A DNA stretch of 64,000 nucleotides from Alphaproteobacteria bacterium. Lineage in GTDB: Bacteria > Pseudomonadota > Alphaproteobacteria > MPNO01. The position numbers and the translations under genes are program-made. This document shows, piece after piece, positions 1-64,000 of this stretch. How positions within the stretch are numbered: position 1 is the first letter of the stretch; each line of letters opens with the position of its first letter. Below the pieces are notes generated by a model, which ran no database searches, was not told the origin of the DNA, and saw nothing but the letters and a program-made list of their open reading frames with translations. The stretch is from positions 1,408,001 to 1,472,000 of the forward strand of contig OZ219866.1 of assembly GCA_964291675.2 (NCBI GenBank). Reading direction: 5' to 3'.

Positions 1-1
1 C

Positions 2-252
2 GCCGCCTACGCGTTCCGGGCGGGCGACTTCAACTTCGCCGGGGCCCCCGGCCGCGGCCTCGCGAGCGTCAGGATCGAGACCCTGCCCGCCCCGGACCGG
101 GGCGCGCTGACGCTCGGCGGCAACGCCGTCGCGGCGGGGCAGGAGGTCGCGCGCGGCGCCATCGACGCGGGCGATCTGCGATTCGTCCCGCCGGCGGGCG
201 CCGCGCGCGAGGGCGCGGCGAGCTTCACCTTCAAGGTGAGCGACGGGAGCGG
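2..252 (+). pseudogene. 3' part of a cadherin/Ig-like repeat protein, truncated at a REP-like repeat
   Basis: Frame +2 reads AAYAFRAGDFNF..LASVRIETLPAPDRGALTLGG..ASFTFKVSDG, the same repeat unit as in 1015..5319. Homology stops at ~252 where a REP half-site begins; the frame runs on through repeat DNA to 781. Confidence 0.7.
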
Positions 253-890
253 AGATCCGGGCACCCACTGTCGCCACCGCGCCTCCCGCCCGTTCCCCCC
301 CCTCGTCATGCCCGGACTTGATCCGGGCACCCATGCGGCCTATCGGCGCGCACGGCGGGCCGTGGGGAGGCGTGGCGGCGCCGGTGGGTGGCCGGATCAA
401 GTCCGGCCATGGGTGCCCGGATCAAGTCCGGGCATGACGGGGTGGGGAGTAGCGGGGGAGTCGGTGGAGCAACGGGGAGAAGGAGCGGGGGCCGGACGCC
501 ACGGGGGGCGGCGCGGTGGAACCTGCGGCGCGCCCACCGGCGACCCCCGGCGGCGCGCCCGAGCGCCCGAACGCTCCCCATGCTTCCATGCCTCCCCACC
601 TCGTCATGCACCCCCCGCCCGTTCACCCCCCCTCGTCATGCCCGGACTTGATCCGGGCACCCATGCAGCCTCTCGGCGCGCACAACGGCCCGTGGGGCGG
701 GTGGCGGCAGTGGGTGGCCGGATCATCCCCGGACTCGATCCGGGGACCGGCCATGGGTGCCCGGATCAAGTCCGGGCATGACGAGGGGGGTGCATGACGG
801 GGTGGGGAGTAGCGGGAGTGTCGGTGGCGTAACGGGGAGATGGAGCGGGGGCCGGGCGCCACGGGGGCGGCGCGGTGGAACCTGCGGCGG
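253..890. repeat. Cluster of nested palindromic REP/RPE-like repeats (family 1) in two diverged ~330-360 bp direct units
   Basis: CGTCATGCCCGGACTTGATCCGGGCACCCAT at 304-334 and 634-664; reverse complements at 409-439 and 753-783; variant arm at 386-410; flank 440-530 repeated at ~800-890. Confidence 0.9.
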
Positions 891-1014
891 GCGTGCCGGC
901 GCCGATCATTCATATCAAATTCGCATGTTATGATGACTTTTCGGTGTGGCTGGTCTATGGATGACGGGGCCGGCTCGCCGGCGGATGCGCCACGACCGCG
1001 AGAGAGGACGAGAG

Positions 1015-4000
1015 ATGGGACGGATGCTTTTCGGCAACACCGCGGACGCGACGGGCGGCGGGCGCCGCCCCTCCCCGGCCTGGCTCGCGCCGCTGCTGGT
1101 CCTCGCCCTCTGGGCGGCGGACGCGAAGGCGCAGACGGTCGCGCTGGTCGGCAATGTGGGGCAGTCCGGGACCGAGGGCGTCAGCCTCGGCGTCTGGGAC
1201 CTTGCCCAGAAGTTCACGACCGGAACGAACAGCGCCGGCTACGACCTGACCAGCGTCGAAGTACATCTGTTCACCAACGCCAACCTGGGTACCGACACCG
1301 CCGCCCCCCGGGTGCGCGTGGTCCGCGGGGCGGCGACGGGAACCGGCTCGGAGCCGGTCGCGACGCTGACCGCCGCGACGACGACGCTACCTGCCACCGC
1401 GCGGGCCAACTACACGTATACGGCGCCTACGCCGCCGCAGGGCATCGTGCTGCGCGCGTCGACCGACTACTGGGTGGTGGTCGAAGCAGCCTCCAGCGGC
1501 GGCGGCGACGTACACTTCTTCAACACCAATTCGAATGCGGAGGACGGCACCCCCGCGGCGGGCTGGAGCATCGACGATAGCGGGTTGCAACGAGCACACG
1601 ATTCGACCGGTGGCTTCGGCGCGGAAGATCGCGCCTACATGATCCGCGTCAACGGCAGCGTCAGGACCAACGTCCCCGCCACCGGCAAGCCGACGATCAC
1701 GGGCGTCGCGACCGTGGGCCGCCTGCTGCAGGCGAGCCGGGGCACCATCACGGACACCGAGGGGCTGCCCGCCGCGTTCGACTATCAGTGGATCCGGGTC
1801 GACGGGGCGACCGAGACCGACATCCAGGGCGCGGACTCGTCCACCTACCGGCTGGTCGACGCCGATGAGGGCAAGACGGTCAAGGTGAGGATGTCCTTCA
1901 CCGACCTTCGGGGCGGCATGGAATCGCGCACCAGCGACGCGTTTCCGTCGAGCGGGACCGTCCAGGCCGCGCCCGTCATCGTCGGCGGTCTCCATGTGAC
2001 CAATCTGGGGCAGGCCCGGGGCGGCGCCGACACTTTCGACCGGTTCGATGCCGCCCAGAAGTTCACCACCGGCACCAACGCCGGCGGCTACACGCTGAGC
2101 AGCGTCGACCTGCGGCTGGAGGTCGCCTCTCCCAATGTCTCGCACCCCGCGGTGAAGGTGGTCAAGGGGGCGCCGGCGGGCGAGGACTCGGAGGATGTCG
2201 CCACGCTCACCCCCCGGAGCAGGAACTTGATTGCGCATGCGGCCAACTTCGCCAGCTTCGGCGCGCCGCCGGGCATCAGGCTGGACCCGTCGACCGACTA
2301 CTGGGTGGTGGTCGAACGCAGCGGCGGCGACGCCATCCATCTGGCCTTGTCGGTCACCGCGTCGGATGCGGAGGACGGCAGCTCCGCGGCGGACTGGAGC
2401 ATCGCCGACACGGCCTTGTGGCGGGCCGCCGACTCCACCGGCGCGTTCGAGCGGAGGGTTCGCGGCGTGTCCTACATGATCCGCGTCGACGCCGTCGCCG
2501 GGGCCGCCGCCGGCGCGCCGACCGCCGCCGACGGCTCGGTGCGCACCCGCCCGGACACCGCGTACGCCTTCAGGGTGGACGATTTCGGCTATTCCGATCC
2601 CGACGGCGACGCGCTGGCGAGCGTGAAGATCGAGACCCTGCCCGCCTCCGGCAAGGGCGCGCTGACCCTCGACGGCAACGCCGTCGCCGCGGGGCAGGAC
2701 GTCGCCCGCGGCGACATCGAGGCGGGCGACCTGCAATACGCGCCGCCGGCGGGCGAGGCGGGCGAGGACTTCGCGAGCTTCACCTTCCGGGTGAACGACG
2801 GCACCGCCGACAGCGCGAACGCCGCCACCATGACCGTCCATGTCTCGACCGTCCAGGTCGAGAACGCGCCGCCGGTCGCCGCCGACGGCTCGGTGCGCAC
2901 CCGCCCGGACACCGGGTACGCCTTCAGGGTGGGCGATTTCGGCTATTCCGATCCCGACGGCGACGCGCTGGCGAGCGTGAAGATCGAGACCCTGCCCGCC
3001 TCCGGCAGGGGCACGCTGACGCTCGACGGCAGCGCCGTCACCGCGGGGCAGGCCGTCGCCCGCAGCGACATCGAGCTGGGCCGGCTGGAATACGCGCCGC
3101 CGGCGGGCGCGGCGGGCGAGAACCTGGCGAGCTTCACCTTCCGGGTGAGCGACGGCACCGCCGACAGCGCGAACGCCTACACCATGACCGTCCATGTCTC
3201 GACCGTCCGGGTCGAGAACGCGCCGCCGGTCGCCGCCGACGGCTCGGTGCGCATCGGCGCCGACGCCGAGTACGCCTTCAGGACGGGCGATTTCGGCTAT
3301 TCCGATGCCGACGGCGACGCGCTGGCGAACGTGAAGATCGAGACCCTGCCCGCTTCCGGCAGGGGCACGCTGACGCTCGGCGGCAGCGCCGTCGCGGCGG
3401 GGCAGGCCGTCGCCCGCAGCGACATCGAGGCGGGCAACCTGCGATACGCGCCGCCGGCGGGCGCGGCGGGCGAGGACTTCGCGAGCTTCACCTTCCGGGT
3501 GAGCGACGGGACCGTCGACAGCGCGGACGCCTACACCATGACCGTCCATGTCGGCAACCGGGCGCCGGTCGCCGCCGACGGCTCGGTGCGGATCGGCGCG
3601 GACACCGAATACGCCTTCAAGGTGGGCGATTTCGGCTATTCCGATGCCGACGGCGACGCGCTTGCCGGGATCGCGATCCGCACGCTGGCCGGCCTGCCGG
3701 CGGGAAGCGCGCTGCGGCTCGACGGCGCGCCGGTGAGGCCGGGCCAGGCCGTGACCCGGGCGCAGCTCGAGGCGGGCGGTCTGGTGTTCGTCCCGGAAGC
3801 GGGCGGGACGGGCAGCCCCTACGCGACGTTCTCCTTTACCGTGAGCGACGGGTTCGCGGACAGCGCGCCGGCCACGATGCGCGTCCATGTCGTCGGGCCG
3901 GGCGGCGAGCGGGCGGTCGGCGCCTGGGTGTCGCGCTTCGGGCGCACGGTGGCGGACCAGGTCGTGGCCGCGGTCGAGGGAAGGATGCGCGCCGCGCGGC

Positions 4001-5319
4001 GGCCGCAGGCGGAGGTGAGCCTCGCCGGCGGGCGGATCGGCCTGTTGCCGCCCCCGGGCGACGCCCGGGCGCCGGATCCCGGGGCGGAGCCCGCGCGGGC
4101 CGGCGCGACCCGGACCATGAGCGGCGGCGAGCTGCTGCTGGGCTCGTCCTTCGCGCTGACCGGCGCGGCGGCGGATGGCGGCTCGGCCGCGTTCTGGGGC
4201 GGCGCCGCGGTAACCCGCTTCGACGGGCGCGAGGACGGGCTCGCGGTCGACGGCGAGGTGACCGGCGCCATGCTGGGCGCCGACTGGCAGCGGGGAAGCT
4301 GGACCACCGGGCTCGTGGTCGCGCACAGCCAGGGCGAGGGCGGCTACCGCGAGGGCGGCGGCGGCGCGGCGCGCGGCTCCGTCGAGGCGACGCTGACCGG
4401 GCTCTACCCCTGGCTGCGGCTTGCGCCGGACGACCGGCTGGAGGCCTGGGGCGCGGCGGGCTACGGCGCCGGCGGGCTGCGGCTGGTGCCGGACGGCGGG
4501 GCGGCGACCCGCACCGACCTCGCCGCCTGGATGGCGGCGGCGGGGCTGCGCGGGGCGCTGCTCGACCCGGGCGGCGCGGGGCTGAGGCTGACCGCGAGGA
4601 CGGACGCCCTGTTCGCCGGCGCGTCGACCGACGCGGCGGGCTCGGGCGCCGGCCGGCTGGCGGCGGTCGAGGCCAGGGTCGCGCGGCTGCGGCTCGGGCT
4701 GGAGGGGGCGCTGCCGATGCGCCTCGGGCCGGGCTCGGCGCTGACGCCGGGGTTCGAGCTCGGCGCGCGCCATGACGGCGGCGACGCCGAGACCGGGCTC
4801 GGGGCGGATATCGGCGCGAGCCTCGCCTGGACCGACGCCGGGAGGGGGCTCTCGATGGAGCTCAGCGGGCGCGGGCTGCTGTCCCACAAGGCGAAGGGAT
4901 TCCGCGAGCGCGGCGTGTCGGCCGTCCTCCTGTGGCAGCCCGGGACGGACGCGCGCGGGCCGCGCCTCAGCCTCGCCCAGAGCCTCGGCGGCGCGTCGGC
5001 GGGCGGCGCCGCGGCGCTGCTCGGACGGACCACGCCGGCGACGCTCGCCAACCCCGGCGGGGGGGAGCTGAAGCGCCGCCGGCTGGAGGCGCGGCTGGGC
5101 TACGGCTTCGCCGCCTTCGGCAGCCGCTTCACCCTCACGCCGGAGGCCGGGTTCGGGCTGTCGCAGGCGGCGCGCGACTACAGGATCGGCTGGCGCCTGG
5201 CGCGGCGCCCCGGGCCGGGGCCCGGCTCGGCCGAGCTCTCCCTCGACGCGCGCCGCCGCGAGAGCGCCGCCGCGCCGCCGGTGCACGAGGGCAGGGTCCG
5301 GCTGACGGCGCGGTTCTGA
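1015..5319 (+). CDS. Large surface adhesin / autotransporter-like protein
   Basis: Signal peptide (..ALWAADAKAQ); two N-terminal AQKFTTGTN..YWVVVE domains; four cadherin/Ig-like repeats; C-terminal beta-barrel ending in F (LTARF). Start is uncertain (946/1015/1024). Confidence 0.85.
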   Translation: MGRMLFGNTADATGGGRRPSPAWLAPLLVLALWAADAKAQTVALVGNVGQSGTEGVSLGVWDLAQKFTTGTNSAGYDLTSVEVHLFTNANLGTDTAAPRVRVVRGAATGTGSEPVATLTAATTTLPATARANYTYTAPTPPQGIVLRASTDYWVVVEAASSGGGDVHFFNTNSNAEDGTPAAGWSIDDSGLQRAHDSTGGFGAEDRAYMIRVNGSVRTNVPATGKPTITGVATVGRLLQASRGTITDTEGLPAAFDYQWIRVDGATETDIQGADSSTYRLVDADEGKTVKVRMSFTDLRGGMESRTSDAFPSSGTVQAAPVIVGGLHVTNLGQARGGADTFDRFDAAQKFTTGTNAGGYTLSSVDLRLEVASPNVSHPAVKVVKGAPAGEDSEDVATLTPRSRNLIAHAANFASFGAPPGIRLDPSTDYWVVVERSGGDAIHLALSVTASDAEDGSSAADWSIADTALWRAADSTGAFERRVRGVSYMIRVDAVAGAAAGAPTAADGSVRTRPDTAYAFRVDDFGYSDPDGDALASVKIETLPASGKGALTLDGNAVAAGQDVARGDIEAGDLQYAPPAGEAGEDFASFTFRVNDGTADSANAATMTVHVSTVQVENAPPVAADGSVRTRPDTGYAFRVGDFGYSDPDGDALASVKIETLPASGRGTLTLDGSAVTAGQAVARSDIELGRLEYAPPAGAAGENLASFTFRVSDGTADSANAYTMTVHVSTVRVENAPPVAADGSVRIGADAEYAFRTGDFGYSDADGDALANVKIETLPASGRGTLTLGGSAVAAGQAVARSDIEAGNLRYAPPAGAAGEDFASFTFRVSDGTVDSADAYTMTVHVGNRAPVAADGSVRIGADTEYAFKVGDFGYSDADGDALAGIAIRTLAGLPAGSALRLDGAPVRPGQAVTRAQLEAGGLVFVPEAGGTGSPYATFSFTVSDGFADSAPATMRVHVVGPGGERAVGAWVSRFGRTVADQVVAAVEGRMRAARRPQAEVSLAGGRIGLLPPPGDARAPDPGAEPARAGATRTMSGGELLLGSSFALTGAAADGGSAAFWGGAAVTRFDGREDGLAVDGEVTGAMLGADWQRGSWTTGLVVAHSQGEGGYREGGGGAARGSVEATLTGLYPWLRLAPDDRLEAWGAAGYGAGGLRLVPDGGAATRTDLAAWMAAAGLRGALLDPGGAGLRLTARTDALFAGASTDAAGSGAGRLAAVEARVARLRLGLEGALPMRLGPGSALTPGFELGARHDGGDAETGLGADIGASLAWTDAGRGLSMELSGRGLLSHKAKGFRERGVSAVLLWQPGTDARGPRLSLAQSLGGASAGGAAALLGRTTPATLANPGGGELKRRRLEARLGYGFAAFGSRFTLTPEAGFGLSQAARDYRIGWRLARRPGPGPGSAELSLDARRRESAAAPPVHEGRVRLTARF
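2524..3890 (+). repeat. Four intragenic tandem Ig/cadherin-like repeats
   Basis: GCCGCCGACGGCTCGGTG unit starts at 2524, 2878, 3232 and 3571 (periods 354, 354, 339 bp). Confidence 0.9.
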
Positions 5320-5327
5320 CCGTCGGC

Positions 5328-5436
5328 CGTCCTGCGATACGGCGCTACGCGCCTGCCCGGGATGAGGGCGGGGTCGAGCGGTCCGGGAAACTCCCCTCAT
5401 CCCGGGCAGCGCCCGCGGGGCGCGTATCGCGGGACG
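5328..5436. repeat. Palindromic REP-like element, family 2
   Basis: CGATACGGCGCTACGCGCCTGCCCGGGATGAGG ... CCTCATCCCGGGCAGCG..GCGTATCG; a related copy lies at 57218-57330. Confidence 0.8.
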
Positions 5437-5974
5437 CCGGCCGGTAAAACCCCTGCGCCTCGACCAGGAACGCGCGGTTGAGCCGGGCGCGGTAGTTCTC
5501 CATCGCCGCGGTGGCGGCGAGCTCGACGAGCTGGGCCTCGGAGAAGTGCGTCGCCGCCTCCGCGTAGACCGCGTCCGGCACCTCGGCCGGGGTTTGCGTG
5601 ATTCCCTCGGCGACGGCGAAGGCGGCCTTCTCGGCGGCGTCGAACAGGTCGCTGTCGCGCCAGGCGGCGACGGCGGCGATCTTCTCGTCGGTGCTTCCGG
5701 CGGCGCTGCTCCCGGCAGCGTTGGTGTCGATTCAGAACGGGCACTGGACGATCTGCGCGACGCGGACGCAGATCAGGTAGCGCAGATCGGCCGGCAGGGT
5801 GCCGCTGCGGGAAGGTGCCGCGCCGAGGATTTGCCCCGCCTTGAGGATCGGCGGGCAGCGCGCCTGGATTCCGGCGGTCGTCGTCGGCGCGCCCAACGCG
5901 CGGGCGGCCCGGTCCATCGCCTCGCGCGCCTCCCCGGGCGCCTCGTCGCGGGCCAGCGGCTTCAGTCTCGGCAT
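5345..5974 (-). CDS. AhpD/carboxymuconolactone decarboxylase-family protein, probable selenoprotein (CxxU)
   Basis: ORFs 5732..5974 and 5345..5581 are in one frame separated only by TGA (5734-5732) in C-P-F-U, where the family has CxxC. CMD-like sequence continues after the TGA, and a SECIS-like hairpin follows. Confidence 0.85.
5704..5720 (-). promoter_or_regulatory. Putative bacterial SECIS element
   Basis: mRNA: UGA + 11 nt + CGCUGC-CGGGA-GCAGCG (6-bp stem, G as second loop base). Confidence 0.7.
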
Positions 5975-6125
5975 GGCGGTCCCCCTCGCGGATGGCGGGG
6001 AGGATGGTAGAGCCCATGCGTCGTGGATGGAACCGCGGCCGCCCTTCGATAGGGGCTTATATGGATGGGTTGACGGGCGGTCGGCTGGCGCAGACCGCCG
6101 ACGGGAACGCCGCCCCGCCCCACCC

Positions 6126-6147
6126 CGTCATGCCCGGACTTGATCCG
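6126..6147. repeat. Left half of a family-1 REP arm split by the IS
   Basis: CGTCATGCCCGGACTTGATCCG; continues as CGGGCACCCA at 7524-7533; partner arm at 7585-7614. Confidence 0.9.
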
Positions 6148-6179
6148 TCTATGGACGCCCCCGGCGGTGCAAGGTTTTT

Positions 6180-6370
6180 TTCGAACGGTTCGGACAGTGC
6201 GGTCAGGTGCTGTCGTCTATGCGGCCTCTGCTTGCGGCCTGTGTGGCGCCGCGGGCCTGTATGGCATACGCGGATCGGGTCCAAATCGGGCACGCGTGCT
6301 CTTCGGCGCGCCGGATCAAGCTGGTTTTCCCGATCCCGTCTCATCGACCGTTTGTCCTTACCCGTCCTCA
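6180..6370 (-). ncRNA. Putative bridge/seek RNA of the IS1111 element (ends approximate)
   Basis: Target guides at 6311-6320 and 6287-6293 lie inside stem 6272-6279/6329-6336; donor guide at 6213-6221. Confidence 0.8.
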
Positions 6371-6412
6371 GACCTCGCCCGCACTGCCGACGGCGGCCCG
6401 CATCCGCCGCGC

Positions 6413-7444
6413 TCAGGCGGTGTTCGGCGCGGGCGCCCGGTAGCTCTGCTGTCTCGTGGTCATCGCCCAGGCGATGCGCGCGGTGCGGTTGGCCAGCGCC
6501 ACGGCGATCAGCTTCTTCGGCTTCCTGGTGGCCAGCATCCCGGCCAGCCACGGGTCGCGCACCGTGTCGTGGCGCCCGGCGCTGCGGACCACCGACATGG
6601 CGCCGAGCACCAGGAGCCGCCTGAGATCGCGCTGGCCCATCTTCGATATCCTGCCCAGCCGCGGCTTGCCGGCCGTCGTGTGCTGGCGCGGCACCAGCCC
6701 GAGCCAGGCCGAGAAGTCGCGCCCGCGGCGGAACCCGTCGAGCGGCGGCGCGAAGGCCTGGATCGCCATCGCGGTGACCGGCCCGACCCCCGGTATGGTC
6801 ATCAGCCGGCGCGCATCCGCATCCCGCCGCGCCTCGGCGCGCAGCTCCTTGTCGAGCTCGGCGACCTGTTCGTCCAGCCCGGCGATCTGCTCCAGCAGCA
6901 CCCCGGCGAGCTCGCCCACCCGGTCCGGCAGACCGGCCCGCGCAGCCTCCAGCGCCACCGCGAGCTTGCCGACACTCGCCGGACCCTTCGGCGCCACCAG
7001 CCCGAACTCCGCCAGATGGCCGCGCAGCGCGTCGAGCGCCTGGGTGCGCTGGCGCACCAGGAGATCGCGCACCCGGAACAGCATGCCGCGGCTCTGCTGC
7101 TCGGCCGTCTTCACCGCAACCAGGCTCATGGTCGGCCGCGACGCCGCCTCGCAGATCGCCGCCGCATCCGCCGCATCGTTCTTCTGGCGCTTCACGAAGG
7201 GCTTCACATAGACCGGCGGCACCAGCCGCACCTCATGGCCCAGATCGAGGATCTCGCGACCCCAGTGATGCGCGCCCCCGCACGCCTCCATCGCCACCAC
7301 GCAGCGCGGCTGACGCGCCAGAAAGGCGAGCAGCCTGCCGCGGCTCAGCGTCCGGCGGAAACCCACCGAGCCGTCCGCGCACATCCCGTGCAGCTGAAAA
7401 CTCCGCTTCGAAAGATCGATCCCGATCATGCTAACCTCGGCCAT
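6413..7444 (-). CDS. IS110-family DEDD recombinase/transposase (343 aa)
   Basis: GIDLSK, AMEACG and KNDAADA (DEDD motifs); TIPGVG; QHTTAGK loop; RBS GGAGG. Confidence 0.95.
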   Translation of the reverse strand: MAEVSMIGIDLSKRSFQLHGMCADGSVGFRRTLSRGRLLAFLARQPRCVVAMEACGGAHHWGREILDLGHEVRLVPPVYVKPFVKRQKNDAADAAAICEAASRPTMSLVAVKTAEQQSRGMLFRVRDLLVRQRTQALDALRGHLAEFGLVAPKGPASVGKLAVALEAARAGLPDRVGELAGVLLEQIAGLDEQVAELDKELRAEARRDADARRLMTIPGVGPVTAMAIQAFAPPLDGFRRGRDFSAWLGLVPRQHTTAGKPRLGRISKMGQRDLRRLLVLGAMSVVRSAGRHDTVRDPWLAGMLATRKPKKLIAVALANRTARIAWAMTTRQQSYRAPAPNTA

Positions 7445-7737
7445 GGATGCTCCCTCCTCCAAGTGGGTTGATGACACCGCCACTTTGGCACACAGATGCC
7501 GTCGGAGGGGGCGTCCACTCCATCGGGCACCCACTGGCGCCGCCGCCCCTCTCGTCGGACCGTCGTGCGGGCGGAGAGGCCGCGTGGATGGCCGGATCAA
7601 GTCCGGCCATGACGTAGGGGTGACAGCGGGAGCGGAGATGCAGATGCTCACGGGCGCGGAGCCCGCGTCGAAGGCTAAACCGGACAGCAGTGGAACAAGT
7701 CCGGCCATGACGGCTTGGCGGAATGGACCGACCCGGC

Positions 7738-8505
7738 CTAGATCGCCCGGTAGCCGCCGTCGGCCATGACGATGCCGCCGGTGACGTAGCCGGCGAGGTC
7801 GGAGGCGAGGAAGATGGCGGGGCCCACGATGTCCTCGGGCTTGCCGGTGCGCCCGAGCGGGGTGTGGTCGAGGAAGAGTTTTACGAGCTCCGGGTTGCGC
7901 GCCCGGGCGGCGGCGTTCAGCGGGGTCTCGATCAGCCCGGGGCCGATCGCGTTGACCCGCACCCCGTCCTTGCCGAGCTCGGCGGCGAGCGCGCGGGTGA
8001 AGCCGAGCACGCCGTGCTTGGAGGTGGTGTAGGCGATGCTGTTGGGCGTCCTGACATGCAGGAAGGACTGGATCGAGCCGATATTGACCACCCGCCCGCG
8101 ATTGGCGCGGAGCTGGCCGAGGAAGGCCCGGGTGACGTTGAACACGCCGTCGAGGTTGACCCGCATGATGTCGTCCCAATCGCCCGCCACCGCCGCTGCA
8201 TCGCCGGTGACCGGGTTGCGCCGGTTGATGCCGGCGTTGTTGACCAGGATCGAGATCTCGCCGATGGAGCCGGCGATGTCCGCGGCGGCCGCCACGCAGG
8301 CGGCGCGGTCGCGCACGTCGAGCGTCATCGCATGCGCGGCGTGTCCGGCCCCGGCGATCTCGTCCCGCACCGCTTGCGCCGCCGCGCCGTCGATGTCGAG
8401 CACGACCACCTCGGCGCCCTGATCCGCATAGCCCAGCGCGATCGCGCGGCCGATCCCGGAAGCGCCGCCGGTGACCGCGGCGCGGTGTCCTTCGAGCAGG
8501 TTCAT
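7738..8505 (-). CDS. Short-chain dehydrogenase/reductase
   Basis: TGGASGIG, NNAG, YTTSK. Confidence 0.9.
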   Translation of the reverse strand: MNLLEGHRAAVTGGASGIGRAIALGYADQGAEVVVLDIDGAAAQAVRDEIAGAGHAAHAMTLDVRDRAACVAAAADIAGSIGEISILVNNAGINRRNPVTGDAAAVAGDWDDIMRVNLDGVFNVTRAFLGQLRANRGRVVNIGSIQSFLHVRTPNSIAYTTSKHGVLGFTRALAAELGKDGVRVNAIGPGLIETPLNAAARARNPELVKLFLDHTPLGRTGKPEDIVGPAIFLASDLAGYVTGGIVMADGGYRAI

Positions 8506-8556
8506 TCGGTTTCCTTTCGATCCGCTGTCCGCTTGCGGAGACCTCTCGAGACCGGA

Positions 8557-9111
8557 TCACCCGCGCGGCGGCGGTACGGCGGCGACTGCCGCAGCCGCCC
8601 AGTCCGGAAGAACTTCTGCGGTCCACCATGTCCCGGCCATGAATATGGCAACCTCGCGGTGGGGCAAGTCCGGGTCGGTGTTGTCGTAAAGCAAGACCTC
8701 GTCGGCCCGCGCAATCGCGACAGGGAGGTTCTCCAGCGATCGCGCAAATCGCCGCCGCACGTCCGATTCCGGAACGTCATGGCCGCCGAGCGCGACCCGA
8801 TTGCGGATGCGGTCGAGTGACTGGTCGGGGGATTCGACACACACATAATGCAGAACGACGCGATAACCGGCGCTTCGTGCCGTCTCCATGAGACGTAGGG
8901 GGCCGGAACCGGCGAGAGTGGTCTCGACCGCGAGTGTTCGGCCTTCCGCGATCGCCGTCCGCCGGCGCCTCAACGCTTCGCGGCCCGCCGCGCCGGGGGC
9001 GTCGGCCAAGGCGTCGGGATCGATCACCTCTACCCCGTGGAACCACCGGGTGCGCGTCAGGGTCGATTTTCCGCACCCGTTCGGTCCGGCGACGACAACG
9101 AGCGTCGGCAC
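8557..9111 (-). CDS. Zeta-toxin-like P-loop ATPase/kinase (COG4185-type)
   Basis: AGPNGCGKST, ETTL, RIRNRVALGGHDVP, LYDN. Confidence 0.8.
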   Translation of the reverse strand: MPTLVVVAGPNGCGKSTLTRTRWFHGVEVIDPDALADAPGAAGREALRRRRTAIAEGRTLAVETTLAGSGPLRLMETARSAGYRVVLHYVCVESPDQSLDRIRNRVALGGHDVPESDVRRRFARSLENLPVAIARADEVLLYDNTDPDLPHREVAIFMAGTWWTAEVLPDWAAAAVAAVPPPRG

Positions 9112-9135
9112 GGCGGAAAACCCAGACAGGTGGAT

Positions 9136-9339
9136 TCAGGCGGACTTGCCGGCAGGCGGCCGGATCACCCGGTCGCCATGCTTGGTTCGAGCGATATAGG
9201 CGCCGTCCGAGCGAACGCCGTACAGCGTGCCTCCGGCGTCGAGCTGAGCCGCGAGGTCTGCCTTGATCTGCTCACGCCAGTCCTTGGGGCGCCCGGGCAC
9301 ATCCGGCATCGGCCCCACCGTTTCCTTGCGCTTCAACAT
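9136..9339 (-). CDS. Small protein (67 aa), candidate antitoxin/partner
   Basis: MLKRKETVGPMPDVPGRPKDW..; directly upstream of the zeta-like gene; own promoter. Confidence 0.55.
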   Translation of the reverse strand: MLKRKETVGPMPDVPGRPKDWREQIKADLAAQLDAGGTLYGVRSDGAYIARTKHGDRVIRPPAGKSA

Positions 9340-9346
9340 GCCAGTC

Positions 9347-9375
9347 AATCTAGGTCCGATCCACCCGGCATTCAA
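9347..9375 (-). promoter_or_regulatory. Sigma70-like promoter, probably leaderless transcript
   Basis: TTGAAT-N17-TAGATT-N7-ATG; no RBS. Confidence 0.55.
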
Positions 9376-9398
9376 TACGTTGCGACTGGACTCGCCGC

Positions 9399-9884
9399 CT
9401 ACCAGAACCCCTCGTGGACCCGCGCCGACTCCGCCTCCAGCAGCGGCCCCACGACCTCGACCTCGCGCTGGCCGGCGGCGAACACGGTGCGGCAGGGGAG
9501 GTCGAGGGTGAGGTTCTCGGGGTGCGGGCCGATCAGCGCCTTGAGCGCCTGCTCGCTCATCCCATGCACCACCCGGCCGATGCCCGCCCAGTAGGCGGCG
9601 CCGGCGCACATCGCGCAGGGCTCGGCGCTGGCATACATGGTGCAGCGCGCCAGGAAATCGGCGCCGTGGGCGATCGAGGCCCGGGTCATCAGCGTGCGCT
9701 CGGCATGGCCGGTGGCGTCGCCGTCCACGCCGAAGGCGTTCATCGCCTCCATCAGCACCGCGCCGTCGGGCCCGACCAGGATGGCGCCGAAGGGGTGGTT
9801 GCCCGCGCGCCGCGATTTCTCCGCCACGTCTATGGCAAGGCGCAGGAAATGCTCGTGGTCGAGGTCGGGGAGTCCCCCGCTCAC
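9399..9884 (-). CDS. Nucleoside/guanine deaminase-family zinc enzyme
   Basis: HAE and EPCAMC motifs; GTGA overlap with the Rieske gene. Confidence 0.88.
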   Translation of the reverse strand: MSGGLPDLDHEHFLRLAIDVAEKSRRAGNHPFGAILVGPDGAVLMEAMNAFGVDGDATGHAERTLMTRASIAHGADFLARCTMYASAEPCAMCAGAAYWAGIGRVVHGMSEQALKALIGPHPENLTLDLPCRTVFAAGQREVEVVGPLLEAESARVHEGFW

Positions 9885-10933
9885 GCCCGCCGTTCCTCGC
9901 CGTAGAGCCGGCGGACCATGCGCCGCATGCGGAGCAAGGGCTCGTCGGCCGGGATGGTGCCGCGCGGGTTCACGTCCTCGCCCTTCGTCTCGGGGTCGAG
10001 GTCGATCGCCCGCTGCTGCGCCTCGTAGACCGCGAGGTCCTCGGCCAGCACGCCCATCATCTGCTCGGTGAACGTCGCCTCCATGCGCGGCGGCACCATC
10101 GAGCGGTGACCCGCCACCGCGTAGAACTGGTGGGTGGTGGTCTCGGTCTCGGGCGTCAGCGCGTGGTAGACCACGAAGCCCCAGCGCCCCTGGCTCGACG
10201 GGCGCTGTTCCTGCGGCAGCCCCTCGCCGGCCGGGGTCGAGCCGTTGCAGATGTCGATATAGGACGGCGGGATGTATTTCGAGACCTGCCAGCGGTCGAT
10301 CGGCCCGTCGTCGCCGGTGTACTGGACGAAGGCCGGCGCCGGCGGGATGCCCTCCATCCAGCGGGTGACGCGGACGAAATCGTCGCCGTCCTCGACGATC
10401 AGCGTCGCCTCCTCCGCCAGAGCACGGTTGCCGGTGGTCGACGAATGGACGTAGGTCAGGTGCGAAAGGTCGAGCAGATTGTCGAGCACCAGCCGGTAGC
10501 CGCCCTTGACCAGCGTCTGGCCGGTGACGGCGTACCAGTCGGGATCGGCGAGCTTCGCGTGGTAGTCGGGCACCAGGTCGGGGTCGGCGTCCGCCGGATC
10601 GCCCATCCAGACGAACACCCAGCGGTCGCGCTCGGCGACCGGGTAGGCCTTCACCCTTGCCCAGCCCGGCACCTCCTGCTGCCCGGGCACGTGGGTGCAG
10701 ACCCCGTCGCGGCCGAACACCAGCCCGTGATAGCCGCACTCGATCTCGTCGCCGTCGAGCCGGCCTTCCGACAGCGGCAGGTTGCGGTGCGCGCAGCGGT
10801 TCTCCAGCGCCACCGGCACCCCGTCGAGGCCGCGGAACAGCATCACGTAGTCGCCGAGCAGCACCCGGGCGAGCGGCGTCCGGCCGACATCCTCCGACCA
10901 GGCCGCGACGTACCAGTGGTTTCTCAAGAGCAC
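9881..10933 (-). CDS. Rieske oxygenase (VanA/O-demethylase-like)
   Basis: CAHR..CGYH Rieske motif; DNLLDLSHLTYVH mononuclear iron motif. Confidence 0.9.
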   Translation of the reverse strand: MLLRNHWYVAAWSEDVGRTPLARVLLGDYVMLFRGLDGVPVALENRCAHRNLPLSEGRLDGDEIECGYHGLVFGRDGVCTHVPGQQEVPGWARVKAYPVAERDRWVFVWMGDPADADPDLVPDYHAKLADPDWYAVTGQTLVKGGYRLVLDNLLDLSHLTYVHSSTTGNRALAEEATLIVEDGDDFVRVTRWMEGIPPAPAFVQYTGDDGPIDRWQVSKYIPPSYIDICNGSTPAGEGLPQEQRPSSQGRWGFVVYHALTPETETTTHQFYAVAGHRSMVPPRMEATFTEQMMGVLAEDLAVYEAQQRAIDLDPETKGEDVNPRGTIPADEPLLRMRRMVRRLYGEERRA

Positions 10934-11103
10934 CGCGTCTTCCCCCCAGCACCGTGGAGCGCGAAAACCCTAGGGGCGGCGCGGCGAGAGTGTCAACAAG
11001 CCGCCCGACTCGGGTGACATCGGGACGGTTGCGCGGCCGCGGTTCGACGGGGCGCCGAAATGGGTTAGTCTCGCGGCAGCAGGAAACCGGACGGGAGAAG
11101 GTC

Positions 11104-11478
11104 ATGTCGCTGGTCGCGCTTGCCACCAAGGGGAACTACTTCCACGTCTACGATTTCCGGGTGAAGCCGGGCACCGGGGACGAGTTCATCGAGAAATTCG
11201 ACACGTTCGACTATTCCGACGACAACCCGATGCACAAGTCGCCGGCCCAGGTGAAGGACGGGGTGCTGTGCCGCGACACCGAGGACCCGGACCACTTCTA
11301 CCTGATCGGCGAATGGTCCGACATCGATGTGCACGCGAAGATCCGCCGGCAGCTCGCCGCCATGAACCTCGAATTCGTCACCCTGATCGAGGACCTCGAC
11401 AAGGGCGCGTTCGTGCCGACCTATGCCGAGATCGTCTCCTCGACGCCGCAGAGCGTGCTCGATTCGGCGGCGGAGTAG
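11104..11478 (+). CDS. ABM (antibiotic biosynthesis monooxygenase)-fold protein
   Basis: FRVKPG..F..F, DTEDPDHFYLIGEWSD..H pattern; RBS GGAG. Confidence 0.65.
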   Translation: MSLVALATKGNYFHVYDFRVKPGTGDEFIEKFDTFDYSDDNPMHKSPAQVKDGVLCRDTEDPDHFYLIGEWSDIDVHAKIRRQLAAMNLEFVTLIEDLDKGAFVPTYAEIVSSTPQSVLDSAAE

Positions 11479-11560
11479 GGCGCCGGCCGCGCGTCTGTTC
11501 GCGCCGTTTCGGCTCCGCTACACTCCCGCCGACCAACCGGCCGATGCAAGGGAGGACAAC

Positions 11561-12640
11561 ATGCGTTTCGGAACCACCGCGACGGCGGCGCTCGCGGGCG
11601 CGGCGCTCGCCGTTCTGCTCGCGGCCCCCGCCGCCAATGCCCAGAAGACGATCTCGCTCACCGCGGTCGACGGCTACCCGCCGCGCGCGCTGCAGGTCAG
11701 GACCTTCCTCAGCTTCCTGATTCCCGAGGTCGACAAGCGGCTCGCCAAATCGGGCGAGTACAAGATCGACTGGAACAAGGCCTTCGCCGGCCAGATCGTC
11801 AAGGTCCGCCATGTCATGACCGGCATGCAGAAGGGGCTCGGCGATATCGGCGTGGTCACCAGCGTGTTCCACCAGGACAAGGTGCCGATGCAGGCGGTCG
11901 CCTATGTGACGCCGTTCGTCACCGCCGATCCGGTGCTGCTGTCGCGCAGCGTCGACGAGCTCGCCGAGACCTTCCCGGCGATGAAACAGGCCTGGATGAA
12001 GTACAACCAGGTGCTGCTGTCGAGCTTCTCGGTGATCGACACCTACCAGATGTTCTTCCGCAAGCGGATCACCAAGCTGGAGCAGTTCAAGGGGCTCAAG
12101 ATCGCCGGCGCCGGGATCAACATGCGCTACCTCACGGGGACGGGCGCGACGCCGGTGATCGGCTCGATGGTGCACTACTACAACAAGTTCAAGACCGGCG
12201 CGATCGACGGCTCGATGCTGTGGACCGACGCCGCCGTGGCCTTCAAGCTGGTCGAGGGCGCGAAGTTCATGCTCAAGGCCGATATCGGCACCGCCAACTC
12301 CAAGGCGCTGACCATGAACGCCAAGGCCTACAAGCGGCTGCCCGCCGCGGTGCGCGACGTGATCCACGCGGTGTCCGCCGATTACCGCGACCACACCGCG
12401 CAGCAGTCGATCGACGACGCCGACAAGGCCTACGCGAACTACAAGGCCAAGGGCGGCGAGATCATCCAGATGTCGCAGGCCGCGCGCGAGAACTGGGCCA
12501 AGACGATGCCCAATATCGCCAAGGACTGGGCCGGCAAGCTGGACGCGCAGGGGCTCCCCGGGACCAAGCTGCTGATGGCCTATATGGACAAGATGCGGGC
12601 CGCCAAGCAGCCGATCATCCGGCACTGGGACAAGGAGTAG
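11561..12640 (+). CDS. dctP: TRAP transporter substrate-binding protein
   Basis: Signal peptide, FKGLKI, TGAIDG; followed by small and large permeases. Confidence 0.88.
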   Translation: MRFGTTATAALAGAALAVLLAAPAANAQKTISLTAVDGYPPRALQVRTFLSFLIPEVDKRLAKSGEYKIDWNKAFAGQIVKVRHVMTGMQKGLGDIGVVTSVFHQDKVPMQAVAYVTPFVTADPVLLSRSVDELAETFPAMKQAWMKYNQVLLSSFSVIDTYQMFFRKRITKLEQFKGLKIAGAGINMRYLTGTGATPVIGSMVHYYNKFKTGAIDGSMLWTDAAVAFKLVEGAKFMLKADIGTANSKALTMNAKAYKRLPAAVRDVIHAVSADYRDHTAQQSIDDADKAYANYKAKGGEIIQMSQAARENWAKTMPNIAKDWAGKLDAQGLPGTKLLMAYMDKMRAAKQPIIRHWDKE

Positions 12641-12645
12641 ACGCG

Positions 12646-13200
12646 CTGGCGGATAGCGCGCCGCGCGCCGGGAAGGACCGTCCCCGGGGCGCGGCGTTGC
12701 GCGCCTTCTCCGCGCTGGTCGGCGGCATGAACGCCGCCGGCTCGTGCTGGATCGTGGTGCTGATGCTGCTGATCAACGCCGAGGCGATCAGCCGCTCGGC
12801 GTTCAACGCGCCGATCATCGGCGTGATCGAGATGATCGAGATCTCGATCATCGGCATCGTCTTCATGCAGCTCGCGGATTCGCTGCGCCGCGGCGTGCTG
12901 ACCCGCTCGGACGGGCTGTTCAACCAGGTGATGCGGCGCCGCCCGAAAGCGGGTCACGGCATGGCCGTCGCGACCTTTCTGCTCGGCACAATCTTCATGG
13001 GGCTGATCATCTGGGGCAGCGTGCCGTTCTTCTTCGAGTCCTGGGAGAACGATTACTATATCGGCGTCGAGGGCATGTTCACCGCCCCGGTCTGGCCGGT
13101 CGCGCTGATCATCGTCATCGCCGTGGTCGTCACCATGGTGCAGTTCGCGATCATGCTCGCCGACCACTGGCGTGCCATGACCGGCCGGGCGCGGGGCTGA
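12646..13200 (+). CDS. dctQ: TRAP small permease (start uncertain, 12646 or 12728)
   Basis: Four hydrophobic segments; SRSAFNAPIIG..E pattern. Confidence 0.82.
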   Translation: MADSAPRAGKDRPRGAALRAFSALVGGMNAAGSCWIVVLMLLINAEAISRSAFNAPIIGVIEMIEISIIGIVFMQLADSLRRGVLTRSDGLFNQVMRRRPKAGHGMAVATFLLGTIFMGLIIWGSVPFFFESWENDYYIGVEGMFTAPVWPVALIIVIAVVVTMVQFAIMLADHWRAMTGRARG

Positions 13201-13206
13201 GGCGCG

Positions 13207-14520
13207 GTGGGCGTCGAAGTCGGGATCGCCTCGGTCGTCGCCATCCTGGTGCTGATCTATGCCGGCATCCACGTCGCTGTCGCGCTCGGCCTGGTCTCCT
13301 TCATCGGGGTCTGGATCTATCGCGGTTCCATCGACGTGGCGATCAACCTGCTGGCCGCGGCCACCCACGACACCATCGCGCACGCGGTGTTCGCCAACAT
13401 CCCGCTCTTCGCCCTGATGGGGATCGTCGCCGCCGAGATCGGGCTCGGCGCCGACGTCTACCGGGTGGCCGACCAGATGTTCCGCCGGGTGCGGGGCGGG
13501 CTCGGCATGGCGACGGTGGCGGCGAACGCGCTGTTCGCCTCGATCACCGGCTCGTCGATCGCCTCGGCCTCGGTATTCACCCGCATCGCGGTGCCGGAAA
13601 TGCGCCGCTTCGGCTACACGCGGCAGTTCTCGGTCGGCGTGGTCGCCGGCTCCTCGGTGCTCGGCATGCTGATCCCGCCGTCCTCGATGCTGATCATCTA
13701 CGCCATCGTCGCCGAGGTGTCGGTCGGGCACATGTTCATCGCCGGCTTCATCCCGGGTGTCATCCTCTCGATCGCCTTCATCCTCGGCATCGTGCTGATG
13801 GCCCGGGTCCTTCCCAAATTCATCTCCGAGGAGACGCTGGTCGGCGTCGTCGACGAAGGCGAGACGATGAGCCTGCTGGAGATGTGCTGGCTGCTGCTGC
13901 CGGTCGCCTTCCTGGTCGTCCTCGTGCTGGGCGGGATCTACACCGGCTGGTTCTCGCCCGAGGAGGCGGGCGCGGCGGGCTCGGCCGGCGCGCTCGCCAT
14001 CGGCGTCTTGAAGCGGCGGCTGACCTGGCGCGGGCTCTGGCGGGTCCTCGTCGAGACCGGGCAGATCACCGCCGCCATCCTGTTCCTGATCATCGCCGCC
14101 TCGATGTACAGCCGCATGCTGGGCGTAGCCGCGCTGCCCACCCAGTTCAGCGACTGGCTGGCCAGCATGAATTTCGACATGGTCGGGCTGATGGCGATCT
14201 ACGTGATCCTGATGGTCCTGCTGGGGACCATCATCGAGACCGCCTCGATCATCCTGATCGTGGTGCCGCTGTTCCTGACCTCGGTCGAGGCGCTCGGCGG
14301 CAACATCGTCTGGTTCGGCATCGTCACCGTGATCGGCGCCGAGATCGGCCTCTTGACCCCGCCGCTCGGCATCTCGTGCTTCACCATCAAGAGCACGATC
14401 CGGGACAAGTCGATCACGCTCGCGCACATCTTCACCGGCGCGTTCCCCTTCGCCTTCATCATGCTGCTGGTGCTGATCCTGATCATCGCCTACCCGGTGC
14501 TCAGCCTGGCGCTGCTATAG
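13207..14520 (+). CDS. dctM: TRAP large permease
   Basis: IPLFALMG, SITGSS, LGMLIPPS, GLLTPPLG. Confidence 0.92.
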   Translation: MGVEVGIASVVAILVLIYAGIHVAVALGLVSFIGVWIYRGSIDVAINLLAAATHDTIAHAVFANIPLFALMGIVAAEIGLGADVYRVADQMFRRVRGGLGMATVAANALFASITGSSIASASVFTRIAVPEMRRFGYTRQFSVGVVAGSSVLGMLIPPSSMLIIYAIVAEVSVGHMFIAGFIPGVILSIAFILGIVLMARVLPKFISEETLVGVVDEGETMSLLEMCWLLLPVAFLVVLVLGGIYTGWFSPEEAGAAGSAGALAIGVLKRRLTWRGLWRVLVETGQITAAILFLIIAASMYSRMLGVAALPTQFSDWLASMNFDMVGLMAIYVILMVLLGTIIETASIILIVVPLFLTSVEALGGNIVWFGIVTVIGAEIGLLTPPLGISCFTIKSTIRDKSITLAHIFTGAFPFAFIMLLVLILIIAYPVLSLALL

Positions 14521-14564
14521 GGCGCGCGGCCGAGCGGAGAAATCTCGCCGCCATTGCCACACGT

Positions 14565-14595
14565 CGTCATGGCGGGACCGAGTCCGGCCATGACG
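14565..14595. repeat. Collapsed family-1 palindrome between convergent genes
   Basis: CGTCATGGCGGGACCGAGTCCGGCCATGACG. Confidence 0.6.
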
Positions 14596-14628
14596 GGCGG
14601 GGCGGCGGCGAAGCCGCGTATCGAGGGG

Positions 14629-15321
14629 TCAGGCCAGCGCGTAGTCGTGCTCGTAATGCAGGAAGATGCCGTCGAAATAGAACCAGCGCATCACCGCGCT
14701 CTCGCGCGCCCAGTGGATCGCCTCGTCCTTCATCTCCCGCGTCGTGCAGTGCCGCTCCAGCGCCTCGAAGCCGCGGTCGCCGTGCTCGATGTCGACCTCG
14801 GCGTGGAGCCAGAAATGCTCGATCGCCGGCTCGGGATATTTGTAGATATCCCTGAGCGCCGGCAGCACCTTGGAATAGAGCATCGGCGACTGCGACTCGG
14901 TGCCGATGCGGAGCGCCGACACGCCGCAATGCCAGGGCTGCTCCCGGGCCACCCATTTGAGCCAGGCGACCCATGACCGCGTGGTCGGCAGCCCCCGCCC
15001 CGCCTTGACCGCGTTGAGATCGGCGCCGTTCTCCGCGGCGAAGCGCAGCACGATGTCGAGATGCGAATGCTCCGGGTCGGTCTCCTCGTGGAAGTTCTCC
15101 AGCTCCAGCTCGACCACGTCGGGCGGCGCCTTGGCGCAGATGCTGAACGAGGCCTCCTGCACCATGTTGGAGATCCAGTGCCAGTGCTCGACCGCCCAGC
15201 CCATGCAGGCGCGGCGCCCGAGCTCGCCCCTGGCCCATTTCTCGGTCATCGGATGGTTGGCGCAGTGGCGCTCCAGCACCGCCGCCTCCAGCTCCTCCCG
15301 GAACGCGGTTTTCGCGGCCAT
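14629..15321 (-). CDS. Heme-oxygenase-like diiron enzyme (PqqC/CADD/TenA superfamily)
   Basis: ENFHEE..SH, E, HFWLHAEVDIEH ligand pattern. Confidence 0.82.
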   Translation of the reverse strand: MAAKTAFREELEAAVLERHCANHPMTEKWARGELGRRACMGWAVEHWHWISNMVQEASFSICAKAPPDVVELELENFHEETDPEHSHLDIVLRFAAENGADLNAVKAGRGLPTTRSWVAWLKWVAREQPWHCGVSALRIGTESQSPMLYSKVLPALRDIYKYPEPAIEHFWLHAEVDIEHGDRGFEALERHCTTREMKDEAIHWARESAVMRWFYFDGIFLHYEHDYALA

Positions 15322-15324
15322 CGT

Positions 15325-15723
15325 CTAGTCTCCCTGATCGTCCACCACCGCGATCCCCTGGATCTCCACCATCATCTCGGGCTGGGCGAAGCCGGCGCAG
15401 GTGATCAGCGCGCTCGCCGGGTAGCCGTCGGTGAAGAACTCCTTGCGGATCTCGGTGAATTCGGTGCCGTGGCGCGAATCGACGACGAACACGGTCATCG
15501 TCACCATGTCGTCGAGCTTGGCGCCGGCGCGCGCCAGCGTCTCGGCCAGCAGGCGGAAGGATTCGCGGGTCTGGGCGGCGAAGTCGCCGGCGAGCGACTT
15601 GCCCCCGGCATCGACCGGCGCGCCGTGCCCGGCGGCCCAGACCACGCGCCCGCCTCGCGTGGTCACGACGGGGGAGAACGAGCGGTTCTCCTGCCAGGTC
15701 CCCTTGTGGTGCTTGCGTTCCAT
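15325..15723 (-). CDS. RidA/YjgF family protein
   Basis: FSPVV, GDFAAQT, RKEFF, YPASAL, MVEIQGIA. Confidence 0.88.
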   Translation of the reverse strand: MERKHHKGTWQENRSFSPVVTTRGGRVVWAAGHGAPVDAGGKSLAGDFAAQTRESFRLLAETLARAGAKLDDMVTMTVFVVDSRHGTEFTEIRKEFFTDGYPASALITCAGFAQPEMMVEIQGIAVVDDQGD

Positions 15724-15731
15724 CTTGCCCC

Positions 15732-16448
15732 CTATTCGGCCGCTTCGGCGGTTTCGATGCGCTGCATATGCGCCCAGATGTCGTCATACATCAGGTGCAT
15801 CACGTCGACCGTCGTCTGCACCGTGTCGACGACCAGCGCCAGATCCGCCTGGCTGGTGGCGAACTGGTCCAGCAGCTTCTTGCCGACGCCCGAATGCTCC
15901 TCGTCGGCGGTGTCGTGCACCCGCCAGTAGGCGACCCCCTTCTCGTCGAGCCCGAAGCGCGCCTTCAGCCGCTCGGCGATGCGCCCGTAGGTGCCCGGGA
16001 TCGGCGCCTCGCCGCCCAGCATGTGCGACGCCACCCCTTCGAGGAAGGTCTTGCCGCAGATATAGGAGAAATAGGCGAAGAAGGCGGTGGTGCCGGCGCA
16101 GTACTTGGTGGCGTACATCTCCTCCCTGGCGAGGCCGATGGCGGCGGCGTAGTTGAGGTAGAGCTTGTGGTGCGAGACGCCCTCGGCGTGCAGCCTGCCG
16201 GTCGCCTCCTCGTAGGTCACCTCGGCGATCTCTTCGCGCCACGCCGGGTCGGGGCAGATGACGTAGAGCCGGCCGTGATAGTTGTGGTTATTCAGCGGCA
16301 GAATGCCGTGCTGCTTGCAGAAATAGCGGATCTGCTCCAGCGAGTGGCTGTCGTCCAGCATCCCGGCCCACAGCGGATGGCCGTAGATCGGCTTCGCCTT
16401 GTGGATGCGGTCGATCTCGTCGAGGACTTTTTGGGCCGTCAGCGCCAT
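15732..16448 (-). CDS. Heme-oxygenase-like diiron enzyme, second paralog
   Basis: HPLW, TYEE..SH, E, YWRVHDTADEEH. Confidence 0.82.
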   Translation of the reverse strand: MALTAQKVLDEIDRIHKAKPIYGHPLWAGMLDDSHSLEQIRYFCKQHGILPLNNHNYHGRLYVICPDPAWREEIAEVTYEEATGRLHAEGVSHHKLYLNYAAAIGLAREEMYATKYCAGTTAFFAYFSYICGKTFLEGVASHMLGGEAPIPGTYGRIAERLKARFGLDEKGVAYWRVHDTADEEHSGVGKKLLDQFATSQADLALVVDTVQTTVDVMHLMYDDIWAHMQRIETAEAAE

Positions 16449-16582
16449 GTCGCTCCCTCCTGCTTGCCATCGGATGATCGTCCACAGCGCCGCGCCTGTC
16501 CAGCCGCGCCCCGGTCTCGACCGGGGCCGCGCGCGCGGCTAGTTTCGCCCCGCCGCCGCCCCGGCGGCGAGAAAGCAGGACA

Positions 16583-17428
16583 ATGAAACCGGAAGACCTT
16601 TCCCAGGTCGTCGCCATCGTCACCGGCGCGGCCGGCGGCCTCGGCGCCGCGATGACCGAAGCCCTCGTGGACGGGGGCGCGCGGGTGCTCGCCGTCGATG
16701 TCGACGAAATCGCGCTCGACGCCCTCGCGGAGCGGCTGCCGGAGGGAAGGGTCGCGCCGCATGCGGCCGATATCCGCGACGCCGCCGCCTGCCGCGAAAT
16801 CGTCGCCCACGCGGTTGCCACGTTCGGCGCGGTCCATGCGCTGGTCAACAACGCCGGCATCGGCCAGTCGAGCATCCGCGCCAGCTACTACGTCGACCGG
16901 ATAAGATTCTGGGAAGTCGCGGACGAGCGCTGGCGCACCATCATGGACACCAACGCGATGGCGCCCTTCCTGCTGGCCAAGGCCGTGCTGCCGCATCTGA
17001 CCCGGGCCGGCTGGGGGCGGATCGTCAACGTGACCACCAGCCTCGATACCATGACCCGGCCGGGCTGGACCCCCTACGGCCCGTCCAAGGCGGCGCTGGA
17101 GGCCTGCACCGCGATCTGGGCCGGCGACCTCGACGGCAGCGGGATCACGGTCAACGTGCTGATCCCGGGCGGTCCTGCCAACACGGCGATGGTGCCGCCC
17201 GACTCATCGCCCGACCGGGCGGCGATGATCCAGCCCGAGGCGATGGCCGCGCCGATCCGCTGGCTGCTCGACCCCGCCTCCGACGGGGTGACGGGGCGGC
17301 GCTTCCTCGGCGTCCGCTGGGATCCGTCGCTGCCGCCGGCGGAAGCGGCCGGGGCGGCCTCGGCGCCCGCCGCCTGGCCCGGGCTCGGACAGCAGGCGCG
17401 ATGGCCCGGACAAGCCGGGGGTGAGTGA
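16583..17428 (+). CDS. Short-chain dehydrogenase/reductase
   Basis: TGAAGGLG, NNAG, YGPSK. Confidence 0.9.
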   Translation: MKPEDLSQVVAIVTGAAGGLGAAMTEALVDGGARVLAVDVDEIALDALAERLPEGRVAPHAADIRDAAACREIVAHAVATFGAVHALVNNAGIGQSSIRASYYVDRIRFWEVADERWRTIMDTNAMAPFLLAKAVLPHLTRAGWGRIVNVTTSLDTMTRPGWTPYGPSKAALEACTAIWAGDLDGSGITVNVLIPGGPANTAMVPPDSSPDRAAMIQPEAMAAPIRWLLDPASDGVTGRRFLGVRWDPSLPPAEAAGAASAPAAWPGLGQQARWPGQAGGE

Positions 17429-18299
17429 ACCCGCGGTCACCGCGCGCGACATCCGCATCGGCATCCTCCTGGTGCTGGGCGGCACCGCGCTGTTCGGCTG
17501 CGGCGAGAGCGTGGTCAAGCTGCTGGCGCGGCACTACGACACGGCGCAGATCGTCTGGGGCCGCTACGTCTTCCACGCCATCGTGTTCATGGCGATCTTC
17601 GCGCGCAGCGGGATCGCCGCCCAGATGCGCACCGCCCGCCCCTGGCTGCAATTCTCCCGCTCGGCGATCCTGCTGCTGGGCACGCTGCTGTTCTTCACCG
17701 CGCTGCGCTATCTCCCGCTCGCCGATGCGGTGGCGATCAACTTCTTCGCGCCGCTGCTGGTGACCGCCTTCTCCATCCCGATCCTCAAGGAGCAGGTGGG
17801 GATCCGGCGCTGGATCGCCATCCTGGTCGGCTTCGCGGGGGTGATGGTGATCATCCGCCCGGGGCTCGGCGTCATGCACTGGGCGGCGATCCTGCCGCTC
17901 GGCACCGCGGTGTGCTACGCGCTCTACCAGGTGCTGACCCGCATCGCCGGGCGTACCGACCACGCGCGCACCAGCCTGTTCTGGTCGGCCGCCGTCGGCA
18001 CGGTGGCGATGTCGTTTCTCGTCCCCTTCCGCTGGACCGCGCCCGACGCCTGGGGCTGGATCATGATGGCGGCGACGGGATGCCTGTTCGGGCTCGGCCA
18101 CTACCTCCTGATCAAGGGGCTCGAACGCGCGCCGGCCTCGGTGCTGTCGCCGTTCATCTACAGCCAGCTCATCTGGGCGGCCACGCTGGGCCTCCTGGTG
18201 TTCGGCGACTTCCCGGACGGCTACTCCATCCTCGGCGCCTTGATCGTCACCGGCAGCGGGCTTTATGTCTGGCACCGCGAGACACGGAGGACGAGATGA
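17421..18299 (+). CDS. DMT/EamA family transporter
   Basis: About 10 TM segments; ILKEQVGIRRW; PASVLSPFIY. Confidence 0.9.
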   Translation: MSEPAVTARDIRIGILLVLGGTALFGCGESVVKLLARHYDTAQIVWGRYVFHAIVFMAIFARSGIAAQMRTARPWLQFSRSAILLLGTLLFFTALRYLPLADAVAINFFAPLLVTAFSIPILKEQVGIRRWIAILVGFAGVMVIIRPGLGVMHWAAILPLGTAVCYALYQVLTRIAGRTDHARTSLFWSAAVGTVAMSFLVPFRWTAPDAWGWIMMAATGCLFGLGHYLLIKGLERAPASVLSPFIYSQLIWAATLGLLVFGDFPDGYSILGALIVTGSGLYVWHRETRRTR

Positions 18300-19348
18300 G
18301 CGAGCGTTTCGCGGCCGGCGAGCTCGAACGCTTCATCGCCGGGGTGCTGACCCGCGAAGGCCTGCCCGCGGGGGACGCGGCGGATGTCGCGCGCCTCATG
18401 GTGGCCGCCGACCGCACCGGGTTCGACGCGCACGGGATCTTCCGGCTGCCGGACTATCTGAAACGCATCAGGGGCGGCGGAATCAACCGGACCCCGAAAA
18501 TTGCAATCCTGCGGGAGACCGCCTCGATCGCACTCGTCGACGGCGACAACGGCATGGGGCATCTCGCGGTCGAACGCGCGGCCCGGACGGCGATCCAGAA
18601 GGCCGCGGAGACCGGCATCGGCTGGGCCGGCACGCGCAACGGCAACCACGCCGGCGCGGCGTCGGTCTATGCCGCGATGCCGCTGGCGCGGGGCATGATC
18701 GGCATCTACGGCGCGGTCGGCGGCGGCAACCAGATGCCGCCCTGGGGCGGCACCGATCCGCTGCTCAGCACCAACCCGCTCGCGGTCGCGATCCCGGCCG
18801 GGGACGGCACCCCGGTGGTGATGGATTTCGCGACCAGCGTCGCCTCGATGGGCAAGATCAGGACCGTCGCGCAGCGCGGCGAAGCCATGCCCGAGGGCTG
18901 GATGGTGGCGCGCGACGGCACCCCGCTCACCGATCCGGCGCGCGCCCCGGAAGGGCTGCTGCTGCCGATGGGCGGCTACAAGGGCTATGCGCTCGCCCTC
19001 GTCATCGGGCTGCTGGCGGGCACGCTCAACGGCGCGGCGATGGGCGGGGAGCTCGTCGACTACGCCGCCGACATCGACCGCGCCGCCAATACCGGGCAGT
19101 TCATCTGCGCCCTCGACCCGGCGGCGTTCGGCGATGCGGCGGCGATCAGGGGAGCGGTCGGCCGGGTGGCCGGCGAGATGCGGGGCTCGGCGACGATGCC
19201 GGGCGTCGAGTCGGTCCTCGTGCCGGGCGACGGCCGCGCGGCGCGCCTCGCCGACCGCGAGGCTAACGGCATCGCCGTCCCGGACGCGCTGCGCGACGTG
19301 CTCGACGGCATCGCCGAAGAGACCGGCGTCGCGCCGCTCGGAAACTGA
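18296..19348 (+). CDS. Ldh_2 family oxidoreductase (malate/L-lactate/ureidoglycolate dehydrogenase type)
   Basis: AHGIFRL, DGDNGMG, NHAG, STNPLA, DFATS, GGYKGY. Confidence 0.9.
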   Translation: MSERFAAGELERFIAGVLTREGLPAGDAADVARLMVAADRTGFDAHGIFRLPDYLKRIRGGGINRTPKIAILRETASIALVDGDNGMGHLAVERAARTAIQKAAETGIGWAGTRNGNHAGAASVYAAMPLARGMIGIYGAVGGGNQMPPWGGTDPLLSTNPLAVAIPAGDGTPVVMDFATSVASMGKIRTVAQRGEAMPEGWMVARDGTPLTDPARAPEGLLLPMGGYKGYALALVIGLLAGTLNGAAMGGELVDYAADIDRAANTGQFICALDPAAFGDAAAIRGAVGRVAGEMRGSATMPGVESVLVPGDGRAARLADREANGIAVPDALRDVLDGIAEETGVAPLGN

Positions 19349-19373
19349 CGACAACACAGGCAAGGAGAGAGAC

Positions 19374-20147
19374 ATGGCGGGCGAGGCGTTTGCGCTCACG
19401 GACAAGACGGTCGTGATCACCGGCGGCGGGCGGGGGCTGGGCCAGGCCTATGCGCTCGCGGCGGCGGAGCTCGGCGCGAAGATCGTCGCCGCCGACGTGA
19501 TCCCGACCGCGGACACGGTCGCCCGGGTCGAGGCGATGGGCGGCGCGTGCGTCGGCGTCGCGCTCGACGTGCGCGACGAGGAGTCGTGCCGGGCGATGGC
19601 CGGGGCGGCGGTGGAGGCGTTCGGCGGGATCGACGGGCTGATCAACAACGCCGCGCTCTACGGCGCGCTGACCGGCGGGCGGTTCGACGCGATCGACCCC
19701 GGCGAGTGGGACGACGCCATGGCGGTCAACGTCAAGGGCATCTGGAACTGCTGCAAGGCCGCGGTGCCGGCGATGCGCGAGCGCGGCGGCGGCTCGGTGA
19801 TCAACATCGCCTCGCTCGCCGCCCGCTTCGGCATGCCGTATGCGCTGCACTACACCACCTCGAAGGCGGCGGTGGTCGGGCTCACCCGCGGGCTGGCGCG
19901 CGAGATCGGGCGCGACAACATAAGGGTCAACGCGATGGCGCCGAGCGCGGTGATCACCGAGGGCACGCGCGAGTTCTTCGCCGCCAAGCTCGACAACGCG
20001 CTCGACGTGATCAGGAACGGCCAGATCATCCGCCGCAGCATGACCCCCGACGACGTGATCGGCACCGCGATGTGGCTGCTCTCGGATGCCAGCGCCTTCG
20101 TCACCGGCCAGACGATATCGGTCGACGGGGGGACGGTGCTGGCGTAG
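19374..20147 (+). CDS. Short-chain dehydrogenase/reductase
   Basis: TGGGRGLG, NNAA, YTTSK; RBS AAGGAG. Confidence 0.9.
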   Translation: MAGEAFALTDKTVVITGGGRGLGQAYALAAAELGAKIVAADVIPTADTVARVEAMGGACVGVALDVRDEESCRAMAGAAVEAFGGIDGLINNAALYGALTGGRFDAIDPGEWDDAMAVNVKGIWNCCKAAVPAMRERGGGSVINIASLAARFGMPYALHYTTSKAAVVGLTRGLAREIGRDNIRVNAMAPSAVITEGTREFFAAKLDNALDVIRNGQIIRRSMTPDDVIGTAMWLLSDASAFVTGQTISVDGGTVLA

Positions 20148-20257
20148 GGCCCGGCTCCTCCCGCAGCGCCCTCCGCGTCACCCCGGACCGGGCCCGCCGG
20201 TGCCCGGTTTGGATTTTCGACGCGTGGGAAAAATGCGGCCGGCCGGGCCCGGGGGGG

Positions 20258-20560
20258 TCAGTGCCCGGCGGCGGCCTGGGCCGCCTTCATCGCCTCGACC
20301 TGCTCCGGCGTCGCCTCTTTCTGAAAGCGGGTCTTCCACTCCGAGTACGGCATGCCGTAGACGATCTCGCGCGCGTCCTCGTAGCCCATCTCGATGCCGC
20401 GCTCTTCCGCCGCCGCGCGATACCACTTGCTGAGGCAGTTGCGGCAGAAGCCGGAAAGGTTCATCAGGTCGATGTTCTGCACGTCGGTGCGTTCGCGCAA
20501 GTGGCCGACGAGCGTCCGGAAGGCCGCCGCCTCGAGCTCGATCCGCGTCTGGTCGTCCAT
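20258..20560 (-). CDS. DUF1244 family protein
   Basis: ELEAAAFR, DVQNIDLMNLSGFCRNCL, YGMPYSEWK. Confidence 0.85.
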   Translation of the reverse strand: MDDQTRIELEAAAFRTLVGHLRERTDVQNIDLMNLSGFCRNCLSKWYRAAAEERGIEMGYEDAREIVYGMPYSEWKTRFQKEATPEQVEAMKAAQAAAGH

Positions 20561-20620
20561 GCCGTCCTCCAGTCTCCGTTGGTCCGATATTGGCCAAACC
20601 GGCGGCCAAGTCCAGCCCGC

Positions 20621-21757
20621 TCAGGGCGGGCTCAGCGTCTCCTCGACCAGCAGATCGACCACGCCGCGGAGTGCCTCGTCGGGGCTCCTGCCTGCTTCGA
20701 GGGCGGCCTGCCAGGCGGCGCGCTGGCGATGCGCCCCGGTGCCGCGGGCAAGCACGCTGCGCGCATGCGCGACCTCCTGGACGCAGCCGAAATGCTCGGC
20801 GTCCTCCTCGACCAGCACCAGGATCTCCTCCAGCAGACCGGCATAGGGGACGACCTCGCCGCGGCCGAAATCGACCAGCCCGCGGTCGAAGCCGTAGCGC
20901 TGCGCCCGCCAGCGGTTCTCGTTGACCAGGGTGCGCGAATAGATCCGCCAGCGCTGGTTGTCGCGCCTGAGCCGCCACAGCATGCGGCACAGGCAGCGGA
21001 AGATGGCGGCGATCGCAAGCCCGTCCTCGGCATAGGTGCAGATGTCGGCGATGCGCATCTCCAGCGTCGGGAAGCGGGCGGACGGGCGGATGTCCCACCA
21101 CAGCTTGGTCGCGTCCTCGATCAGCCCCGCGCCGGTCATGATGTTCACCGTACGCTCGTAGTCGCTGAGCGTCTGGAAACGCTCGGGAAGCCCGGCGCGC
21201 GGCAGCTCGTCGATCACCGCCAGCCGGTAGGACATCAGCCCGGTCTCCGCCCCGCCCCAGAACGGCGAGGAGGTCGAGAGCGCCAGCAGATGCGGCAGGA
21301 AATAGACCGCCTGGTTCATCAGGTCGATCCGCAGCTCGGGATCCTCGATCCCGACATGGACATGCATGCCGCAGGTGAGCAGCCGCCTGGCGACGAGCTG
21401 AAGGTCCTCGTCGATCTGGATGTAGCGCTCGCCCTCGGTCGGCTTCTGGTCGAGCCAGTCGGCGAACGGGTGGGTCGAGGCGGCGACCGGGGCGCAGCCA
21501 AAGCCGGCGGCGATCTCGCCGAGCCCGCCGCGCAGCCGCGCGATATGGTGCCGCGCCTCTCCGGGGGTGGTGCAGACCGGGGTGGCCACCTCGATCTGGG
21601 AGCGCAGGAACTCCGGCGCGACGGCATCGCCGAGCCGGTCCCGGCAGGCCTCCATCATCTCCGGCCGGGGCTCGGCGACCAGATCCCGGCTGTCGCGGTC
21701 GACGAGGAGGTATTCCTCCTCGATGCCGAAGGTGAAGGACGGCTCGGCGATCTGCAT
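20621..21757 (-). CDS. Carboxylate-amine ligase (YbdK/GCS2 family)
   Basis: TFGIEEEY, CGMHVHVG, WWDIRP, TLEMRI, ENRWRAQRYG. Confidence 0.9.
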   Translation of the reverse strand: MQIAEPSFTFGIEEEYLLVDRDSRDLVAEPRPEMMEACRDRLGDAVAPEFLRSQIEVATPVCTTPGEARHHIARLRGGLGEIAAGFGCAPVAASTHPFADWLDQKPTEGERYIQIDEDLQLVARRLLTCGMHVHVGIEDPELRIDLMNQAVYFLPHLLALSTSSPFWGGAETGLMSYRLAVIDELPRAGLPERFQTLSDYERTVNIMTGAGLIEDATKLWWDIRPSARFPTLEMRIADICTYAEDGLAIAAIFRCLCRMLWRLRRDNQRWRIYSRTLVNENRWRAQRYGFDRGLVDFGRGEVVPYAGLLEEILVLVEEDAEHFGCVQEVAHARSVLARGTGAHRQRAAWQAALEAGRSPDEALRGVVDLLVEETLSPP

Positions 21758-21770
21758 CTCCGGTCTCCGC

Positions 21771-22532
21771 TCAGCCCGCCGGGAGCTGGGCGAGCACCGT
21801 CTCCAGCGCGCCGGCGAGGATGTCGACATAGCGCGCCGCGCCGTTCGAATCCGCCACCTGGTCGGCGCGGATCTCGATCAGCGCGTGCGGCGTCCCGGTC
21901 TGCGAACCATGCACCTTGATGGTGTGGCCATGCCGGTTGCGCCCCGAATAGGGCTGGTTGTCGCCGACCTCCAGATCGCCGCGCCGGCGCAGCGCCGCCA
22001 GCAGCGGCACCGGAACCCGCGGGTCGTAGCCCCAGAGCACCGAGACCTGCCACGGGCGCGGCGTGCCGGCGAGCACCGGGGTGAAGCTGTGGACCGCGAT
22101 CAGCACCGGCATCCGGCCGCGCCCGCGCACCCCCTCCAGCACCCCGGCGAGCGCCGCGTGATAGGGATCGAACAGGACCCGCTTGCGCGCCGCGCGCGCC
22201 GCCTCCGAGATGCCGACATTGCCCGGCACCGCGGTCCCGTCGCTCACCTCGGCGATGGAGGTTTCGTGCTCCGGGGAGCGGTTGCAGTCGATCACCAGCC
22301 GGGAATAGCCGGCGAGCACCGCCGCCGCGTCCAGCCGCTCGGACAGACCGCGCGTCACCTCCGCCGCGCCCTGGTCCCAGGCGATGTGGCGGTGCAGCTC
22401 GCGCTCCACCAGCCCGAGCCCCTTGAGCGCGCGCGGCACCAGATTGCTGGCATGGTCGCAGGCGAGCACGATCGGGCTCGCCCCGCCGGGGTTCTCGACG
22501 GTGAAAGGCGGCGGTTCGCTCTCGGTCAGCAC
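21771..22532 (-). CDS. N-formylglutamate amidohydrolase family protein
   Basis: CDHAS, HIAWD, SRLVIDCNR, VHSFTP, DNQPY, IEIR. Confidence 0.9.
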   Translation of the reverse strand: MLTESEPPPFTVENPGGASPIVLACDHASNLVPRALKGLGLVERELHRHIAWDQGAAEVTRGLSERLDAAAVLAGYSRLVIDCNRSPEHETSIAEVSDGTAVPGNVGISEAARAARKRVLFDPYHAALAGVLEGVRGRGRMPVLIAVHSFTPVLAGTPRPWQVSVLWGYDPRVPVPLLAALRRRGDLEVGDNQPYSGRNRHGHTIKVHGSQTGTPHALIEIRADQVADSNGAARYVDILAGALETVLAQLPAG

Positions 22533-22632
22533 GCTCTCGGCCTCGTCTCTCGGTGGGCGCGCGGCGACTATAGACGATCGGGCCCGCGCGGGGACGGTTT
22601 GGGGGCGCGCCGCCATCCGATATAAGGCGCCG

Positions 22633-23904
22633 ATGGCGACCGATCCCCGGAAAACCCTCAGAACCCTGTTCGATGCCGCGCTCGCGGCGGTCTCGCCCCG
22701 CCTCGTGCTGCCGCCGCATCTGCCCCAACCGCCGCGCGGGCGCACCGCGGTGCTCGGCTTCGGCAAGGCGGCGGCCGAGATGGCGCGCGCGTTCGAGGCG
22801 CACTGGCCTTCCCCCTTCGAGGGGTTCGCGGTCACCCGCTACGGCCACGCCGCCCGGTGCCGGACGATCGAGGTCATCGAGGCGGGCCATCCCGTGCCCG
22901 ACGCCGCCGCGCTCGTCGCCGCCGACCGCGCGCTCGCGCTCGCCGCCGGGCTCGGCGCGGGCGACCTCCTGCTCTGCCTCGCCTCGGGCGGCGGCTCGGC
23001 CCTGCTCGCCAAGCCGGCCCCCGGCATCGCCCTCGCCGAGAAGCAGGCGCTCACCCGCTCCCTGCTCGCCTGCGGCGCGGCGATCGGCGAGATCAACTGC
23101 GTGCGCAAGCATCTGTCCGCGATCAAGGGCGGCAGGCTGGCGGCGGCGGCCGCGCCGGCCGAGGTGCTGACGCTGGCGATCTCCGACGTCCCCGGCGACG
23201 ATCCCGCGACCATCGCCTCGGGCCCCACCGTCGCCGATCCGACCGACGCGTCGGAAGCCCGCGCGATCCTCGCACGCTACGGCATCGAGACCGGGGAGGC
23301 GGCGGCCGCGGTGCTTTCCGGGCCGGCGGGGGAGACGCCGGACCGGCTCGCCAATGCGCGGTTCGCGATCGTCGCCCGCGCCCGCGACGCGCTGGAAGCC
23401 GCCGCGCGGGAGGCCGGGCGCCAGGGGATCGCCGCGCGCATACTCGGCGACGATCTCGCCGGCGAGGCACGTGCGCTGGGCGCCGCCCATGCCGCGCTCG
23501 CCCGCGAGACCGCGGCCGGTGCCGGACCGGTCGTGCTGCTCTCCGGCGGCGAGACCGAGGTGACGCTGCCGCGCCCCGGCTTCGGCAGGGGCGGGCGCAA
23601 CACGGAGTACCTGCTGGCGCTCGCCGCCGGGCTCGACGGCGCGCCGGGGATCTGGGCGATCGCCTGCGACACCGACGGTATCGACGGCACCGAGGATGCC
23701 GCCGGCGCGGTCCTTGCCCCGGACAGCCTCGCCCGCGCCGCCGATTCCGGGCTCGACGCCCGGGCCGCGCTCGCCGCCCACGACAGCTACGGCTACTTCG
23801 CCGCGCTCGGCGATCTCGTCGTCACCGGACCGACGCGAACCAACGTCAACGATTTCCGCGCCATTCTGATCGGCGCTGGCGCGGGTCAGCCGGCGCCTCT
23901 ATAG
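22633..23904 (+). CDS. Glycerate 2-kinase (TtuD/GckA, MOFRL family)
   Basis: GKAAAEMA, HPVPD, SGGGSAL, ISDVPGD, GGRN, TDGIDG, TGPTRTNVND. Confidence 0.92.
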   Translation: MATDPRKTLRTLFDAALAAVSPRLVLPPHLPQPPRGRTAVLGFGKAAAEMARAFEAHWPSPFEGFAVTRYGHAARCRTIEVIEAGHPVPDAAALVAADRALALAAGLGAGDLLLCLASGGGSALLAKPAPGIALAEKQALTRSLLACGAAIGEINCVRKHLSAIKGGRLAAAAAPAEVLTLAISDVPGDDPATIASGPTVADPTDASEARAILARYGIETGEAAAAVLSGPAGETPDRLANARFAIVARARDALEAAAREAGRQGIAARILGDDLAGEARALGAAHAALARETAAGAGPVVLLSGGETEVTLPRPGFGRGGRNTEYLLALAAGLDGAPGIWAIACDTDGIDGTEDAAGAVLAPDSLARAADSGLDARAALAAHDSYGYFAALGDLVVTGPTRTNVNDFRAILIGAGAGQPAPL

Positions 23905-23971
23905 ACAGCGCCGGAGACGGGGGACCATGCGCCGCCACAGGCGAACCAAGATCGTGACCACGCTCGGGCCG
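23836..23971 (+). repeat. 136-bp direct repeat, copy 1
   Basis: Matches 24682-24817 apart from one C/T difference; spans the glycerate kinase 3' end and the pyk 5' end. Confidence 0.95.
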
Positions 23972-23998
23972 TCGAATTGTCCCCTTCCCCTCCCTTGA
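23927..23998 (+). pseudogene. Duplicated pyk 5' fragment (MRRHRRTKIVTTLGP then junk)
   Basis: First 15 codons are identical to pyk at 24773. Confidence 0.8.
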
Positions 23999-24022
23999 CG
24001 GGCCCGGACATGAGCCTAACAT
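23995..24022 (+). promoter_or_regulatory. Sigma70-like promoter of the inserted cassette
   Basis: TTGACG-N16-TAACAT. Confidence 0.55.
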
Positions 24023-24055
24023 GTTGGTATCCATCCACATGGGAGGTTTTCTGTG

Positions 24056-24118
24056 ATGTCTTCAACACTTTCCGATGCCGGCCGGTGCCGCAAAGGTTGG
24101 GGCGGACCAAAACGCTGA
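24056..24118 (+). CDS. 20-aa small ORF MSSTLSDAGRCRKGWGGPKR
   Basis: RBS GGAGG at 24042-24046; GTG-ATG start; lies between the promoter and the DUF4760-like gene; absent from the ORF track. Confidence 0.5.
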   Translation: MSSTLSDAGRCRKGWGGPKR

Positions 24119-24163
24119 TCCCGCGTGCCCTCTCAAGTTCCAACGGGGAATGGCTGCGACACG

Positions 24164-24667
24164 ATGATCGTCGCAGCCATTCTTCTTTCCGCTGGCATCG
24201 CGGCCTTCATCGCCTTGGTAGTCGTCGCCAAACAAAGGCTCGCAAGCAAGCGGAGATACGCCTACGAACTCGCCGCCGAACTTCTTGAGCCGGACTTTGA
24301 GGAGTTGACGAGGGCATTCCAAGAAGTCTCGGAGGCAAATGCCTGGAACATCATCCTCAAACCGTCCACCGACGAAGAACTCCGAACCCAGATAAGGGTC
24401 GCTCGCTACCTGAATCGTCTGGAGCTGGTTTGCCTCGCCGTGAGGACGAACATTGTCGACGAGAATGTCCTCAAGACGCTAATTGGAGATGCCTTGGTGA
24501 GCCGACTCGGGAACGCCATGCCGCTGATCGCCATGATCCGCAATGACGAGAACGATCAAGGGTTCTTCCAGCACTTCGAGCACATCGGCAGCCGATGGCA
24601 GCAAGACCCGGAGGTCCGCGAAACATTCATCGTCTGGGCCATCGTCCGAGAGATCTTCCGCATCTGA
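24164..24667 (+). CDS. DUF4760-like membrane-anchored protein
   Basis: N-terminal TM helix; YLNRLELVCLAV..NIVDE..IR..FFQHFE..RW pattern; lower GC than the flanks. Confidence 0.7.
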   Translation: MIVAAILLSAGIAAFIALVVVAKQRLASKRRYAYELAAELLEPDFEELTRAFQEVSEANAWNIILKPSTDEELRTQIRVARYLNRLELVCLAVRTNIVDENVLKTLIGDALVSRLGNAMPLIAMIRNDENDQGFFQHFEHIGSRWQQDPEVRETFIVWAIVREIFRI

Positions 24668-24681
24668 GGAAGTGCGAAGCA

Positions 24682-24817
24682 CGAACCAACGTCAACGATT
24701 TCCGCGCCATTCTGATCGGCGCTGGCGCGGGTCAGCCGGTGCCTCTATAGACAGCGCCGGAGACGGGGGACCATGCGCCGCCACAGGCGAACCAAGATCG
24801 TGACCACGCTCGGGCCG
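24682..24817 (+). repeat. 136-bp direct repeat, copy 2
   Basis: See 23836-23971. Confidence 0.95.
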
Positions 24818-26191
24818 GCGAGCGCCACGCCCGAGGCGGTGCGCGATCTGTTCGAGGCCGGCGCCGACATGTTCCGCCTCAATTTCAGCCACGGCACGCA
24901 TGAGGGCCACGCCGAGCGGGTGCGCTGGATCCGCGAGGTCGAGCGCGCCGCCGACCACCCGATCGGCATCCTGATGGACTTGCAGGGCCCCAAGCTGCGC
25001 ATCGGCGCGATCGCCGGCGGCGAGGCGGTGCTGGAGGCCGGCGCCGCCTTCCGCCTCGACCTGTCGCCCGAGCCCGGCGACGGCGCGCGGGCGCCGCTGC
25101 CGCATCCCGAAGTGTTCGAGGCCATCCGGCAGGGCACCGAGCTGCTGATCGACGACGGCAAAATCCGCCTCGCGGTGCGCGAGTGCGCGGCCGACCATGC
25201 GGTCACCGAGATCCTGTTCGGCGGAAGGCTGAGCGATCACAAGGGGGTCAACATCCCCCACGCGGTGCTGCCGATCTCGGCGCTGACCGGCAAGGACCGG
25301 CGCGACCTCGACTTCGCCCTCACCCTCGGCATCGACTGGATCGGGCTGAGCTTCGTGCAGCGCCCCGACGACGTGGCGGCGGCGCGCCGGATCATCGGCG
25401 GCAAGGCCGCGGTGATGGCGAAGCTGGAAAAGCCCGCCGCCATCGAATGCCTGGACGAGATCCTCGCCCTGTCCGACGGGGTGATGGTGGCGCGCGGCGA
25501 TCTCGGCGTGGAGCTGCCGCCCGAGGACGTCCCCAGCATCCAGAAACAGGTCGTCCGGCGCTGCCGCGAGGCCGGCAAGCCGGTCGTCGTCGCGACCCAG
25601 ATGCTGGAATCGATGATCGCCGCGCCGGCGCCGACCCGGGCCGAGGCGTCGGACGTCGCCACCGCGGTCTATGACGGCGCCGATGCGGTGATGCTGTCGG
25701 CCGAGACCGCGACCGGCGCCTATCCGCTCGCGGCGGTCTCGATGATGAGCCGGATCGTCACCCGGGTCGAGCGCGACGAGACCTTTCGCGCCATCATGGA
25801 CGCCGTCCACCCCGCCCCCGAGCGGACCGCGCCCGACGCGATCAGCGCCGCCGCCGCAAGGGTGGCGGAGACCGTCAGGGCGGCGGCGATCGTCACCTTC
25901 ACCAGCTCGGGCTCGACCGCGCTCCGCGCCGCGCGCGAACGCCCCGCCGTGCCGCTCGTGGCGCTGACCGCGCTGCGGGCGACCGCGCGCCAGCTCTCGG
26001 TCGCCTGGGGGGTGCACTGCGTGGTTTCCGCGGACGTCAAGGATTTCGCGGAGATGGTGGAGATCGCCTGCGAACGCACCGTCGCTGCGGGGTTCGCCGA
26101 GACCGGGCAGCGCCTGGTGATCACCGCCGGGGTCCCGTTCGGCACGCCCGGCGCGACCAACATCCTGCATATCGCCTGGATCGCCGGCTGA
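24773..26191 (+). CDS. pyk: Pyruvate kinase
   Basis: TKIVTTLGP, RLNFSHG, DLQGPK, MVARGDLG, ATQMLESM. Confidence 0.96.
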   Translation: MRRHRRTKIVTTLGPASATPEAVRDLFEAGADMFRLNFSHGTHEGHAERVRWIREVERAADHPIGILMDLQGPKLRIGAIAGGEAVLEAGAAFRLDLSPEPGDGARAPLPHPEVFEAIRQGTELLIDDGKIRLAVRECAADHAVTEILFGGRLSDHKGVNIPHAVLPISALTGKDRRDLDFALTLGIDWIGLSFVQRPDDVAAARRIIGGKAAVMAKLEKPAAIECLDEILALSDGVMVARGDLGVELPPEDVPSIQKQVVRRCREAGKPVVVATQMLESMIAAPAPTRAEASDVATAVYDGADAVMLSAETATGAYPLAAVSMMSRIVTRVERDETFRAIMDAVHPAPERTAPDAISAAAARVAETVRAAAIVTFTSSGSTALRAARERPAVPLVALTALRATARQLSVAWGVHCVVSADVKDFAEMVEIACERTVAAGFAETGQRLVITAGVPFGTPGATNILHIAWIAG

Positions 26192-26278
26192 CGTCGGCCG
26201 CTGCCGGCAAGTCCCGCGCGAACGGTTGCGCAACATACCACTTTTACTAGTATATCGAGCTCGTTTCTATCGTTCAGG

Positions 26279-27805
26279 ATGCCGCCCATGATTGTACGGT
26301 GTGGGCGGATTGCGGCGGCGCTGGCGATTTTGACGGTGTACCCGCCCGATCGCGCCGGTGCCGAGAGCAGGAGCGACTTCGTGTCCGGGCCGTGGGTCGG
26401 GCGTGCGATGTTCGACGACAGCAATCACCGGTTCCGCGGATGCGGCGCTTTCGTGCCGAGCGGCGACGATCCCACGCTGTTCTGGATCCGTTGGCACGAC
26501 CGCGAGCGCCCGGAAATAAGAATCCGCAACCCGCCCTGGGCCGTGCGCGAGGACCAGCGCTTCGAGGCGACGCTCTCGGTCGACGATGGCTGGCGCGCCG
26601 TCGCGCCGGTCAGCGTCGGGGTCGGGTCCGGCGCCTCCCAGCCGCTGTACCTGTCGATCCATGGCGATGGCGTCCAAGCGGTTGCCAGGGTCGCCGCCGG
26701 GGGCCGGACGCTGACCGTCGAGAGGGCCGGGGAGAAGCCGCTTTCCTTCTCCCTGTCCGGCGTCGGGGAGATGATGGAAAGCCTCGATCGGTGCCACAGC
26801 CGGGGGATCGCGCTCCAGCGAAGGGCGGACGAGGACGATCTGAGGGCGGTCGATTTCTTTGTCGCGCAGCAAGACGACGAGAAATTCGCGCAATGGTCGA
26901 ACAGTCTGTCAAGACTGGCCCATGCGGGGGTTACCATCATCGGTCTGGGCGACGGTGTCTGCCGTACCGTCGAACGGCTCTCCACCGGCCGGTACGATCT
27001 GCAGTTCGCAAATTTCGCGCTCGGCCTGGCGATAACGCCAGCGTCCAAGGCTCTCGGGACGGTGCGGAAGAACTTCGCGGATCTGGACGTCTTCGATCCC
27101 GCCTCCGGCGATCCGGGCATCGGCGTCGTGCTGCGGACGGCGATGGAACGGCTCCTCGTACAGGCAGAGACGGTGGTACATGCCTCCCAGGCGCTGATGT
27201 CGGCTATCTCGCAGGGCGACGACGCGGAGAGGGACCGGCTCTACGCCGCCATCGCCCGGCATTCCCATCTCAGCTATGCCGGCGACAACCTCTATCTAAC
27301 GATCAGGAACGCCTCGCGCAGCGAAGCGGACATGGAATATCACCTGAACCGGGCTTCGCGGAGCATCAACCTGATGAACGCCAAGCTGGTGAGGTCGATA
27401 TTGTTCCTGTCCGACGATGCGCTGGCCGAGAGATTGCCGGCTCTGATCGCGCTCTCCAGGGACCGCATACGGGACGCGCGCCGCTGGACCGCCGGCGGGC
27501 GCAAAATCATGACGGACCGGCTCGCGGATGCCATGTTCAAGCAGGAGCCCGAAGTCTCGCGGGAAAGGATGGCGCTGTTCAAGGCCTATGAACGATCGAT
27601 GCAGGCGGAAGATGCGCTTGCCGACCGGTTCGAGGCGGCGCTGGACGAGGTCGAGGTCGCCATGCGCCGCCGCGCGCCCCTGTCGGACACCGGGTATTTG
27701 AGCCTGGTTCATGGCGGGGAGCGAACGGCGGCGGCGCTGCTGCAGGAACGCTTCGCGCACCGACTCGAGCGCGGCGCGGCCTACGAGGCGCTCCAGGGTC
27801 GATGA
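26279..27805 (+). CDS. Hypothetical secreted protein (~505 aa)
   Basis: Signal-like N-terminus; natural amino-acid composition; lower GC; no family recognised. Confidence 0.6.
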   Translation: MPPMIVRCGRIAAALAILTVYPPDRAGAESRSDFVSGPWVGRAMFDDSNHRFRGCGAFVPSGDDPTLFWIRWHDRERPEIRIRNPPWAVREDQRFEATLSVDDGWRAVAPVSVGVGSGASQPLYLSIHGDGVQAVARVAAGGRTLTVERAGEKPLSFSLSGVGEMMESLDRCHSRGIALQRRADEDDLRAVDFFVAQQDDEKFAQWSNSLSRLAHAGVTIIGLGDGVCRTVERLSTGRYDLQFANFALGLAITPASKALGTVRKNFADLDVFDPASGDPGIGVVLRTAMERLLVQAETVVHASQALMSAISQGDDAERDRLYAAIARHSHLSYAGDNLYLTIRNASRSEADMEYHLNRASRSINLMNAKLVRSILFLSDDALAERLPALIALSRDRIRDARRWTAGGRKIMTDRLADAMFKQEPEVSRERMALFKAYERSMQAEDALADRFEAALDEVEVAMRRRAPLSDTGYLSLVHGGERTAAALLQERFAHRLERGAAYEALQGR

Positions 27806-27994
27806 CGCGGGGATCGGCCGACGGCGGCCCCGTCGCGCGGCCTCTCGCCTGCCAGCCCCAGACAAAGCGCCCGCCGACCGTTCTGGAGGCCAAGGTCGTC
27901 GTACCGGACGAAATCTTCCAGCCGATGCCCCCCGACCGCCGGCGGATGCCGCGACGGCATGGACCTTGCGCCATCCAGCCGTAAGGAACGCGCG

Positions 27995-28948
27995 CTACTT
28001 GAACAACTCCTCGCCCTTCATGCCCTGGTAGAGATGGGCGACCTGCTCGGCATAGCCGTTATAGAGCAGGGTCGGCACCCGCTTGCCGGTGCCGAGCTGG
28101 CGCTCGGTCGCCTGGCTCCAGCGCGGGTGGTCGACCTCGGGGTTCACATTGGCCCAGAAGCCGTATTCCTGCCCCGCGATCTCCTCCCAGAAGCTCACCG
28201 GGCGCTTGTCGGTGAAGCTGAAGCGGGTGATCGACTTGATCGACTTGAAGCCGTATTTCCACGGCACCGCCAGACGCAGCGGCGCGCCGTTCTGCTTGGC
28301 GATCTCCTTGCCGTAGGCGCCGGTCGCGATGAAGGCGAGCTCGTTGGTCGCCTCCGCCATCGTCAACCCCTCCACATAGGGCCAGGGATACCAGGACTGG
28401 CGTTGCCCGGACGCGACCGAGGTGTCGTGGAAGCCGTGCATCTCCACGTATTTCGCGCCGGCCAAGGGCCGCGCCAGGGCGACCAGCGCCGCCAGCGCAA
28501 AACCGCTCCACGGCACCGCGATCGACCACGCTTCGACGCAGCGGTGGCGGTACAGGCGCTCTTCCAGCGGCAATTTGCGGACCAGCGCGTCGGCGTCGAT
28601 CGTGAAGGGCTTCTCCACCATGCCGTCGACAGTCACCGTCCACGGCCGGGTCTTGAGCTTCTGCGCCGCCTTCCAGATCTGCTTGTGCGAGCCGAATTCG
28701 AAGAAATTGTTGTAGGTGGTGACGATCTTCTCGTCGGTCAGCGGCCGGTCGAGGGTGTAGCGGGGGTTGCGTTTCGCCGGGTAGAGCCCGGTCGCCGCCC
28801 CCGCGGCGCTTGCGAGTCCGAGCCCGGACAGCGCCAGAATCGGGCCGGCGGCGAGCGCCTTCACCAGCTCCCGCCGCTGGCGGAAGCGGTCTTCCGGCGT
28901 GGCCTGCCGCTCCGGCAGCTCCCAGCCGCGCTTGCTCCTGACGATCAT
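27995..28948 (-). CDS. msrP: Periplasmic methionine sulfoxide reductase catalytic subunit
   Basis: Tat RR; YNNFFEFG; RHRCVEAWS; PWKYGFKSIK; YGFWANVNP. Confidence 0.93.
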   Translation of the reverse strand: MIVRSKRGWELPERQATPEDRFRQRRELVKALAAGPILALSGLGLASAAGAATGLYPAKRNPRYTLDRPLTDEKIVTTYNNFFEFGSHKQIWKAAQKLKTRPWTVTVDGMVEKPFTIDADALVRKLPLEERLYRHRCVEAWSIAVPWSGFALAALVALARPLAGAKYVEMHGFHDTSVASGQRQSWYPWPYVEGLTMAEATNELAFIATGAYGKEIAKQNGAPLRLAVPWKYGFKSIKSITRFSFTDKRPVSFWEEIAGQEYGFWANVNPEVDHPRWSQATERQLGTGKRVPTLLYNGYAEQVAHLYQGMKGEELFK

Positions 28949-28970
28949 GGTTCCTCCCCGGCGTCGTCGC

Positions 28971-31001
28971 CTAGTTCGCCTCGTCGGCCTCCTTGCGGGC
29001 CTCGATCACCTGGTCGGCGAGGCGGCCGGTCAGCTCCTGCAGGCGGTCGAAAGACGAGCGATAGGTCGCAACGCCCTGGCTCAGCGAGCGCAGCTCGACG
29101 ATCAGGTCGACGATATCGGAGGACGGGATATTGGCCTCCACCGTGTCCCAGCCCTTCCAGCCTTCCTTGGGCGTGAAGCCGAGGATCTGGCCGCGGCGTC
29201 CGCTGATCAGCCCGTGCACCTTGCTGGTGGCATCCGCCGGCACGTCGATCTCCACCCGCGAGATCGGCTCGAGCAGCACCGGACCGCATTTGGGCATGCC
29301 CTCGGTCATCGCCACCCGGGCGGCCAGCTTGAAGGACATCTCGTTGCTGTCGACCGAGTGGAACTGCCCGTCGGTCAGCCGCACCGCGAAATCGACCACC
29401 GGGAAGCCGAGCGGCCCGCGCGCGGCGAACTCCTTGACGCCCGCCTCGACGGCCGGGATGAACTGCTTGGGGATGGCGCCGCCGACGATCTTGTCGGTGA
29501 ACTCGAACCCCTCGCCGCGCGGTCGGGGCGAGATGTCGACATGGACGTCGCCGAACATGCCGTGACCGCCGGTCTGGCGCTTGAAGCGGCCGTGCTGGGA
29601 GACCGTCTTGCGGATGGTCTCCTTGTAGGGAACGCTCGGCGGGGCGGCCAGCGCGGAGACGTTGTAGCGGCCCTTGAGCTTTTCCAGCGCGACCTGGAGG
29701 TGGATCTCGCCCTGGCCCCACAGCACCATCTCGCGGGTGTCGGGGTTCTGCTCGTAGCTGACCGAGGGGTCCTCCTCGTTGAGGCGCTGCAACGCGCCGG
29801 TGAGCTTCACCTCGTCGTTGCGGTTCTCCGGCGATATGGCGCGGGCATAGACCGGCACGATGGGATCCGGCCAGTCGGCGCCGTCGGCCGGGTCGCCGTC
29901 GTCGCCCAGCAGGTCGCCGGTCCTGACCGAGTCCATGCGCCCGAGAGCGGCGACCGCGCCCGGCCCAGCGTCGGCGATCTTGTTCTGCTGTCCGCCCATC
30001 AGCGACAACAGGCTGCCGACGCGTTGCCCGTTCAGGGTCATGCCCTCCCTGACGGTCCCCGACAGCACCCGGGCGAGCGACAGCTTGCCGGCATGCTGGG
30101 CGTGGTAGGTCTTGAACACCTGCGCGGCGGTCCCGTTGCCGGCCTCCACCCCGAGGCGCTCGATCATGGCATCGAGACCCGGCACCTCGTGGCGCAGCGC
30201 CTTGAACAGCCGCCTGACGCCGTAATCCTGCTCCGCCGAGCCGATCAGCACCGGCACCACATCGGCCGCCCGCACCCCGTCGGTCAGATAGCCGTAGATC
30301 TCCTCGATATCGGGGACCTCGTCCTCGAGCAGCTTCTCCAGCAGCTCGTCGTTGAAATCGGCCAGCGCCTCCAGCATCGACTCCCGCGCCGTCTCGTACT
30401 CGTCGGCCACCGAGTCCGGCGTGTCGATGCGCTCGGAACCGGCGCCGGCGGTGTATTCGTAGGCCCGCCCGCTGATCAGATCGACATAGCCCGATACCGT
30501 CTCGCCCTCGCGGATCGGGATCTGGCGCAGTACCAGCGGCGCCTGCTCCACCGAACGCAGAGCCTCGTATACCGCCGAGACCGGCTCGGTAATGGTGTCG
30601 ATCTTGTTGATGAACACCATGTGCGGGATGCCGCGGTCGGCGAGGAACTTGAACAGCGGCGCGAGAGTCATCGCGCGCTCGGTCGAGGGCTCGTAGACCA
30701 CCACCGCGAGGTCGGCGACCATCAGCGCGTTGAACGCCTCCTGGCGCATCTCGATCGAGCCCGGGCAGTCGAGGAAGCTCCACGGGTCGTCCAGATAGTC
30801 GGTCGAGCCCACCGAGACCTCGACCGACATCTGACGGGCGCGCGCCTCGGGCGCGGAGTCGCCGACCGAGTTGCCTTCCTTGACCGAACCCTTGCGGTGG
30901 ATGCCGCCCGACACCGAGAGCAGGCTCTCCATCAGCGTCGTCTTGCCGCTGAGATAGGGTCCGACTAGTGCCACGCAGCGTGGCCCGGAAGCGCTCGCCA
31001 T
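28971..31001 (-). CDS. Elongation factor G-like protein (EF-G2/FusA2)
   Basis: GPYLSGKTT, DCPGS, NKID, KRQTGGHG, HSVDS; divergent G1 motif. Confidence 0.88.
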   Translation of the reverse strand: MASASGPRCVALVGPYLSGKTTLMESLLSVSGGIHRKGSVKEGNSVGDSAPEARARQMSVEVSVGSTDYLDDPWSFLDCPGSIEMRQEAFNALMVADLAVVVYEPSTERAMTLAPLFKFLADRGIPHMVFINKIDTITEPVSAVYEALRSVEQAPLVLRQIPIREGETVSGYVDLISGRAYEYTAGAGSERIDTPDSVADEYETARESMLEALADFNDELLEKLLEDEVPDIEEIYGYLTDGVRAADVVPVLIGSAEQDYGVRRLFKALRHEVPGLDAMIERLGVEAGNGTAAQVFKTYHAQHAGKLSLARVLSGTVREGMTLNGQRVGSLLSLMGGQQNKIADAGPGAVAALGRMDSVRTGDLLGDDGDPADGADWPDPIVPVYARAISPENRNDEVKLTGALQRLNEEDPSVSYEQNPDTREMVLWGQGEIHLQVALEKLKGRYNVSALAAPPSVPYKETIRKTVSQHGRFKRQTGGHGMFGDVHVDISPRPRGEGFEFTDKIVGGAIPKQFIPAVEAGVKEFAARGPLGFPVVDFAVRLTDGQFHSVDSNEMSFKLAARVAMTEGMPKCGPVLLEPISRVEIDVPADATSKVHGLISGRRGQILGFTPKEGWKGWDTVEANIPSSDIVDLIVELRSLSQGVATYRSSFDRLQELTGRLADQVIEARKEADEAN

Positions 31002-31130
31002 AATCCTCTCCCCTGGCCGAGATGCGTTCTCGGACTTTGTCCGCGCCGCCGCACGGTCGCCCCGTTCATCCTCGAACGCCGTAATGTTTCAGCGCGGCCC
31101 CGGCGAATCAAGACCCTCCCCGGCGCCGGG

Positions 31131-32369
<1,239 letters not shown>

Positions 32370-32424
32370 CTAGGACTGCCCGGACTCCTGTTCAACCCGC
32401 CCGCGCGGCGCCTATATTCGGACC

Positions 32425-34542
<2,118 letters not shown>

Positions 34543-34651
34543 TCGGCGGTCTGGAAGCCGGAGCCGCCGGTCCCCATATCGTTTCCTGCCGGCCGCCGCC
34601 TCCCCGCCGTGGCGGACGCCCTTCCCGACACTACCGCGCGATGCCCGATCG

Positions 34652-35632
34652 ATGACCTTCCTGTCCCTTGCCGTGGGCTTCGTTCTCCTCTTCTTCGGGG
34701 GCGAGATGGTGGTTCGCGGGGCGGTCGCGCTCGCCCGGCGTTTCGAGGTCTCGCCCCTGGTGATCGGCCTGACCATCGTCGGCTTCGGCACCTCGCTGCC
34801 CGAGCTGCTGGTCAGCCTCAACGCCGCGCTGAGCGGCGCGCCCGGCATCGCGGTCGGCAACGTGATCGGCAGCAACCTCGCCAACATGATGCTGATCCTC
34901 GGTGTCGCCGCGCTGATCTGCCCCATCGCGGTCAATCCGAACGCCGTGCGCCGCGACGGCCTGGTCATGGCGGCGGTCACGGGGATCTTCATCGTCGTCG
35001 CTCTCGGCGGCTCGGCGGAGCGCTACGAAGGCGCGCTGATGCTCGCGGCGCTCGCGGGCTATATCGGGCTGTCGCTGTGGCACGATGCCAGGCTCAACGG
35101 CGGATCGGCGCAGCTCCACCGCGAAGAAGCGGAATCGGTGACCGGGCTGCCCGGGCAGCTCTGGCTGATGGCCCTCTGCATCATCGGCGGCTTCGCGGCC
35201 GTCGGATACGGTGCGGACCTCCTGGTCGAGGGGGCGACCGCGCTGGCCCGCGCCGCCGGGGTGCCGGACGAGGTGATCGGCTTGACCCTCGTCGCGGTCG
35301 GCACCTCGCTGCCGGAGCTTGCCACCGCGATCGTCGCCGCCTATCGCGGCCATGCCGATGTCTGCATCGGCAACGTGATCGGCAGCAACATCTTCAACCT
35401 GTTCGGGATCCTCGGCGTTACCGCGCTCGCCGTGCCGGTGCCGTTCGCCGACAAGATCGTCGATTTCGACCTCTGGGTGCTTGCCGGGGTGACGCTTCTG
35501 CTGCTGCCGCTCCTGTTTACCGGGTGGCGGCTGGCGAGGCTCGAGGCGGCGTTGCTGCTCGCGCTCTACGGCGCCTATGTCGCCTGCCAGTTCTGGGGGA
35601 TGAGCGGGACCTATCCCGGCTTGGGCGCTTGA
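34652..35632 (+). CDS. Calcium/sodium antiporter (YrbG family)
   Basis: Two GTSLPE..GNVIGSN repeats. Confidence 0.92.
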   Translation: MTFLSLAVGFVLLFFGGEMVVRGAVALARRFEVSPLVIGLTIVGFGTSLPELLVSLNAALSGAPGIAVGNVIGSNLANMMLILGVAALICPIAVNPNAVRRDGLVMAAVTGIFIVVALGGSAERYEGALMLAALAGYIGLSLWHDARLNGGSAQLHREEAESVTGLPGQLWLMALCIIGGFAAVGYGADLLVEGATALARAAGVPDEVIGLTLVAVGTSLPELATAIVAAYRGHADVCIGNVIGSNIFNLFGILGVTALAVPVPFADKIVDFDLWVLAGVTLLLLPLLFTGWRLARLEAALLLALYGAYVACQFWGMSGTYPGLGA

Positions 35633-35663
35633 TCCGGCGACGCGGAGGCGCGATCTTGCAGCC

Positions 35664-36437
35664 ATGTCGGAGACGGAATCGGGCGCCGCGCTGGTCACCG
35701 GCGCGGCGCGGCGGATCGGCCGGGCGATCGCCGAGAGCCTGGCGCGGCGCGGCCACGCGGTCGCCATCCACTACCGCGCCTCGGCCGAGGATGCGGCCCG
35801 CGCGGTGGACGCGATCGAGGGCGCCGGCGGCCGGGCGGTCGCGCTCGCCGCCGATCTCGCCGACGAGCCGGAGACCGGGACGCTGATCGCCCGCGCGGAG
35901 GCGGCGCTCGGCCCGGTGACGGTGCTGGTCAACAACGCCTCGGTGTTCGAGCGCGACAGCGTGGCCACCGCCAGCCGGGAGAGCTGGGACCGGCATATGG
36001 AGACCAATCTGCGCGCCCCCTTCGTGCTGATGCAGGCGATGGCGGCGGCGCTGCCCGCCGAGCGCACCGGCAATATCGTCAACATTCTCGACGAGAGGGT
36101 GTGGAACCTGACCCCGCATTTCGTCTCCTACACCCTGGCCAAGGCCGGTCTGTGGACGCTGACCCGGACCATGGCGCTGGCCTTGGCGCCGCGCATCCGG
36201 GTCAACGGCGTCGGTCCCGGACCGACCCTGCCCAGCCCGCGGCAGAGCCCGGAGCAGTTCGACCGCCAGGCGGGGATGATGCCGCTCGGCCGCGGGACCT
36301 CGCCGGCGGAGGTGGCCGGGGCGGTCGAATTCATCCTCCGCGCGCCGGCGATGACCGGCCAGATGATCGCGCTCGACGGCGGGCAGCATCTCGGATGGGC
36401 CCAGCCGCCGAGAGGAACGGAGCCGGTGTCCGAATGA
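35664..36437 (+). CDS. SDR, pteridine reductase/FolM-like
   Basis: TGAARRIG, NNAS, YTLAK; coupled to folB. Confidence 0.85.
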   Translation: MSETESGAALVTGAARRIGRAIAESLARRGHAVAIHYRASAEDAARAVDAIEGAGGRAVALAADLADEPETGTLIARAEAALGPVTVLVNNASVFERDSVATASRESWDRHMETNLRAPFVLMQAMAAALPAERTGNIVNILDERVWNLTPHFVSYTLAKAGLWTLTRTMALALAPRIRVNGVGPGPTLPSPRQSPEQFDRQAGMMPLGRGTSPAEVAGAVEFILRAPAMTGQMIALDGGQHLGWAQPPRGTEPVSE

Positions 36438-36859
36438 AGATCCTGCACCCGCCGCGCCCCGGCGCGGTCGCTTCCAACGCAGCCGGTGCGCCGGCGCCGA
36501 CGCGCCGCATGTTCGTCCGCGACCTGGTGCTCGACTGCCTGATCGGCGTCCACCGCTACGAGCGCGACGGCCGCCAGCGGGTGCGCATCAACCTCACGCT
36601 CGACGTGCTGGAGACCGGCCCCTCCGAGCGCGATCGCCTGTCGGATGTCGTCAATTACGACACGCTGGTGGCGCGGATCCGCGCGCTGGCCGGGGCCGGG
36701 CACGTCAACCTCGTCGAGACTTTCGCCGAACGGATCGCCGCCATCTGCCTCGACGACCGCCGTATCCGGCGTGCTGCGGTCAGGGTCGAGAAGCTCGACG
36801 TGTTCGAAGACGCCGAGAGCGTCGGCGTCGAAATCGAAAGGGAAAACAGCGTCCTGTGA
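36434..36859 (+). CDS. folB: Dihydroneopterin aldolase
   Basis: IGVHRYE..Q, VVNYD, NLVET, VEK..VGVEIER. Confidence 0.88.
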   Translation: MKILHPPRPGAVASNAAGAPAPTRRMFVRDLVLDCLIGVHRYERDGRQRVRINLTLDVLETGPSERDRLSDVVNYDTLVARIRALAGAGHVNLVETFAERIAAICLDDRRIRRAAVRVEKLDVFEDAESVGVEIERENSVL

Positions 36860-36899
36860 CGCCACGTATAGCGTTCCGTGATCGCCATGAAGCCAGTCC

Positions 36900-37145
36900 A
36901 ACGGTTTTTTTCACAGCCCCGGCGTGCGCGTCGAGACCGGCTACAATTCCGGCGACTTTTGTGGCCTGTAATGTTTTTTTAGTGCTTGACTTTTGATTTT
37001 CTATTATAAATCAATGACTTGAAGAATCTGCCTATTTTTTGGGCAAAATGGGGAAGCGCCTTGATTTTGTTGACTGACTCCCCCCGCACGGCGTTTTGTC
37101 AACAAAGTTTTCCACAGCTTCCGTGGACATTCGTGCGGCATTTCG
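36900..37145. promoter_or_regulatory. AT-rich element with DnaA boxes, an IHF site and a Fis/NtrC-like palindrome (DARS-like)
   Basis: TTTTCCACA 37108-37116, N5, CGTGGACAT 37122-37130; TTTTTCACA 36907-36915; AATCAATGACTTG 37009-37021; TGCCTATTTTTTGGGCA 37029-37045. Confidence 0.6.
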
Positions 37146-37199
37146 ACGCATCCGTGCGGCGCCGGGGATCCGCGCCCCGGGGCCGGGGCTAGGCGGACG

Positions 37200-39125
37200 A
37201 TGGCCGCACCGGCGGGCGGACCCGATGCGCGGCGGCGCGCGGCGGGCGACGGTCCGCTCGAAATCCGCTGGGCCGAGACGCTCGCCCGGGGGGTCGAGGC
37301 GATTGCCGCCGAGGTCCGGGTTCTGCCCGCGCGGCCGGGCATCTACCGGATGCTCGACGCGGGCGGCGCGGCGCTCTACGTGGGCAAGGCGAAGAACCTG
37401 CGCAAGCGGGTGAGCGCCTATACCAGGCCCGGCCGCCTGCCGCCGAGGCTGCACCGGATGATCGCCGAGACCCAGTCCCTCGAGGCGATCACCACCCATA
37501 CCGAGGCCGAGGCGCTGCTGCTCGAGGCCAACCTGATCAAGGAGCACAAGCCGCGCTACAACATCCTGATGCGGGACGACAAGTCGTTCCCCTATATCCT
37601 GCTGACCGCCGACCACGACTGGCCGCAGCTGCTCAAGCACCGCGGCGCGCGGAGCCGCAAGGGGGAGTATTTCGGACCCTTCGCCTCCGCCGGGGCGGTC
37701 AACCGCACGCTGCTCACCTTGCAGAAGGTGTTTCCGCTGCGCTCCTGTTCGGATGCCGTGTTCGCCTCGCGCACGCGGCCCTGCCTGCAATACCAGATCA
37801 AGCGCTGCTCGGGACCCTGCGTCGGCCGCATCGGGGCGGAGGCCTATGACGAGATCGTCGCCCAGGCGCGCGAATTCCTGAGCGGGCGGAGCCACGGCTT
37901 GCAGCAGCGGCTGTCGCGGCAGATGGAGACGGCGAGCCAGGCCCTCGAATACGAGACCGCGGCGGTCTATCGCGACCGCATCCGTGCGCTGTCGGAAGTC
38001 CAGGCACGCCAGGACATCAACGTGCGCTCGCTGGGGACGGCGGACGTCTTCGCCCTCGCCCAGACCGCCGGGCAGAGCTGCATCCAGGTCTTCTTCTACC
38101 GCGCCGGACAGAATTTCGGCAGCCGGACCTATTTCCCCGCCCAGGCCAGGGACGAACCGCCCGACCGCGTGCTCGGCGCCTTTCTCGGCCAGTTCTACAC
38201 CGACAAGACGCCGCCCCCGCTGGTCCTCGCCAGCCACCGCCCGCAAGGGGTCGACCTGCTGGCCGAGGCGCTGTCGATCGCCGCCCGGCGCCGCGTGCGC
38301 GTCGCGACGCCCGAGCGGGGCGGGCGCCGCAAGCTGATGGATCAGGCGGTGGAGAACGCCCGCGATTCGCTCGGCCGGCGGCTCGCCGGGAGCGCCGCCC
38401 AGCGCCGCCTGCTCGATCGCGTGGCCGAGCTGTTTGCGCTCGACGGGGCGCCGCGCCGGATCGAGGTGTTCGACAACAGCCACATCTCCGGCACCGACGC
38501 GCTCGGCGCGATGGTCGTCGCCGGGCCGGAAGGCTTCGAGAAGGCCGCCTATCGCAAGTTCAACATCCGCTCGACCGACATCGCGCCGGGCGACGACTAC
38601 GCGATGATGCGCGAGGTGCTGCAACGCCGCTACGCCCGCGCGCTCCGCGAGGATCCGGGCCGGGAGGGCGGCGCGTGGCCCGATCTCGCGATCGTCGACG
38701 GCGGGCCGGGCCAGCTTTCGGCGGCGGGCGAGGTGCTGGCCGATCTCGGCATCGAGGACCTGCCGCTGGTCTGCATCGCCAAGGGTCCGGATCGCCGCGC
38801 CGGGCGGGAGCGCTTCTACCTGGCCGGGCGCCGGCCCTTCACCCTGCCGCCGGACGATCCGGTGCTCTATTTCATGCAGCGCCTGCGCGACGAGGCGCAC
38901 CGCTTCGCCATCGGCTCGCACCGGGCGCGCCGGTCGCGGGCGATCCGGCGGTCGCCGCTCGACGACATCGACGGCATCGGCGCCAGGCGCAAGCGCTCGC
39001 TGCTCAACCATTTCGGCTCGGCCGCCGCCGTGGCGCGGGCGGGGCTCGCCGACCTTGAGACGGTAGAGGGGATCAGCAAGACCGTCGCGAGGCGGGTCTA
39101 CGATCACTTTCACGGCGAGCCCTGA
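37200..39125 (+). CDS. uvrC: Excinuclease ABC subunit C
   Basis: [30 protein letters not shown], HhH. Confidence 0.96.
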
Positions 39126-39132
39126 CCGGCCG

Positions 39133-39750
39133 ATGATCAACATCCCCAACCTGCTGACGCTGTTCCGCATCGCCCTGATCCCGGTGCTGGTGGCGTCGTT
39201 CTATGTCGGCGGGGATGCCGGGAGCCGACTCGCCTTCGCCGTCTTCGTGCTCGCCGGCGTCACCGATTTTCTCGACGGCTATATCGCGCGGCGGCTCGAC
39301 CAGCGCTCGGCGCTCGGCCGTTTCCTCGACCCCGTCGCCGACAAGCTGGTGGTCGCCGCGGCGCTGCTGATGATGGTCGGGTTCGGCCAGATCGGCGGCC
39401 TCTCGGTGCTGCCGGCGCTGGTCATCCTGTGCCGCGAGATCCTGGTCTCGGGCCTGCGCGAGTATCTCGCCGGGATCGACGTCTCCATGCCGGTCAGCCG
39501 GCTTGCCAAATGGAAGACCGCGATCCAGATGACCGCCATAGCGATCCTGCTGCTCGGCGGGGCGGGGCCGTGGAACGTTCCCTGGACGGCGATCGGCGAG
39601 GTCGGGCTGTGGGCGGCGGCGGTGCTGACACTGGTCACCGGATACGACTATCTTCGCTCCGGGCTGCGCCACATCGCCGGCGAGGATGCCGGGAAGGGCG
39701 GTATCGAAACGGCGGGTGCGCCCGAGAGCGGGGCGGAAGAGCAGGGCTGA
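39133..39750 (+). CDS. pgsA: CDP-diacylglycerol--glycerol-3-phosphate 3-phosphatidyltransferase
   Basis: PNLLTLFR, DFLDGYIAR..GRFLDPVADK. Confidence 0.95.
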   Translation: MINIPNLLTLFRIALIPVLVASFYVGGDAGSRLAFAVFVLAGVTDFLDGYIARRLDQRSALGRFLDPVADKLVVAAALLMMVGFGQIGGLSVLPALVILCREILVSGLREYLAGIDVSMPVSRLAKWKTAIQMTAIAILLLGGAGPWNVPWTAIGEVGLWAAAVLTLVTGYDYLRSGLRHIAGEDAGKGGIETAGAPESGAEEQG

Positions 39751-39751
39751 G

Positions 39752-40279
39752 ATGACGCACGGTGCAGTGCTCGGGATCGTCGGCTGGAGCGGCAGCGGCA
39801 AGACGTCGCTGGTCCGCCGCCTGCTGCACGAGCTCGTCGGGCGCGGCATCTCGGTCTCCACCATCAAGCACGCCCATGCCGGGTTCGACATCGACACCCC
39901 CGGCAAGGACTCGCATGTCCACCGCGAGGCCGGCGCCCGCGAGGTGGTGGTGTCCTCGGTCACCCGCTTCGCCCTGATCCACGAGAACCGCGACGAGCCG
40001 GAGCCCCGGATCGACGGGTTGCTGGCCCGCATGGCGCCGGTCGACCTGGTGTTGATCGAGGGCTTCAAGAGCGAGCCGCATGACAAGCTCGAAGTCCACC
40101 GCCCGGCGGTCGGCAAGCCGGCGCTCTACCCGGGCGACTCCGACGTGGTTGCGCTCGCCACCGACGCCGAGGCGGATGACGCCGCCATCCCGGTGCTCGA
40201 CCTCAACGACACCGCGGCGATCGCCGATTTCATCGTCGCCCATTGCGGGCTGCGGACCGCCGCCAGGGGGGCGGCCTGA
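39752..40279 (+). CDS. mobB: Molybdopterin-guanine dinucleotide biosynthesis protein B
   Basis: GWSGSGKT, IKHAH, PGKDS, EGFK. Confidence 0.93.
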   Translation: MTHGAVLGIVGWSGSGKTSLVRRLLHELVGRGISVSTIKHAHAGFDIDTPGKDSHVHREAGAREVVVSSVTRFALIHENRDEPEPRIDGLLARMAPVDLVLIEGFKSEPHDKLEVHRPAVGKPALYPGDSDVVALATDAEADDAAIPVLDLNDTAAIADFIVAHCGLRTAARGAA

Positions 40280-40281
40280 CC

Positions 40282-41535
40282 ATGGCCCAGCTTTCCGACG
40301 ACTGCTTCGCCTTCGGCGGCACGCTGATGACCGCCGGCGAGGCGCTGGCGCTGCTCGGCGAACGGCTCGACGTCGTGGTCGGGAGCGAGACCGTGCCGCT
40401 CAGGGCGGCGCGCGGGCGGATCCTCGCCGCCGACCTGACCGCCACCTTCCCGGTGCCGCCGCACGACAACGCCGCCGTCGACGGCTACGCGGTCTATTTC
40501 GACGATCTCGACGGCGGCGGCGAAACCCGGCTTCGGGTGGGCGCGCGGATCGCCGCCGGGCACAGCGTCGACCGTCCGGCGCCGCGCGGCGAGGCGGTGC
40601 GCATCTTCACCGGCGCGCCGATGCCGCCCGGCCCCGACACCGTGCTGATGCAGGAGGATTGCGCCCGGGACGGCGACCGCGTGGTCATCCCGCCCGGGAT
40701 CAAGCGCGGCGCCAACCGGCGCCGTGCCGGCGAGGACATCGAGGCGGGCGCGGTGGTGCTGACGCGGGGGCGGCGGCTGCGCGCCCAGGATGTCGGGCTC
40801 GCCGCCTCGATCGGCCGCGCGGCGCTAGAGGTCTACGCGCCGCTCAGCGTCGCCCTGTTCTCCACCGGCGACGAGATCCGCGAGGTGACCGACGCGCTGC
40901 CGCCCGGCTGCGTCTACGACGCCAACCGCTACGCCCTGGCCGGGCTGCTCGACGGGCTCGGCTGCGAGGTCGACGATCTCGGTATATTGCAGGACGACGA
41001 GCGGGCGGTGCGCGAGGCGCTCGCCGGGGCGGCCGGCGGGCACGATTTGATCATGACCTCGGGCGGGGTCTCGACCGGCGAGGAGGACCACGTGCGCGCC
41101 GCCGTCGAGGCGCTCGGCGCGATCCATTTCTGGCGCCTCGCGATCCGCCCCGGCCGGCCGCTGGCGCTGGGCCAGGTCGGCCGGGTGCCGTTCATCGGGC
41201 TCCCCGGCAACCCGGTCGCGGTGATGGTGACCTTCATGCGCTTCGCCCGTCCGGCGATCCTAAAGCTCTCCGGGGCGGTCGATGCGGCGCCGAAGACCTT
41301 TCCGGTGCGGGCCGGCTTCGCCTACCGCAAGAAGGTCTCGCGCCGCGAGTGGCTGCGGGTGATCCTGCACACCGGCGAGGACGGCATGCCCTATGTCACC
41401 AAGTTTCCGCGCGACGGCGCGGGCATCCTGTCCTCGATGGTCGGCGCCGACGGGCTGCTCGAGCTGCCCGAGGAGCTCGCCGCCGTCGAGGAGGGGACGA
41501 TGGTCGATTTCCTGCCGTTCAGCGAGGTGAGCTGA
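40282..41535 (+). CDS. moeA: Molybdopterin molybdotransferase
   Basis: AVDGYA, IFTGA, STGDE, TSGGVS, GLPGNP. Confidence 0.95.
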   Translation: MAQLSDDCFAFGGTLMTAGEALALLGERLDVVVGSETVPLRAARGRILAADLTATFPVPPHDNAAVDGYAVYFDDLDGGGETRLRVGARIAAGHSVDRPAPRGEAVRIFTGAPMPPGPDTVLMQEDCARDGDRVVIPPGIKRGANRRRAGEDIEAGAVVLTRGRRLRAQDVGLAASIGRAALEVYAPLSVALFSTGDEIREVTDALPPGCVYDANRYALAGLLDGLGCEVDDLGILQDDERAVREALAGAAGGHDLIMTSGGVSTGEEDHVRAAVEALGAIHFWRLAIRPGRPLALGQVGRVPFIGLPGNPVAVMVTFMRFARPAILKLSGAVDAAPKTFPVRAGFAYRKKVSRREWLRVILHTGEDGMPYVTKFPRDGAGILSSMVGADGLLELPEELAAVEEGTMVDFLPFSEVS

Positions 41536-41786
41536 TGCAAATGCTCTATTTCGGTTGGGTGCGACAGCGCATCGGCGTGCCGGCCGAGACCGTAGCGCCG
41601 CCCGCCGGGGTCACCGATGTCGAGACGCTGATCGACTGGCTGAGCGGCCGCAACGACGCCTATGCCGAGGCGCTCCGGAACCGCGAGGCGCTGCGCGTCG
41701 CGGTCAACCAGGAGCTCTGCGAGTTCGACAGCAAGGTGGGCGCCGACGACGAGGTGGCGCTGTTCCCGCCGATGACCGGGGGCTGA
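41535..41786 (+). CDS. moaD: Molybdopterin synthase sulfur carrier subunit
   Basis: LYFGWVR..AVNQ..DEVALFPPMTGG. Confidence 0.93.
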   Translation: MQMLYFGWVRQRIGVPAETVAPPAGVTDVETLIDWLSGRNDAYAEALRNREALRVAVNQELCEFDSKVGADDEVALFPPMTGG

Positions 41787-41788
41787 CG

Positions 41789-42262
41789 GTGATCCGGGTC
41801 CAGGAAGAGGATTTCGACGTCGGCGCCGAGCTCGACCGCCTCTCCGCCGAGGCCAGGGGCGCGGGCGCGGTGAGCTGCTTCGTCGGGCTGGTGCGCGACT
41901 TCTCCGGCGGCGGGCCGGTGAGCGCGATGACGCTCGAACACTATCCCGGCATGACCGAACGCCAGCTCGCCGGGATCGAGGCCGAGGCGCGGTCGCGCTG
42001 GCCGCTGGACGCGGTGCTCATCGTCCACCGCTACGGCCGGCTCGAGCCGGGCGCGCGCATCGTGCTCTGCGCCACCGCGTCGGCGCATCGCCGGGCGGCG
42101 ATCGATGCGTGCAGCTTCCTGATCGACTGGCTCAAGACCAAGGCGCCGTTCTGGAAGCTGGAGGAGACGCCGGACGGCGAGCGCTGGGTCGATTCCGACC
42201 CCGACGACGCTCTGGCCGAGGAGCGCTGGGCCGCGCCCGGGGCCCGGCGCGGCGATGGCTGA
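41789..42262 (+). CDS. moaE: Molybdopterin synthase catalytic subunit
   Basis: FVGLVR, LEHYPGM, HRYG, LKTKAPFWK. Confidence 0.94.
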   Translation: MIRVQEEDFDVGAELDRLSAEARGAGAVSCFVGLVRDFSGGGPVSAMTLEHYPGMTERQLAGIEAEARSRWPLDAVLIVHRYGRLEPGARIVLCATASAHRRAAIDACSFLIDWLKTKAPFWKLEETPDGERWVDSDPDDALAEERWAAPGARRGDG

Positions 42263-43061
42263 GCCGACGGCGTCGATCCGGGCGCTTTACGGGTCGGACG
42301 GGCTGGTCGAGCGCATCCTCGCCGCGCTCGCCGCCGACGGCCAGGACGTGGGCAACCCGACGGTCGAGATGTTCCAGCATGTCGACCAGCTGCATGGCGG
42401 CGGTCTCGCCCAGACCGAGGCGCTGTGCGGGCTCGCCGGCGTGGCGGAGGGCATGCGGGTGCTCGACGCCGGTTGCGGCATCGGCGGTTCGTCGCGCTAT
42501 CTCGCCCATGTCCATGGCTGCGCGGTCGCGGCGATCGACGTGACGCGCGAATATGTCGAGGCGGCGGATCGCCTGAACGCGCTCTGCCGGCTCGACGGGC
42601 GGATCGCGACGCGGGAGGGCAGCGTCACCGACCTGCCCTACCCGGACGGCAGCTTCGATCTCGTCTGGTGCCAGAACGTGTCGATGAACGTCGCCGACAA
42701 GGCGCGCATGTTCGCCGAGGCCCACCGCGTGCTGGTCCCCGGCGGGCGCTACGCGCTGAGCCACGCGGCCTCTGGCCCGGCGGGCGGGCCGCACTACCCG
42801 CTGCCCTGGGCGCGGGATGCGTCCTACAGCTTCCCCGGCACGCCCGACGAAATCCTCGACGCCCTCGCGGCGGCCGGCTTCCGCGTCGTCGAGAACCGCG
42901 GCGAGGGCGCCGTCGGCGGCCAGCGCGGCCAGCGCCCGCGCCCCGGGCTCGGCGCCGGGATCGCGCTCGGCGGGGATTTGCGCGAACGCCTGCTCAACTC
43001 CATCCGCTCCGCAGAGGAGGGCAGGCTGGTCGGCATGCTGGTGATCGCCGAGCGGGGGTGA
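42255..43061 (+). CDS. Class I SAM-dependent methyltransferase
   Basis: DQLHGGG, VLDAGCGIGG, LPYPDGSFD. Confidence 0.88.
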   Translation: MAEPTASIRALYGSDGLVERILAALAADGQDVGNPTVEMFQHVDQLHGGGLAQTEALCGLAGVAEGMRVLDAGCGIGGSSRYLAHVHGCAVAAIDVTREYVEAADRLNALCRLDGRIATREGSVTDLPYPDGSFDLVWCQNVSMNVADKARMFAEAHRVLVPGGRYALSHAASGPAGGPHYPLPWARDASYSFPGTPDEILDALAAAGFRVVENRGEGAVGGQRGQRPRPGLGAGIALGGDLRERLLNSIRSAEEGRLVGMLVIAERG

Positions 43062-43062
43062 G

Positions 43063-43086
43063 GCGAACCGCAGCAAGGCGGTTCGC
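43063..43086. terminator. GC-rich hairpin between convergent genes
   Basis: GCGAACCGC-N6-GCGGTTCGC; no U-tract. Confidence 0.35.
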
Positions 43087-43163
43087 TCACGGACGCACCG
43101 GTGCGGGGAATGCGGTCGGACTCTGCCAGTCTCCGACCGGCCGCTTTCTTGGCCGCGTGGGCG

Positions 43164-44021
43164 CTATCGAGTGGGCTCACTCCGATGCGCCCGGAATTCG
43201 CCTTCTAGCGCCGTCACAAGGTCGTCCGCGTCGCTCTCGTCCAACACCTCCGCGGTGAAGCGAGCGCCCTCCAGTATTCGTTTGGCTGCCTTGTAGGCAG
43301 GTATGAGGGCGGCATTTCGAGGAAGGCCCAAGAAGAAATGCAGGTCGATATCCTCGCTCTTTCCTTCCCACACAGCGGCGAGATGGCCTCTCCAACGCCT
43401 TGCCTTGTCCTTGATGCGGTCGGCGTCGGCGAGGTCGAATGACACGGGCTCATAGGCGTGCCAGCGACCGTTCTTCCAAGCGTTCTTGAACGCGATCCGA
43501 TCCTGCGTTCCCGTGACCGTTTTCGGCTCGAACGGAACGAAGACCTCCCGCTCGGTCAACGCCTCGAAGATCGGCCGCCATACGTCCTCGTCCGTGCGCC
43601 GCCGTTCGACCCTGCTGTCATAGTGGGCCACGTAGCGTTCGTAGAGACGCTCGAAGGTCTTGGCCGGATCGGTTGTCAGGCCGGTGCCCGCCGGAGACCA
43701 CTGCAGGGCGCTGTCATCGTCGGGAAGAAGCTTCAGAGCGAGACTTCTGGCGTCGACTTCCCCGTGCAAGAGACGCTGGCCCTTCGTCCGCCTGGCGACA
43801 TCCGCGAATCCGCGATCAACAGCCTTCATCGCCGAGACGAAGGCTTGGCGGTCCAGGTCCGGAAACACATGCCGGAGACGCCAAACTGTCTTGCGGGTCC
43901 TTACTTCGAAATAGTCCCCTGATCGGACGTGCATGACCACGCCGACATTCAGCGCCTCGCCTGACACCACGTCATGCACATACCGCAGGATCGTATAGCT
44001 GTAGGCTTGTTTCTCGGTCAT
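43164..44021 (-). CDS. DUF3037-domain protein, partner of the HipA-like kinase
   Basis: YTILRYVHD..GEALNVGVV; restriction-endonuclease-like C-terminal half (YEPVSFDL); ATGA coupling to the kinase. Confidence 0.78.
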   Translation of the reverse strand: MTEKQAYSYTILRYVHDVVSGEALNVGVVMHVRSGDYFEVRTRKTVWRLRHVFPDLDRQAFVSAMKAVDRGFADVARRTKGQRLLHGEVDARSLALKLLPDDDSALQWSPAGTGLTTDPAKTFERLYERYVAHYDSRVERRRTDEDVWRPIFEALTEREVFVPFEPKTVTGTQDRIAFKNAWKNGRWHAYEPVSFDLADADRIKDKARRWRGHLAAVWEGKSEDIDLHFFLGLPRNAALIPAYKAAKRILEGARFTAEVLDESDADDLVTALEGEFRAHRSEPTR

Positions 44022-44278
44022 TTCAGCACTCGCTCTATTTCGGCGATGACCCCGTCTATGTTGTCTCTGGCGCGTGCGATCTGCGTCAGCGCCTTATCGA
44101 CCGCAGGGAGCGCCGGGCTCCATTCCGGCGGGATGCCGGCACGATACTCTTCCAACCGAGCATCGGACACCCCGGACCATATGGTCGGCAACGCGGCAAC
44201 ATCGAGGTCTCGGTGCTTGAGTCCCGCGCAAAAGATATGCCCGTCCGGCTGATCCAGCCAGTCCAGGCCACCCGTCAG

Positions 44279-45728
44279 GATCGTGTCCCGCCACGTGGTG
44301 TAAGAGCCCGGCGCCGATCGCGGTATCCGGCGTGTTGGGCCGGTAGGGTCAGGCTGCCACGGCGGGCGGCTTGACGGTGAGATTGTCGCTGGTCTGAGCG
44401 ATGGATTCCAGTGTCATGTATCTCCTTGCGACGGCCCACTCGTCGTTCTGCTCGAGCAGGATGGCGCCGACCAGGCGGGTGACGGCGTCTTCGTTGGGGA
44501 AGATGCCGACGACGTTGGTTCGGCGCTTGATCTCGGCATGGACCCGCTCGATGGGGTTGGTCGAGTGGAGCTTGGTTCGGTGCTCCCTGGGGAAGGTCAT
44601 GTAGGCGAGGACGTCGTGCTCGGCGTCGTCCATGAGGGTGGCGAGCTTGGGCGCCTTGGGCCTGAGCTGGTCGGCGACCAGGCGCCACTGGGCGCTCGCG
44701 GCCTGGGCGTCGTCCTGGGCGAAGGCGGTGGCGACGAAGGCAGACACGACGCGCCTTCCCTGACGGCCGGCATGGGCCAGCAGGTTGCGCATGAAGTGGA
44801 TGCGGCAGCGCTGCCAGGTGGCGCCGAGGATGCGGGTCGCGGCGGCCTTCAACCCCTTGTGGTCGTCGGAGATCACCAGCTTGACGCCCTTGAGCCCGCG
44901 GCCGGTCAGCGCGCGCAGGAAGGCGGTCCAGAAGGTCTCGGCCTCGGAGTGGCCGATCGCCATGCCGAGCACCTCGCGCCGGCCCTGGTCGTTGACCGCC
45001 ACCGCGACGGTCACCGCGACCGGGACGATGCGCCCGATCTCGCGCATCTTGATATAGGTCGCATCCAGCCACAGATAGGGCCACTCGCCCTCCAGCGGCC
45101 GGTCGAGGAAGCTCTCGATCTTGTCGTCGATCTCGGCGCACAGCCTGGACACCTGGCTCTTGGAGATGCCCGACATCCCCATCGCCTGCACCAGGTCGTC
45201 GACCGAGCGCGTCGACACGCCCTGGATGTAGGCCTCCTGGATCACCGCCGTGAGTGCCTTCTCGGCCATCCGGCGCGGTTCCAGGAAGCCGGGGAAGTAG
45301 CTCCCCGTCCTGAGCTTCGGGATCCTCAGCGCCACCGTGCCGGCGCGGGTCTCCCAGGCCCGCTCGCGGTAGCCGTTGCGCTGCGTGATCCGCTCCGGCG
45401 TGCGCTCGCCATGGGCGGCGCCGGTCAGCCCTTCCACCTCCAGCGCCATCAGACGCTCGGCCGAGAAGCCGATCATCTCGCGCAGCAGATCGGCGTCGGA
45501 ACTCTTCTCCAAAAGCCCGCGCAGGGCCATCATGTCGTCGGTCATCGCGGTTCCTCCTCAGGTTCGGGTTGGCGTTGCACGACCCAACCCTAAACCGGAA
45601 CCGCGATGGCCTCCGCTGTGGATAAGCAGCCCGCCGCCGCCAGACTCGCGGCGGTCGCGGCGGCGCGCTGCTTACCCACAGCTACAAACCAAGGCCAGAG
45701 CTCCTACACCACGTCTGGGGACACGACC
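44279..45728 (-). mobile_element. IS256-family insertion sequence
   Basis: 8-bp TSD CCCGTCAG (44271-44278, 45729-45736); imperfect ~29-bp terminal IRs. Confidence 0.95.
44349..45545 (-). CDS. IS256 (Mutator) DDE transposase
   Basis: [34 protein letters not shown]. Confidence 0.96.
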
Positions 45729-46343
45729 CCCGTCAGCCAGGGCGGTCGCCTGCCGATGGCCATTGTCGTCGCCGTGAACCCAAGCTCGTGGTCGATCAGG
45801 AAAATGTGATTCCCCTAGACGAGGCAGTTGGGGTTGGATACCCGCCGATCCGGGTTTTCAATGACGGCATCGAACACCAGCGCCGACAATGCCACCGGCA
45901 GCATGGCCTCTGCGATCCGGCCACCCGAACTCCAGACGCTGAACTGGTTGCCAACCTTCGCCGAGCCAAAGCCGACGGACGAGCTTTCCCGAAGACGCGA
46001 CGCCAGGTTCCTGTCGGCCACGACTTCCGACAGTGCCGGCGGTATATCCACCAGATAGGACGCCGGTACCGGCAAGCCGAGGTCTTTTGCAAGGGATGCT
46101 GCGACCACCTCACGCGCCAAATTCGTGACCCCTTCTTCGCAGCCGGCGGATAGCTTGCAGAACAGTTCGACAGGGGAATTCGTGTCCGCTCCGCACAGCA
46201 TCAGGAGGACACCGGTTCGGCCTGCGGTGGCGGATCGAATGATCTCGTCTGCTGCGATGCGGTCCGGCAAACCGCGCTCCTAGCCGTCCGCCCCGATGCG
46301 GGAGGGTTGGTGATCGCCGAGCAGTGGCGAGGCCCCTCCGCCG

Positions 46344-47213
46344 CTAGGTCTTGCCCACCTCGGCGTCGTAGGCGTCCATCAGGGTGCGGGTGACCGGGCC
46401 GACCTGGAGGTGGAGGTCGTCGATCTGGCCGACCGGGGTGACCTCTGCGGCGGTGCCGGTGACGAAGATCTCGTCCGCCTTTTCCAGCTCGTCGGGCATG
46501 ATCGCGCGCTCGACCGTCTCGATCCCCCGGTCCCTGGCGAGCCCGATCACGGTGCGCCGGGTGATGCCGTCGAGGAAGCAGTCGGGCGTCGGCGTGTGCA
46601 GCGTTCCGTTCTCGACCAGGAAGATGTTCGCGCCGGTGGTCTCGGCCACCCGGCCGCGCCAGTCGAGCATCAGCGCGTCGTCGAAACCGTCCGCCTCGGC
46701 CTCGTGCTTGGACAGCGTGCAGATCATGTAGAGCCCGGCCGCCTTGGAATGCACCGGGGCGGTGTCCGGCGACGGCCGCCGCCACGGCGCGCGCTTGAGG
46801 CGGATCCCCTTGAGCCGCGCCTCGGGCGAGAAATAGGACGGCCATTCCCACACCGCGATGGCGACGTTGATCCTGGTCTGCTGCGCCGAGACCCCCATCA
46901 TCTCGCTGCCGCGCCAGGCGACCGGGCGGACATAGGCGTCGGCAAACCCCTGCGCGGCCACGGTCTCGTCGGTCGCTCGTTCCAGCTCCTCCAGCGAGTA
47001 GGGAAGCTCGAATCCGAGCGCCGCGGCGGAGTCGATCAGACGCTGGGTATGCTCGCGCAGCCGGAACACCGCGCCCGAATAGACCCGCTCGCCCTCGAAC
47101 ACGCAGCTCGCGTAGTGCAGCCCGTGGCTCAGCACGTGGAGCTTGCAGTCGCGCCATTCCCGGAGCGCGCCGTTGAACCAGATCCGGCCGTCCTGGTCGT
47201 CGAAATCGATCAT
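46344..47213 (-). CDS. ilvE: Branched-chain amino acid aminotransferase
   Basis: HGLHY..VFEG, KAAGLY, GANIF, LDGITR, TGTAAEV. Confidence 0.93.
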   Translation of the reverse strand: MIDFDDQDGRIWFNGALREWRDCKLHVLSHGLHYASCVFEGERVYSGAVFRLREHTQRLIDSAAALGFELPYSLEELERATDETVAAQGFADAYVRPVAWRGSEMMGVSAQQTRINVAIAVWEWPSYFSPEARLKGIRLKRAPWRRPSPDTAPVHSKAAGLYMICTLSKHEAEADGFDDALMLDWRGRVAETTGANIFLVENGTLHTPTPDCFLDGITRRTVIGLARDRGIETVERAIMPDELEKADEIFVTGTAAEVTPVGQIDDLHLQVGPVTRTLMDAYDAEVGKT

Positions 47214-47306
47214 TTGCCCACCACCGCGCCGGCACCGGCGCGCGCTGCATTCGTGACGATTTTGCTGCGCGATTCGCTTGCCCGCGTATCAGCCGCGAGC
47301 AATTAT

Positions 47307-47321
47307 GTCAACATGGTTGAC
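47307..47321. promoter_or_regulatory. Palindromic operator overlapping the MarR start codon
   Basis: GTCAAC-ATG-GTTGAC. Confidence 0.55.
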
Positions 47322-47807
47322 TTAAAACCGGGCTTCAACCCGCTGTTCCTGCGCGAGGAGGATCTGCGCCAGGGGATCGAGCTGCTGTTCTATGCCTATC
47401 GCGACTTCACCGGCCAGCCGGACGCGATCCTGACCGAGCTCGGCTTCGGGCGCGCCCATCACCGGACGATCTATTTCATCGGCCGCAACCCCGGCATCAC
47501 CGTCTCGCAGCTCCTCGACATCCTGAAGGTGTCCAAGCAGAGCCTGTCGCGCGTGCTCGGCCAGCTGGTGCGCGAGGGCTATGTGGAGTCCGGCGCCGGC
47601 ACCCGCGACCGGCGCCAGCGCATGCTGAACCTCACCGAGAAGGGTATCGCGCTGGAACGCCGCCTGACCGAGAACCAGCGCAGCCGGATCGCGCGCGCCT
47701 ACCGGGAGGCTGGCGCCGAGGCGGTCGACGGCTACCGCAAGGTGCTGCTCGGCATCATCGACGAGCGCGAGCGGGAGAAGGTGCTGGCCAGGCTGGCCGG
47801 CGGCTGA
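47313..47807 (+). CDS. MarR family regulator (PetP-like)
   Basis: FGRAHHR, SKQSLSRVL, DRRQRML.LT.KG. Confidence 0.9.
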   Translation: MVDLKPGFNPLFLREEDLRQGIELLFYAYRDFTGQPDAILTELGFGRAHHRTIYFIGRNPGITVSQLLDILKVSKQSLSRVLGQLVREGYVESGAGTRDRRQRMLNLTEKGIALERRLTENQRSRIARAYREAGAEAVDGYRKVLLGIIDEREREKVLARLAGG

Positions 47808-47811
47808 CCCC

Positions 47812-49143
47812 ATGCTGAGCGCCGAGCAGAACGACCGCCTGACGCGCACCGGCCCGGGGACCGAGATGGGGGCGGTGATGCGCCGCTACTGGCAGCCCGT
47901 CGCCCTGGTCGAGGAGCTGCCCGACGAGCGCCCGGTCAAGGACGTCCGCGTCCTCGGCGAGGATCTGGTGGTGTTCCGCGACGACCGGGGCCGCTACGGC
48001 GCGCTCGCCCGGCGCTGCGCCCACCGCGCCGGCGACCTCGCCTATGGGCGCTGCGAGGACGGCGGGCTGCGCTGCCCCTATCACGGCTGGCTCTACGCCG
48101 TCGACGGGCGCTGCCTGGAACAGCCCGCCGAGCCGCCCGGCTCGACCTACCACGAGCGCGTCCGCCAGCCCGCTTTTCCCTGCGTCGAGCGCAACGGCAT
48201 CGTCTACGGCTATATGGGCGGCGGCGAGGCGCCGCCATTGCCCGGCTTCGACTGGTTCGACGCGCCCGCGAGCCACTGCTTCGCCTTCAAGGCGCTGCAG
48301 CGGGCGAACTGGCTGCAGGCGGTCGAGGGCGAGATCGACCCGGCGCATCTCTCCTACCTGCACCGATACCTCGACGACGACGCGGAGGGCGACGGCTCCT
48401 ACGGCTTCAGCCAATTCCTCGCGGCGACCGACGAGTCCGACGTCTCGGTCACCGCCATCCTGCGCGAGGTGACCAACCCGAGGCTCGAGATCGCGCGGAC
48501 CGATTACGGGGTGCGCATCTTCGCGCTGCGCGACCGGGGCGACGTGACCTATGTGCGGGTGACCAACTATCTCTTCCCGCACACCGCCGTGGTGTCGGTC
48601 GGCGACTGGACGCTGGTGCAGGTCCACGTGCCGATCGACGACGCGAGCAACTGGCGCTACGACGTGTTCTACGACTTCCGCGCACCCATCGACCGGGAGG
48701 CGCTCAGGGCGGAGAAGCTCGAGACCTACGAGGTGCCGGGCTACACGCCGAAGCGGAACCGGGAGAACCGCTACGGCTTCTCCGCCGCCGAGCAGCGCGC
48801 CGGCACCTATGCCGGGGTGGGTTACGACTTCAACATCCACGACACGATGATCCTGGAAGGCCAGGGCGCGATCCAGGACCGCAGCCGGGAGAACCTCGCC
48901 TATACCGACATGGCGATCGTCGCCGCGCGCCGGATGCTGACCGAGGCGCTCGACGGCGCGATCCCCCTGCCGATGACCGAGGGCGCGGCGGCCCGCTACG
49001 ACCACCTGGTCAGCATCGACACGGTCGCTCCCAGCGGGGCGTGGCGGCGCGCATGGGTCGCCAAGCAGATCGAGCGCCGGGCGCGGTCGGTCTGGGCCGG
49101 CGGCATCGCGTCAGCGCGACTGGAGGCCATGCTCGGGCCCTGA
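47812..49143 (+). CDS. Rieske oxygenase (phthalate 4,5-dioxygenase-like clade)
   Basis: N..LTRTGPGT.MG..RRYW, CAHR..CPYH, IDPAHLSYLH. Confidence 0.88.
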   Translation: MLSAEQNDRLTRTGPGTEMGAVMRRYWQPVALVEELPDERPVKDVRVLGEDLVVFRDDRGRYGALARRCAHRAGDLAYGRCEDGGLRCPYHGWLYAVDGRCLEQPAEPPGSTYHERVRQPAFPCVERNGIVYGYMGGGEAPPLPGFDWFDAPASHCFAFKALQRANWLQAVEGEIDPAHLSYLHRYLDDDAEGDGSYGFSQFLAATDESDVSVTAILREVTNPRLEIARTDYGVRIFALRDRGDVTYVRVTNYLFPHTAVVSVGDWTLVQVHVPIDDASNWRYDVFYDFRAPIDREALRAEKLETYEVPGYTPKRNRENRYGFSAAEQRAGTYAGVGYDFNIHDTMILEGQGAIQDRSRENLAYTDMAIVAARRMLTEALDGAIPLPMTEGAAARYDHLVSIDTVAPSGAWRRAWVAKQIERRARSVWAGGIASARLEAMLGP

Positions 49144-49195
49144 GGCGGCGGCGGCGCTGCTTGCGCCGCGCACCGCCGCCCGGCACAGTCGGGCG

Positions 49196-49735
49196 ATGGC
49201 AAGCAAGCCCGCCGGCCCCTCGCTCCGCTCCATCCCCGAAGGCGACGACCGGGAGCGGCTGATCTGCCCCGATTGCGGGTTCATCTCCTACGACAACCCC
49301 AAGGTCGTGGTCGGCTCGGTGGCGGCGTGGGACGGGAAGATCCTGCTCTGCCGGCGCGCGATCCCGCCGCGGAGCGGTCTGTGGACGCTGCCGGCCGGCT
49401 ATCTGGAGCTCAACGAGACCAGCGAGGCCGGGGCGCTGCGCGAGGCGTGGGAGGAGGCCCGGGCGCGGCTTGCCATCGACGGGCTGCTCGCCGTCTACAA
49501 CATCCCGCGCATCAGCCAGGTGCAGCTGATCTACCGCGCCCGGCTGGTCTCCCCCGAGATCGACGTCGGCGAGGAGAGCGAGGAGGTCGCGCTGTTCGAC
49601 TGGGCCGACATACCGTGGCAGGAGATCGCCTTCCCCTCGGTGAAATGGGCGCTTGCGCACTACCGGGAGAGCGCCGGGAGGCCGCTGGCGGCGCCCCGCG
49701 CCAACCCGCCGGGCGAGGTCGGCGACCTCGAATAG
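49196..49735 (+). CDS. Zinc-ribbon NUDIX hydrolase
   Basis: CPDCG..YDNPK, GYLELNE..GALREAWEE. Confidence 0.9.
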   Translation: MASKPAGPSLRSIPEGDDRERLICPDCGFISYDNPKVVVGSVAAWDGKILLCRRAIPPRSGLWTLPAGYLELNETSEAGALREAWEEARARLAIDGLLAVYNIPRISQVQLIYRARLVSPEIDVGEESEEVALFDWADIPWQEIAFPSVKWALAHYRESAGRPLAAPRANPPGEVGDLE

Positions 49736-50662
49736 TCAGTCCACCAGCCCCACCAGCCGGTCCGCGAAAGCCGTCGGGTCGAAGGGTTGCAAATCGTCTT
49801 CCGACTCGCCGACGCCGATGGCGTGCACCGGCAGGCCGAAACGCTCGGCGAGCGCCACCAGCACCCCGCCCTTCGCGGTGCCGTCGAGCTTGGTGACGAT
49901 CAGCCCGGTCACGTCGGTCATCTCCCGGAAGGTGCCGACCTGGGCGTGGGTGTTCTGGCCGGTCGTGGCGTCGAGCACCAGCAGGCAGTCATGCGGCGCT
50001 TCCGGGTCGAGCTTCCTCATCACCCGGACGATCTTCTGCAGCTCGGCCATCAGGTCGCCGCGGTTCTGCAGCCTTCCCGCGGTGTCGACCAGCAGCACCT
50101 CGGCGCCGTCGCGCCGCGCCCCTTCCAGCGCGTCGAACACCAGCCCCGCCGCGTCCGAGCCGGTGGCGCGCGAGACCACCGGGCAGCCGACCCGCTCGCC
50201 CCACAGCTCGAGCTGGCTGACGGCGGCGGCGCGGAAGGTGTCGCCCGCCGCCATCGTCACCCGGCGGCCCTCGCCCCGGAGGCGTTTGGCGAGCTTGCCG
50301 ACCGTCGTCGTCTTGCCGGTACCGTTGACGCCGACCACCAGCACCACGTGCGGGCGGTTGCCGGGGTCCACGGCGAGCGGCTGCGCCACCGGTTCGAGGA
50401 TGCGCGCGATGTCGGCGGCGAGCAGGGCGCGCACGTCGTCGGCGTCGAGATCCCTTTCCACACGCCGCCGGGCGAGCGCGCCGGTCAGCCGGGATGCCGC
50501 CTCCACCCCGAGATCGGCGCCGATCAGCAGCTCCTCGAGCTCGCCCAGCGTCGCCTCGTCGAGCCGGCGCCCGGCGAAGATCCCGGCGATCCCGCCCGAG
50601 AGCCGCGCCGAGCTCCGCGACAGCCCGGCGCTCAGCCGGCCGAGCCAGCCCCGCTCGCTCAT
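49736..50662 (-). CDS. ftsY: Signal recognition particle receptor
   Basis: GVNGTGKTTT, DTFRAAA, DTAGR, TKLDGTAKGG. Confidence 0.96.
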   Translation of the reverse strand: MSERGWLGRLSAGLSRSSARLSGGIAGIFAGRRLDEATLGELEELLIGADLGVEAASRLTGALARRRVERDLDADDVRALLAADIARILEPVAQPLAVDPGNRPHVVLVVGVNGTGKTTTVGKLAKRLRGEGRRVTMAAGDTFRAAAVSQLELWGERVGCPVVSRATGSDAAGLVFDALEGARRDGAEVLLVDTAGRLQNRGDLMAELQKIVRVMRKLDPEAPHDCLLVLDATTGQNTHAQVGTFREMTDVTGLIVTKLDGTAKGGVLVALAERFGLPVHAIGVGESEDDLQPFDPTAFADRLVGLVD

Positions 50663-51903
50663 CCCTCCACCACGCCCCGCAGCACCCCGTCCGCCTGTCC
50701 CGTCACCCGCACGGCGACGATGCTGCCCGGTGCCGCCGGCCGGTCGAGCGCGATTCGGGCGTATTGCTCGGTGCGGCCGCCATCCGGCGTCTCGACCAGG
50801 ACCCGCTCGCGCCGGCCGCGCCTTGTCTCCAAATGGCGGGCTAGGCGGTCCTTGGCCAGCCGCCTGAGCGCCGCCGCGCGCGTCTTGCGCACCGGGCGCG
50901 GGACCTGCGGCATGCGGGAAGCCGGCGTGCCGGGACGCTCCGAATAGGGGAACACGTGGAGCCAGGTGAGCCCCGCCTCGGCGACCAGGGATTCGGTCTC
51001 GCCGAACATGGCGTCGGTTTCGGTCGGGAAGCCGGCGATCAGATCGGCGCCGAACACCGCGTCGGGCCGCAACCGCCGCGCCTCGCGACAAAACCCGACC
51101 ACGTCGGCGCGGCCGTGGCGCCGGCGCATGCGCTTCAGGATCAGATCCGATCCCGCCTGGACGCTCAGGTGGAAATGCGGCATCAGCCGCTCCTCCGCGG
51201 CGATGGCGCGAAGGAGTTCGGCATCGATCTCCGACGGGTCCAGCGAGGAGAGCCGCAGCCGGGGCAGCTCCGGCACCTCGGCGAGGATGCGCCCGACCAG
51301 CGCGCCGAGTCCCGCCCCGTTCGCCAGGTCGCTGCCGTAATCGGTGATGTCGACCCCGGTCAGCACCGCCTCGCGGTAGCCGTTGCCGGCGAGACGGCGG
51401 ATCTGGGCGATCACCGCGTCGGGCGCCAGCGACCGGTTGGGCCCGCGCGCGAAGGGGATGATGCAGAACGTGCAGCGATGGTCGCAGCCCTGCTGGATCT
51501 GGACGAAGGCCCGGGCGCGGCCCTCGATTCCGTCGATCAGGTGGGCCGCGCCCTCGCGCGCCGCCATGATGTCGCCAACCGCGCGTTGCGGGGCGCGCGG
51601 CGCGTAGCTCGACGCCGACAGCTTCTCCCGGTTGCCGAGCACGCGGTCGACCTCGGGCATGGCGGCGTAGCGGCCGGGATCGAGCTGGGCCGCGCAGCCG
51701 GCGACCACGATCCGCTTCTGCGGCGACTCCCGCCTGGCGCGGCGGATCGCCTGGCGCGCCTGGCGTTCGGCCTCCGCCGTCACCGCGCAGGTGTTGACGA
51801 TCACCGCGTCGACGAGCCCGGCCTCGGCGGCGCGGCGGCGGATGATCTCCGATTCCAGCGCGTTGAGGCGGCAGCCGAAGGTGACGATCTCGGGCGCGCT
51901 CAT
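50659..51903 (-). CDS. mtaB: tRNA t6A37 methylthiotransferase
   Basis: TFGCRLN, NTCAVT, GCDHRCTFC. Confidence 0.93.
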   Translation of the reverse strand: MSAPEIVTFGCRLNALESEIIRRRAAEAGLVDAVIVNTCAVTAEAERQARQAIRRARRESPQKRIVVAGCAAQLDPGRYAAMPEVDRVLGNREKLSASSYAPRAPQRAVGDIMAAREGAAHLIDGIEGRARAFVQIQQGCDHRCTFCIIPFARGPNRSLAPDAVIAQIRRLAGNGYREAVLTGVDITDYGSDLANGAGLGALVGRILAEVPELPRLRLSSLDPSEIDAELLRAIAAEERLMPHFHLSVQAGSDLILKRMRRRHGRADVVGFCREARRLRPDAVFGADLIAGFPTETDAMFGETESLVAEAGLTWLHVFPYSERPGTPASRMPQVPRPVRKTRAAALRRLAKDRLARHLETRRGRRERVLVETPDGGRTEQYARIALDRPAAPGSIVAVRVTGQADGVLRGVVEG

Positions 51904-52733
51904 CCGGCCAGCGCCCCGTCGATCGCGCCGCGGAAGCTCACCGCCACCGGCCCCGTCATGCTCACCCGGCCGTCCGCGGCCCAGGCGATCTCCAGCTTCC
52001 CGCCGTCGAGCTCGACCGTCGCGCGGCGGCCCGCCTTGCCGCGCCGGTGCGCCGCGACCAGCGCCGCGCAGGCCCCGGTGCCGCAGGCCATGGTGAGCCC
52101 GGCGCCGCGTTCCCACACCCGGAGCCGTATCCGGTCCGCGCCGCGCAGCTCGGCCACGCCGATATTGGCGCGTTCGGGGAAAAGCGCGTCGTGCTCCAGC
52201 GCCGGACCCAGCGCCGCGAGGTCCACCGCCTCGGCGTCGGCGACGAAGAAAACCGCGTGCGGGTTGCCCATGCTGACCGCGGCCGGGTCGGCGAGCGGGC
52301 CGCGCGCGAGCGGCAAATGCAGCGTGTCGCGGTCGGCGGCGAGCGGGATGTCGCGCCAGCCGAAGCGCGGCTCGCCCATGTCGACCGTGACCGCGAGCGG
52401 CCCCGCGCGGCTTGCACCGAGCGGTCCCGAAGCGGTCTCCAGCCGCACGCTGTCGCGCCCGGTCTCCGCCATCGCCATCCAGGCGACGCAGCGCGCCGCG
52501 TTGCCGCAGGCTTCCGCCTCGCCGCCATCCGCGTTGTGGATGGTGAAGGCCGCATCGGCCGACGCTTCGGCCGGCGGCCGCAGCACGATCAGCTGGTCGC
52601 AGCCGATACCGGTGCGCCGGTGCGCGATCGCGCGCACCTCTGCGGCGTCCGGCGCGAACGCGCGCCGCCTGGCGTCGACGATCACGAAATCGTTGCCGAG
52701 CCCGTGCATCTTGATGAATTCGGGTCCGTCCAT
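51900..52733 (-). CDS. dapF: Diaminopimelate epimerase
   Basis: KMHGLGNDF, ACGNA, MGNPH, ERGAG.T.ACGTG. Confidence 0.96.
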   Translation of the reverse strand: MDGPEFIKMHGLGNDFVIVDARRRAFAPDAAEVRAIAHRRTGIGCDQLIVLRPPAEASADAAFTIHNADGGEAEACGNAARCVAWMAMAETGRDSVRLETASGPLGASRAGPLAVTVDMGEPRFGWRDIPLAADRDTLHLPLARGPLADPAAVSMGNPHAVFFVADAEAVDLAALGPALEHDALFPERANIGVAELRGADRIRLRVWERGAGLTMACGTGACAALVAAHRRGKAGRRATVELDGGKLEIAWAADGRVSMTGPVAVSFRGAIDGALAG

Positions 52734-52837
52734 GGCGGGCGTAATATCGTGAGGATGGCCGGGAAGTCCAGAAATCCTGCGCTTTGCGCGCCCGGGTGCG
52801 CGGGATAGGCTCGGCTCCGCAACGACCGGATTGCGCC

Positions 52838-53329
52838 ATGGACGACTTCGCGCGGCTCTATCTGCGCCCCGACGACGCGCAGTTCGATGCGCGGTATCGG
52901 GCACGCTGCAAATGCGGCGCGGTCCGCTACGAGGTCGGCGCCGATCCGCTAAACGCCAAGATCTGCCACTGCACCCACTGCCAGCGGCGGCACGGCGCGC
53001 CGATGCAGTGGGCGGCGATCTTCCGCAAGGCCGACGTGCGGGTGCGCGCGGGCGCCGACCGGCTGCGCTTCTACAGCAGCGAGACCGATGCACCCGAGCG
53101 GGTGCTCCCCTGCCGGCTCGATTGCGGGCGCTGCGGCACCCCGATCGCGGACGAGGGGCGGCGCATGTGGCTCGCCTTCCCGGCGCTGTTCGATTTCGGC
53201 GACCCGCCCGCCGTGCCGGAGGCGTTCAGGCCGCGCTGCCACATCTTCTACGGCGCGCGGGTGCTCGACATCGACGACGCCCTGCCCAAATGGGCGGCGC
53301 ACGAGAACCGGTCGGCCCGGCTCGGGTGA
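52838..53329 (+). CDS. GFA/CENP-V family zinc protein
   Basis: CKCG, CHCTHC, CGRCG, HIFY. Confidence 0.88.
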   Translation: MDDFARLYLRPDDAQFDARYRARCKCGAVRYEVGADPLNAKICHCTHCQRRHGAPMQWAAIFRKADVRVRAGADRLRFYSSETDAPERVLPCRLDCGRCGTPIADEGRRMWLAFPALFDFGDPPAVPEAFRPRCHIFYGARVLDIDDALPKWAAHENRSARLG

Positions 53330-53346
53330 GGTTCGGCGCCGGCCGC

Positions 53347-53460
53347 TTACCGGTCCGACATCCGCGGCTTGCCGGCGAGACGCCACTCGATCTCGGCGCA
53401 GATGAAGGCGACGACGGCGCCGACCACCATGAAGCCGAGGATCAACAACAATTCGTTCAT
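53347..53460 (-). CDS. 37-aa single-TM small protein
   Basis: MNELLLILGFMVVGAVVAFICAEIEWRLAGKPRMSDR; purine-rich upstream sequence. Confidence 0.5.
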   Translation of the reverse strand: MNELLLILGFMVVGAVVAFICAEIEWRLAGKPRMSDR

Positions 53461-53578
53461 GCCGTGTCCCTTCCCGCTCGCGCCCACGATAGCGCATCGC
53501 CGCCGCCCCGGCCAAGGCCGGCTTGACACCCGGCAAGCCCCGGCCCGTTATTGATCCCGGAGCACGTGGGAGGCACGG

Positions 53579-55941
53579 GTGTATTTCGGCCGGAGGCTGA
53601 GGCGCCGCGAGGACGACAAGTTCCTCAAGGGGCGCGGGCGGTTCGTCGACGACATCGAGCCGGCCGGCACGGCGCATATCGCCTTCGCCCGCTCGCCGCA
53701 CGCCCATGCCCGCATCCGCTCCATCGATCCCGCGCCGGCCGAGGCCCTGCCGGGCGTGCTCCGGGTGCTGACCGCCGCCGACTGGCAGGCGGCCGGGCTC
53801 GGCGCGCTCACCTGCGTCCACCCGATGCCGTTCTCCGACGGCAGGCCGATGAACGAGGCGCTGCGCCCGGCGCTCGCCTCCGGCAAGGTCCACCATGTCG
53901 GCGACGTGGTCGCGGCGGTGGTCGCCGACGACCGCTACGCCGCGCTCGACGGCGCCGAGGCGGTCGCGGTCGACTACGAGGCCTTGCCAGCGGTCACCGA
54001 CATCGCGCGCAGCCTCGATGCCGACGCGCCGGTCCTGCACGAGCGCTTCGGCTCCAATCTGATCTTCGAGATCGAGCGCGGCGACCGGGCGGCGACGGCG
54101 GCGGTCTTCGACGCGGCGCATCACACGGTCGCGTTGACGCTCGATACCCAGCGCGTCGCCGGCAGCCCGCTCGAGCCCCGCGCCTATCTGTCGGCGTTCG
54201 ACGAGGCGACCGGGGACATCACCCTGTGGGCGACCAGCCAGACGCCGCACTACCTGCGCCGCTGGCTCGCCAAATACGCGCTCCACGTGCCCGAGCACAA
54301 GCTGCGGGTCATCTCGCCCGATGTCGGCGGCGGGTTCGGGCTGAAATGCCATTTCGCGGTCGAGGTCCCGACCGTGGTCTGGGCCTCGATACTGCTCGGG
54401 CGCCCGGTCAAGTGGACCTCGACCCGGGCCGAGGCGCTGATGTCCGATGCCCAGGCGCGCGACCACCATACGAAGGCCCGCATGGCGTTCGACCGGGACG
54501 GCAGGATCCTCGCGCTCGAAATCGACACCATCGCGGCGCTCGGGGCGTATCTCTCGAACTTCGCGCCGAGCATTCCGGGCAATTCCTACCCGCAGACGGT
54601 GACCGGTCTCTACACCACGCCGAACCTGCATCTGCGGGTGCGCGGCGCCTACACCAACACGGTGCCGATCGACGCCTATCGGGGGTCGGGCCGGCCGGAG
54701 GCGACCTTCGTCAACGAACGCCTGCTGGAGAACGGCGCGCGCGAGCTCGGCATCGACGTGGCCGAGATCCGCCGGCGCAACCTGATCCCGGCCGAGTCCT
54801 TCCCCTACACCACGCCGGTCGGGCGCGCCTACGATTGCGGCGACCCGCCGGCGCTGTTCGACAAGCTGCTCGCCATCGCCGACTACGAGGGGCTGCGCGC
54901 GGAGCGGCGCCGGCTGCGGCAACAGGGCGTCCGGATGGGGATCGGCATCGCCTGCTTCCTCGACAAGTCGGGTACCGGGTCGAGCCGCAACCTCGCCAGC
55001 CGGGGCGGCCTGCATGGCGGGTACGAGAGCGCCATCGTGCGCGTCCATTCGGACGGCAAGGCGACCGTCTTCGTCGGCTCGCACAGCCACGGCCAGGGCC
55101 ACGACACCACGTTCTGCCAGATCGCCGCCGACCGCCTTGGGCTCCCCATCGAGGACATAGCCCTGGTCGAGGGCGACACCGGCAGCATCCCCTTCGGCAA
55201 CGGCACCTGGGGGTCGCGCTCGCTCTCGGTCGGCGGGGTGGCGATCGTGAAGGCGGCCGACCGGGTGATCGACAAGGCGCGGCGGCTCGCGGCGCACATG
55301 CTCGAATGCGCCGAGGAGGATCTGCTCTACGCGGACGCGACCTTCTCGGTGCGCGGCACCGACCGCCTTCTCGGCTTCGAAGACGTGGCCGACGCCGCCT
55401 ATCACGGGGCGGTGCTGCCGGCCGACGGCTCGATGGAGCCCGGGCTCGAGGAGACCGTGTTCTACGAGCCGCCCGACACCAACGACCCGCAGGCGATGCA
55501 CCTCGCCGTGGTCCTCGTCGAGCCGCGATCGGGCAAGGTGACGGTGCGCGACTACTTCACCGCCGACGATTGCGGCAACATCGTCAACCCGCTGATCGTC
55601 GAGGGGCAGGTGGTCGGCGGGCTCGCCCAGGGGCTCGGCCAGGCGCTGATGGAGCGCGTGGTCTATGACCAGGGCGCGGCGGGCCAGCTGTTCTCCGGCA
55701 CGCTGATGGACTATGCCCTGCCGCGCGCCTCCGACATGCCGGGGGTGCGGATGACCTTCCAGGAGACCCCGGCGCCGTCCAACCCGCTCGGCGTCAAGGG
55801 CGGCAGCGAGACCGGCACCATCGGCGCGCCGGCGGCGATCGGCAACGCGGTCGTCGATGCGCTGTGGGATCTCGGAGTCCGCCACGTGCGCCAGCCCTTC
55901 ACCCCCGACGCGGTGTGGCAGGCGCTGGAGGAGGCCGCCGA

Positions 55942-55945
<4 letters not shown>
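53579..55945 (+). CDS. Xanthine dehydrogenase-family molybdopterin subunit (CoxL-like)
   Basis: [32 protein letters not shown]. Confidence 0.92.
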
Positions 55946-56411
<466 letters not shown>

Positions 56412-56412
<1 letters not shown>

Positions 56413-57209
56413 TGCACCCCTACCGCTACCACCGCCCCGGCAATCCCGCCGACGCCGAGGAGGTTCTCGCCGGGGACGGGGACCGGCGCCCGCTGGCCGG
56501 CGGGATGAGCCTGATCCCGGTGATGAAGCACCGCCTGGCGGCGCCGTCGGACCTGGTCGACCTGGCCGAGATCGGCGGCCTGACCGGCATCACCGTCGAG
56601 CCCGCGACGCTCGCCGTCCGCGCGATGACCCGGCACGCGGCGGTGGCGGCCTCGCCGTCGGTCAAGGAGAGAATCCCGGCGCTCGCCACGCTCGCCGGCG
56701 GGATCGGCGATCCGCTGGTGCGCAACCGGGGGACCATCGGCGGCTCGCTCGCCAACAACGACCCCGCCGCCTGCTACCCCTCGGCGGTGCTGGCGCTCGA
56801 CGCGGAGATCGTCACGACCCGGCGGCGGATCGCGGCCGGCGGCTTCTTCGCCGGCATGTTCGAGACCGCGCTGGAGCCGGGCGAGCTGATCGTCGAGGTG
56901 CGGTTCCCGGTCCCCGCGGCCGCGAGCTACCGCAAGTTCCCCAACCCGGCGTCGCGGTTCTCCATCGTCGGGGTGTTCGTCGCCCGCCTCGTCGACGGCG
57001 CCGTGCGGGTGGCGGTCACCGGCGCCGGACCCTGCGTGTTCCGCATGCAGGCGTTCGAGCGCGCGCTCGCCGCCTCGTTCGACCCCGGCGCCCTTGCGGA
57101 GCATACGGTTGCGGCCGACGGGCTTACCTCCGACATCCACGGCAGCGCCGAGTACCGCGCGCATCTCATCAAGGTGCTGACCGAGGACGCGGTCGCCGAC
57201 TGCCTCTGA
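56412..57209 (+). CDS. FAD-binding subunit (CoxM-like)
   Basis: AGGMSL, RNRGTIGGS.A.NDP. Confidence 0.92.
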
Positions 57210-57217
57210 GCCGGGAG

Positions 57218-57330
57218 GCGCCCCTCGATACGGCGCTGACGCGCCTACTCGGGATGAGGAGGGGCCTTGAGCCGCCCCGCGCAACCCTCACCCTGAGTAG
57301 CCCGCCGAAGGCGGGCGTATCGAAGGGCGC
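57218..57330. repeat. Palindromic REP-like element, family 2
   Basis: CGATACGGCGCTGACGCGCCTACTCGGGATGAGG ... CCTCACCCTGAGTAG..GCGTATCG. Confidence 0.8.
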
Positions 57331-57398
57331 GCCGGCGGTTCCGTCGAGGCCGGCTACGGACTAGACTCCGGCGGCTGGAGACATCGGGGGCCGACGCG

Positions 57399-58652
57399 AT
57401 GGACCGTCCCGGCTTCGATCGCATTCCCTACGCCTGGTATCGCGACGAGGCGCTGTACCGCCGCGAGATCGAGCGCATCTTCGAGGGCGAGACCTGGTGC
57501 TTCCTCGGGCTCGAAGCCGAAATTCCGAACCCGGGGGATTTCCGCCGCACCGTCATCGGCGAGGCGCCCGTCGTCTACAACCGGGCGCAGGACGGGCGGG
57601 TCCATGCCTTCGTCAACCGCTGCTCGCATCGTGGCGCGCTGATCCAGCGCGAGAATTTCGGCAACGTTTCCGCCCATGTCTGCCTCTACCACAGCTGGAC
57701 ATACGATCTGGCGGGCGATCTGGTCGCGGTTCCCCACCGTCACGGGGTCGGCGGCAGCCCGGGCATGCCGGACGATTTCGACATGGCCTGCCACGGGCTG
57801 AGGAAGCTCCGGGTCGACGGCGTCGACGGCGCCCTGTTCGCCACCTTCTCGGACAGCGTCGAGCCGCTCAGGGACTATCTCGGCCCGACCCACGTGGCCC
57901 ACTTGCAGCGCCTGTTCCGCGGCCCCGTCCGGGTGCTCGGCTACCAGCGCCAGTCGGTGCGCGGCAACTGGAAGGCCTATCTGGAGAACGTGCGCGACCA
58001 CTACCACGGCGCGCTGCTGCACGGCTTCCAGAGTACCTTCGGGATCAACCGCTCGACCCACGATTGCGGCTCGCGGATGGACCCGAAGCGCCGCCACAGC
58101 CTGCTGTTCGTCCGCCAGCCGCCGGAGGAGTACGAGAACGCGCCGCCGCCCGCGCTCGATCCGGGGCCGCCGCTTCCCCTCGCCGAGGCGGCGGAGGGTT
58201 CGCGGCTCTCGCTGCAGGATCCGCGGCTGCTCCACTTCGCGCGCGAGTTCGACGACGACCGCTCGACCACGATGTGCTCGATCTTCCCCAACAGCACCTT
58301 CCAGCAGATCCGCAACGCGCTCGCCGCCCGCCAGATCCGCCCGAAGGGGCCGGGCGCCTTCGACCTCGTCTTCACCATCTTCGGCTATCGGGACGACAGC
58401 GCCGAGATGACGGCGCACCGGCTGCGCCAGGCCAACATGGCCGGCCCCGCCGGCTATGTCTCGCTGGAGGACGCCGAGGCCCTCGAAGCCTGCCAGTCCG
58501 GCCACCGCGCCGGTGGGCCTGGGAATTCGGTGGTCGAGATGGGCGGGCGCGGGCCGATCCGGGACGGCGACCAAAAGCTCGACGACGTGATGATCCGCGG
58601 CTTCTGGTCCTATTACTGCGAGATCATGGGCCTCGACCCGCGCGAGGGTTGA
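57399..58652 (+). CDS. Ring-hydroxylating oxygenase alpha subunit (NagG/salicylate 5-hydroxylase-like)
   Basis: NRCSHRG..CLYH, ENVRDHYHGALLH, GPAGYVSLED. Confidence 0.9.
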   Translation: MDRPGFDRIPYAWYRDEALYRREIERIFEGETWCFLGLEAEIPNPGDFRRTVIGEAPVVYNRAQDGRVHAFVNRCSHRGALIQRENFGNVSAHVCLYHSWTYDLAGDLVAVPHRHGVGGSPGMPDDFDMACHGLRKLRVDGVDGALFATFSDSVEPLRDYLGPTHVAHLQRLFRGPVRVLGYQRQSVRGNWKAYLENVRDHYHGALLHGFQSTFGINRSTHDCGSRMDPKRRHSLLFVRQPPEEYENAPPPALDPGPPLPLAEAAEGSRLSLQDPRLLHFAREFDDDRSTTMCSIFPNSTFQQIRNALAARQIRPKGPGAFDLVFTIFGYRDDSAEMTAHRLRQANMAGPAGYVSLEDAEALEACQSGHRAGGPGNSVVEMGGRGPIRDGDQKLDDVMIRGFWSYYCEIMGLDPREG

Positions 58653-58655
58653 GCG

Positions 58656-59123
58656 GTGGATGTCGCGCTGCGCCTGCAAGTGGAAGCCCTGATCGCCGAG
58701 GCCTCGGCGGCGCTCGACAACGAGGACTACCAGGCCTGGCTCGATCTGTTCCACGACGAGAGCGCGTACCGCATCGTGCCGCTGGAAAACCTCCGCCAGG
58801 GCCTGCCCGGCAGCGTGATGCTGTGCGAGACCAAGAAGGCGCTGAGCGATCGCATCGTCTCGCTCCTCAGGGCCAACACCTACAACCCGCACAGCGCGCG
58901 CCGCATCACCGGCCCGCCGAGGATTACGGCCTCCGGCGGCCCGATCGGGGCGGAGACCGCTTACGCCCTCTACCAGACCGATGTCGAGGGCGTCTCGCGG
59001 CTGTTCGCGGTCGGCTGCTACCGCGACACCATCGGGGCGTTCGGGGACACGCTCAAATTTCTCGACCGCATCGTCGTCCTCGACAGCTTCGCCATCCCCA
59101 CCCTGCTCGCCAAGCCGATCTGA
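58656..59123 (+). CDS. Ring-hydroxylating oxygenase beta subunit
   Basis: LD....W...F, DRI, GCYRD, LAKPI. Confidence 0.88.
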   Translation: MDVALRLQVEALIAEASAALDNEDYQAWLDLFHDESAYRIVPLENLRQGLPGSVMLCETKKALSDRIVSLLRANTYNPHSARRITGPPRITASGGPIGAETAYALYQTDVEGVSRLFAVGCYRDTIGAFGDTLKFLDRIVVLDSFAIPTLLAKPI

Positions 59124-59246
59124 GGCGGGCTTCCCGCCGGCCGCGCATTCTCCCCTTGGGGGAGACCGCAATCCTGCTACAATTTCCAGTTGTGGAACGG
59201 GCAGCCCGGCGCCGGTCGTGCCGGCGGCTCAAAGGGGGAAAGCATC

Positions 59247-59873
59247 ATGATCCGACTTCGGCACTGGCCGCTTCTCTGCCTGCTCGGGCTCGCACTCGCC
59301 GCGCCGGCCGACCGGGCGAAGGCCCAGGACGGCAACGGCGGCTACTACGCGAGCGCAATCGGGATGTTCCTCTTGCCGCTGGACTCCGAATGGAGCGAAG
59401 ACATCGCGGGCATCGAGTTCACGTCCGACCTCGGCACGGAGAACGGGGTTGGCGTCCTCGGGGCCCTGGGCTACAGCCTGGATATCGGGCTGCGGGGCGA
59501 AGTCGAGCTGGGCTATCGCAGATTCGGCCTCGACGAGCTCGAGGGAGACGAGGTCGATGGCATGTTCGACACCGTCAGCTTGATGACGAACGGGTTCTAC
59601 GACTTCGATCTCGGGCGGCTACGCCCCTATGTCGGCGGCGGCGTCGGTGCGGCGCGGCACGAGCTGGACATCGATTTGCCGCAGTCGAGAGAGACGGGAG
59701 CCACGATGGTACTGGCCTACCAGGCCATGTCCGGCCTCGGCTACTCTGTATCGGACAGCATCGACATCCATCTGGGGTACCGCTATTTCGGCACGACCGC
59801 GGGCGATTTCGGCGTCCCCAGCGTCACCTACGGCACGCACAGCTTCGAAGCCGGCATCCGGTTCCGCTATTGA
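59247..59873 (+). CDS. Outer-membrane 8-strand beta-barrel protein
   Basis: Signal peptide; MTNGFYDF, PYVGGGVG, GYRYF; terminal aromatic residue. Confidence 0.85.
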   Translation: MIRLRHWPLLCLLGLALAAPADRAKAQDGNGGYYASAIGMFLLPLDSEWSEDIAGIEFTSDLGTENGVGVLGALGYSLDIGLRGEVELGYRRFGLDELEGDEVDGMFDTVSLMTNGFYDFDLGRLRPYVGGGVGAARHELDIDLPQSRETGATMVLAYQAMSGLGYSVSDSIDIHLGYRYFGTTAGDFGVPSVTYGTHSFEAGIRFRY

Positions 59874-59965
59874 CCCCCGGCACGCCTTTTCTTGCCGGGG
59901 AAAACCGCCGGTGCTAGCGTCGTGCCGGCGCGCCCGGGGGCGGGCGGCAAAGGGCGGAGGAAACG

Positions 59966-61003
59966 ATGGCGACGGATTCCGACGTGGTCGCGTTGTTCAG
60001 GAGGGAGCTCGAGCTCTGCGATGTGGGCCCGGGGACCAGCCTCGCCGTGTTCTCGGAAGGCGACGTGCGGGCGGAGCACGCGAGGGCGTTCCTCGCCGCC
60101 GCGTCCGAGCTCGAGGCCGATGCCTTCCAGGTCAATATCAGGAAGAAGCCCGGCAGCTTCTTCGGCCCGGGCAACTCGCTCAAGGGCAACGCGCCCGCGA
60201 TGGCGGCGCTGAAACGGGTCGACATTGTGGTCGACCTCGTCGGGCTGCTGTGGTCGAAGGAGCAGACCGAGATCACCGATGCCGGCCCGCGCATGCTGCT
60301 GGTGATCGAGCCGATCGAGGTGCTGCAGCGCATGGTGTCGAACCCCGGCGACCGCAGGCGGGTGGAGGCGGGCTCGGCCCGGCTGGCCGGGGCGAAGGAG
60401 CTCCGCATCACCTCGCCCGGCGGCACCGACGTCACCTACCGGCTCGGCGACTACCGGATCGGCGAGCAGTACGGCTATACCGACGAGCCCGGGCGCTGGG
60501 ACCACTGGCCGGGTGTGTTCCTCTACACCGCGGCGGTGGAGGAGGGTGTCGACGGCACCGTGGTGATCGACACCGGCGACCAGCTGCTGCTGCCGACGAT
60601 GCGCTATGTCGTCGACCCGATCACCCTCACCGTCGAGCGCGGCATGATCGCCGACATCGCCGGCGACGGGCTCGACGCCGAGCTGCTGCGGAGTTTTATG
60701 GCAAGCTACGACGACCCGCGGGCCTACGCGATCTCGCATATCGGCTGGGGGCTCGATCCGCGGGCGCGCTGGGACTTCATGGGCACCGACCCGGCCGCCG
60801 CGAACTCCACCGGCCAGGACGGGCGCGCGTTCTACGGCAACGTGCTGTTCTCCACCGGCCCCAACACCGAGGTCGGCGGCGACAACGACACGCTGTGCCA
60901 TATCGACATCCCGCTCAAGGGCTGCACGCTGACGCTGGACGGCGAGAGCATCGTCGAGAACGGGCGCATCGTGCCGGACGACATGCGCATCGAGGGGCGC
61001 TGA
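59966..61003 (+). CDS. 2,5-dihydroxypyridine 5,6-dioxygenase-like (NicX family)
   Basis: EPGRWDHWP, SHIGWG, FSTGPN, CHIDIP (His/His/Asp triad pattern). Confidence 0.8.
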   Translation: MATDSDVVALFRRELELCDVGPGTSLAVFSEGDVRAEHARAFLAAASELEADAFQVNIRKKPGSFFGPGNSLKGNAPAMAALKRVDIVVDLVGLLWSKEQTEITDAGPRMLLVIEPIEVLQRMVSNPGDRRRVEAGSARLAGAKELRITSPGGTDVTYRLGDYRIGEQYGYTDEPGRWDHWPGVFLYTAAVEEGVDGTVVIDTGDQLLLPTMRYVVDPITLTVERGMIADIAGDGLDAELLRSFMASYDDPRAYAISHIGWGLDPRARWDFMGTDPAAANSTGQDGRAFYGNVLFSTGPNTEVGGDNDTLCHIDIPLKGCTLTLDGESIVENGRIVPDDMRIEGR

Positions 61004-61010
61004 CCGCGCC

Positions 61011-61934
61011 CTAACCCAGGGAGAGCCTCGCCAGAAACCCCTCCAGCGCGGCGTGGCAGGCGTCGGGGCGCTCGATCTGGAGCAGGTGGCTGGTGTCGGC
61101 GATCGGCGTCCAGGCGATGCCGTGGTCTTCCCGCATCGCCCGCCCGACCTTGCCGGGGGCGAGCGCGCCGGGGGCGTCGGGATCGGACGAGATGAAGACC
61201 AGCGGCCCGGCGAGCTCGCCGAGGCGCGGGCAGAGGTCGAGCCCGGCATTGGTGCGGTAGACCCGGGACTCGCCCTCGCGCGGGCAGCACAGGACCACGC
61301 CTCCCTCCGGGTCTTCGCGGGTGATCGCGCGCGCCATCAGCGCGTGCGCGCCCTCGACCCAGCGGGCCAGGCTCTTCGACCGGGCGAAGCGCGCGGCGAG
61401 CTCCATCGCGTCGGCGAAGCGGTCGGGCCGCGACGCCGCCCAGTCGGCGAGGCCGAGCTCGAAGCCCCGCGCCACCTCATGCGCCCGGTGGCCGGGCGAG
61501 GGGATCAGCGGCGGGTCGAACAGCGCCAGCGCGTCCCAGCGCCAGCCATGATCGAGCGCATGCCAGATCGCGGTGACCGCCGAGATCGAGTGGAACACGC
61601 CGACCGTCGGCTTGGCGCCGAAATGCGCCGGGATCAGCTCGACCAGCCGGTCCATGTCGGCGACGAAGGCGGGCACGTCGTGGCGCCCGACCTCGTGGCG
61701 CGGGTTGCGGCCGTGGTTGCGCTGGTCGTAGATCGCGAGATCGTAGCGCTCCGCGAGCAGGCGCCAGAACGGGTAATAGGCGTCGATGGCGAAGCCGTTG
61801 CCATGCGCCATCACCAGCCGGGGTCCGGCGGGGTTGCCGTGCCGGCGCACCCGGATGACGGCGCCGTCCTGCATCTCCGCGTCGAACGAGGCGGCCGGTT
61901 CTGGGACGCGGAATATGTCGGGCGGCGCGGTCAT
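61011..61934 (-). CDS. Alpha/beta hydrolase
   Basis: HGNGF, DQRNHG, FHSIS, SHLLQIE. Confidence 0.85.
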   Translation of the reverse strand: MTAPPDIFRVPEPAASFDAEMQDGAVIRVRRHGNPAGPRLVMAHGNGFAIDAYYPFWRLLAERYDLAIYDQRNHGRNPRHEVGRHDVPAFVADMDRLVELIPAHFGAKPTVGVFHSISAVTAIWHALDHGWRWDALALFDPPLIPSPGHRAHEVARGFELGLADWAASRPDRFADAMELAARFARSKSLARWVEGAHALMARAITREDPEGGVVLCCPREGESRVYRTNAGLDLCPRLGELAGPLVFISSDPDAPGALAPGKVGRAMREDHGIAWTPIADTSHLLQIERPDACHAALEGFLARLSLG

Positions 61935-62872
61935 GGGGCGAGTCCGTGTTCGGCGAGGAAGCTCTCCACCAGCGCGAAGCAGCGCTCGGGCTCTTCGAGC
62001 TGCAGCAGATGGCTGGTATCGGGCACGCAGGCGTAGTCGATGCCGTGGGTCTTGCAGAACTTCGCGCAGCAGGGCGCGGTGATCGGCGCATCCGCCGGCT
62101 CCGGGTCCGCTCCCACGATCAGGAGCGGGCGCTCGGGCCGGCCGGCCAGCTGCCAGATCGGCAGCGTCGCGACCTCCGTATAGAGGTCCGCCTCGACCGG
62201 CCCCGGGCAGCAGAGCAGCCAGTCCCCGGCCGCGGCATCGAAGCGCAGCGTCGAGGCCGCGATCAGCTCTGCTACCCCCCTCCTGAGGCGGCGGAACCGG
62301 TGCAGATAGCGGTACACGTCGGCGATCTCGTCGGGGTCGGAAAACCGGTTCTTGCGGATCAGGGCCGCGTTGCGCAGCGTCTCGGCCTCGGCCAGCAACC
62401 GTGCGCGCAAGGGGTCGCCCTCGGGCGGCGCCACCGGCGGGTCGAACAGCACCAGCGCATCCCAGTGCCAGACGCCGTCGACGACCGCGAGCAGCGCGGC
62501 GACCGCCGACATCGAATGGAACACGCCGATGGTGGTCTTCTCGCCCCATTCCCGGGCAATCGCCGGGTGGATCGCCGCGTTGTCGCCCGCGAAGCGGCGA
62601 TAGTCGTGCGGTTGCGCCGCATGGAACGGGTTGCGCCCGCAATTTCGGAAATCGAAAAGCACCAGGTCGAAGCGTTGCAGCATCGGCCGCCAGAACGGGA
62701 AGTAGGCATCGCTCGCGAAGCCGTTGCCGTGGCTCAGCACGATGCGCGGCCCGGACGGGTTGCCGTGGCGCAGAACGCGGATCGGCGCGCTGTCGTCCAT
62801 CGCCAGGTCGAGCGCGGCCGAAGGCTGCGGCAGGACGAACCCGGCCGCGTCCGAGGGGGCGGGCGCCGTCAC
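61931..62872 (-). CDS. Alpha/beta hydrolase, tandem paralog
   Basis: HGNGF, DFRNCG, FHSMS, SHLLQLE. Confidence 0.85.
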   Translation of the reverse strand: MTAPAPSDAAGFVLPQPSAALDLAMDDSAPIRVLRHGNPSGPRIVLSHGNGFASDAYFPFWRPMLQRFDLVLFDFRNCGRNPFHAAQPHDYRRFAGDNAAIHPAIAREWGEKTTIGVFHSMSAVAALLAVVDGVWHWDALVLFDPPVAPPEGDPLRARLLAEAETLRNAALIRKNRFSDPDEIADVYRYLHRFRRLRRGVAELIAASTLRFDAAAGDWLLCCPGPVEADLYTEVATLPIWQLAGRPERPLLIVGADPEPADAPITAPCCAKFCKTHGIDYACVPDTSHLLQLEEPERCFALVESFLAEHGLAP

Positions 62873-64000
62873 CCTTCGCCGCTCGAACGATCCGCCGCCG
62901 CGATGGCCGCCAGCAGCCGGCGCGGTGTGATCGGGCACTCGGTGATCTCGACCCCGAGCGGGGCGAGCGCATCGTTGATCGCGTTGGCGATGGCGGCCGG
63001 CGGGCCGATCGCGCCGCCCTCGCCGATGCCCTTCTGCCCGAAGGTGGTATAGGGCGCGGGAGTCTCCATGTGATCGACGCGGATCGAGGGGATCTCGGTC
63101 GGTCCCGGCAGGAGGTAGTCGGCGAGCGTGGGCGCGAGCGGCTGGCCGTCGTCCGCGTAGGGCATCTCCTCGTAGAGCGCCTGGCCGATCCCCTGTCCGG
63201 TGCCGCCATGCACCTGGCCGTCGACGATCATCGGGTTGACCAGCACGCCGCCGTCCTCGACCACCGCGTAGTCGAGGATCTCGACCTCGCCGGTCGCGGT
63301 ATCGACGGCGACCACGGCGGCGTGGCTGGCATAGCTGAAGGTGCCGGAATCGCGCGCCGGCTTGTAGCCGCCGACCGCCTCCAGCCCCTGCGGGTCGGCG
63401 TCCTGCGTGAGGTCCTGCGGGCGGAGATACCAGGTGCGCCCGATTTCCGCGAGCGTCACGCTGCCGGACGGGCCGGCGACCCTTCCGTCCTCCAGCCGCA
63501 CCGAGGCGGGGTCGACCTGGAGCAGCCCGGCGCCGATCTGGCGGATGCGCTCGGCGAGCCGCTTGCACGCCTCGGCAACGGCGCCGCCCGCCTGGATCAT
63601 GCAGCGCGACCCCCAGGTGCCGGTCGAATAGGGGGTGTAGGCGGTATCGCCCAGCACCACCCTGACGGCGTCGGTGTCGATGCCGAGCACCTCGTGCGCC
63701 ACCTGGGCGAGCGTGGTCTCCAGCCCCTGGCCGTGGCTGTGCACGCCGACGCGGAGCTCCAGCCCGCCGTCGGGCGTCATCCGCGCCACCGCCTGCTCGA
63801 AGCCGGGGATCATCGGGATGCCCCAGCCGGCATAGACCGAGGTGCCGTGCCCGGCCTGTTCGCAGAAGATCGAGAAGCCGAGCCCGATGCGCCGCCCGTC
63901 CGGCTCGCCGCGGCCCTGGCGCGCGCGCACCCCGGCGACGTCGATCGCCGCGGCGGCGCGGCGCAGGCACTCGGGATAGTCGCCCGAGTCGTAGTGCCGG
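62869..64000 (-). CDS. Xanthine dehydrogenase-family molybdopterin subunit (5' end outside the window)
   Basis: HSHGQG, TWGSR, NPMIVDGQ, QKGIGEGG. Confidence 0.9.
   Translation of the reverse strand, partial: RHYDSGDYPECLRRAAAAIDVAGVRARQGRGEPDGRRIGLGFSIFCEQAGHGTSVYAGWGIPMIPGFEQAVARMTPDGGLELRVGVHSHGQGLETTLAQVAHEVLGIDTDAVRVVLGDTAYTPYSTGTWGSRCMIQAGGAVAEACKRLAERIRQIGAGLLQVDPASVRLEDGRVAGPSGSVTLAEIGRTWYLRPQDLTQDADPQGLEAVGGYKPARDSGTFSYASHAAVVAVDTATGEVEILDYAVVEDGGVLVNPMIVDGQVHGGTGQGIGQALYEEMPYADDGQPLAPTLADYLLPGPTEIPSIRVDHMETPAPYTTFGQKGIGEGGAIGPPAAIANAINDALAPLGVEITECPITPRRLLAAIAAADRSSGEG

Follow-up and report, generated by a model that had tools for sequence, protein, structure and literature searches.

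What is carried in the non-coding region that follows the transposase gene of an insertion sequence, and does that region specify where the element inserts? The question is raised by a 1376-bp element of the IS1111 group found at positions 7523 to 6148, on the minus strand, of the 64,000-nucleotide stretch of DNA analysed here (the window). The original prediction was that the 265 nt downstream of the transposase gene constitute a readable bridge or seek RNA, programmed against a repeated palindrome of the host. Comparisons with other copies in the genome, with relatives and with published systems indicate, on sequence grounds, that the region 3' of the gene encodes a functional guide RNA, a reading to which a probability of roughly 0.9 is assigned. 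The locus is an additional example of an IS1111-type seekRNA/bridge RNA system, the mechanism of which was first described in 2024; no new mechanism is involved.

The element, its copies and its target

The ends of the element were set by an alignment of four copies and by comparison with the empty 14-mer target. The left end reads GTGCC-CG followed by ATGGAGTGGACGCCCC, beginning at 7523, and the right end reads GGGGCGTCCATAGA, terminating at 6148 and followed by CG-GATCAAG, which in the four-copy alignment continues onward as CG-GATCAAGTCCGGGCATGAC. These positions, taken from aligned copies with identical ends, thus define an element of 1376 bp with CG on either side (7524-7525 and 6146-6147). 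When window positions 6100-7600 were compared with the genome, four full-length copies were recovered (98-100% identity), together with about 100 short matches to the two flanks that come from a REP-like repeat family. Target position and orientation are the same in all four copies, and CG alone stands on both sides with no added duplication; the CG core that had been predicted is present in 4/4 copies.

Sub-terminal inverted repeats, TGGACGCCCC on the left (7508-7517) and GGGGCGTCCA on the right (6152-6161), pair at 10 of 10 positions and are kept in relatives. Outside them lie a left extension of 6 nt, ATGGAG (7523-7518), and a right extension of 4 nt, TAGA (6151-6148), all on the minus strand. 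The non-coding sequence measures 265 nt downstream of the transposase gene vs 79 nt upstream. Sub-terminal repeats with short extensions, a longer downstream non-coding region and site and orientation specificity are traits of the IS1111 group, and all are found here.

The transposase/recombinase gene (6413-7444, minus strand) encodes 343 amino acids. Its assignment as an IS110/IS1111 recombinase, proposed initially from the letters alone, is upheld by Pfam domains PF01548 (48 bits vs a cut-off of 29) and PF02371 (79 bits vs 21.3) and by the NCBIfam model NF033542, 'IS110 family RNA-guided transposase' (319 bits vs a cut-off of 140), as well as by the sub-terminal repeats and the long 3' non-coding region. 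Identity to transposases of the IS4321/IS5075 family is 39-40% over 98% of the length, these being the IS1111-type proteins compared. In a search of the PDB, the matches were ISCro4 (9t56) and IS621 (8wt6) only. The DEDD residues D10, E53, D90 and D93 align with D11, E60, D102 and D105 of IS621; among 31 aligned homologues, D10, E53 and D90 are invariant and D93 is conserved in at least 90%. The element is very probably an intact and recently active insertion sequence of the IS1111 group. Its intactness had been predicted, and the open reading frame is in fact unbroken in all four copies, with one amino-acid difference across the four.

What is the target? Flank and end, read at both sides, give the empty site GTGCCCGGATCAAG, i.e. 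GTGCC-CG-GATCAAG, which is the reverse complement of the CTTGATC-CG-GGCAC reconstructed in the original prediction. That reconstruction agrees with the four-copy ends and with 67 occurrences of the exact 14-mer in the genome; the central 12-mer occurs 123 times. The host REP target is therefore present in at least 71 copies (67 empty and 4 occupied). Within the window the 14-mer occurs four times (317-330, 413-426, 647-660 and 757-770) vs 0.05 expected by chance. At the element itself, the left half of the interrupted target (GTGCC and CG) is read from the flank at 7524-7530, and the right half (CG and GATCAAG), at 6139-6147, extends into the hairpin's 3' arm (both on the minus strand). An uninterrupted REP copy folds into a 9-bp stem with a 5-nt loop, and the insertion point is in the 5' arm, adjoining the loop. 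The target consists of the 5' arm and loop of the host REP hairpin.

Several features of the surroundings may be mentioned. The four intact 14-bp targets in the window, with a one-mismatch variant (388-401), form a REP-like cluster at 280-820, in both orientations, which represents potential additional insertion sites less than 6 kb from the element. A 1457-aa open reading frame (946-5319, plus strand), in which bacterial Ig and cadherin-like domains recur (Big_9, Cadherin_3/4/5), probably encodes a large surface or adhesion protein. Two short consecutive reading frames on the minus strand (5732-5974 and 5345-5581), just downstream of the element and with no Pfam match, may be one frameshifted gene. 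On the other side, a 184-aa reading frame (8557-9111, minus strand) with weak matches to AAA_33 (31 bits) and Zeta_toxin (28 bits) lies upstream of a short-chain dehydrogenase gene (7738-8505). Elsewhere in the genome, a diverged second relative of the transposase gene (G000:C2:1586610-1586936) shows 67% nucleotide identity over 327 nt. Words of the element (6148-7523) also occur in two coded sequencing runs labelled sponge metagenome (X2 and X3, shares 0.40 and 0.24), the best apart from the probable source run; some contigs of X2 are identical to the element, and the sponge label hints at the habitat of the host.

Structure and guides of the predicted RNA

A consensus fold was obtained with RNAalifold from 45 non-redundant regions. 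Six helices were retained, and one more, located in the right inverted repeat, was omitted. The six helices comprise 29 pairs, which are standard pairs in 97.2% of cases over the 45 sequences, and in 16 of the 29 both partners change. The observed values are reached in none of 500 shuffles, and 3' partners slid by 1-3 columns pair at 21-46%. By this fold, the RNA forms a three-way junction of approximately 151 nt, the predicted core of a bridge RNA or long seekRNA (6200-6350; this and all RNA features below are on the minus strand). A long-range helix, P1, closes it (6345-6348 paired with 6202-6205; the pairing can be extended to 6350/6200), and in P1 the columns 96/255 and 99/252 covary between GC, AU and GU pairs.

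The target-binding arm (6272-6336) consists of P2 and P3, an internal loop in which the two target guides lie, and a hairpin at the distal end (6296-6309). P2 (6329-6336 with 6272-6279; GGATCGGG/CCCGATCC) is paired at 8/8 positions, with both-side changes in 7/8 pairs; P3 (6321-6324 with 6281-6284) has them in 2/4 pairs and the stem of the distal hairpin (6306-6309 with 6296-6299) in 3/4. In the window copy, one pair of this hairpin between the guides (139/151) is a C·A mismatch. The distal stem of the donor module (6223-6257 in the consensus fold) is formed by P5, GGCC/GGCC (6254-6257 with 6223-6226), which is 100% paired in the 45 sequences and never varies, and P6, GCGGC/GCCGC (6248-6252 with 6234-6238), also 100% paired, with two pairs that change on both sides. 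In the modelled structure, the target arm holds both guides in one internal loop, and the donor guides are in the junction strands flanking P5-P6.

The fold of the single sequence is uninformative at 69% G+C (z = -1.34, 15 of 200 shuffles being as stable). Its minimum-energy form retains P2 yet pairs the two guides with each other, as is expected with a palindromic target. A search of 5800-7900 against Rfam produced two unrelated hits that fell far short of their gathering scores, with nothing in 6148-6412; no Rfam 15 model fits the region.

Where are the guides? The 5' target guide, CUUGAUCCGG (CTTGATCCGG as DNA), at 6311-6320, is complementary to the top-strand sequence CC-GGATCAAG, which is the core and right flank. 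The 3' target guide, GUGCCCG, is identical to the left flank and core and would thus pair with the bottom strand. Together with the next AU, it spans 6285-6293; as GUGCCCGAU, it matches 9 nt of the junction between left flank and element (7530-7522), vs 7 nt of the empty site. The additional AU match could represent a handshake-type contact or have a role in excision. The right-end donor guide, CAUAGACGA (CATAGACGA as DNA), at 6213-6221 between P5 and P1, corresponds to the final 6 nt of the element, then CG and the first left-end base. A weak left-end donor guide, CCAU (6264-6261), is located in the junction strand 6258-6271, where relatives have CUCCAU. Remapped by script in the minus-strand reading, the segments named in the original prediction are all correctly placed: CTTGATCCGG at 6320-6311, GTGCCCG at 6293-6287, the stem at 6336-6329/6279-6272, CATAGACGA at 6221-6213 and CCAT at 6264-6261. 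The short left-end match was also anticipated, and 4 nt is right for this copy; in relatives it is usually 6 nt.

If these segments are guides, they should change with the flanks in other elements, a check that the original prediction itself had proposed. An alignment of 31 of the 120 listed homologues (A1) was used to fetch 80 loci from species-representative genomes, with protein identities of 54-75%. Of the resulting 81 elements (80 loci and the window), 62 have a sub-terminal repeat pair (at least 9/10) and a recognizable left end, and 53 of these have the same dinucleotide, CG, TG or AG, on both sides; the other 28 elements were excluded ahead of counting. The non-coding regions of the 53 align well, with a conserved scaffold and two variable blocks where the target halves sit.

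The outcome is strongly positive. In a fixed register, applied to the 47 elements with long enough flanks (46 non-redundant), the match to an element's own flanks is 4.26 of 7 and 4.11 of 5 positions, vs 1.77 and 1.40 with the flanks of other elements, and none of 10000 permutations reaches the observed sum. Several of the poor cases were alignment shifts of 1-2 columns, and the comparison was repeated with a tolerance of ±2 nt, controls being treated equally (44 non-redundant elements, 43 targets). Guide 1 then matches at 7/9 or more positions in 34/44 elements (3.6% of mismatched pairs) and guide 2 at 6/7 or more in 33/44 (1.8% of mismatched pairs). Both guides pass in 25/44, with 0/2000 permutations reaching the observed sum; the 19 elements under one or both thresholds include 10 with guide 1 below 7/9 and 11 with guide 2 below 6/7. 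The right-end donor guide likewise matches its own last five right-end bases and core at 7/8 or more positions in 23/24 non-redundant relatives and tracks 12 end/core combinations, including switches between CG, TG and AG (permutations 0/10000). Covariation of the left-end guide is weak, the observed match being reached in 471/10000 permutations; changes in two relatives (L061 and L076) look compensatory and are single cases. The anatomy of the locus, its copy number and site specificity, and the covariation of guides with flanks and within the RNA structure are established by these comparisons.

Proposed mechanism and alternative readings

How would such an element work? The 265-nt 3' non-coding region would encode a bridge RNA, equivalent to the 'long seekRNA' of Siddiquee et al. 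P1 would close the RNA, and the P2-P3 arm would open into an internal loop, whose 5' side, CUUGAUCCGG, would pair with the top strand of the target (core and right flank) and whose 3' side, GUGCCCG, with the bottom strand (left flank and core). The donor would be read by CAUAGACGA for the right end, CG and the first left-end base, and weakly by CCAU for the left end. If IS621 is taken as the model, a tetramer of the recombinase would bind the target through one module of the RNA and the circularized element through the other, and strands would be exchanged at the CG core, with Thr257 in the role of the IS621 nucleophile Ser241. Production and processing of the RNA, protein binding, the chemistry of Thr257 and transcription from the circle junction are steps that one would infer in this scheme.

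The nucleophile loop deserves comment. The original prediction drew attention to Thr in place of Ser in QHTTAGK. The second T of this motif does align with S241 of IS621, the residue that forms the 5'-phosphoserine link: in GLVPRQHTTAGK, T257 (T257-A258 being encoded at 6676-6671) corresponds to S241 and A258 to G242. In sequence alignment, the predicted loop G--P----S(t)G thus has Thr in place of Ser, followed by Ala in place of Gly. The substitution is not special, however. Thr is at this position in 119 of the 120 closest homologues (the next residue being Ala in 21 and Gly in 99) and in an IS4321-family transposase, with the motif QYSTGG, and IS1111 transposases are described as having 'SG or TG (or occasionally TA)' (Siddiquee 2024). 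For this group, then, the Thr is genuine but unremarkable, and its interpretation as an unusual feature is ruled out. Neither phosphothreonine nor 'threonine nucleophile' occurs among the matches listed for the IS110/'bridge recombinase' literature. The chemistry at Thr thus appears unexamined in the literature searched.

Could the clade be a mechanistic variant of bridge recombination, one that combines a fixed Thr nucleophile, asymmetric reading of the donor and an RNA that acts in trans? This is a tentative reading, with the odds against it. A fixed Thr, here followed by an Ala that replaces the Gly contacting D102 in the IS621 structure (G242), would imply a 5'-phosphothreonine intermediate. 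As to the donor, the right end and core would be read by a covarying guide of 7-9 nt and the left end by 4-6 almost invariant nt, with the protein presumably contributing by recognizing the sub-terminal repeat.

Action in trans is raised by differences among the four copies. Two copies form a sub-lineage: they share three substitutions in the transposase gene, one of which alters an amino acid (L42V), along with an additional A and the loss of 18 nt. The deletion (6288-6271) removes the 3' strands of P2 and P3 and keeps GUGCCCG; the reading frames of both copies (G000:C2:1391795-1393153, locus L004, and G000:C2:2996734-2998092, locus L003) are intact. Their flanks are alike within repeat units only (right side, approximately 185 nt; left side, approximately 95 nt) and unrelated beyond, and the copies thus represent two separate loci. 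They may have moved with RNA supplied in trans by intact copies, or the deletion may have spread by gene conversion. The copies also differ at 6320, where the 5' guide starts: the window copy alone has C, and the other three have T. All 67 empty sites have G opposite this position, so the T copies would form a U·G wobble.

An unlikely alternative to a bispecific RNA is that only the target arm (6272-6336, the short seekRNA) guides, and that the donor matches are by-products of conserved ends, the protein itself reading the sub-terminal repeats. For ISEc11, the short seekRNA, which is the target arm only, was reported as sufficient for transposition, with the role of the long form left open (Siddiquee 2024), and the donor module may thus be dispensable. 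The 4-nt left-end match of this element, with its weak covariation, fits such a view, and because element ends vary little, shared ancestry can mimic covariation. It is harder to reconcile with the behaviour of the right-end guide, which follows the ends through core switches in nearly all relatives, or with P1, which encloses both modules and has two covarying pairs; donor-binding nucleotides are also described in the multi-loops of IS1111 orthologues (Durrant 2024).

Less likely still is that the four copies are relics, i.e. that the element is immobile and its RNA no longer made, a fossil of a once-functional system. The 18-nt RNA deletion in two of the four copies is in keeping with decay, and the linear element contains no sigma-70-like promoter or intrinsic terminator in a scan of 6050-7650. 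The absence of a promoter from the linear element neither supports nor refutes expression, as a junction promoter is invisible in the linear form, and junction promoters are documented for the IS1111 family (Siddiquee 2024; Pares-Guillen 2025), such that a promoter is expected on the circle junction only. A -35-like hexamer is in place: TTGCAC at 6167-6172 (minus strand) starts 25 nt before the right end, and circularization would put it 17 nt upstream of a -10-like GA-CG-AT made of right end, core and left end. Among relatives, a TTG hexamer is found at the same distance from the right end in 33 of 48 distinct elements; on a circle junction, it would be followed by a 17-nt spacer and xA-core-AT in 30 of these 33. 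In two metatranscriptome runs of one study (X21 and X22), short contigs cover parts of 6261-6408 at a depth of 3-34, some from diverged relatives; such contigs cannot show strand, ends or transcription, and they give no firm evidence of the RNA and no verdict on expression. Against decay stand the four intact reading frames that differ at one amino acid, the 98-100% identity of copies at four loci and the perfect match that persists between guides and target.

A captured piece of REP, or chance, without any guide function, is refuted as the source of the guide matches. The target is a highly repeated palindrome and the 5' guide resembles REP variants (e.g. 7593-7584), but of 20000 sequences simulated from the 265-nt region with a first-order Markov model, 12 contain the 9-mer target guide, 924 the 7-mer and 17 the 9-mer donor guide; the two target guides occur together in 1. 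Nor can REP capture explain why homologues with 43 unrelated targets have the sequences of their own flanks at these two positions of the RNA.

Known systems and significance

The position of the RNA, the order of the matches, its length and the donor nucleotides in the multi-loop agree with published descriptions of the family. According to Siddiquee (2024), the IS1111 RNA lies downstream of the gene for the transposase, the match to the top strand is 5' of that to the bottom strand, and there are long (145-170 nt) and short (70-100 nt) forms; in many IS1111 orthologues, donor-binding nucleotides are located in a multi-loop (Durrant 2024). The clade may already be covered by Supplementary Table 5 of Durrant or the supplementary folds of Siddiquee.

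Among known elements, ISPa11 (IS1111 family, Pseudomonas aeruginosa) offers a close parallel. It also inserts at a specific position in a REP sequence and has a seekRNA downstream of the transposase gene with two target matches, that to the top strand coming first (Siddiquee 2024), and it is one of six elements for which target and donor pairing are drawn by Durrant (2024). The host, REP sequence and guides differ, as compared by description; the ISPa11 RNA was sequenced from purified protein, whereas the window element is known from sequence alone. ISEc11 (IS1111 family, E. coli) has the same layout, with an essential 3' non-coding region and RNAs of approximately 154 and 82 nt; a junction promoter and no duplication beyond the shared bases are reported for it as well (Siddiquee 2024). 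Its target, GTGAAAATACTG, is no REP, and it has been reprogrammed experimentally.

IS621 and ISCro4, of the IS110 group (PDB 8wt6 and 9t56), share the DEDD and Tnp domains, an aligned nucleophile loop and a bispecific RNA that reads both target and donor strands around a 2-nt core. Insertion into REP is reported for IS621 too, in the title of Choi (2003). Protein similarity to the window element is recognizable mainly in the Tnp domain (E values of 1e-10 to 9e-13). Unlike the RNA described here, that of IS621/ISCro4 is upstream of the gene, forms two serial stem-loops and has the order of strand matches reversed; in addition, these elements have Ser-Gly instead of Thr-Ala, a CT instead of a CG core, and are without long sub-terminal repeats. 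IS4321/IS5075, founding members of the IS1111 family with sub-terminal repeats, are related over the full length of the transposase and have Thr at the nucleophile position; they differ in the Gly that follows Thr and in their targets, which Partridge and Hall (2003) name in their title as terminal repeats of Tn21-family transposons. ISPpu10 of Pseudomonas putida inserts into a repeated intergenic stem-loop sequence, and the stem-loop is the reported second determinant of specificity besides RNA pairing (bioRxiv 10.64898/2026.03.19.712850). By comparison, the window element inserts within the 5' arm of the hairpin itself.

What, then, does the finding add? No new principle emerges, as RNA-guided IS1111/IS110 recombination, REP targeting, Thr in the nucleophile loop and a donor module of the multi-loop type have each been published already. 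The deletion copy provides a natural RNA-defective form with which action in trans can be probed, and Thr-Ala is an active-site variant on offer. The 44 non-redundant relatives constitute a natural reprogramming series, with one RNA scaffold, one protein clade, 43 targets and three cores (CG, TG and AG). The series shows which positions of the RNA are freely variable and points to guide lengths of approximately 5+2 and 7+2 nt. It could help to engineer recombinases of the IS1111 type, which are less studied than IS621.
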